This document shows, piece after piece, positions 1 to 30,271 of a DNA stretch of 30,271 bases; within the stretch, counting starts at the first letter, position 1, and each line of letters begins with the position of its first letter. Both the position numbers and the translations under genes were made by a program. The notes beneath the pieces were generated by a model. That model did not search any database and was not told the DNA's origin. It was given only the letters and a program-made list of their open reading frames with translations. The stretch lies in the IMG/VR virus record IMGVR_UViG_3300036546_000398, positions 1-30,271 of that record; one strand, given 5' to 3'. Source of the DNA: a virus (taxonomy: Duplodnaviria; Caudoviricetes).

Positions 1-1215
1 ATGAACCCTTCAGATTGTCTGCCGGAAAACAAATCCCTGGATGACAAACAAGATCCGGGAATCGTCAATCAACCGGAAGAGGCACATGCTGCCATCAACG
101 AATTCCTTTCGCTGCTCAGTCATGAGTTGCGTACTCCGCTGGCCGGCACCATGGGAATGTTGGATCTGGTGTTGGCCGGAGACCTGGCGGCCGACCAGCG
201 CAGCGCACTGACTCTGGCGAATGCCTCGGCTCGGGCTATGTTGCGCATGGTTGAAGACATGCATGATCTTGCCCGCATTGAAACGGGGCGATTTGCTTTG
301 GAAAGCAGCCCTTTCGAAGTGCGACCCTGGGCTGACGAAATGGTCCAGGAGATTGCCAGCGCCGGCAGGGTCAATTTTTTGGTCGAGGTCAATGAGCGGG
401 TGCCGGAGATTTTGGTTGGCGACGGGGATCGCATCGCCCACCTGATCATGGGGCAGATTGACTTGTTTCTCAAGCACAACAGAAGCCAGAATCTTTGTCT
501 TACCCTCACTCTGGAAACTCAAGTGAGCGGTGATTACCTGCTGGTGACAATAGGCGAGACGGGCGCCATGCTTGCAGAGAGTGAGCGCGTTGATCTTCTG
601 CAATGTTGCCGTAAGTTAGCCCATGTTTCCCTGCTCACCTTTCGGCATATTGGGCTCAAGCAGGCGGTGGTAAACAATCTGGCCGCTGCCCTGGGTGGTG
701 CTTTGTGGCCGGCACAAGAGTCCGTTGATGGAAATATTCAGGCATTGGCCGTACCCATTCAACTTCCGGTTGGGTACGACAGGGGCGGGGTTGAGCCGCA
801 GGTTGCAGAAGAACTTTTGTACAACGAAAGTGACGCCTCTCAGGCACATATTCTGCTGGTGGAAGATGATGATGCCATACGCAGATTGGTAGAACTGCTC
901 CTGCAGCAGCGTGGTTGGCGCGTTACTGCCGTGGCGGATGGCCTCCATGCTCTGGAAGTATTGCAAAATAACCAATTTGATCTGGTACTGATGGATATCC
1001 GCATGCCGCGCCTCGACGGCCTTGAAACGACCCGTAGAATTCGCCGTCGAGAACAGAGCCTCGGCATGTCGCCGTTGCCGATTGTCGGCATGACCGCCCA
1101 TGCCGCCATGCAGGATCGCACCATGTGTCTGGAGGCAGGGATGGACGATCATCTCAGCAAGCCCATTGCTTCGAATCGTCTTTATGCCATGGTCGAAAAA
1201 TATCTGGCTGGTTAG
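1..1215 (+). CDS. Hybrid sensor histidine kinase/response regulator (HisKA + degenerate HATPase + receiver)
   Basis: H-box FLSLLSHELRTPL; C-terminal receiver with ILLVEDD, DLVLMDIRMP, MTA and SKP motifs. N, G1 and G2 boxes are degenerate. The start is at the window edge, so an upstream extension cannot be excluded. Confidence 0.85.
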   Translation: MNPSDCLPENKSLDDKQDPGIVNQPEEAHAAINEFLSLLSHELRTPLAGTMGMLDLVLAGDLAADQRSALTLANASARAMLRMVEDMHDLARIETGRFALESSPFEVRPWADEMVQEIASAGRVNFLVEVNERVPEILVGDGDRIAHLIMGQIDLFLKHNRSQNLCLTLTLETQVSGDYLLVTIGETGAMLAESERVDLLQCCRKLAHVSLLTFRHIGLKQAVVNNLAAALGGALWPAQESVDGNIQALAVPIQLPVGYDRGGVEPQVAEELLYNESDASQAHILLVEDDDAIRRLVELLLQQRGWRVTAVADGLHALEVLQNNQFDLVLMDIRMPRLDGLETTRRIRRREQSLGMSPLPIVGMTAHAAMQDRTMCLEAGMDDHLSKPIASNRLYAMVEKYLAG

Positions 1216-1473
1216 TGCCCTGTGCGGCTGCCCCCGTCTTATGATTCCGACGCGAAGATAAGCTATCAGCGGTGGGTCGACTTTACTTAATGCGTGGCCA
1301 GGTTTGCATTGCCTGTTTTGGTAGCGCCGGGAATGTCATCAAATGATGTGAGGCGACTGACCTTTAAGGTATGTGGGTTTCTGGTCGTTTAGAAGACCCT
1401 GGTGCCTGGTCGGTATGTCTTTTTCTAACCGTTCGAGATCAGGAAAACGCTGTTTACGGTAATGGTTTTTGCA

Positions 1474-1508
1474 GGCCGATTTTTTTCATAGTCTGAAAAA
1501 AATCGGCC
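1474..1508. repeat. Perfect 15-bp inverted repeat upstream of the tRNA promoter
   Basis: GGCCGATTTTTTTCA-TAGTC-TGAAAAAAATCGGCC. Confidence 0.8.
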
Positions 1509-1518
1509 GAAAAAAAAC

Positions 1519-1546
1519 TTGACATACACGCAAACGTCAGTATAAT
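1519..1546 (+). promoter_or_regulatory. sigma70 promoter of tRNA-Asn
   Basis: TTGACA (1519-1524), 16-bp spacer, TATAAT (1541-1546), with an A-tract upstream; typical of stable-RNA promoters. Confidence 0.9.
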
Positions 1547-1608
1547 CCAGCCCATCGCTACACGAGATTCCTGGTTTCTTCGGGACGTACGCTCGGGTGT
1601 GATAGTAT

Positions 1609-1684
1609 TCCCTGGTAGCTCAGTTGGTAGAGCAGGCGGCTGTTAACCGCCTTGTCGCAGGTTCGAGTCCTGCCCGGGGAGCCA
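1609..1684 (+). tRNA. tRNA-Asn (anticodon GTT)
   Basis: 76 nt; acceptor TCCCTGG/CCGGGGA, D-arm GCTCAGTTGGTAGAGC, anticodon arm GGCGG-CTGTTAA-CCGCC, T-loop GTTCGAGTC, encoded CCA. Confidence 0.98.
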
Positions 1685-1691
1685 AAAATTC

Positions 1692-1730
1692 AAGAGGGTT
1701 ACGGAATGTCTTCCGTAACCCTCTTTTTTT
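1692..1730 (+). terminator. Rho-independent terminator after tRNA-Asn
   Basis: AAGAGGGTTACGGAA-TGTC-TTCCGTAACCCTCTT followed by a T-run. Confidence 0.92.
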
Positions 1731-1760
1731 GTTCAGCCACCCCTTCATTGTCTGCCCCTG

Positions 1761-1817
1761 TGTAACGCGCCGCGCGATTTGGCACCGTTTAACGTTGTTT
1801 TTGGCACCACCGCGCGA
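1761..1817. repeat. Probable prophage right end (attR) with transposase-binding repeats
   Basis: Starts TGTAACGCG; TTTGGCACC at 1778-1786 and 1800-1808 (22-bp period); CCGCGCGA at 1770-1777 and 1810-1817; about 90 bp past the last phage gene. Confidence 0.65.
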
Positions 1818-1848
1818 CGCAATTATCAACTGATTCTTAATCCATTAA

Positions 1849-2664
1849 TCACATCCCGAACAACCCCTCCTGATATCCCTTTGGTGTTGGAACTCCACCC
1901 GGCCAGGTTCCGTAGATAAGTTCGACGCAATCACTCTGTTTTGCCCCTCCGCCTACCGTGTATTGGTAGTCTACTTCCACCACGGGAAGATCCTTGAACA
2001 GGGCCCTGATATCCGGATGATCGTTGATGGAGATGATCATCTGACCTTTTATTGTGCCAGCCAGTTTGGCCATTGCTTCGTATTGCTCCCATCCGAACGA
2101 CACCCCGTAACCTTCTGTTTGCCAGTATGGAGGGTCACAATAAAAGAGCGTATGCGGCCGGTCATATTTAAGTATTACCTCCTGCCAGTCAAGGTGCTCG
2201 ATGGTGGTGTTGGCCAATCGAAAATGGGCGTCTGCCAGATCCTGCTCCAGGGTAAAAATATTAAACCTTGGCCGACTGGTGGTGGCCGTGCCGAAGGATT
2301 GCCCGTCTACCTTGCCGCCGAAGGCGAGCTTTTGCAGATAAAGGAATCTGGCTGCTCGTTGTACGTCTGTCAGGGTTTGGGGCGGTGTGGCCTGCAGCCA
2401 CTCCCAATTCCGGCGACTGGTTAAGACCCATTTGAATTGCTTGTAAAGCTCCTCTAAATGATGTTTTACAACCCGGTAAAGGTTGACCAGGTCGCCGTGC
2501 ACATCGTTGATGACCTCGACTTCGGATGGCTGCTTGAGAAAGAATAATGCGGCCGCTCCGCAGAACGGCTCCACATAGCACTTATGGGCCGGGAAAATTG
2601 GCAGTATATGATCGGCGAGTTTTCGTTTGCCGCCGATCCATGGAATAATTGGTTTGCTGGACAT
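1849..2664 (-). CDS. D12-class (Dam-like) N6-adenine DNA methyltransferase in the mom position
   Basis: PWIGGK, motif I YVEPFCGAAA, VINDVHGDL, catalytic motif IV YCDPPY; SD GAGG 6 nt upstream. Confidence 0.92.
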   Translation of the reverse strand: MSSKPIIPWIGGKRKLADHILPIFPAHKCYVEPFCGAAALFFLKQPSEVEVINDVHGDLVNLYRVVKHHLEELYKQFKWVLTSRRNWEWLQATPPQTLTDVQRAARFLYLQKLAFGGKVDGQSFGTATTSRPRFNIFTLEQDLADAHFRLANTTIEHLDWQEVILKYDRPHTLFYCDPPYWQTEGYGVSFGWEQYEAMAKLAGTIKGQMIISINDHPDIRALFKDLPVVEVDYQYTVGGGAKQSDCVELIYGTWPGGVPTPKGYQEGLFGM

Positions 2665-2679
2665 AATGAGCCTCTATTG

Positions 2680-2709
2680 TTGTCTTGAGTTGTCTGATTG
2701 TGATAGGCT
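2680..2709 (+). promoter_or_regulatory. Candidate antisense promoter in the methyltransferase leader
   Basis: TTGTCT (2680-2685), 18 bp, extended -10 TGaTAGGCT (2701-2709). Confidence 0.45.
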
Positions 2710-2715
2710 CCTCCC

Positions 2716-2825
2716 GCCGTGACGTCGCGGGGAGGGAGCCTTCGGCTTGGCTCACAGTCCCAGTTACTGTGGGTTGGGCGGTCGGGTGGTGTTCCAGCAC
2801 CTCTCGGCCGCTCCCTCTACTATTT
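2716..2825 (+). ncRNA. Candidate antisense RNA to the methyltransferase leader
   Basis: Hairpins at 2717-2730, 2749-2775 and 2776-2813 contain about 8 G-U pairs on the + strand that become A-C mismatches on the - strand. Confidence 0.55.
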
Positions 2826-3048
2826 ACACTTCAAATTCATACACCGTCAGATCCGGTGCCTCGCCCTTGATCCACCCTCCCTGCACATAGGCTGTCAGTC
2901 CAACAGCTACGCCCTGCCCTTTTACTAGAGCATAGCCTCCGCCGGGGAATTGTACCGTGCTGGTGCCGTCGCTGTTGTGGGCATTTACTGTTGCCACCAG
3001 CAGTGGTTCTTTAGGCAGCAGGTCTTGGAAGCGCCTCCATAAATTCAT
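2824..3048 (-). CDS. Small tail-module protein (74 aa, MNLWRRFQDLL...)
   Basis: ATG at 3048, 4 nt after the upstream stop, with SD GGAG; short beta-rich sequence at the end of the tail operon. Confidence 0.7.
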   Translation of the reverse strand: MNLWRRFQDLLPKEPLLVATVNAHNSDGTSTVQFPGGGYALVKGQGVAVGLTAYVQGGWIKGEAPDLTVYEFEV

Positions 3049-3052
3049 TCTC

Positions 3053-5083
3053 TTAGCTCCCGTGATAGCGCAGCACGTCGATGGTTTGGTTGACGGTTGG
3101 CCTGGCAGCGGTGATGTTGGTGCGGATGACTTGACCGCGCCAGGTTTCGGTGTCCTGGGTCTCGATGATGGATCCAGGGACAAGCAGTCCGGGGTTGTCG
3201 AGTAGCGGCAGGTTGAGGGTTTCGATGCTGCGTGCGCCGCTGTCGGCTAAAATCTTTTTGCCGAGGGCCAGGCCGGGTTCAGTGGCGGTGATCAGTGGGT
3301 GGACTTGTTGTCCGGCGAGGCGGCTGCCGTCGGTGCCGCTGCGGCGCACAAAGCAGGTGACGCCTTGCTGTTGGCCTCGGCAGTAGACGCCGGTGTAGGC
3401 CGGCCGTGGTTCAAAGCGGCCACGGCGGCTGTCGATCATGGCGGATGGGACCACGGCATCGATGGCGACTCCGCCCCAGTTCCAGGGCAGGACCGGGTAC
3501 CTGGGCTGGATGAGCAGCTGCTGGCTTGATGGATGCGACTGTACCACGCCTCCTGCGGCGGCCGCGATCTGGGCGATAGCCTGGATGGGGGTTTGTCCCT
3601 GATAGCTCCAGACGCCACCGGGGATCAGCCATTCGGGCAGGCTCCAGGCGATAGTAAAACCGGTGTCGGTCAACTCATCCTCGGCGAGCTGCTGAGCGGT
3701 GCGCTGCTGGGTCTGGATGAGATCGCGCGGGGCGCTGTACGGGTCGGCCAGGTAGGCGGACAGGCTGCGGCCGGTGGCGGTATAGGCGCGTTGCCCCCAG
3801 CGGATTTCCTCGCCGTATTCCTCGATGGCGAAGCGCCAGCTCAAGCCGTTGATGGTGGCTTCCACTTCGACCGGCGCGCCGCCGGAGGGGCGTACCAGAT
3901 CGAGGTCGGTTTTACGCACCAGGGTGGCGCTCAGGCTCCAGGCCCAGCTGTCGCGGTCGGTACCGACAGAGAGGTTTTCGACGGGGATCGGTACGCCGTC
4001 GGCGAGACGGATGAGGCTGACGGTATTCATGACAAAATAGACCTTCCGGATGTTGGGCCGGGCAATATTCCACGACCGGGGCTTGTACCAGTACGGATCC
4101 TTGGGACCGTTCCAGGTGCCGTCGTAGCAGTGGCGCGGGTAGTTGCTGCTCAAATCAGCGAACAGCAGCGCGTCACCGGCCGGCACCAGATAGCCGCTGA
4201 CGGCGTCGAACAGGATCTGATCGCCCCTTGGGGGATCGTAGCGGTTAACGCACCAGCGCGGGTACCAGTTCGGGCCGCTGACGATGGGGACAATCACATC
4301 TTTAGCGGCCGGCGCGCTGTAAGCGGCGGCGGTGTTCCGGGCCAGCTTTTCGAGGCTGTCCCACAGAAGTCGCCTGGTCGTGTCGTTAGACTCCGGGTAG
4401 CAGTACCCGGCAAGCAGTTGTCGCAGCCTCGGCGCAAGAACCCCGCCCCAGGGTATCTCAAAGCGCTCGCGGTTTTTGGTGGCAGGATGGGCGTAGCGCA
4501 TACCGGCATCGTGTTTAATCTGTTGCCGCAGATCACCCCATGGGGCTGTGGCCTGCCGGTTCATTGCCGGGATAGCGGCCCATGGTTGGGTGGCGGCACG
4601 CTCGGTGCGTTGTTGCTCTCCCCACGGCACAGCTGTGCGCGGCTCGATAGGCGGCGCCTGCCGGTGGTGGTGGCCGGTGCGGTGCTCGATGCGGGTGCCG
4701 TCCGTCCAGCGGGCGCGATAGCTGCCACCAAATGGCACCGGGATATACCAGCTGGGTGCCGTCTCGGCCGAGGCGGTCAGTGGCAGCTCGATCGTAGCGG
4801 CGGCTTGCGTAACCAGCATGGCCGATGCGGCGGCTGTTACGGCGATATCCATCTGCGCCGATATCGCCGTAAACCCACCTATCGTGGCCGAGGCCTGTAT
4901 CCCGGTATCGACGACGGCCGAAACCGTAAGGACCTGCCACGCGTCGGCCGATACCGCGATCCCGAGATCGACGACGGCCGACATCTCCAGGTATTGAGAA
5001 GCAGCTCCACCGAAAATAACAGCGTCGCCGGCCGGAGGAACATACGCCGGCTGCGATACCGCCGAAAAGACGATATCAGGCAT
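3053..5083 (-). CDS. Tail tip/hub-type structural protein (676 aa)
   Basis: Long ORF overlapping its neighbour in the tail operon; N-terminal ~20-aa Ala/Val/Ser repeats. Confidence 0.7.
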   Translation of the reverse strand: MPDIVFSAVSQPAYVPPAGDAVIFGGAASQYLEMSAVVDLGIAVSADAWQVLTVSAVVDTGIQASATIGGFTAISAQMDIAVTAAASAMLVTQAAATIELPLTASAETAPSWYIPVPFGGSYRARWTDGTRIEHRTGHHHRQAPPIEPRTAVPWGEQQRTERAATQPWAAIPAMNRQATAPWGDLRQQIKHDAGMRYAHPATKNRERFEIPWGGVLAPRLRQLLAGYCYPESNDTTRRLLWDSLEKLARNTAAAYSAPAAKDVIVPIVSGPNWYPRWCVNRYDPPRGDQILFDAVSGYLVPAGDALLFADLSSNYPRHCYDGTWNGPKDPYWYKPRSWNIARPNIRKVYFVMNTVSLIRLADGVPIPVENLSVGTDRDSWAWSLSATLVRKTDLDLVRPSGGAPVEVEATINGLSWRFAIEEYGEEIRWGQRAYTATGRSLSAYLADPYSAPRDLIQTQQRTAQQLAEDELTDTGFTIAWSLPEWLIPGGVWSYQGQTPIQAIAQIAAAAGGVVQSHPSSQQLLIQPRYPVLPWNWGGVAIDAVVPSAMIDSRRGRFEPRPAYTGVYCRGQQQGVTCFVRRSGTDGSRLAGQQVHPLITATEPGLALGKKILADSGARSIETLNLPLLDNPGLLVPGSIIETQDTETWRGQVIRTNITAARPTVNQTIDVLRYHGS

Positions 5084-5486
5084 CGTTCATCTTAAAGACC
5101 AGTGCGCCCGGCTGAAACATCACGGCGGCCCCGCCGGCGGTAACCGACTTGGATGCGGCCAGCGCCGCCCAGGGCTGCAGGTTGCCCCCGGTTTGCGCGT
5201 CGTACAGAGCTACCCCCGTCACGGTGCCCCAGTCGTTGACCGGCTCCGGAAACAATATAGCGCCGGCGTTGACGTGGGCGCCGTCGGTCTCCCGGGGGAT
5301 CCAGATCGTATCGTCAGGGCCAACAGCAAGGCGCCCGTAATCAGCGGCAACCACCTCCACCAAACCGCCCTCATCGGTGGGCAGCGCGGTGAGAAGCGCC
5401 AGCCATATCCCCGCCGGCTTGGTCCAGGTCGCCGAGCGCAGCAAATGGCCGAGCACCTGTTGTTCGAGATATTCCGATGTGGCCAT
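5076..5486 (-). CDS. Phage tail (fiber-associated) protein
   Basis: SD AAGGAG; motif SEYLE...DWGTVTGVALYDAQTGGNL seen in small siphovirus tail proteins. Confidence 0.7.
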   Translation of the reverse strand: MATSEYLEQQVLGHLLRSATWTKPAGIWLALLTALPTDEGGLVEVVAADYGRLAVGPDDTIWIPRETDGAHVNAGAILFPEPVNDWGTVTGVALYDAQTGGNLQPWAALAASKSVTAGGAAVMFQPGALVFKMNDA

Positions 5487-5498
5487 GCGTAGGGCTCC

Positions 5499-5828
5499 TT
5501 AGGTTTGCGGTGGCAGGCCGTCATCGTCGACCTGGTAGACGCGGTCAAAGATGAGAGCATTAGTGAAATCGGCGACACTGTCATCGTAAGCGGTAATGAC
5601 ATAGGGGGTCGCCAGCGTTTGCGGGGGGAGATTTCTAAAAGAGAATATCCCGTTTGCATCCGTCACGGTGCTGGCAATGTATTCACCCGTAACCCTCCTA
5701 CGTATCTCGACCCTGCGTGAAACGGGGGAGCCGTCCTTATAACAGACACCGGCAATCCTGTGCGGCTGGTCCCAAGCAGGGCCGTTCGCTATAAGACCTG
5801 CCGCGCCGCTAAAACCTAATAATCCCAT
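5499..5828 (-). CDS. Small tail-tip accessory protein with prealbumin/carboxypeptidase-regulatory-like fold (109 aa)
   Basis: TGATG overlap with the upstream gene; IAGVCYKDG...STVTDANGIFSFRNL motif. Confidence 0.6.
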   Translation of the reverse strand: MGLLGFSGAAGLIANGPAWDQPHRIAGVCYKDGSPVSRRVEIRRRVTGEYIASTVTDANGIFSFRNLPPQTLATPYVITAYDDSVADFTNALIFDRVYQVDDDGLPPQT

Positions 5829-6778
5829 CAGTCCCAACTCCCGCTGATATCAACAAAAAGTTGCCCTATGTAGTTGGTTGACGTTGAAGAGGCCTTGTCC
5901 GTCAGTAGAGCCATCCATGTTTTTGATGTTTTCGGGTCAACAACCTCGGCGTAATTAGCCTCTGGCCGTCTCGTCGATGGACTCGCAAGCCCACGGAGAA
6001 TGCCCCTTGCCATGTTCGAGTTTCCCTCATCGGCATAGCTGCAATGAATCGGCATGGGCAATAACCTGTACCCCATCCCTGTTACACCGGAGGTATCGGA
6101 AAAACCGGAACCTCCACCGGGACAGGTATTAGCAGAAAGCATGGCTGTCAAATTACCTACAACCCCGTTGGTCCCTATTGCTGACTTATGAATACAAATC
6201 CAAGCGGCTATTGAAGTGCCCCCGAGACTCACAGCGTACCCAAAAGAACAATCGTAGGTCAGATTGTAAGGGAGGGAAGAGGCAGAGTTATGACCGGCAA
6301 TGAAGGAGTTGGCGGTATCACCCTCGATGTTAGAATCAAACTCCCCGAACCCATGCGGTATTAACCCATACCGGCTACACAACCAGACGTAACACGTCTT
6401 CTCATCGGCCACCACCACCCAATGGGTAGAGTCAGCGAGGCTGTACCACTTGCCAAAATATCTTGAGGACGCCCACTGTCCTGCACCTGTGTTGACATCG
6501 GACATGGACTCAAAAGCATTGATATAGGCAATATCTGCATCGGCTGCGTTGTCATCAATCTGATAAAACTGCCGTGCCCCGATTGCCGCCCGGAATACGG
6601 CCTTCCCGCCTGATTCTGCAAACGGCTCATCCCACCCGGCCGGGGCCTTGTAGTCCTCCCCGCTGCCGTAGCCGGTCACAAGACAGGCCCGCAGCAGTGC
6701 CGCCAAAGTACCCTGGGTACTGTTCGGGTGCGCGGGCGCTCCGGAGTCGGTCGATTTATAAACCCTTACGGTACTCAT
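5828..6778 (-). CDS. Putative receptor-binding/tail-fiber protein (316 aa)
   Basis: TGATG overlap at 6778; N-terminus VYKSTDSGAP...LRACLVTGYG...AGW; C-terminal part is visibly more AT-rich. Confidence 0.65.
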   Translation of the reverse strand: MSTVRVYKSTDSGAPAHPNSTQGTLAALLRACLVTGYGSGEDYKAPAGWDEPFAESGGKAVFRAAIGARQFYQIDDNAADADIAYINAFESMSDVNTGAGQWASSRYFGKWYSLADSTHWVVVADEKTCYVWLCSRYGLIPHGFGEFDSNIEGDTANSFIAGHNSASSLPYNLTYDCSFGYAVSLGGTSIAAWICIHKSAIGTNGVVGNLTAMLSANTCPGGGSGFSDTSGVTGMGYRLLPMPIHCSYADEGNSNMARGILRGLASPSTRRPEANYAEVVDPKTSKTWMALLTDKASSTSTNYIGQLFVDISGSWD

Positions 6779-9700
6779 CAGTTGCCGTCTCCTCGAATCT
6801 GCAGGGTAAAGTTGTCGGTCGGCTCCTCCACGGGGCCAGGCATGGTGGTGCGTGCCAGCCACATGGTCGCATTAGCCGCCGAGGTGTCAAAGCGCAGGCA
6901 GTTACCGGCCGCCCAGCCGGTTCCCCATCCGTGATAGTCGATGGTGAAATACGGTACCCCCGTGGCAGGATTGGTCGGTGCCACGTTGCTGCTTGTGGTA
7001 CCGCTCGCGATCACGCCGAGCTTCTCGCCGATGACGTCGAAGGCCGTCGCGCTGGTGAATTTAATGCACCAGCGCTGCGCCAGGGCGCCACGGTTGGTGA
7101 CGGCGATGGGATAGTGCAGGCTGTCGTATTTGGCGGTGGTGTCGTCGCCGCTGCGGGTGTTCTGCCAGATGTTGTCCCAGGTCTTCTGGGTGAACTGCCG
7201 CACGATGCGCGCGGCCAGATCGCCGGAGATCAGCGCGCCGCTTACCTGGGTTTCGTCGGCTGGAAAATCATGGGTGATCGGCCCGACGGTGCGGATCAGA
7301 CCGTTGATCTGCGCCTCGCTGATCAGCACCATGTCCTCGATACGGTGAGCGGCCACCAGAGGCTGACTGTAGGCGGAGAGATCCAGAGGATCGGCCATGG
7401 TCACCACACCGGTGGCGAGGGCGACGGTATAGAGGGTTTCGTCGACCAGGGTGCCGGCCTGGTCGCGAAGCTCCACCAGCGAGAGGTTGTCACGGTCAAG
7501 CACGATCTGCTGCCCGGCGGTCAGGTTGTCCGGCAGCAGCTGGTCGGCGGTGTGATGGATGACCGCCACGTCGCCGGAGCGCAGGATCGGCACCCGCCCG
7601 TCGATGGGCAGGCGCACCGGCTCGATACCGATAAGGTCGGCGTCCAGCGGCAAATAACTGTAGATCACGCCGTTATACAGGGCGGTATCGGCCAACACTC
7701 CGTAGGGGCACCAAATCTGCCCTTCCTGCACCATGTCGGCGTCGTACCAGGGCTCTGCCTCGTTGCCGGCGGCGGTGACCATCTCGCCGAAAAACAACCG
7801 CACCACGCCGACGGCGCTGTCGATGGTCCCCTCTAGACGGTCGGCGCTGAGCAGGCCATCGGTGCCCGCCGTGGCGGAAAGCAGCGTGCCGTCCGGAAGG
7901 TTGGCCCGCACCGACAGCGAGCCGTCGCGCACCGGCGCGCCCGGCAGGCGGAATATCCCCGCTGTCGGTGTGTTGCCGCCGCTGCGGGTGAGCAGTGTCA
8001 GCAGGGTGACGTCGGTGTTTGCCAACTGCGGATAGGTATTGAGGGTCGCGATGCCGGTTTCGTAATTGATCGATCCGGCCGTATCGCCGGCGCCGGTGGC
8101 GTCGTCGCGGTCGCGGTAGAGAGCGCCGGCCAGGTCATAATAAAACGATCCGGCCAGGGCAAACAGTACCGATCCGGCCACGATCGGCTCGACGGTGCCC
8201 GGGGTCAGATCGATCTCCAGGGCGCCGGCATCGAGACTGTCCGTCGCGTCGGTCCAGTCGGCAGCAACATCCTGCTGATAGGTAACGATCACGGCGGCCG
8301 GAGGTGTCTGCGAGGCGCTGACGGCGGTGCGCACCCCCATGTAAGACGTCGACCCAAGCGCGCCGAAATTGCCGCCGGTTTTGTACGATACCGTCGACCA
8401 TTTGTCGTATTGATAATCGGCGCAGGCCACCATCGTCACCGCGCCGGTGGCATAGTCGATGGTACCGACCGCGCCGATCAGGTTGCCGGAGCCGTCGTCA
8501 TGCGCCCGTTTGGTGATGGTGCGGGTGTTGATCTGTCCCGAGGTCAAAACCTCCTTGACCTGTTCCACGGCCCATTCGAGGCTCACGCTGCCGGGTCGCA
8601 GCGGCGCGTTCGGGATCGTAAAACTTACCTGCTGACCGTTGACGGTCAGATCCATAACCGTGGCACTGTCGGCCAGATCCTTGCGGTAGGTAATATCGAA
8701 AACCTCGCCGGAGGCCGGGATGACCGCCGGGGTAAAGCGAATCTTGCCGGCGCCGTAGCTTATCGTGCCGACGGCGTCGCCGCTCAGTGTGCCCGCGCCG
8801 GTATCGGTCGCGGTATAGGCACCGCCTCCCCAGGCAATAGCGATACTGCCTGGCTCGATGCCGGTGTCGGGCAGGTCGTGCTCGATGATGACGTCGTCGC
8901 CGTCGATGGCGCCGTGACGGGCCGTGGCCTCGATGCCGGTGCCCCAGGTGATGATAATGGATGAGCCGACATCGGGCAGCGCACCGACCGTCAGCACCAT
9001 CGATCCGCTGGCGTAATCGATGGTGCCGGTGCCGATGCCGCTCTCCGTGCCGACCAGTTCGCCGCGTCCGTTGTCCTTGAGGCGGTACCAGTTGCCAAGG
9101 GCCATGTAATCGACCGTCAGGGTACCTGGCGCCGGGACAGGTTTGAGGTTGGGGGTATAGTTCCAGGCGCGGTTGCTGATTTCGATCAGGATTTCAAGGC
9201 TCTGCTGCGCTTCGGTGACGGCCGCCGCCGGAGTGGCGGCAAGGGTGACGTCCTGGTTCCAGGTGCCGGATCCGGTCAGGGTAATGCGTCCGGCCGCGTA
9301 ATCGATACTGCCGCCGTAGCCGCCGGCGTCCACCAGGGCGATCAGGTCGCCGTCCTTGTCGATAAAATCGTGCCCGTCGATCGTCAGCGCCAGAGAGCCC
9401 GGCAAAAGGCCCGATCGCAGATGGATCACGGCGTTATCGCTGCCGCGCACGCCGGACCATACCAGGCTATCGTCCGCACCGGAGGCGACCATGCTGGTGC
9501 CAGAGCCGAAAATCAGTTGATCGACAACGGCGGTCTCCACCTGGCTGGTCGGCACCAGTTGATTATAGATGCTATCGACCTGCAGGGTCATGGCGCCGCT
9601 GTTTGCCGCTTCGGTCAGGCGCGACACGCCAAAATAGCGCGCTGCATCGGCCACGGCGGTGCCATGCACGCGGGTGGTGGCGGTGCCGACGTAGGGGGTC

Positions 9701-10311
9701 GGGTCCACACCCGGGAAGGTGTATTGCAGCGCGGCGCTCAGTTCGATAGTCACCACGTCGACCGTAAAAGCGCCGTAGGTGGCATGCACATAACCCGCAC
9801 GCTCGGTGCTGACCCCCTGCACCCGTACAAACTGCTGATCCCCCGAGACGCTGTTGCGCAGCACCAGTGTCTCGCTGACGCGCGGCAGGACTCCGTCCGG
9901 CTGCTGAAAGGCGACGATGGTGCGCTGCCCCTCCAGCTGATCGCCGAGCAGGCGCAACGCAAGGGTCTGGGCGATGGCCACATAACTCTCGATGTGGTCC
10001 TTGGAGTCGAGGCGCTCGTCGTAAAAATCGCCGGTGGTAAACAGGGTGACATGCACGTTGTCGTCGTCTGGGGGGTCGGTGATGATGGCGTGGCTACCGT
10101 AGTACATATCCTGGTTGTCGGTCATTACCGCCAAAAAGCATTTACGCAGCGACACCCTGCCATAGACGCGATCGAGGCGGGATATGTCGGGGAACAGGTT
10201 GTTGACCTCGCCGTCGGTGACCTCGGTTCCGGTCATCTCGCCGCCGCCGTCGTCGTAATCGGTGAGGCGCTCGGAGGCCATCAGTTTGATATCGGTTTTT
10301 AAAATACTCAT
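6778..10311 (-). CDS. Large tail structural protein (1177 aa) with repeated GxIxYxxG domains
   Basis: Located after the tape measure and distal-tail genes; NNLFPDISRLDR motif; six GxI(D/N/S)Y-like repeats. Confidence 0.8.
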   Translation of the reverse strand: MSILKTDIKLMASERLTDYDDGGGEMTGTEVTDGEVNNLFPDISRLDRVYGRVSLRKCFLAVMTDNQDMYYGSHAIITDPPDDDNVHVTLFTTGDFYDERLDSKDHIESYVAIAQTLALRLLGDQLEGQRTIVAFQQPDGVLPRVSETLVLRNSVSGDQQFVRVQGVSTERAGYVHATYGAFTVDVVTIELSAALQYTFPGVDPTPYVGTATTRVHGTAVADAARYFGVSRLTEAANSGAMTLQVDSIYNQLVPTSQVETAVVDQLIFGSGTSMVASGADDSLVWSGVRGSDNAVIHLRSGLLPGSLALTIDGHDFIDKDGDLIALVDAGGYGGSIDYAAGRITLTGSGTWNQDVTLAATPAAAVTEAQQSLEILIEISNRAWNYTPNLKPVPAPGTLTVDYMALGNWYRLKDNGRGELVGTESGIGTGTIDYASGSMVLTVGALPDVGSSIIITWGTGIEATARHGAIDGDDVIIEHDLPDTGIEPGSIAIAWGGGAYTATDTGAGTLSGDAVGTISYGAGKIRFTPAVIPASGEVFDITYRKDLADSATVMDLTVNGQQVSFTIPNAPLRPGSVSLEWAVEQVKEVLTSGQINTRTITKRAHDDGSGNLIGAVGTIDYATGAVTMVACADYQYDKWSTVSYKTGGNFGALGSTSYMGVRTAVSASQTPPAAVIVTYQQDVAADWTDATDSLDAGALEIDLTPGTVEPIVAGSVLFALAGSFYYDLAGALYRDRDDATGAGDTAGSINYETGIATLNTYPQLANTDVTLLTLLTRSGGNTPTAGIFRLPGAPVRDGSLSVRANLPDGTLLSATAGTDGLLSADRLEGTIDSAVGVVRLFFGEMVTAAGNEAEPWYDADMVQEGQIWCPYGVLADTALYNGVIYSYLPLDADLIGIEPVRLPIDGRVPILRSGDVAVIHHTADQLLPDNLTAGQQIVLDRDNLSLVELRDQAGTLVDETLYTVALATGVVTMADPLDLSAYSQPLVAAHRIEDMVLISEAQINGLIRTVGPITHDFPADETQVSGALISGDLAARIVRQFTQKTWDNIWQNTRSGDDTTAKYDSLHYPIAVTNRGALAQRWCIKFTSATAFDVIGEKLGVIASGTTSSNVAPTNPATGVPYFTIDYHGWGTGWAAGNCLRFDTSAANATMWLARTTMPGPVEEPTDNFTLQIRGDGN

Positions 10312-10685
10312 GCTACCTCGCGGAAAAAGAGGGTGACGACATAGGGTTGATCATCGTCCGGATCGGAGACGGTCCAGACCGGATCGGCGCTCATTCGGTC
10401 GCCGGTAAAGATCACGGTGTGCTCACTGCCGTCGTTGAGGGTCAGGGTCATTTCCTGCTCCGGCGTATTGGCTTTGGCGCGCAGCTGCTCCAGCAGCGAC
10501 CGGCGCACCCAGGCATAGTCCTCGCCGCCGGCCAGGGTGATAGGCCGGCCGGTTTGCTGTGCCATGGCCTGCACCACCAGCGCGCCATCGAGGGTGACGT
10601 TTTCCTGCTGGGCGACGGGGTTCCAGCGGTATTCGTCGGTCCAGATGAGATCGGCAGGCAGGGTCAATGCGTCGAGGGTAATCAT
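10308..10685 (-). CDS. Distal-tail-like minor tail protein
   Basis: ATGA overlaps on both sides; directly follows the tape measure; LPADLIWTDE...TLDGALVVQ...GRPITL motif. Confidence 0.7.
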   Translation of the reverse strand: MITLDALTLPADLIWTDEYRWNPVAQQENVTLDGALVVQAMAQQTGRPITLAGGEDYAWVRRSLLEQLRAKANTPEQEMTLTLNDGSEHTVIFTGDRMSADPVWTVSDPDDDQPYVVTLFFREVA

Positions 10686-13675
10686 GCGGTCACCGCCCCG
10701 GATTGACGCAACACATCGAGCAGGCGCCCGGCGTCGTTATCGCCGAACTGTCCGGACACGGTGCGTCCGTCCGGCGCGCGGAACTGCACCGTGACCGTGC
10801 GGGCGGCCCCCTGCGCGGCCTGGGCGACGGGGCCGGAGGCCTGCAGCTCTTGCGCGCGGATCGTGTTGATCGCGCCCTGCACCTGCGCATGCTGCGCCAG
10901 CCGGAGTTGGTCGCGCTGCTTGCGCACCATGTCGGCGGTGTGCTTGCGCAGGGCCGATGACAGCCAGCTGTCGCTCGCCTTGACACCGTAGATCTCTTTG
11001 CGGTAGCGGTTTTCGTACTGCCCCAGCTCGTCAAGAGACCCGAACTTTTGAATACCCTTGGTGATGGAATCCCACTCATTGGCGAACCATTGCGCCACGC
11101 CCGGGCCGGTATCGGCTCCGGAGACTTTGCCGCCGGCCGTGCTTTTTTCGCCGTCGTTTTTTTTATCAATGGAGCGGTTGAGGGCGTCGACCTTGCCCTT
11201 GGCCGAGGAGGCCTCGCGGCCGATTTTGGCCAGGCCACCGGCGGCATCGTCGCCGGCGCGCTTGCCGGCCTCGCCGACCTCATCGAGGGACGCGGCGAGC
11301 TTTTTGCCGGAGCTTGTCCCGGCGGTGGATATGCCGACCATCTCTTCCCAGCGCTTTTTGGTGGCGCTCACCGCCCGCTGCAGCTCCATCTCGGCATCGA
11401 CCATGGCAGCGCGGGCCTGCCGGTATTCGTGGCTGTCTTCGCCGTAGACCTGCTTGGACAGGTCGGCGGCCTCCTGCCGCATGGCGACCACCGCCTGCGC
11501 CAGATCCTGTTCGGCCTGGGCCTTGCGGTAGTTGTATTCGGCCTGCGTGATCCACTCCGATTCGAGCTGTTGCTCCAGGTCGAGCAGTTGCTGCTCCAGA
11601 TGCTGTTGCAGCTCTTTTTCTTCGTCGGCGTACTGCTGTGCCTGATCCTGGGTTTTGGCCTGCTGCAACTGCTTGACGGCGGCCACGTAATCGGCCTCGG
11701 CCTTGAGTTTGGCCTCCAGGGCCTTGGCGTGTTCCTCCGTGCCGGTCTGCGTGGTTTTGAGGGCTACAGCGGCATCGTAGTAAGCGTCGGCGAGCTTTTG
11801 CACCTCCGCTTCGAGCAGGCCCTGCTCGTCCCTGGCGCGGGTCATGGCATCGGTAAGCAGATCTTGCTTTTCGTGATAGGCCAGCACGGCGTTGTGGACT
11901 TTATCGAACGCCTGCTCCATGGTCAGCATCGATTGCGCGCCGTCGGCTCCGGTCCGGAGGACGGCGGCATTGACCAGGTGCATTTCGTCTTTGACCTGTT
12001 GCAGGCGCTCTTTGGCCTCGGCGAGTTGCTCCGAGGCCTGCCTGGCGCCCTCGGTCATGTTACCCAGCCAGTCGGTCTTCCCGGCCTCGGTCTGCAGACC
12101 GGCGAACGTCGCGACCCAATAGGCATGGGTTCCCGCCAGCTGATCACGGATTTCCGTCAACTCGTCTCCCGTTTTTCCATCGAGACCGGGCAGGCGAAAG
12201 TCTTTAAATTCTCCGTTTTTTTGCTGCACCTCGCCGACACTGGCCATCAGCCTGTCCTGGGCGTCTGCAGCCTCATTCGCGGCGTCGCGCCATTCGCGAA
12301 TGGTCTGGATTAACTCAATAACTTTTCCGGCCGACCATGCCGATACGGCAACCGTCAAACCGACAAGACCCGTCTTAGCGGCACCGGCCGCCGTGCCCAT
12401 CTGCGTCAGACCTCCGGCAGCTTCGACAGCGGTCTGCGCCATTTTGGCATTGCGGAGCATCTCCGTCACTTTGACGACGTTGCGGATGCCTCCGGCGACG
12501 GCATTGATGGCGTAGAGCGTGCCACCGGCGCCGACCAGGGCCAGAATAAGACCCTTGTTTTCGGCGACGAATTCGACGGTTTTGCCGATGGCTGTGGCCA
12601 GATCCGCCGCCCACTCGCCGATCTCTCCGGCGTTGTCGCGGATCGTACCGGCCAAGGTAACCATGGCGGCGTTGAAATCCTTGTTATTGGCGATGGCGTC
12701 GGCCACTTCGCTTTTAATCTGCTGCAAGGCCCCGCCAAGGGTGCCTGCGCTGGCGGCGGCCTTGCCTTGCACGCCGTCGCTTTGCTCCAGCAGCACCTGG
12801 TAGCGCACCTGGGCTTTCTCCAGATCGGTCAGGTCCTTCCAGGCGCGGCCGTGGGCGTTATGGGCGGCGTGCCAGCTTGCCACATAGGTTTCGTTGAGGG
12901 TCAGGCCAAGAAACTCGGCGCTTTCGGCCTCGCCACGCAGGGCGGCGGTGACACGCTCGATGGAGCCTTCCAGGTCGGTCTTACCGGCGCCGAGGTCGGC
13001 GGCGCGGCGGGTGAGCTCCTCCATCTGCACGGAGGACAGGCCCAGCCGTTTGGTCATGTCGACGGTGCGAGCGATAGCATTGGCGACCTCAGACTCGGAG
13101 TAGACCTTGAGGGCGGCGGCCATCTCGCCGACTTTGCCTTTCCAGTGATCGAGGCTACCGACGTTGTCAAACTCCCGGTTGGCGGCCTCGACCGAGGTGG
13201 CGAGGTTAAATTGCGATTGTTCGGCGGTGCGCGCGGCGGTGACCATGCCACCGATCACGGCGGTGATGGTGCGATAGCCGAGATAGGCGGCCACCAGCTT
13301 TTTGACGTGGCCGGTCAGGTTGGCGGTGGTGGCGATGCCTTGCTGCTGGGTGCGGTTGGCCTGGGCATACTCGGCCCGCAGCGCGGCGGTTTTGGCCTTG
13401 AGGTTGGTGGCCGCCTGGGCCAGCTCCTTTTGCGACAGCACGCCATTGTCGCGCAGCAGGGCATACTGCTTGCGCAGATCGGCCACCTCGTGGTTGACCT
13501 GCCGCATGGTGGGCACATCGAGCGCGCGGGATGCGGCGGCCAGCACCTTGGTGGCGCCCGGCACATCGCTGCGAAGCCGGCTGAACTCTCCGGAGATGTT
13601 TTTCAGCCCGTCCTCGGCGCCCTTGGTGTAGGCCGAGATGACCAGTTTCAGATGTTTTTCAGCGGCTGCCGACAT
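10682..13675 (-). CDS. Tail tape measure protein (997 aa)
   Basis: Ala/Gln/Glu-rich coiled-coil sequence with central hydrophobic Gly/Ala segments; follows the tail chaperone. Confidence 0.9.
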   Translation of the reverse strand: MSAAAEKHLKLVISAYTKGAEDGLKNISGEFSRLRSDVPGATKVLAAASRALDVPTMRQVNHEVADLRKQYALLRDNGVLSQKELAQAATNLKAKTAALRAEYAQANRTQQQGIATTANLTGHVKKLVAAYLGYRTITAVIGGMVTAARTAEQSQFNLATSVEAANREFDNVGSLDHWKGKVGEMAAALKVYSESEVANAIARTVDMTKRLGLSSVQMEELTRRAADLGAGKTDLEGSIERVTAALRGEAESAEFLGLTLNETYVASWHAAHNAHGRAWKDLTDLEKAQVRYQVLLEQSDGVQGKAAASAGTLGGALQQIKSEVADAIANNKDFNAAMVTLAGTIRDNAGEIGEWAADLATAIGKTVEFVAENKGLILALVGAGGTLYAINAVAGGIRNVVKVTEMLRNAKMAQTAVEAAGGLTQMGTAAGAAKTGLVGLTVAVSAWSAGKVIELIQTIREWRDAANEAADAQDRLMASVGEVQQKNGEFKDFRLPGLDGKTGDELTEIRDQLAGTHAYWVATFAGLQTEAGKTDWLGNMTEGARQASEQLAEAKERLQQVKDEMHLVNAAVLRTGADGAQSMLTMEQAFDKVHNAVLAYHEKQDLLTDAMTRARDEQGLLEAEVQKLADAYYDAAVALKTTQTGTEEHAKALEAKLKAEADYVAAVKQLQQAKTQDQAQQYADEEKELQQHLEQQLLDLEQQLESEWITQAEYNYRKAQAEQDLAQAVVAMRQEAADLSKQVYGEDSHEYRQARAAMVDAEMELQRAVSATKKRWEEMVGISTAGTSSGKKLAASLDEVGEAGKRAGDDAAGGLAKIGREASSAKGKVDALNRSIDKKNDGEKSTAGGKVSGADTGPGVAQWFANEWDSITKGIQKFGSLDELGQYENRYRKEIYGVKASDSWLSSALRKHTADMVRKQRDQLRLAQHAQVQGAINTIRAQELQASGPVAQAAQGAARTVTVQFRAPDGRTVSGQFGDNDAGRLLDVLRQSGAVTA

Positions 13676-13826
13676 GCTTTATCATCCTCAAAAAGAAACC
13701 ACCGCCCCACGTCCAGGGCTGCGGATAGCCGTGGTGCATCAGGATTTCACAGGCACGCTCAAGGCATTGGCGGAGCGGTTCTGAGCCGGGGCGAACATCC
13801 GCTTCACCATGCCGAGAAAAAAAGGG
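13659..13826 (-). other. Programmed -1 frameshift site and extended chaperone frame (gpGT-like, ~137 aa total)
   Basis: In-frame slippery C CCT TTT (13826-13820) running into a T7 tract; -1 frame open to TGA at 13661-13659, encoding ...LERACEILMHHGYPQPWTWGGGFFLRMIKHVGSR. Confidence 0.75.
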
Positions 13827-14071
13827 TTGGTCTCCTCCACGGCATTCCAGAGTTGCTCCAGGGCGGAGGGGCTGTGCTTGTGCAACTCCAGGCGCTCGAT
13901 ACCGGCGGCGCGCACGACGGCCTCGCTTGGCAATCGCCCGTCGAACAGCAGGTCGAGGGAGTCGGCTTTACCGGCGGCCACGGCGTCCATGCAGTCGGCG
14001 ATCTCTTCGACGGTGAGCTCCTTGGCCGTGACTTCCTTCCCGTCAAACTGAATAATCTTGCTCTTTTTCAT
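13739..14071 (-). CDS. Tail assembly chaperone (gpG-like)
   Basis: 110 aa between the tail tube and tape measure genes; ends near NPFF slippery site; SD GAGGA. Confidence 0.8.
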   Translation of the reverse strand: MKKSKIIQFDGKEVTAKELTVEEIADCMDAVAAGKADSLDLLFDGRLPSEAVVRAAGIERLELHKHSPSALEQLWNAVEETNPFFLGMVKRMFAPAQNRSANALSVPVKS

Positions 14072-14085
14072 CGGTGGTCCTCGTT

Positions 14086-14114
14086 AAAAGTCGGGCGGCA
14101 CTCAGGCCGCCCGA
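14086..14114 (-). terminator. Hairpin/weak terminator after the major tail gene
   Basis: 9-bp stem TCGGGCGGC/GCCGCCCGA followed by CTTTT on the - strand. Confidence 0.55.
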
Positions 14115-14117
14115 TGG

Positions 14118-14873
14118 TTAGGCGTCGTAATAGATGATTTCGAAGGCGGTGTCGTCGCCCTCGGGGATCTCGCACACCCCTTCGAGCTCAAGCGGAAGAA
14201 AATCGTCCGACAAAAAGTCGACCTCGGTGGAGGGTTTAAGCCTGGCGCTTTTAACCACCACTTTGCAGTTGCGGCCGTTGACGTAGTTTTTACCGTCGAG
14301 CACCAGGCGCGCGCGGATGATCGGAGAGGTGCCGCCGGTGATCTGCTGATAATTGACCTCGGCGTAGTCGCCGGAGATGTGCAGAGTTTCGCCTGCGGAG
14401 ATGGCACCGGTGGACAAAGCCTTGATCATGCCGAGACGGGGGTTGAGGATGTAATCGGTCCCCGCCACGTAGGTGGTGGTGTCGGTGGCATCCTTGACCA
14501 CAACATTGCTCAGGGCCTCTTTGCCGATCTCGACATAGCGATCCAGAATCGCGACGACCTCCAGAGGGGTGCCGGCATCGATGCTGCCGGAGACCTGCTG
14601 ACCGCTGACCACGTCGCCCAAAAACGCCACCGCCAGGTTGTCGGCGTCGAGCTGATTGAGGGTCAGCTTGATGTTGGTTTTGCCGGGCAGCGTGGCGGCG
14701 GCGATGACTTGGCCGTAGTTGGTGCGGCCTTTGCCGGTCTGCTCTTTGATTTCGGATTCGGGATTGAGGGCAAAGCTACTGCATGCCCCCTCGAGTTTGG
14801 CGCCCTGGGAGACGCCGGCGTCGGTGAGGCGATCGAAAAACAGATCGCCGGCGCCGATAAAACTGTCAGCCAT
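14118..14873 (-). CDS. Major tail (tube) protein
   Basis: Start MADSFIGAGDLFFDR with SD AAAGGAG; 251 aa; located between gp37-like and chaperone genes; no sheath gene nearby. Confidence 0.8.
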   Translation of the reverse strand: MADSFIGAGDLFFDRLTDAGVSQGAKLEGACSSFALNPESEIKEQTGKGRTNYGQVIAAATLPGKTNIKLTLNQLDADNLAVAFLGDVVSGQQVSGSIDAGTPLEVVAILDRYVEIGKEALSNVVVKDATDTTTYVAGTDYILNPRLGMIKALSTGAISAGETLHISGDYAEVNYQQITGGTSPIIRARLVLDGKNYVNGRNCKVVVKSARLKPSTEVDFLSDDFLPLELEGVCEIPEGDDTAFEIIYYDA

Positions 14874-14886
14874 GGTTGATGCTCCT

Positions 14887-15321
14887 TTAGTTGCTGAATG
14901 CGGGTTGCTGAACTTTGAGCCGGTACGTGGCCTGCATGACACACAGGTTCAGTTTGCGGCTGTAGCCGACCAGGCTTTCGCTTTTCAGTGCCAGCCTGCC
15001 GGCGCCATTGATGCCCAGGCGATTGAGCTTGCCCCGGGCTTGCTCCATGGTGTGGTATGCGCCATGACGGGCATTATCTTCGCCACGCAGGTTGCGATCG
15101 GCGACGTAAATCACCACCTCAAGATCATGTATATCCATGTTCCCCTTGGGTTCATTGTTCAACCCGGCCACGCAGATCATGACGGCAGGATATTGAATGG
15201 GAAACTGGCCAAAGCTGTCAGGGCTGAACTCGCCTCCATAGCTTTTAAGGGTCTTTAAACCCTCGTTCAAAAGGGGTTCAAGGGCCGACTTGCAAGCGTC
15301 TTCGAGTAATTCGTAGGTCAT
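14887..15321 (-). CDS. Mu gp37-like (DUF1834) tail terminator/neck protein
   Basis: TGATG overlap; KTLKSYGGEF...YPAV...NLRGE motif; synteny. Confidence 0.7.
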   Translation of the reverse strand: MTYELLEDACKSALEPLLNEGLKTLKSYGGEFSPDSFGQFPIQYPAVMICVAGLNNEPKGNMDIHDLEVVIYVADRNLRGEDNARHGAYHTMEQARGKLNRLGINGAGRLALKSESLVGYSRKLNLCVMQATYRLKVQQPAFSN

Positions 15322-15746
15322 CAAAACCCCCCTTTGAGACTGCCGCGATTAAACAGCCGATCGTTGCTGGTTACCTCGATGCGGGTGCTTCCGGTCTTGG
15401 CGCTGGCGGCACCTGGTAGTTGCACCTGACCGGCAGAGATCGCTTTAAGCAGTGCCTGGTTGGCCCGGTAACGCTCGCTGCGCGCCTCGGGGATGATCTC
15501 CTGCCGGCGGCTGTAGAGATAGTAGGTCGCCAGATCGGCCGACAACTCGGCGATGATCGGCGGCACCGTGGCAAACGGCACGGCGTAGCGGCCACTGCAC
15601 CAGGCGTCGATCTCGCTGTCAGCCCGGGTGATGGCAGCGTTGACCTTCGCCTCGTCGACGCTGACGGTGTCGTCATCGTCGGTCAGCTGCAGCAGGATGT
15701 CCTCGGGGATCCGCTCCTGGATGTCGGCAAGCTGGCTGTAGGCCAT
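15321..15746 (-). CDS. Mu gp36-like (gp436/DUF1320) head-tail adaptor
   Basis: MAYS...LLQLTDD...ADSEIDAW..GRY.VP...DLATYYLYSRR motif. Confidence 0.88.
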   Translation of the reverse strand: MAYSQLADIQERIPEDILLQLTDDDDTVSVDEAKVNAAITRADSEIDAWCSGRYAVPFATVPPIIAELSADLATYYLYSRRQEIIPEARSERYRANQALLKAISAGQVQLPGAASAKTGSTRIEVTSNDRLFNRGSLKGGF

Positions 15747-15749
15747 CGG

Positions 15750-16058
15750 TTATTCTCCCTGGGGTTCGGTCAGTTCCGCCCGCCGTTTGTCGATCGCGTC
15801 CAGCACACCCTTGCGGTCTTCCCCGGCGGCAAGCTGGTCGAGGTCTTCAAGAGTCTCTGCGGCCGCAACCAGTTTTGTGGACTCTTTGACGTTGGGACGT
15901 TTGTCGGCATTGGCGATTTCCACCACAAGGTTCGCCTCAGCGTTTAGCTGCTCAAGTTCATCGGCATTGAACCGATCATCGGGATATTCGGTCGGCTGTT
16001 TGCTGTGGGCGATGCCACAGCGGCGAAAGCCTTCCTGTTTGGCGGTGATACGAATCAT
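15750..16058 (-). CDS. Mu-like HI1506-related head protein
   Basis: IRITAKQEGFRRCGIAH...L.AE.NL.VE motif; SD AAGGAG; follows gpT. Confidence 0.8.
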   Translation of the reverse strand: MIRITAKQEGFRRCGIAHSKQPTEYPDDRFNADELEQLNAEANLVVEIANADKRPNVKESTKLVAAAETLEDLDQLAAGEDRKGVLDAIDKRRAELTEPQGE

Positions 16059-16077
16059 GGTTATAGCTCCTTGGACA

Positions 16078-16100
16078 GGTCGGCGGACAAGCCGCCGACC
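16078..16100. repeat. Intergenic hairpin after the capsid gene
   Basis: GGTCGGCGG-ACAAG-CCGCCGACC; no U-tract. Confidence 0.65.
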
Positions 16101-16123
16101 GTCAGTTATCCATTGTCAGTTGC

Positions 16124-17164
16124 TTACCCAACACCGGTGCTGCCGTAACACAGCTGCCACAGACCGTAACCCGCCGCCCCGCGCGCTTCGGCGCCAAACT
16201 TATACTCACCACGGCTGAACACGTCATCAGCGTTCATGTCGGTCTGCTGTACGAAGACCGGTTTCTTACGGGGCTGGTAAATGAACGGCCGGATCGGCTT
16301 GGTGGTATCGAGCAAGAACCAGGCGGTATCCGAGGTCAACCGGGCATCAACCACAACCTCGGCGGTCCCCTTGTAAGGGTTGGCCTTGCCGTCATCCAGT
16401 CGGTCGTTGTTGATCAGCGCCAGGGCGATATGCTCCAGAGCCGGTGGTACCAAAAGCACGTTGGGAGTGATGTTCAGCGGGCGACCCTCATCATCCTTGA
16501 ACTTGCGCATGGCGGTACGGGCAGCGCCGTAGCTGGCAATGGCAGCCGCCTGCGTTGCACACGAAAGCGCGACGGTCCCCTTGTTGCTGATGCTTGCCGG
16601 ATCACCCGTGGCCGGGTTGATGACCGGATGATCGGTGTCACAGAAATACTGGCCGTCGAAACAAAGGCTGGTGAAACTGCCATTTACCACGTCCATCACC
16701 AGTTCGTCAGGCCACTGTTTGGCGCTAAAACCGGCCATCTGCGCCTGCGGGGCATAGATGCCGAGATTATCGTCCTCGATGTCGTTGCGGCGCACGCCGA
16801 CCGTGGCCTCAAAGTCATCGTTGACCAAGGTGTACTTGAACGCCTTGAGAGCCTTGACGACCTTTTCTCCGAGCCACTTGCGCATACGAGGGAAATTATC
16901 GATCCAGGCGTAGTCGTTTTGGCTTCCGGTCGAGGGTACCTCCATGGCGATTTTTTGCCATACGCTGGGAGCAGCGTCGAAGGCCTTGGCGAAAGTCGTC
17001 TTCAGGTTGATAAAAATGCTGCTGATGGTGCTGGCATTAATAAGCAGGGCTAGCCCAACACCTCCGGAGGCTGTGCCTGGTCCGACCAAGCCAGACCATC
17101 TCAGGCAGCCCACGCCGACCAGCAGCAGAATCCAGACAAACATGTCGTAACGGGTATGTTTCAT
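16124..17164 (-). CDS. Mu-like major head subunit gpT, with an extra ~39-aa hydrophobic N-terminal leader
   Basis: VPSTGSQNDYAWI..FPRMRKWLGEK, FEATV.V.RNDIEDDNLGIY, CFDGQYFCDTDHP, AWFLLDTTKPIRPFIYQ.R; ATG at 17164 with GGAGG. Confidence 0.93.
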   Translation of the reverse strand: MKHTRYDMFVWILLLVGVGCLRWSGLVGPGTASGGVGLALLINASTISSIFINLKTTFAKAFDAAPSVWQKIAMEVPSTGSQNDYAWIDNFPRMRKWLGEKVVKALKAFKYTLVNDDFEATVGVRRNDIEDDNLGIYAPQAQMAGFSAKQWPDELVMDVVNGSFTSLCFDGQYFCDTDHPVINPATGDPASISNKGTVALSCATQAAAIASYGAARTAMRKFKDDEGRPLNITPNVLLVPPALEHIALALINNDRLDDGKANPYKGTAEVVVDARLTSDTAWFLLDTTKPIRPFIYQPRKKPVFVQQTDMNADDVFSRGEYKFGAEARGAAGYGLWQLCYGSTGVG

Positions 17165-17193
17165 AATGTTTTTAACCTCCAGTAAATGGTGTA

Positions 17194-17592
17194 TTAACCG
17201 ATGTCGACCCAGACACCGTCGCTTTCGACGCTCAGGCATTTACCGGCTACGATGTCGTTGGTCGGGCCGGCGGCCACGGCTACGGTTTCGTCGTCCTCGA
17301 CATAGACGTTGCTGCCGACACTGGCCTGCACGACCGGGTTGGTGGCCGAGTTTTTGAGTTTGAAAACCTTGCCACGCCGAATCCGCGCCGACAGGTCTCC
17401 ATCGGCTCCAGCCGAGTTGTCGACGGTTTCATCGGCAATGCCCATGACGATGGTCGATGCCGTATCGGCCGCCGGGGTGGCGTAGCCGTCTGCTCCAACC
17501 GAAACCATCTTGCCTGCTTCGACCTTGGTGCTGGCGGCAACTTTCAGGGGGATAAGCTCGCCGTCCTTGTACGGGGTATTGCGTTCAGACAT
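17194..17592 (-). CDS. Head decoration/cement-like protein
   Basis: SD GAGGAGG; 132 aa between protease and capsid genes; VYVEDDETV...AGK motif. Confidence 0.7.
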   Translation of the reverse strand: MSERNTPYKDGELIPLKVAASTKVEAGKMVSVGADGYATPAADTASTIVMGIADETVDNSAGADGDLSARIRRGKVFKLKNSATNPVVQASVGSNVYVEDDETVAVAAGPTNDIVAGKCLSVESDGVWVDIG

Positions 17593-17624
17593 GTTATGCC
17601 TCCTCTAAAAGGTTGGGCTTGGCG

Positions 17625-18122
17625 TTACGCCTCGCCGTATTGTTTCAGATCCTCGGCCGAGTTGCCGAACATGCCGGCAATCTTCTGCTCTTCGGAATTC
17701 AACGCCTTGCCACCTTGCTCGGGCGATTTAGTATCCAGGTCGGATGGATCGCCGACCACAGGCGCGGCCGCGACAAACTTGCGGAACTGTTCCAGCCCGC
17801 CGTCCTGCCGACACATGGCCACATAAAATTCCTTGGTCGCCGGGGTAATCTTGCCCGCCTTCATGGCCGCGTCGACCTCGGCATTGAGGGCGGTTTCCAG
17901 TTCGGCTTTTTTCTGGTCGGCCAACTGGGTCTCGGCGTTGGAAGCCCGCAGCAAAACGGCGTCGTAATCGCCACGCGGGACAAACTTGTCGAGGCTTGGG
18001 GTTTCGGCCCGGTTGAGGGCGGTCTGCAGATTACCCTGCAGTGTGCCGATGGCGTTGAGGGCCTGCTCGATGGTGGCCGTCTCGGGCAACCCGAGTTTGG
18101 CCAGCAATGCTTTCAGATCCAT
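17625..18122 (-). CDS. Scaffold protein (Mu gpZ-like) from an internal in-frame start within I
   Basis: AAGGAG (18134-18129) 6 nt before ATG of MDLKALLAKLGL; helical Ala/Glu-rich 165 aa. Confidence 0.7.
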   Translation of the reverse strand: MDLKALLAKLGLPETATIEQALNAIGTLQGNLQTALNRAETPSLDKFVPRGDYDAVLLRASNAETQLADQKKAELETALNAEVDAAMKAGKITPATKEFYVAMCRQDGGLEQFRKFVAAAPVVGDPSDLDTKSPEQGGKALNSEEQKIAGMFGNSAEDLKQYGEA

Positions 18123-18629
18123 GGTGTGCTCCTTGTTTTCCTGGTTAAGGGCCAATACGTTCAAATTCGGCTTATTGGTCAGGCCGACCGACGCGATGCC
18201 GCGAATGGTCAGCGAGTCTTTTTCGTAGATCAGCACGGTGGAGTAGTAACGGTACTCCCGGTTCTTGATCAGCTCGGAGCCTTTTGGCGTCCACTCGATC
18301 ACCCCCCATACGGCACCGCCATCACGCACGCTCAGGGCTTTGATCCACCCCATCGCCGGGGCCGCATCGCCCTTGGGCGCCTTGAGTTCGGTGGCGTGCT
18401 CAACGTCGATCGGCACATCGATCCCTCGGCCGTCGAAATAATCGATCACGCCCTGGGGCTGTCGGTTGTACCAGAACCGCCCGTCGCGACCCTGCACCAC
18501 CTCCCCGGGGGGGATCAACGGCAGCTCGGCGGGGAGATCCTCTCCTGCTGCCAACTCGAAATTTAAGGCGGCCGCCAAGCAATCGTCAGGCAACCCGGCT
18601 GCGTTGAGTGCGATATGAAAGATATGCAT
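17625..18629 (-). CDS. Mu-like prohead protease I
   Basis: GRDGR, PIDVEHAT, APAMGWI, EWTPKG..LI..REYRYYS, LTNKPNL motifs; SD AGGGG. Confidence 0.92.
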   Translation of the reverse strand: MHIFHIALNAAGLPDDCLAAALNFELAAGEDLPAELPLIPPGEVVQGRDGRFWYNRQPQGVIDYFDGRGIDVPIDVEHATELKAPKGDAAPAMGWIKALSVRDGGAVWGVIEWTPKGSELIKNREYRYYSTVLIYEKDSLTIRGIASVGLTNKPNLNVLALNQENKEHTMDLKALLAKLGLPETATIEQALNAIGTLQGNLQTALNRAETPSLDKFVPRGDYDAVLLRASNAETQLADQKKAELETALNAEVDAAMKAGKITPATKEFYVAMCRQDGGLEQFRKFVAAAPVVGDPSDLDTKSPEQGGKALNSEEQKIAGMFGNSAEDLKQYGEA

Positions 18630-18681
18630 GATTCCCCTTCTCCGTGGTGGGCGGCAAAACCGGATCGCATGTCTAACCCGC

Positions 18682-18705
18682 AACCCCATTTAAACCCCGT
18701 TTAAA
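18682..18705. promoter_or_regulatory. AT-rich tandem repeat upstream of I (candidate late-promoter/regulatory site)
   Basis: AACCCCATTTA-AACCCCGTTTA-AA; two TTTAAA palindromes 11 bp apart, at the position of Mu PI. Confidence 0.5.
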
Positions 18706-18779
18706 TTTGCGCCTGTTGCCTTATTTTTAAAAAGACGGCCCATTGTGCGGTCTTACCTGTTGCGTCGATTCTGGGGCGA

Positions 18780-19322
18780 TTATTTCAAGGCCATGTCGAT
18801 GTGATCCTCGATGATGGCCAGGATCTCTTTCTTGTCCTCTTCGCTGATCCCCAAAAACGGCCGGGCCGGCATGTGCTGCTGTAATGTGTAAGGCTCAATG
18901 CGAGCCCACACCGGGTGCTTTAACGGCTGACCAAAGGCTGTCTTGATCAGCCGGGTATGGGCGGGGATGTTCACCTGACCGTAAAAACCGAACTGGTGGA
19001 TCGCGGCATACGGAACATTGGTGCCGACTTCGACTGAGTCCTTGCCGGCTTCTGGATGGATCGAACCCCGCAACCGATGGCTTTCGGTTAGCACTTTCGG
19101 ATGTTTCTTCCGCTCCCTGGTGGCGGCACTGACCTCCGGCCACTTCTGTCCGTCCGGACCTGTTTCACTGTCAAACCGCTGTTCGGTGGCCTGAACCATG
19201 TATTCGCCTATGTTCTTCATGGCCGGGGTTAAATCGCCAGTCGCCTTGACCAGGCGCTTTAGGGCGTCCTGAATCTCCCGATCGTCAATCGCTACTGTGA
19301 TTTTTAGTCCCGCTCCAGACAT
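18780..19322 (-). CDS. Phage virion morphogenesis protein (Mu gpG-like)
   Basis: RFDSETGPDGQKW, VGTNVPYAAIHQFG, MPARPFLGIS motifs. Confidence 0.92.
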   Translation of the reverse strand: MSGAGLKITVAIDDREIQDALKRLVKATGDLTPAMKNIGEYMVQATEQRFDSETGPDGQKWPEVSAATRERKKHPKVLTESHRLRGSIHPEAGKDSVEVGTNVPYAAIHQFGFYGQVNIPAHTRLIKTAFGQPLKHPVWARIEPYTLQQHMPARPFLGISEEDKKEILAIIEDHIDMALK

Positions 19323-19323
19323 A

Positions 19324-19352
19324 TTGACTTTTCCTTAATCAGCCTTTAGGAT
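19324..19352 (+). promoter_or_regulatory. Antisense sigma70 promoter facing the 3' end of the MuF gene
   Basis: TTGACT (19324-19329), 17 bp, TAGGAT (19347-19352). Confidence 0.7.
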
Positions 19353-19357
19353 TGAAT

Positions 19358-19431
19358 ATGCAGGCGACGGTTGGGCTGTGCCCCGATAACCGATTGCCGG
19401 GCGACGTGATCTGCACGGAGGTCATAGTCTC
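19358..19431 (+). ncRNA. Candidate structured small RNA downstream of the antisense promoter
   Basis: Nested stems GGCGA/TTGCC, CGGTT/AACCG, GGGC/GCCC, closed by TGCA(G)/(C)TGCA; G-U pairs favour the + strand; 3' end unknown. Confidence 0.45.
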
Positions 19432-20629
19432 AGTCCCTTCCATACACCAGCCTTCCCTTGCGCAAGTTTTTCAAACCGCTCACGCTCCCCCGAAACATAT
19501 CGCCGCTGACCCAGTGGCCGTTTTCGATCTCGGCATACAAGCCCAACACCCGATCCTTATCCAGGCTCACTAGCTTGACGTATTTTCGCCGCAGGGCCAC
19601 CCGGCCGGATAACTGGCTTTGCGCAAAATTGATCCAGATCTCCTGCGGATCCTCAATAAGCTCGCGAATCAGGGGGAAGTAAGCATCACGGCCGTCCCAG
19701 CGGGAGTCCGGTTTTGCAAGGATGTGGTCGACCAGGGCCTGGGTCACCCGGACCGGCGTGCCGGTCGGGTCGGAGATATCGGCAGCATCCCCTCCGATAG
19801 CCGACCTAAGAGACTTCCGCAAACCTGCCTCATCGCCTTTTGGTACCGGATGACCAAGCCTGGCCACCGCACGATCTGCGCTCAGCTTGGCCGGCCGGCC
19901 AGCCATCTTCGGACCCCACGGGTGCAAATCGTTCCACGGCCCCAGATCCTCCATCAGTCGCGTCGCTTCGTTGCGGCCCCAGGCGGCCTCGCCAACGTTG
20001 TAATCCCAGCCTTTGCCGATCCCTTCAGGCGCGCCGGTTTTCGGATCGATGGTCACATGGGGGGCTTGATCTGGATCGTCCTTGCCCAGCTTCTGTAGCT
20101 GCCGCTTACTTAGCGCTTCGACAAAGCACTTGCAGCCCCAGTCGTTTGGCGGATAGTGGGTTTGCCACCAGGGATCGTCCGCGGCCAACACCAGCCCGTC
20201 CCAGGCCAGATGCTGCAGCCTCGGCTGGCGGCTATCGCCGTGGCGATAACGCCAGTAAGGGCGATAGCTGGCCACGTCCGGATCGGTCATCTGAGCATGA
20301 CGGCCCGCTTGGTGAGCAGTGCGCAGGTTGGTCTCAAAAATCACCCGGCTGCGCCATCCGCGACTGCCGTTGTAGCTCCATCCATGGGTGGCCACGATGC
20401 GATCGAAATCCTTGCGAAAGCTCTCCAATGTGCCGCCGCTTTCCAGAGCCTTGTCGATGGCGCCGCGAAAATCGGCTAACAGCGCATCGCGTTGAGCGCC
20501 GGCAATCATGAACCCGCGCGCGTGCATGTCTTTCCACAGGTCGTCCCAGCGCCGAGTAGGGATGTTGACCTTTTGGCGGAAAAAAGCGATCGCCTCTTTA
20601 AATGGAAGATCAACTGCCGTTACACTCAT
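19430..20629 (-). CDS. Mu gpF-like minor head protein with a C-terminal RelE/barnase-like (PBECR-type) nuclease-fold extension
   Basis: MuF motifs IFETNLRTAHQAGR, PRLQHLAWDG, DDPWWQTHYPPNDWGCKC, GWDYNVG; extra ~170 aa with DHI...GRDAY..LI.E.IEDPQEIW...RRKYVK and terminal RKGRLVYGR. Confidence 0.82.
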   Translation of the reverse strand: MSVTAVDLPFKEAIAFFRQKVNIPTRRWDDLWKDMHARGFMIAGAQRDALLADFRGAIDKALESGGTLESFRKDFDRIVATHGWSYNGSRGWRSRVIFETNLRTAHQAGRHAQMTDPDVASYRPYWRYRHGDSRQPRLQHLAWDGLVLAADDPWWQTHYPPNDWGCKCFVEALSKRQLQKLGKDDPDQAPHVTIDPKTGAPEGIGKGWDYNVGEAAWGRNEATRLMEDLGPWNDLHPWGPKMAGRPAKLSADRAVARLGHPVPKGDEAGLRKSLRSAIGGDAADISDPTGTPVRVTQALVDHILAKPDSRWDGRDAYFPLIRELIEDPQEIWINFAQSQLSGRVALRRKYVKLVSLDKDRVLGLYAEIENGHWVSGDMFRGSVSGLKNLRKGRLVYGRD

Positions 20630-22185
20630 GCTTCGTCCTCTACGTCGGCACGGCCCTGCAACTCCGCCAGAACCAACGCCTGGGCCAGAGCCTGCCCGGT
20701 GGACTCCAGCGCCATGTCCGGATACAGATCCAGCAGCCGGTCGCGGACCTCCTCCAGGCTGGCCGCTTCGGTCAACAATCCATACACGGCCTCAACCAGG
20801 TCGCTACCGTCATTTAGATCCAAGGCTTTGGCGGCAAGTTCACCGACCCCACCATCGACACCCTGCTCGCGGTTATGTGCCCGGTTCATGGCTGGTTCAG
20901 GTTTCGCGTCTTGCTCCGGTTCCGTTTCAGTGGCAGGCGGACCGAGCAGATCCTCCGGTTTGGCTTTCGGGTCCGGATCGGGGATGCTGAGTTTGTCGCG
21001 CACCACGCTCTGCTCGACCTTCAGTCCCAGGGGCACCAGTTTTTCCAGAGCGTTGACCAGGGCGGTGAGGTCTTCCGACTCGGCCGCGCGCAGCTGCAGG
21101 CTCGGGTAGTTCTCCTGCGGGCCATAATTAAGATCGATATAAGCTTTGATCAGATCGCGGCCCAGAGTCTCTTCGAGTTGCTCGGCGTCATCGTCGCGGA
21201 TATCGTCGCGCACCTCCGCCTGCAGCTTTTCATCGCCCAGCTTGCCCGGCGTGCCGCTGGCGCTGGCGGTCTGCCCCAAGATGCCCTTGCTCACCTGCGC
21301 ATCGAGGTACTCGGCCAGGCGCTGGTAAAAATCGGCCGAGCTGTTTTTGCCGGCCTCCACCAGCTCGATCATCATCGACTCGGGGAACACCGCCGCCGCA
21401 TCGCTGCCCAGGTTGGCCACGGCACTCTTGAGCACGGCGATATCGTCGTTGCTGGCGCCACTGCGGTATTTGCCCATGCGCAGCGGCATGCCGAAAACCT
21501 CGGCAAACGCCAGCCAGTCCTTGACCGTATAGCCCTTGCACATGTACGCCCAGCTGGCCAGACGCGCCAGACCACCCCGGATCGGCAGGCCGGTCTTGAT
21601 GCGTGGCACATGCACGATATAACCGAAAGGCGACAATGGCAGGCCGTCGAGCATGTCGGCTTCATCGCGCAGACGCACCTCGCTGCGGGTAGCCTGGTCG
21701 AACTGAAAGAAACGCGGGTCGCGGTGCTTATAGGCCGCAGGCTTCCAGGTCGATCCGGAGCGATCCCATATAATTTCAGCGACGCTGTAACCTTTGCCCA
21801 GGGCGTCGAGCAGATCTTTGATCAGGCTGCGAAACCCCGGCTTGCGCACCAAGCCGCGCACCGCGTCGGCCAGCTTGACGTCTTGGCTGCTGTCGCTGTA
21901 GGCCTCGACGCTGATCGGCAGGCGAGACACGGCCAGCTTGCGCTTGGACAGCTCGGAAGCGTAGTGCAGGTCGCGCTCCTCCATCTCCTCGGCCAAGGTC
22001 AGGTACTCGTAGTGATCGCCCTCGGCGGCCGCTTGCAGCAGACCGGCCAGGCGCTGCGGGGTGAGGCCGCTGGCGACCGTGTCGGTCCAGACCGTGCGGA
22101 TGCCGGTGAGCGCCGGCGCGGCTTTTTCTCGGGTCAGTTCCCGGGTAATGACCGGGCGGCCGTATGCGTCATAAAGAGGGGCCAT
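20626..22185 (-). CDS. Portal protein (Mu gp29/DUF935)
   Basis: LAEEMEERDLHY, LDALGKGYSVAEIIW, FAEVFGMPLRMGKY, SKGILGQT. Confidence 0.93.
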   Translation of the reverse strand: MAPLYDAYGRPVITRELTREKAAPALTGIRTVWTDTVASGLTPQRLAGLLQAAAEGDHYEYLTLAEEMEERDLHYASELSKRKLAVSRLPISVEAYSDSSQDVKLADAVRGLVRKPGFRSLIKDLLDALGKGYSVAEIIWDRSGSTWKPAAYKHRDPRFFQFDQATRSEVRLRDEADMLDGLPLSPFGYIVHVPRIKTGLPIRGGLARLASWAYMCKGYTVKDWLAFAEVFGMPLRMGKYRSGASNDDIAVLKSAVANLGSDAAAVFPESMMIELVEAGKNSSADFYQRLAEYLDAQVSKGILGQTASASGTPGKLGDEKLQAEVRDDIRDDDAEQLEETLGRDLIKAYIDLNYGPQENYPSLQLRAAESEDLTALVNALEKLVPLGLKVEQSVVRDKLSIPDPDPKAKPEDLLGPPATETEPEQDAKPEPAMNRAHNREQGVDGGVGELAAKALDLNDGSDLVEAVYGLLTEAASLEEVRDRLLDLYPDMALESTGQALAQALVLAELQGRADVEDEA

Positions 22186-23691
22186 TTACCAGAGTCCTTT
22201 TCCCCGGCCAAGACCGGCGGTTGTGCGTATCGGGCGCGGCAGTTCGTCGTTGCGGCGCACCGGGTGATAGGCGTATTCGACTGCGTCCATAAGACTGGCG
22301 TAATACGCCATGGCGATGGCTATGGCGGCGTCGCCGTGGCGGTTTTTGTTATCGCCGGTCTTACCTTCCGGCAACCGTGGAATGCCCTTGACCACCTGCA
22401 GGGCCCGCAGATCATCGAGCACCTCGCGGTCACGCGGAAGGGTAAGCAGGTCGTCCTCGAATGAAGCCTTGAGCTTGGGCATGTTCTCCAGGTACCAGGA
22501 CTGGCTGAGCATCACGCATTCGATGCGGCCGGAGCCGTAGCGGTAGGCGGTCTGCTCGGCCAGGTACTGGCCGTTGCCGCGAGCATCGAGGGCACCTGCC
22601 TGCAGCCTCGGAAGCCGGTCGGCAATGGTGTTCAGCACCTGCTCCTGCTGCTTGAACGGCACGTTGCGCAGCTCGACCAGGAAGGGCACGCGCCGGCGCA
22701 GATCCTGCCCGATGGCCATGGGCGCGATCACGGTCAAATCGCCGACACGCCCAAAGTCTTCCCCGAATACGTGCGATTCTTTCGGGTCGAGCTTGACCAG
22801 GTGGGGCTTGATGTTCGCCTCGCACCAGTCGCGCATCTCGGCCTCGCGGAGATGCTCGGGCCAGCCGTTGAACTCTTCCGATCCCTCGTAGCGCAAGACT
22901 GGCGCCTCTACCATGCGCGATTCGATCAGAGCGCGTGAGAGATAAGCGCCGCCGCCGCTCTTGGGCACGCAGTAGTATTCCTCCAGGGCGTCCTCGCGGG
23001 TGGCCGTGTCGCGCAGCAGATTTTCTTTCCACCCGTCTTCATCCGCCTGGCTCCACGCTACCCCGCGTACCTGGCAGATACGTTTGTAGAGGCCATCGAT
23101 GCAGGCGTCGTCCAAGGTGATGCGATGCACGCTGTAGCGCTTCTTTCCGGAGCGGCTGTCCTGGATGATCTCGTTAAACAGGTTCTCCACGCCGTTATGG
23201 GTGCTGATCAGGCGCACCTTGGCGCCCCACATGGTCAGCGCCAGGGCGGCCTTGAGGACTTCTGCCAATTGCTCGTGAAAGGCGGCCTCGTCAATGGTCA
23301 CGTTGCCTTGCCGCCCGCGCATATTGGAGGGACGGGAGCTGAGCGCCTGGATCTTAAAGCCGCTCAAAAAGCGAATGGTATAGGTGAGGATGTCCTTGTC
23401 TTCGTCCTCGAAGATCTCTTCCTCGATCTCCCCGGCGGCCCGGTTGAACATCTTGGCCCACATGGCACAGGCGTCGATGAACTCAAGGGCCATCTCTTTG
23501 TTGGAGCCAACGTAGAAATGGTTGGTGCCACCGGCGCTCTTCGCGGCGCTGGCAGAGAGCACAGCATCGGACGCTTCAGCCCAGGTAAGACCGGTACGGC
23601 GGCTCTTCTCGGCGATCTTGAGTTGCGCCTCGTCGGCGACCCAGCGCTTCTGGTACGGCAGCAGTACGGATTCGGACAGGGCGGCGGTCAT
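22186..23691 (-). CDS. Terminase large subunit (Mu gp28-like)
   Basis: LLPYQKRW, Walker A-like EKSRRTGLTW, Walker B VTIDEAAFH, ISTHNG, nuclease GEDFGR and HGD motifs. Confidence 0.95.
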   Translation of the reverse strand: MTAALSESVLLPYQKRWVADEAQLKIAEKSRRTGLTWAEASDAVLSASAAKSAGGTNHFYVGSNKEMALEFIDACAMWAKMFNRAAGEIEEEIFEDEDKDILTYTIRFLSGFKIQALSSRPSNMRGRQGNVTIDEAAFHEQLAEVLKAALALTMWGAKVRLISTHNGVENLFNEIIQDSRSGKKRYSVHRITLDDACIDGLYKRICQVRGVAWSQADEDGWKENLLRDTATREDALEEYYCVPKSGGGAYLSRALIESRMVEAPVLRYEGSEEFNGWPEHLREAEMRDWCEANIKPHLVKLDPKESHVFGEDFGRVGDLTVIAPMAIGQDLRRRVPFLVELRNVPFKQQEQVLNTIADRLPRLQAGALDARGNGQYLAEQTAYRYGSGRIECVMLSQSWYLENMPKLKASFEDDLLTLPRDREVLDDLRALQVVKGIPRLPEGKTGDNKNRHGDAAIAIAMAYYASLMDAVEYAYHPVRRNDELPRPIRTTAGLGRGKGLW

Positions 23692-24296
23692 GCAATCCCC
23701 AGTATTTCGCGCTTGATGGCGTCGATGGTGTCACGGCTCATGCCCTGGCCTGCGAGGGTCTTGTCCGCCACGTCGGCGGCGGCTTCGGCGGCCTGCTTGC
23801 GGATTTCGGTCTCTCGCTCCACGTTCAGATTGGCGGCCTTCTCCAGGCGCATCGAGGTTAGGGCCAAATCCTTCAGCATGCCCACCACGGCCGGGGCGCT
23901 CTCCTCATCGAGACTGCCGCTTTGCATAAACAGCGTCACGTCAAAGCTGAGCGTGCGCAGGATCTCGTTGATCAGATTGCCGACCTTGCCCTGGGGCGCA
24001 GCGCCCAGCTTGTTGATCCAGCGATCGGCGACCTCGCGGGATTGCCGCAGCCGCTCACCGACATCGCGCATCTGCAGGTCGTATCGATTTACCGCCGACT
24101 TGCTGACCCGCTCGGGGCAGGCCGGATCGAGCACCTCCGGATCCCCGGCTGCGCGCAGCTTGGCGAGGATCGCGTTGACCTGGTCAACCGCCTGCAGCTG
24201 GGTAATACGCGGGTTGTCCAGCATCGATTGCAGCTGCTGACGGACCCCGGCAGGCAGCAGATCGACGGTGGACGGCTGGCGGCGTTTGCGACCCAT
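23688..24296 (-). CDS. Mu gp27-like DUF3486 protein (putative terminase small subunit)
   Basis: STVDLLP...VSKSAVNRY motif; TAATG overlap; precedes the terminase. Confidence 0.85.
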   Translation of the reverse strand: MGRKRRQPSTVDLLPAGVRQQLQSMLDNPRITQLQAVDQVNAILAKLRAAGDPEVLDPACPERVSKSAVNRYDLQMRDVGERLRQSREVADRWINKLGAAPQGKVGNLINEILRTLSFDVTLFMQSGSLDEESAPAVVGMLKDLALTSMRLEKAANLNVERETEIRKQAAEAAADVADKTLAGQGMSRDTIDAIKREILGIA

Positions 24297-24595
24297 TAGC
24301 GGCACCCTGGGCCGGGGCGTTTGACGCCTGGCACAATGACGCGACCGGCGGCGACATCGCCACCCCTGCCGGTGAGAGTGGCCACCATATAGCCGGCTGC
24401 ATCGCGCAACGTGATAAGCCCTTGTTCTTCAAGCCAGGTCAGTTCGGTGCGGATGCGATCCCGGCTGACGCTGTGACCGTAATAATCCAGAGCCGACTGC
24501 AAAACAGCCTCGTTGTGGCTGTATCCGGCATCTCCGGCCAAGGCCAGCAGCAGACTGCGACGGATGTCGGCAGTGACCAATTCCGAAAAACTCAT
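24296..24595 (-). CDS. Mu gp26-like winged-helix protein
   Basis: VSRDRIRTELTWLEEQGL...LTGRGGDVAAG...PGVKRP motif. Confidence 0.85.
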   Translation of the reverse strand: MSFSELVTADIRRSLLLALAGDAGYSHNEAVLQSALDYYGHSVSRDRIRTELTWLEEQGLITLRDAAGYMVATLTGRGGDVAAGRVIVPGVKRPGPGCR

Positions 24596-24994
24596 TTACT
24601 TATCCCTCCCGAGCAACTGTTCAAGCACCAGATTGAGTTGATGGCGGCTGGCCTTCATCTCGCCGCCGAGTTCCTTAACCAGACCAAGCACATCATCCAT
24701 CCTGGCGTGCACGCGGCCGATGTCGGCCTGACTTGGCAAGTGGTGCACCTCGGTCTGCAAACGACCCAGACCACCTTCGAGGCTGCCGGTACGTTCTTGA
24801 TGCCGCGAGCAACGCGCCTCGCGATCGGCCATAATCTTCTGCATCTCTTCGCGGCTTTGCTTTTCGGCAACGCTGGTCTCAAGAGTTTTAAACCGCTTGG
24901 CATTTACCTTTTCGCGATTGACCCAAACGGTGTAGACAAAAAACGCCAAGAGAAGTACGTCGCGAAAGATTTCATAGGCCAGTTTCCAATCCAC
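24596..24994 (-). CDS. Mu gp25-like (DUF2730-like) membrane/coiled-coil protein
   Basis: N-terminal TM segment, coiled coil, HLPSQADI motif; synteny; GTG start. Confidence 0.65.
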   Translation of the reverse strand: MDWKLAYEIFRDVLLLAFFVYTVWVNREKVNAKRFKTLETSVAEKQSREEMQKIMADREARCSRHQERTGSLEGGLGRLQTEVHHLPSQADIGRVHARMDDVLGLVKELGGEMKASRHQLNLVLEQLLGRDK

Positions 24995-25207
24995 TTACCG
25001 TCCCCCTCGCGCCCGCTCCAGCGCCCCTTGACATTCCACACATAACCGGCAACCCGGAATAGCCTGCCGCCGTTTTTCGGGGATCTCATCCCCGCACTCT
25101 TCACACTCTGTCAGGCCCGGACCCGTCTGCTGCCTTTGCCGCCAATCGCGCATGGCGTCCGCCTGGAGTTGCTCGTTGATGGCCTGGGCGCGGTCGATAT
25201 CGTCCAC
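24995..25207 (-). CDS. TraR/DksA C4-type zinc-finger protein
   Basis: DDIDRA...CEECGDEIPEKRRQAIPGCRLCVECQ. Confidence 0.92.
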   Translation of the reverse strand: MDDIDRAQAINEQLQADAMRDWRQRQQTGPGLTECEECGDEIPEKRRQAIPGCRLCVECQGALERARGGR

Positions 25208-25210
25208 GCA

Positions 25211-25402
25211 TTACGCCTGTTTGGTGCTGACAAACTGCAATTGTGGCCAGTTCTCGCCCTTGCTCTTGTCCAGGGCGGCAATCAACTGCTCGCGGGTCAG
25301 ATCGGCGGTCGAGAGTTCGATCAACTTGCCGCCGACCTCAAAGATAAGCTTCTCGGCAACCGGCAACAGGCCAAGGATCAACGCTACGGTGGCTTCGCTC
25401 AT
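25211..25402 (-). CDS. Hypothetical protein in the lysis cluster (63 aa)
   Basis: ATGA overlap, SD GGAG; hydrophobic N-terminus. Confidence 0.65.
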   Translation of the reverse strand: MSEATVALILGLLPVAEKLIFEVGGKLIELSTADLTREQLIAALDKSKGENWPQLQFVSTKQA

Positions 25403-26007
25403 TGGGCACTCTCCCTGGCGGAAATGATGCCAAACTCTGTGGCAACCTCCTGCATACTCGCTGCGATCCCGGATAAATGCGCGCGGATTACCTGGTAATT
25501 CACCCAGGCGTCGCTGTCGGGCGAGTCTCCTGATTCGATGGCCACGATCATAAGTTCGGCAGCCATGTCGTAACTGGATCGCGCCTGGTCGTAAAGTTCG
25601 GAGATCCGGTCACACTGGCCTTGATTTAACGTCCCGGCTGTACACATGTCGTCGGCGGCCTCGGCCAGACCGACCACCACGGCCTGCGTAGAGAGCAGAC
25701 TCTTGGCTGCAATGCTCGCGTGAGACTGTTGCTTGATGGCACAACCGGACAGAAACGAAACCAGCAGCCCGAGGGCAAGACAGACCATCAACAGATGCAG
25801 CGCAATAGGCGGCGATATACGGCCGCCCTGATTGCCCCAGGACAACGGCTTATTGGTAATGGCCCGCAGCACGATGTTGATCAGGCCGAGGATGGCAACC
25901 TGCGCTTCGGGCGACAGCACAAAGCTGGTGTAGCTCTGCAGAATCAACCCAACGATCGCCAGCACGTTAAGCCAGAAGGTTTTACTCAGATAAAACGCTT
26001 TACCCAT
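25399..26007 (-). CDS. Holin-like membrane protein fused to a lipoprotein domain
   Basis: SKTFWLN + two TM segments + LR.IT..P, then a third hydrophobic segment ending in lipobox LSG-C89; SD GGAGA; follows the endolysin. Confidence 0.6.
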   Translation of the reverse strand: MGKAFYLSKTFWLNVLAIVGLILQSYTSFVLSPEAQVAILGLINIVLRAITNKPLSWGNQGGRISPPIALHLLMVCLALGLLVSFLSGCAIKQQSHASIAAKSLLSTQAVVVGLAEAADDMCTAGTLNQGQCDRISELYDQARSSYDMAAELMIVAIESGDSPDSDAWVNYQVIRAHLSGIAASMQEVATEFGIISARESAQ

Positions 26008-26028
26008 GGGTCTCTCCAAGTTAAAGGG

Positions 26029-26619
26029 TTAGGATCCCAACCGCTGCAGCCAGCCGGGGATGTAGAGCGGCTTGCCGGTGCGGTAGTGGTTATAGGCTTC
26101 GCCTTTCAGGGCGATTAGCAAGGCGGGCTTGTAGGGGCAGACACCGATCACCGAAGCCGTGATCGCGCCGATGATGCCGTCCACCCGCAGGGTGCCCTTG
26201 CCGAGTATCGTAGCGATCTTCTGCCGCCAGTTAGCCCGGCGCTGAGGCGCAATTTCTCCGGTGCAAACCACATTGACGGCCCGCTGCAACATGCGGGTGG
26301 CGGTGCCGACCCCGCAGTTGACCGCCAGATCAAACAACCGGCAGGCTAGATCCGGAGCGGCTGCGGCAATACGCCAGGCGCCGCAGGGTTTCCAGTAGTG
26401 CTCCCGATAAAGCTCGATGGCGGCAGGGAGGTTCAATCGCTGGATATCCACCCAGGGGAAGGCGGCCGCCGAGATGCCATACTTGGTACCCTTGAGTTCA
26501 CCGACCCCCACGACACCACCGGTCCAGTTGCCCGGATCGGCTTCATCCATCGACATCTTGCCGCCGCCCTCTTGTTGCAAAGTGAAGGTGATGGCCGATT
26601 CAAAAACAGCCTGCTCCAT
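26029..26619 (-). CDS. Endolysin, glycoside hydrolase family 108
   Basis: EGG catalytic motif, DPGNWTGG...GTKYGIS, Y...YW, FDLAVNCG, VDGIIG. Confidence 0.9.
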   Translation of the reverse strand: MEQAVFESAITFTLQQEGGGKMSMDEADPGNWTGGVVGVGELKGTKYGISAAAFPWVDIQRLNLPAAIELYREHYWKPCGAWRIAAAAPDLACRLFDLAVNCGVGTATRMLQRAVNVVCTGEIAPQRRANWRQKIATILGKGTLRVDGIIGAITASVIGVCPYKPALLIALKGEAYNHYRTGKPLYIPGWLQRLGS

Positions 26620-26651
26620 GGCAGCTCCGTGTATTGCGGATGGGTATGGGC

Positions 26652-26676
26652 GGGGCAGACCACCATGGTCCGCCCC
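26652..26676 (-). promoter_or_regulatory. Hairpin in the lysis/late operon leader
   Basis: GGGGCGGACCA-TGG-TGGTCTGCCCC (G-U on the - strand). Confidence 0.5.
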
Positions 26677-26823
26677 TGATCAAAAGGAGGAACGCGACGC
26701 ATGACACGCCGGTTCTGACGGTATGCAGGATAATATGATTAGATAGATTGTGCGTGGGGAGTTGTCAGGATTTGGCAGGTATATTGAGGTGTTACGTGAT
26801 TTGCAGTGTTTATGCTGCGGGAT

Positions 26824-27138
26824 TTAAAACAAACCCAATTGACGCGGATCAACAGCGTTGACCCGTTCATAGGTATTATTGCGGCGGAGAAACTCCACCA
26901 GCTCATCAAAACGAACGCGCCGTGAACGGCGCAACATGAAGGAATCGAGACTGCAAGGGCAGATGGGGTCGCCGGTGTCGGGGTTGCGTTCGTACGCGGC
27001 GACCAACCGCCAAAAGGTACGGTCACTGACCGACAGGATGGCTTGCACTTCCCCCGGTGCGTAGCTGGCTTTTTTTAAAATATCCGCCGCACGCAGCATA
27101 CCGATCAAGCGTTCTTCTGCAATTTCAACGGGGATCAT
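26824..27138 (-). CDS. Excisionase/MerR-like HTH DNA-binding protein (candidate late activator)
   Basis: SYAPGEVQAILSVSDRTFWRLV...RRVRFDELVEFL; occupies the Mu C position just before the lysis genes. Confidence 0.7.
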   Translation of the reverse strand: MIPVEIAEERLIGMLRAADILKKASYAPGEVQAILSVSDRTFWRLVAAYERNPDTGDPICPCSLDSFMLRRSRRVRFDELVEFLRRNNTYERVNAVDPRQLGLF

Positions 27139-28016
27139 TGGTTCTCCTCGGCAAGTTTCCGGGCCTGCTGGTGCAGCTGCTGGCGGCGGGCCTCTTCGTC
27201 AAGTTCGGTGCCCGGTAATCCCATGCCTCCGGCTACCCTCTGTCGCATCTCCTGCAGACTTTTTAGCGCAGCTTGGCAATCTTCCTCCGACCGGGGCGGC
27301 TCCGGCAGGCGCTCCTGCTGCGGACGGCGCGGCATGTGCGCCCAGATCGCCTTGGGCTCCGGCCAGCTGTCGACGTTTTTTAACAGACCGCTAAACGCGG
27401 CTTTAACCCGTTGTGAATCAATTGTTTCGACGTTGCAACTACCGGCCATGACATGGTGCCAGACATCGGCGGTGCGGCAGATCACGTCCGCCCCGGGCGA
27501 GCCATCGAGGCTCATGGCGACCAGCGCCGCCAGACCGTCGGCGATCAAGGTGCGCAGCCAGTCGGACTGCCCCCATGAGGTCAATGAGGCGATGGCCTGA
27601 GCGCGTTTGCCGGTTGGTGCGGGGGTGATCTCGTTCAATGAACCGGACCCTGCTGGCGCTACAATCGCGGCACTGGCGCTTACTGTCTCTATCACCGATT
27701 GCAAATAGCGATGATCTTTGAGTGGCTTAAATATGCCCTGGTCGCGTTTGCGCCGCAGAGCCTCCACCGTCTCACTTAGGGCGGCGGCCAATGCGCGCGG
27801 ATCCGCGCCAAGCTCCAGCACCTCGCCAGCCAGCCGCACCGCCCGATCGAACGACAACGCCCGGGTTTTACTCCGGAATAATCCGAGGTAGGAGATCAGC
27901 GGCCGCGCCAGCGGGCCGGCCTGGGCGAGCAGCAGCTGCAACTCACCTGCGGCATCGGCATCAAGGGAGGCTTCCAGTGGGTATTTGGCGTGGCAGCAGG
28001 GGCAGGTAAGATTCAT
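27135..28016 (-). CDS. Mu-like prophage hypothetical protein with N-terminal CPCC knuckle
   Basis: MNLTCPCCHA...YLGLFR.K.R.LSF.R...PLKDHRYL..V; second domain WLR..IADGL..L. Confidence 0.75.
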   Translation of the reverse strand: MNLTCPCCHAKYPLEASLDADAAGELQLLLAQAGPLARPLISYLGLFRSKTRALSFDRAVRLAGEVLELGADPRALAAALSETVEALRRKRDQGIFKPLKDHRYLQSVIETVSASAAIVAPAGSGSLNEITPAPTGKRAQAIASLTSWGQSDWLRTLIADGLAALVAMSLDGSPGADVICRTADVWHHVMAGSCNVETIDSQRVKAAFSGLLKNVDSWPEPKAIWAHMPRRPQQERLPEPPRSEEDCQAALKSLQEMRQRVAGGMGLPGTELDEEARRQQLHQQARKLAEENQ

Positions 28017-28115
28017 AAAATTGTCATTTGTCCTTTGTTATTTTCGTGCGGACGTATTACGTACGCGCCATCCCGGCGCGGTTTCGAGCAACGCCCGGGG
28101 CGACATGTCATTTAT

Positions 28116-28184
28116 TGGCTGCTCTTCAGTGCCGGGCCACCACGCCCGGCAGACCGGCCCCCGAAGGGGCGCGGTTTCGCGCCA
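28116..28184 (-). ncRNA. Type II hammerhead ribozyme
   Basis: UGGCGC-GAAA-CCG..CCCC(UUCG)GGGG..CGG-UC^-UGCCGGGC-GUGGUG-GCCCGGCA-CUGAAGA-GCAGCCA; full catalytic core; cleavage predicted between 28152 and 28151. Confidence 0.88.
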
Positions 28185-28189
28185 GTTAA

Positions 28190-28324
28190 ATGTTCGGCAA
28201 GCGACACACTGAGGTTATGCGGGCGGTCCGCGAGCTGGAGTGTTCGGCAGACTTTAGCCGACGCAATTTTGCGTCGGCGACCTATCTCGATGCCCAGGGA
28301 AAGCCTCCAGACCCTTCCAGCTAA
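28190..28324 (+). pseudogene. Truncated Rha-family phage regulatory gene fragment (44 aa)
   Basis: MFGKRHTEVMRAVRELECSADFSRRNFASATYLDAQGKP matches the Rha N-terminal pattern; both ends missing; no SD. Confidence 0.7.
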
Positions 28325-28363
28325 CGCGATAAATGGCCGTCATCATAGCCTTTGCCTTGCTCA

Positions 28364-29014
28364 TTACAGCCTCCCCTCATTGCGCAGCCGCTTGATGATC
28401 GAGGTCACCCCACCGGCTGGCCGTCCAACCTTCTCGCCGATCTCGGTCGGGCCGCACCCCTTGAGCACCAATTGGATAATTTCCTCTTCCTGCTCGGGCG
28501 TGGCGTTGGGTCGCTTGCGCTCCTCCAACTCTTGGACCAGCAGCCGCAACTCGGCGACCTCGATGCGCAGTTCCAGGTTCTCTCTGTCACGCCGGTGGAT
28601 GACCTCCTCGTCGGGCCCAAGCTTCACCGCCCCAGGCTCGGGGAGGGCGGAGGTAGGCGGGCAGCGGGTTCCCATCCAAAAGTCCGCGAGTACCACGTCG
28701 CACCTCTCCTGGTATAGCACCAGCCCCGGGCGCGCCTCGGCCTTGACCTTGTTTGGATCGATGCTGAAGAGGAAGGCGGCGGTCTTCCCCATGGGGATAC
28801 AAAGCGCTTGCTGCGGACCACCCGCCGAAGGTGTGGTCATCATGACCACACCCCAGCGATCTGGCGCCGCCATGAGTTTGCGGTACTGGACCTTCCAGTC
28901 CAGGCTCAGGTTCTCGACAATGGGGCGCACAGGCACGTAGGGCTTGCCCGCCTCGTCGATGAGGTACAGGGTGTCTTTGTGGAACGGGATAGGGATAAGT
29001 TTGTGCGTAGTCAT
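28364..29014 (-). CDS. Phage antirepressor (P22 Ant N-terminal domain + C-terminal HTH)
   Basis: IPFHKDTL....GKPYVPVRPIVENLSLDWKVQYRKL...FLFSIDPNKVK...YQERC..VL..FW; SD GGAGGA. Confidence 0.85.
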   Translation of the reverse strand: MTTHKLIPIPFHKDTLYLIDEAGKPYVPVRPIVENLSLDWKVQYRKLMAAPDRWGVVMMTTPSAGGPQQALCIPMGKTAAFLFSIDPNKVKAEARPGLVLYQERCDVVLADFWMGTRCPPTSALPEPGAVKLGPDEEVIHRRDRENLELRIEVAELRLLVQELEERKRPNATPEQEEEIIQLVLKGCGPTEIGEKVGRPAGGVTSIIKRLRNEGRL

Positions 29015-29016
29015 GG

Positions 29017-29196
29017 TCAATCCTCCTTTTCGTTACGCTTGATTTTGAACTCGGCAAGAATGCCCATGGCAAACAGGCAAATTTGCAATTCGTCGAGGGC
29101 GTCCTGCATCCGATTGAACAACGACGGTGCAGGCCTCTTGGCGGGGTACTGGCGATCGGGAAAGGGAATGACGCGGGATGGTTGTCTGCTTCTCAT
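29017..29196 (-). CDS. Small leader ORF (59 aa) at the icd-equivalent position of the c4-ant operon
   Basis: SD AAGGAG overlapping the b2 target; its stop lies between the SD and ATG of the antirepressor (translational coupling). Confidence 0.6.
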   Translation of the reverse strand: MRSRQPSRVIPFPDRQYPAKRPAPSLFNRMQDALDELQICLFAMGILAEFKIKRNEKED

Positions 29197-29205
29197 GGCA
29201 TGGCT

Positions 29206-29244
29206 CCTTTGGTAGGGTTTCGTCATGCCCTCTTGCGCCGCTAA
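29206..29244 (-). promoter_or_regulatory. C4 target a2/b2
   Basis: TTAGCGG (29244-29238) in a hairpin loop; CCAAAGG (29212-29206) overlapping the SD. Confidence 0.8.
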
Positions 29245-29254
29245 ACGCAAAAAA

Positions 29255-29328
29255 GGGCGAACCGTGCGGGTTAGCGGACCGGTCCAAAGGATACCGGCGA
29301 GCCCGAAGGCTCCCCACACGGCCGCCCA
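29255..29328 (-). ncRNA. C4 antisense RNA (P1 c4 / P4 CI family)
   Basis: GGGCGG-CCGUGUGGG-GAGCC(UUCG)GGCUC-GCCGGU-AUCCUUUGG-ACCGGU-CCGCUAA-CCCGCACGG-UUCGCCC; b' = CCUUUGG and a' = CCGCUAA are complementary to the flanking targets. Confidence 0.88.
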
Positions 29329-29356
29329 GACGAAACGGAGCAATGCCATGCTGTGT

Positions 29357-29447
29357 GGACACAAAAAGACCGCCAAGATCTGCAGGCGGCTGTGTCCGCC
29401 TCTGGATTCGGGCCGCTAAACCCGATCGCTGGATTTTGCCAGCGACA
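29357..29447 (-). promoter_or_regulatory. C4 a1/b1 leader with terminator-like hairpin
   Basis: Hairpin TCGCTGG/CCAGCGA; a1 TTAGCGG (29419-29413) in the loop of TCGGG/CCCGA; b1 CCAGAGG (29405-29399); GGACACA-GCCGCC...GGCGGT-CTTTT-TGTGTCC. Confidence 0.78.
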
Positions 29448-29452
29448 GATTT

Positions 29453-29481
29453 ACGGTAGCCCATTGCGGTTTTCGTGTCAA
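29453..29481 (-). promoter_or_regulatory. sigma70 promoter of the c4-ant operon
   Basis: TTGACA (29481-29476), 17 bp, TACCGT (29458-29453). Confidence 0.75.
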
Positions 29482-29490
29482 GCGTTGCCA

Positions 29491-29919
29491 TCATTGTTCT
29501 TTTTTCTCCCGTCGTTTCTGATCGTAAACCAGCGCCGCGACAATGCGCCGCAGCTGATCGCCGGTGCAAAAGCGTACCCGGTCGATGCCAAACATGTGCT
29601 TGCCCATGGCATCTACGTATGCCCAGGGACGCCCGGCCTCAGTCAGCATGGCCTCGATCTTGGCCAGATAGCCGTCTTTGGTCATGGGCGCTTTGCCCTG
29701 AAAGGGCCGCTTACCGGCACGCTTGTTTTTAAATCCCAACCCGGCCAGATGCTCCAACACTTCGCGACGCTGCCGGGCGTTGAGATCTCCAGCGGAGGTC
29801 TTGCCGGTGATCGCCGTCAGCATGGCGGTATAATCATCATCGGTCATGCCAAGGTCTTTTTTGGCGATGTGGATCTTTGCCAGCTCGGCACGGCGATGGT
29901 CGGTCTGTGTTTTGGCCAT
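29491..29919 (-). CDS. gemA: Mu gp16/GemA-family protein (DUF1018)
   Basis: LAKIHIAKKDLGMTDDDY..ML...TGKTS..DL...VLEHL..LGF; KIEAML.....PWAY. Confidence 0.88.
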   Translation of the reverse strand: MAKTQTDHRRAELAKIHIAKKDLGMTDDDYTAMLTAITGKTSAGDLNARQRREVLEHLAGLGFKNKRAGKRPFQGKAPMTKDGYLAKIEAMLTEAGRPWAYVDAMGKHMFGIDRVRFCTGDQLRRIVAALVYDQKRREKKEQ

Positions 29920-29931
29920 ATCTTTGCCTTT

Positions 29932-29958
29932 CTTCGCGCCTTTGCGGCTTCGCGTGAG
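29932..29958. repeat. 8-bp-period short tandem repeat
   Basis: CTTCGCGC-CTTTGCGG-CTTCGCGT-GAG. Confidence 0.65.
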
Positions 29959-29971
29959 ACAAGGTTCTTGC

Positions 29972-30271
29972 CTATCCAACCACCTCGATCAGCTCAATGG
30001 ACTCGAACGTCTTCTGGTAGTGCCTGCGGATCGCCGTGACGTTGGGCCAAAAAGGTAAATAAAGCCGGATCTTCTTGTCCGCATCGTCAAACCCCAACTT
30101 TTTGCGGCTGCGCTTGCTTAGCTTTGCCACCTCACGGCGGTATTTCGCGGGGAAAGCAAAGCGATCTCTACCGCAAAGATAGCGCTGCTCGGGGCAGTCC
30201 TTCTTTGTGCCGATCCACTCTCCTTTCCAGTGCCCATCAACATAAACCACAATGCCAAGCTTGTTTTTATT
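29972..30271 (-). CDS. Hypothetical phage protein, 5'-truncated by the window edge
   Basis: Frame stays open to position 30271 (NKNKLGIVVYVDGHWKGEW...); stops just upstream of gemA. Confidence 0.7.
   Translation of the reverse strand, partial: NKNKLGIVVYVDGHWKGEWIGTKKDCPEQRYLCGRDRFAFPAKYRREVAKLSKRSRKKLGFDDADKKIRLYLPFWPNVTAIRRHYQKTFESIELIEVVG

What the first reader, a model, noticed from the sequence alone, without database searches (positions are those of the whole stretch)
2665..2825. Candidate antisense-RNA/anti-SD switch controlling the phage methyltransferase in place of Mu com
Seen: the 160-bp leader has no com-like zinc-finger ORF but has mutually exclusive pairings. On the mRNA (- strand), anti-SD GAGCCU (2710-2705) can pair with AGGCUC (2673-2668), which covers most of the SD GAGG. 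It can instead be captured by AGGCUCC (2741-2735). That segment overlaps GCUCCCUC (2739-2732), which can pair with GAGGGAGC (2817-2810), 6 nt after the upstream stop codon. On the + strand, an extended -10 (TGaTAGGCT) precedes three hairpins holding about 8 G-U pairs that are A-C mismatches on the mRNA, which suggests selection on a + strand RNA. Known: Mu mom is silenced by a leader hairpin that Com opens. Inference: a ~110-nt counter-transcript from ~2716 would cover the anti-anti-SD but not the anti-SD, locking the MTase off in the lysogen. Late transcription, or ribosomes terminating upstream, would switch it on.
Basis: partly seen in the sequence, partly recalled or inferred. Interest (0 to 1): 0.78.

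Follow-up and report, generated by a model that had tools for sequence, protein, structure and literature searches.

The report
Self-pairing antisense RNA guards phage methylase
In front of this prophage's DNA methylase gene lies a control cassette that many unrelated phages share and no Rfam family covers: the opposite strand likely makes a folded RNA of about 107 bases that probably keeps the methylase off, and its first 14 bases are self-complementary, which would let two copies pair with each other.

Summary
It lies upstream of 125 of 160 homologous phage methylases, and in VP882, B3, phiE125 and E. coli EC958. No Rfam family reaches its threshold.

Antisense gene, strongly supported: extended -10 (A-11 and T-7 in 85 of 85), likely start 2716, covarying three-way junction, G-U wobbles on the + strand (108:1, 147:4, 186:32), weak U tail. 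No transcript was seen.

Corrections: (1) it does not replace com; 50 of 57 com-carrying loci have it. (2) The covarying anti-SD is UGAGCC (2754-2749), not GAGCCU (z -11.7 versus -1.4). (3) The GAGGGAGC helix belongs to the antisense RNA, so the upstream-ribosome switch is unsupported.

Added here: the RNA's 5' end is self-complementary with no loop (12 nt or more in 80 of 85), kept through at least 45 sequence changes, which points to homodimerisation.

Likely mechanism: the nascent mRNA is briefly translatable, then buries its RBS; the antisense RNA removes that window. The sign is unproven. This scan noted the same family before on other DNA.

The parts
1849..2664 (-). D12-class (Dam-like) DNA adenine methyltransferase, 271 aa, last gene before the Mu-like prophage's right end; the controlled gene
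   Evidence: Pfam PF02086 E 7e-32; TIGR00571 just under cut-off; 62% identical to B3 ORF48 and 63% to the VP882 methylase
2665..2676 (-). Ribosome-binding region; SD GAGG 2674-2671; GGCUCA 2672-2667 is the masked stretch
2677..2700 (-). A-rich spacer of variable length, poorly conserved, predicted unpaired
   Evidence: alignment columns 168-200
2701..2709 (+). Extended -10 promoter TGnTAnnnT of the antisense RNA (predicted); no conserved -35 seen by eye
   Evidence: T-12 83, A-11 85, T-7 85, T-15 69, G-14 76 of 85; 44, 46, 46, 40, 37 of 46 in the second set
2705..2710 (-).
2716..2822 (+). Predicted antisense small RNA of about 107 nt (family 98-113 nt): 5' self-complementary block, three-way junction, weak U tail
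   Evidence: pyrimidine-purine at -1/+1 in 72 of 85
2717..2730 (+). Loopless self-complementary block at the RNA's 5' end (centre GACGUC); predicted 14-bp homodimer, -29.5 kcal/mol
2731..2739 (+). P1 5' strand (pairs with 2810-2818)
   Evidence: 96% of cells paired, 5 of 8 pairs with two-sided changes
2745..2779 (+). P2 hairpin; its 5' arm GGCUCACAG is a copy of the RBS stretch
2749..2756 (-). Covarying anti-SD (UGUGAGCC) on the mRNA; pairs with 2672-2667
   Evidence: cognate -11.5 versus non-cognate -8.4 kcal/mol, z -11.7, 0 of 5000 permutations; z -9.2 in the second set
2780..2809 (+). P3 hairpin; apex resembles the 3' hairpin of SymR
   Evidence: 12 of 13 pairs with two-sided changes; SymR 23.7 bits against a cut-off of 61
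2810..2826 (+). P1 3' strand and U-rich tail (terminator-like, weak in this copy)
   Evidence: 5 or more U in the best 8-nt window in 65 of 85; not called by the terminator scan
2824..3066 (-). Upstream 80-aa ORF at the end of the tail genes; its stop lies 6 nt before the cassette
   Evidence: no Pfam or NCBIfam match

Best explanation
The leader is a conserved two-strand RNA control cassette that likely keeps a phage DNA-modification gene off: a predicted ~107-nt antisense RNA is likely made from an extended -10 promoter, and the mRNA is predicted to bury its own ribosome-binding site. Shown by comparison: the promoter signature, the antisense-strand structure, the UGAGCC/GGCUCA pairing, the loopless palindrome and the link to DNA-modification genes. 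Inferred: on a newly made mRNA the local hairpins P2 and C hide both SD-complementary stretches, so the RBS is open for a short time; the mRNA then refolds and UGAGCC closes the RBS, which limits the dose of enzyme. Antisense RNA already present in the lysogen would bind leaky transcripts, free GAGCCU to close the SD at once, and probably mark the duplex for RNase III. Strong lytic transcription would outnumber it. The RNA's 5' end probably forms a homodimer, which would protect the end or limit the active pool. My odds for the steps: antisense gene real 0.9, mRNA masks the RBS through the P2 arm 0.9, repressor sign 0.6, dimer forms 0.65.
For: Promoter positions are conserved in the sigma-70 pattern while the middle varies. 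Strand-neutral wobble counts favour the antisense strand in P1 108:1, P2 147:4, P3 186:32 and the 5' block 112:19, but not in the mRNA helices (51:50 and 35:49); flanks show no matching skew. Structure: 33 of 40 pairs have two-sided changes, 90% of cells pair, 0 of 500 shuffles reach this, slid registers give 40-53%; the same holds in a second, model-fitted set. The antisense fold is more stable in 85 of 85. P2 arm and RBS covary (G-C 41, A-U 26 at one pair; U-A 57, C-G 10 at another, of 72). The nascent prefix forms P2 in 74 and the C base in 69 of 85. Masking the P2 arm lowers the cost of opening the RBS from 8.3 to 4.5 kcal/mol in the window (family mean 7.0 to 5.4). With antisense bound, GAGCCU takes over. 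The EC958 homologue with the element is probably M.EcoMIV, reported as weakly transcribed and without an assignable methylation pattern (PMC4659465, passages).
Against: No transcript was observed. At equilibrium the antisense RNA does not change RBS access in a consistent direction: easier in 28, harder in 31, unchanged in 13 of 72. GAGCCU/SD pairing reaches -6 kcal/mol in only 39 of 72 and has no cognate advantage. The timed ON window rests on folding a prefix at equilibrium, not on a kinetic simulation. In EC958 the methylase lies opposite to the late genes, so late read-through is not universal. Toxicity and specificity of this enzyme are untested. Sequences are related, so counts overstate independent events.
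Confidence: 0.5

Rival explanations
1. The antisense RNA is an activator (anti-antisense, as DsrA on rpoS, recalled): it binds the covarying anti-SD UGAGCC and frees the RBS, so the enzyme is made only where mRNA and enough antisense RNA coincide, for example after phage replication.
For: The RNA covers the anti-SD fully and its P2 arm copies the RBS stretch. Binding lowers the opening cost in 28 of 72; without GAGCCU the mean cost falls from 7.0 to 4.0 kcal/mol. The back-up GAGCCU pairing does not covary.
Against: In most models GAGCCU closes the SD once freed (median 5.5 bp; window 6.0 bp, cost 7.3 kcal/mol), and its five core pairs survive as Watson-Crick or mRNA-side G-U in 62-69 of 72. 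A 100-bp duplex would be an RNase III substrate (established knowledge).
Confidence: 0.2
2. The effect is transcriptional: the opposing promoter silences read-through by collision or competition, as momP2 competes with momP1 in Mu; the RNA fold serves stability and termination.
For: Mu has a divergent overlapping promoter that competes for polymerase (PMC4287176, PMC3378877, passages). The promoter is the most conserved part of the cassette.
Against: Here the promoter is convergent into the incoming transcript, not overlapping a sense promoter. It does not explain a conserved three-way junction of 98-113 nt, the 5' palindrome or the RBS pairing.
Confidence: 0.12
3. The RNA mainly acts on a protein (Com, the methylase or a host factor) as a structured, possibly dimeric decoy or inhibitor; antisense overlap is secondary.
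For: Near-invariant junction bases, narrow length range, SymR-like P3 apex and a dimer-ready 5' end exceed what plain antisense pairing needs.
Against: The same RNA precedes unrelated enzymes (D12, N6/N4, C5, Eco57I-like, ABC/GNAT) and occurs with or without com, so no single phage protein travels with it.
Confidence: 0.1
4. One reading: GAGCCU is the anti-SD, and ribosomes ending the upstream gene switch translation on by blocking GAGGGAGC, replacing Com.
For: All pairings exist in the window. An upstream stop lies within 15 nt in 44 of the 76 leaders where one was found. Masking lowers the window's cost from 8.3 to 6.3 kcal/mol.
Against: P1 is antisense-specific (108:1) and rarely forms on the mRNA model (3 of 85); no family-wide effect; com co-occurs; 32 of 76 stops are farther than 15 nt.
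Confidence: 0.05

Closest known systems
Phage Mu com-mom control and the com + adenine methylase operons of B3, FluMu and Pnm1 (PMC3299994, PMC3378877, PMC4287176; passages seen)
   Same: DNA-modification gene at the end of a Mu-like genome, under several layers of control; an opposing promoter upstream; the element is present upstream of B3 com.
   Different: No com or mom in this window. Control lies upstream of com where com exists. A discrete structured antisense RNA with a palindromic 5' end was not found in the passages read.
SymR antitoxin RNA (Rfam RF01809)
   Same: Short cis-antisense RNA with two hairpins; P3 apex matches the SymR 3' hairpin (E 0.022).
   Different: 23.7 bits against a cut-off of 61; my model does not hit the E. 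coli symR locus; SymR overlaps the symE start, this RNA ends 40 nt or more short of the SD; extra P1 and 5' block; the target is a methylase.
Plasmid counter-transcripts (Rfam RF00236 ctRNA_pGA1; CopA, Inc RNA recalled)
   Same: Antisense to a leader, acting at a distance from the RBS through alternative leader folds.
   Different: Best score 29.5 against 45, in 1 of 20 loci; phage context; no rep gene.
Type I toxin-antitoxin leaders such as hok/sok, tisB/IstR-1, aapA/IsoA (recalled, not tested by a call)
   Same: mRNA that buries its own SD, transient folds, a small antisense RNA acting upstream of the RBS.
   Different: The product is an enzyme of 250-270 aa; a 5'-3' fold-back was tested and is not conserved.
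Palindrome-driven RNA dimers: HIV-1 DIS, hatchet ribozyme (PMC7357161, passages)
   Same: GC-rich self-complementary 4-6-mers at a hairpin apex, including GUGCAC and ACGU, both of which occur here.
   Different: Here the block is 12-16 nt, at the very 5' end of a phage antisense RNA, and changes sequence freely; dimerisation is only predicted.

Membership tests
SymR (RF01809) | Rfam score at or above 61 bits | tested here: not met
   23.7 bits; no SymR hit in 20 homologous loci
SymR (RF01809) | Overlaps the start of a symE toxin gene | tested here: not met
   symR overlaps the symE start in K-12; here the RNA starts about 50 nt upstream of a methylase ATG
SymR (RF01809) | Reciprocal match of the family model to symR | tested here: not met
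   model R2 gives no hit in L161 at E up to 1
ctRNA_pGA1 (RF00236) | Rfam score at or above 45 bits; antisense to a plasmid rep leader | tested here: not met
   29.5 bits in L107 only; downstream genes are com or methylases
Mu com-mom system | com zinc-finger ORF before the modification gene | tested here: not met
   none in the leader; present in 57 of 160 homologous loci
Mu com-mom system | Mom as the modifying enzyme | tested here: not met
   the gene is PF02086
Mu com-mom system | Com binds and opens a leader hairpin | not testable with these tools
   needs binding or reporter assays
   no such Rfam hit in the window or 20 homologous loci; the name gave no paper and is not in the main text of PMC5737381, whose supplement could not be read
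cis-encoded antisense regulatory RNA (general kind) | Own promoter, fold and terminator on the strand opposite a leader | tested here: met
   by conservation and covariation; terminator weak
cis-encoded antisense regulatory RNA (general kind) | Transcript detected | tested here: inconclusive
   only unstranded contigs with small shares were available
cis-encoded antisense regulatory RNA (general kind) | Changes target expression by base pairing | not testable with these tools
   folding models give mixed signs
Non-specific Mu-like adenine methylases (Hia5, Hin1523, Nma1821) | Sequence-independent adenine methylation | not tested
   no sequence comparison with these enzymes was made; activity not testable here

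The most novel reading that the evidence does not exclude
The antisense RNA counts prophage copies by pairing with itself. At one copy per cell it is a monomer whose 5' end invades the mRNA leader and keeps the methylase off. When the phage replicates, RNA levels rise, the palindromic 5' ends lock into 14-16-bp homodimers, repression fails and the modification enzyme is made just before packaging. Different palindromes would keep co-resident phages from cross-pairing. This would be a protein-free concentration switch built on RNA homodimerisation.
Probability: 0.15. Interest if true: 0.9.

Novelty: new variant of a known kind. Interest (0 to 1): 0.7.

Why it matters
Phage DNA-modification genes protect against restriction and can harm the host, and outside Mu little is known of how they are timed. 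This cassette precedes such genes in model phages (VP882, B3, phiE125, MuM16-1). It was found in 56 of 151 sampled genomes of one genus (Pseudomonas by the seed record's title) and in 556 of 5426 complete E. coli genomes. It travels with at least four methylase classes. It offers a direct, testable reason why many prophage methylases look silent. Natural RNAs that work as homodimers are described as rare (PMC7357161), and a palindrome kept through dozens of sequence changes is unusually clear comparative evidence for one.

Tried and rejected
Rfam: no family at threshold over the leader; weak SymR and miRNA hits only; 20 homologous loci gave tRNAs, a weak ctRNA hit and a tRNA-antisense plastid hit. 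RNA evidence: 8 runs held 10% or less of the words; four were laid, all unstranded contigs; one contig covers 2581-2817 in a run only guessed to be RNA: uninformative. A 19-of-22 complement between the leader and the methylase 3' end is not conserved (z -0.9 over 80): chance. A leader peptide from the GTG at 2755 or 2800: the GTG is present in only about two thirds of homologues and indels shift the frame: rejected. Palindrome as the enzyme's own target or a protein operator: sister enzymes carry different centres, wobbles favour one strand, and 4 of 85 have a central U-G that pairs only in the antisense RNA: disfavoured, not excluded. Genome strand skew as the cause of the wobble bias: flanks are near even and mRNA helices show no such bias: rejected. 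The phylum-wide sample around a Desulfuromonas genome gave only the seed and one weak, unconfirmed hit in 151 genomes. Literature searches that found no description of this RNA; the library lacks most subscription papers, and the supplement of PMC5737381 could not be read.

Full report
Setting. The window is a Mu-like provirus (Mu gpT, I, F, portal, gp27 and GemA families; 'provirus'). The last gene before its right end, 2664-1849 on the minus strand, is a D12-class adenine methylase (PF02086, E 7e-32), 62-63% identical to the methylases of B3 and VP882. The finding is the 160 bp between it and an 80-aa ORF.

Observation. The + strand of 2712-2825 folds at z -4.4 and the mRNA strand at z -1.8. 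No com-like frame lies in the leader. Rfam gives nothing at threshold here and only a weak SymR match, 23.7 bits against 61.

The family. I fetched the best 80 of 260 viral and 80 of 163 genomic loci of the methylase. An iterated DNA profile found the element in 125 of 160: 75 directly before the methylase and 50 before a com-like ORF, out of 57 loci with com (about a dozen are copies from one genome). Of 119 near-full-length hits, 85 sequences under 90% identity, the window included, were kept; by my hand count, 26 of them precede com. A covariance model recovered 7 more among 30 of the 35 missed loci, one of them partial. It also hit VP882, B3, phiE125, MuM16-1, Bise and KP12, but not the E. 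coli symR locus. Starting from the element instead of the enzyme, 45 of 99 distinct pattern matches in viral contigs were true elements and 43 of them precede com or a D12 enzyme. The model found it in 56 of 151 genomes of one genus, 27 of 151 of one family and 2 of 151 of one phylum. Of 57 distinct loci taken from these searches, 39 precede a D12 enzyme, 16 precede com and 2 precede something else. Genes behind them include N6/N4, C5 and Eco57I-like methylases, an ABC/GNAT protein and a lectin (11 proteins scanned, 3 without a family). A close form is in 556 of 5426 E. coli genomes. So the cassette does not replace Com; it is a layer upstream of com and travels with DNA-modification genes.

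Antisense gene. On the + strand T-12, A-11 and T-7 are kept in 83, 85 and 85 of 85, and the TG extension in 69 and 76, while the middle bases vary. The second set gives 44, 46 and 46 of 46 (46 of 64 kept after removing near-copies; it was found with the model, so it is not fully independent). Six or seven bases follow the box, then pyrimidine-purine in 72 of 85, which puts +1 at 2716; predicted length 98-113 nt. Helices aligned with G-U and A-C scored alike give wobbles on the antisense strand in P1 108:1, P2 147:4, P3 186:32 and the 5' block 112:19. The flanks have no such skew. On a sequence-only alignment 33 of 40 pairs show two-sided changes, 90% of cells pair, no shuffle of 500 comes close and slid registers give 40-53%; a model-fitted second set agrees. 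A U-rich tail follows in 65 of 85, weak in this copy. No transcript could be shown.

mRNA leader. The second set gives z -9.2 and -1.2, with one row mis-parsed. Column counts show two-sided changes for the P2 arm but only one-sided G-U changes for GAGCCU. The permutation test ignores relatedness, but many distinct compensated forms occur. In ensemble models free mRNA closes the RBS with the P2 arm, and antisense-bound mRNA closes it with GAGCCU. The cost of opening is 7.0 against 7.2 kcal/mol on average, lower in 28, higher in 31 and unchanged in 13 of 72. Equilibrium folding therefore does not fix the sign. Before the RBS is made, P2 forms in 74 and the base of hairpin C in 69 of 85, hiding both complements, while P1 forms in 3. 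This suggests a transient open state, and argues against the upstream-ribosome switch.

The 5' palindrome. The apex at 2717-2730 has no loop. With antisense G-U allowed, a loopless self-complementary run of 12 nt or more occurs in 80 of 85, against 4 for P2 and 6 for P3, and against 37 when the wobble is allowed on the mRNA strand instead. The second set gives 38 of 46 against 3, 2 and 22. The central four bases are a Watson-Crick palindrome in 78 of 85, of ten different sequences, with at least 45 changes on a methylase tree (a quick tree with many weak branches). Four more have a central U-G that pairs only in the antisense RNA. The block starts 5-8 nt after the -10 box in 66 of 85, that is at about +1. 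The predicted dimer beats two hairpins by 16.8 kcal/mol on average, against 5.2 for the P3 apex; for the window RNA the dimer is -138.3 against 2 x -61.3. A hairpin needs no palindromic loop and a sense-antisense kiss needs none either, so pairing between two identical molecules is the simplest reading. It is a prediction; an operator or other DNA-level role is disfavoured but not excluded.

Mechanism. Most likely a repressing antisense RNA acting on a leader that closes itself after a short open phase (0.5). One natural data point fits silence in the lysogen: the EC958 prophage methylase (64% identical, element at E 1.5e-14) is probably M.EcoMIV, though I did not confirm the old locus tag. 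That enzyme was reported as weakly transcribed and without an assignable methylation pattern (PMC4659465). Low transcription alone could explain this.

What is known. Passages only were read of PMC3299994, PMC4287176, PMC3378877, PMC4659465, PMC8541194, PMC7357161, PMC5737381 and 10.64898/2026.09.22.753630 (64). Mu controls mom by Com and by a divergent promoter, momP2; none of these passages describes this RNA. Searches found no description. The unread supplement of PMC5737381 may bear on novelty. Type I toxin-antitoxin leaders, DsrA and the D12-methyl name are recalled. This scan's earlier notes report the same family on other genomes; they are unchecked and are not evidence. No note held all my search words when 'dimer' was among them.

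Verdict. A real, widespread and apparently uncatalogued antisense-RNA and leader cassette for phage DNA-modification genes: a new variant of a known kind, with a probable homodimer motif. Interest 0.70.

Noticed in passing
window 29255-29327 (-) and 28113-28182 (-): An Rfam C4 antisense RNA (51.9 bits) and a type II hammerhead ribozyme (62.3 bits) flank a P22_AR_N antirepressor-type gene at 28364-29020.
   Followed up: no
window 1519-1546 and 1609-1681 (+), 1692-1725: Host-side tRNA with a 12-of-12 sigma-70 promoter and a two-way terminator hairpin next to the prophage end.
   Followed up: no
window about 1760-1820: Short repeated TTTGGCACC-containing motifs after the methylase, probably the Mu-type right-end transposase sites; similar motifs follow the gene in several relatives.
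   Followed up: no
window 1883-1904 and 2780-2801: The methylase 3' end is 19 of 22 complementary to the leader P3 arm; not conserved in 80 homologues.
   Followed up: yes
window 19430-20629 (-): The Mu F head protein is fused to a PBECR2 nuclease-like domain.
   Followed up: no
L307, L308, L309 downstream of com: In some genomes the cassette and com precede non-methylase cargo: a B-lectin protein, a glyoxalase-like protein, an unknown protein.
   Followed up: partly
P3 apex in L036, L041, L044, L047, L105, L106, L140, L154: The SymR-like apex occurs in the inverted orientation in a subset of the family, which may point to a DNA-level or two-strand role.
   Followed up: no
L245 and L032: L245 has the cassette with a broken palindrome centre and no downstream ORF found; L032 keeps only the promoter-side half behind an inserted gene.
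   Followed up: partly
L366:33634-34551 (EC958): Here the cassette and methylase lie opposite to the late genes and converge on the repressor-like gene.
   Followed up: partly
L065, L066, L068, L074, L131, L132, L135, L136, L145, L148: Enterobacterial homologues lack the cassette and instead carry GATC-rich leaders, reminiscent of Dam-dependent control in Mu (recalled).
   Followed up: no
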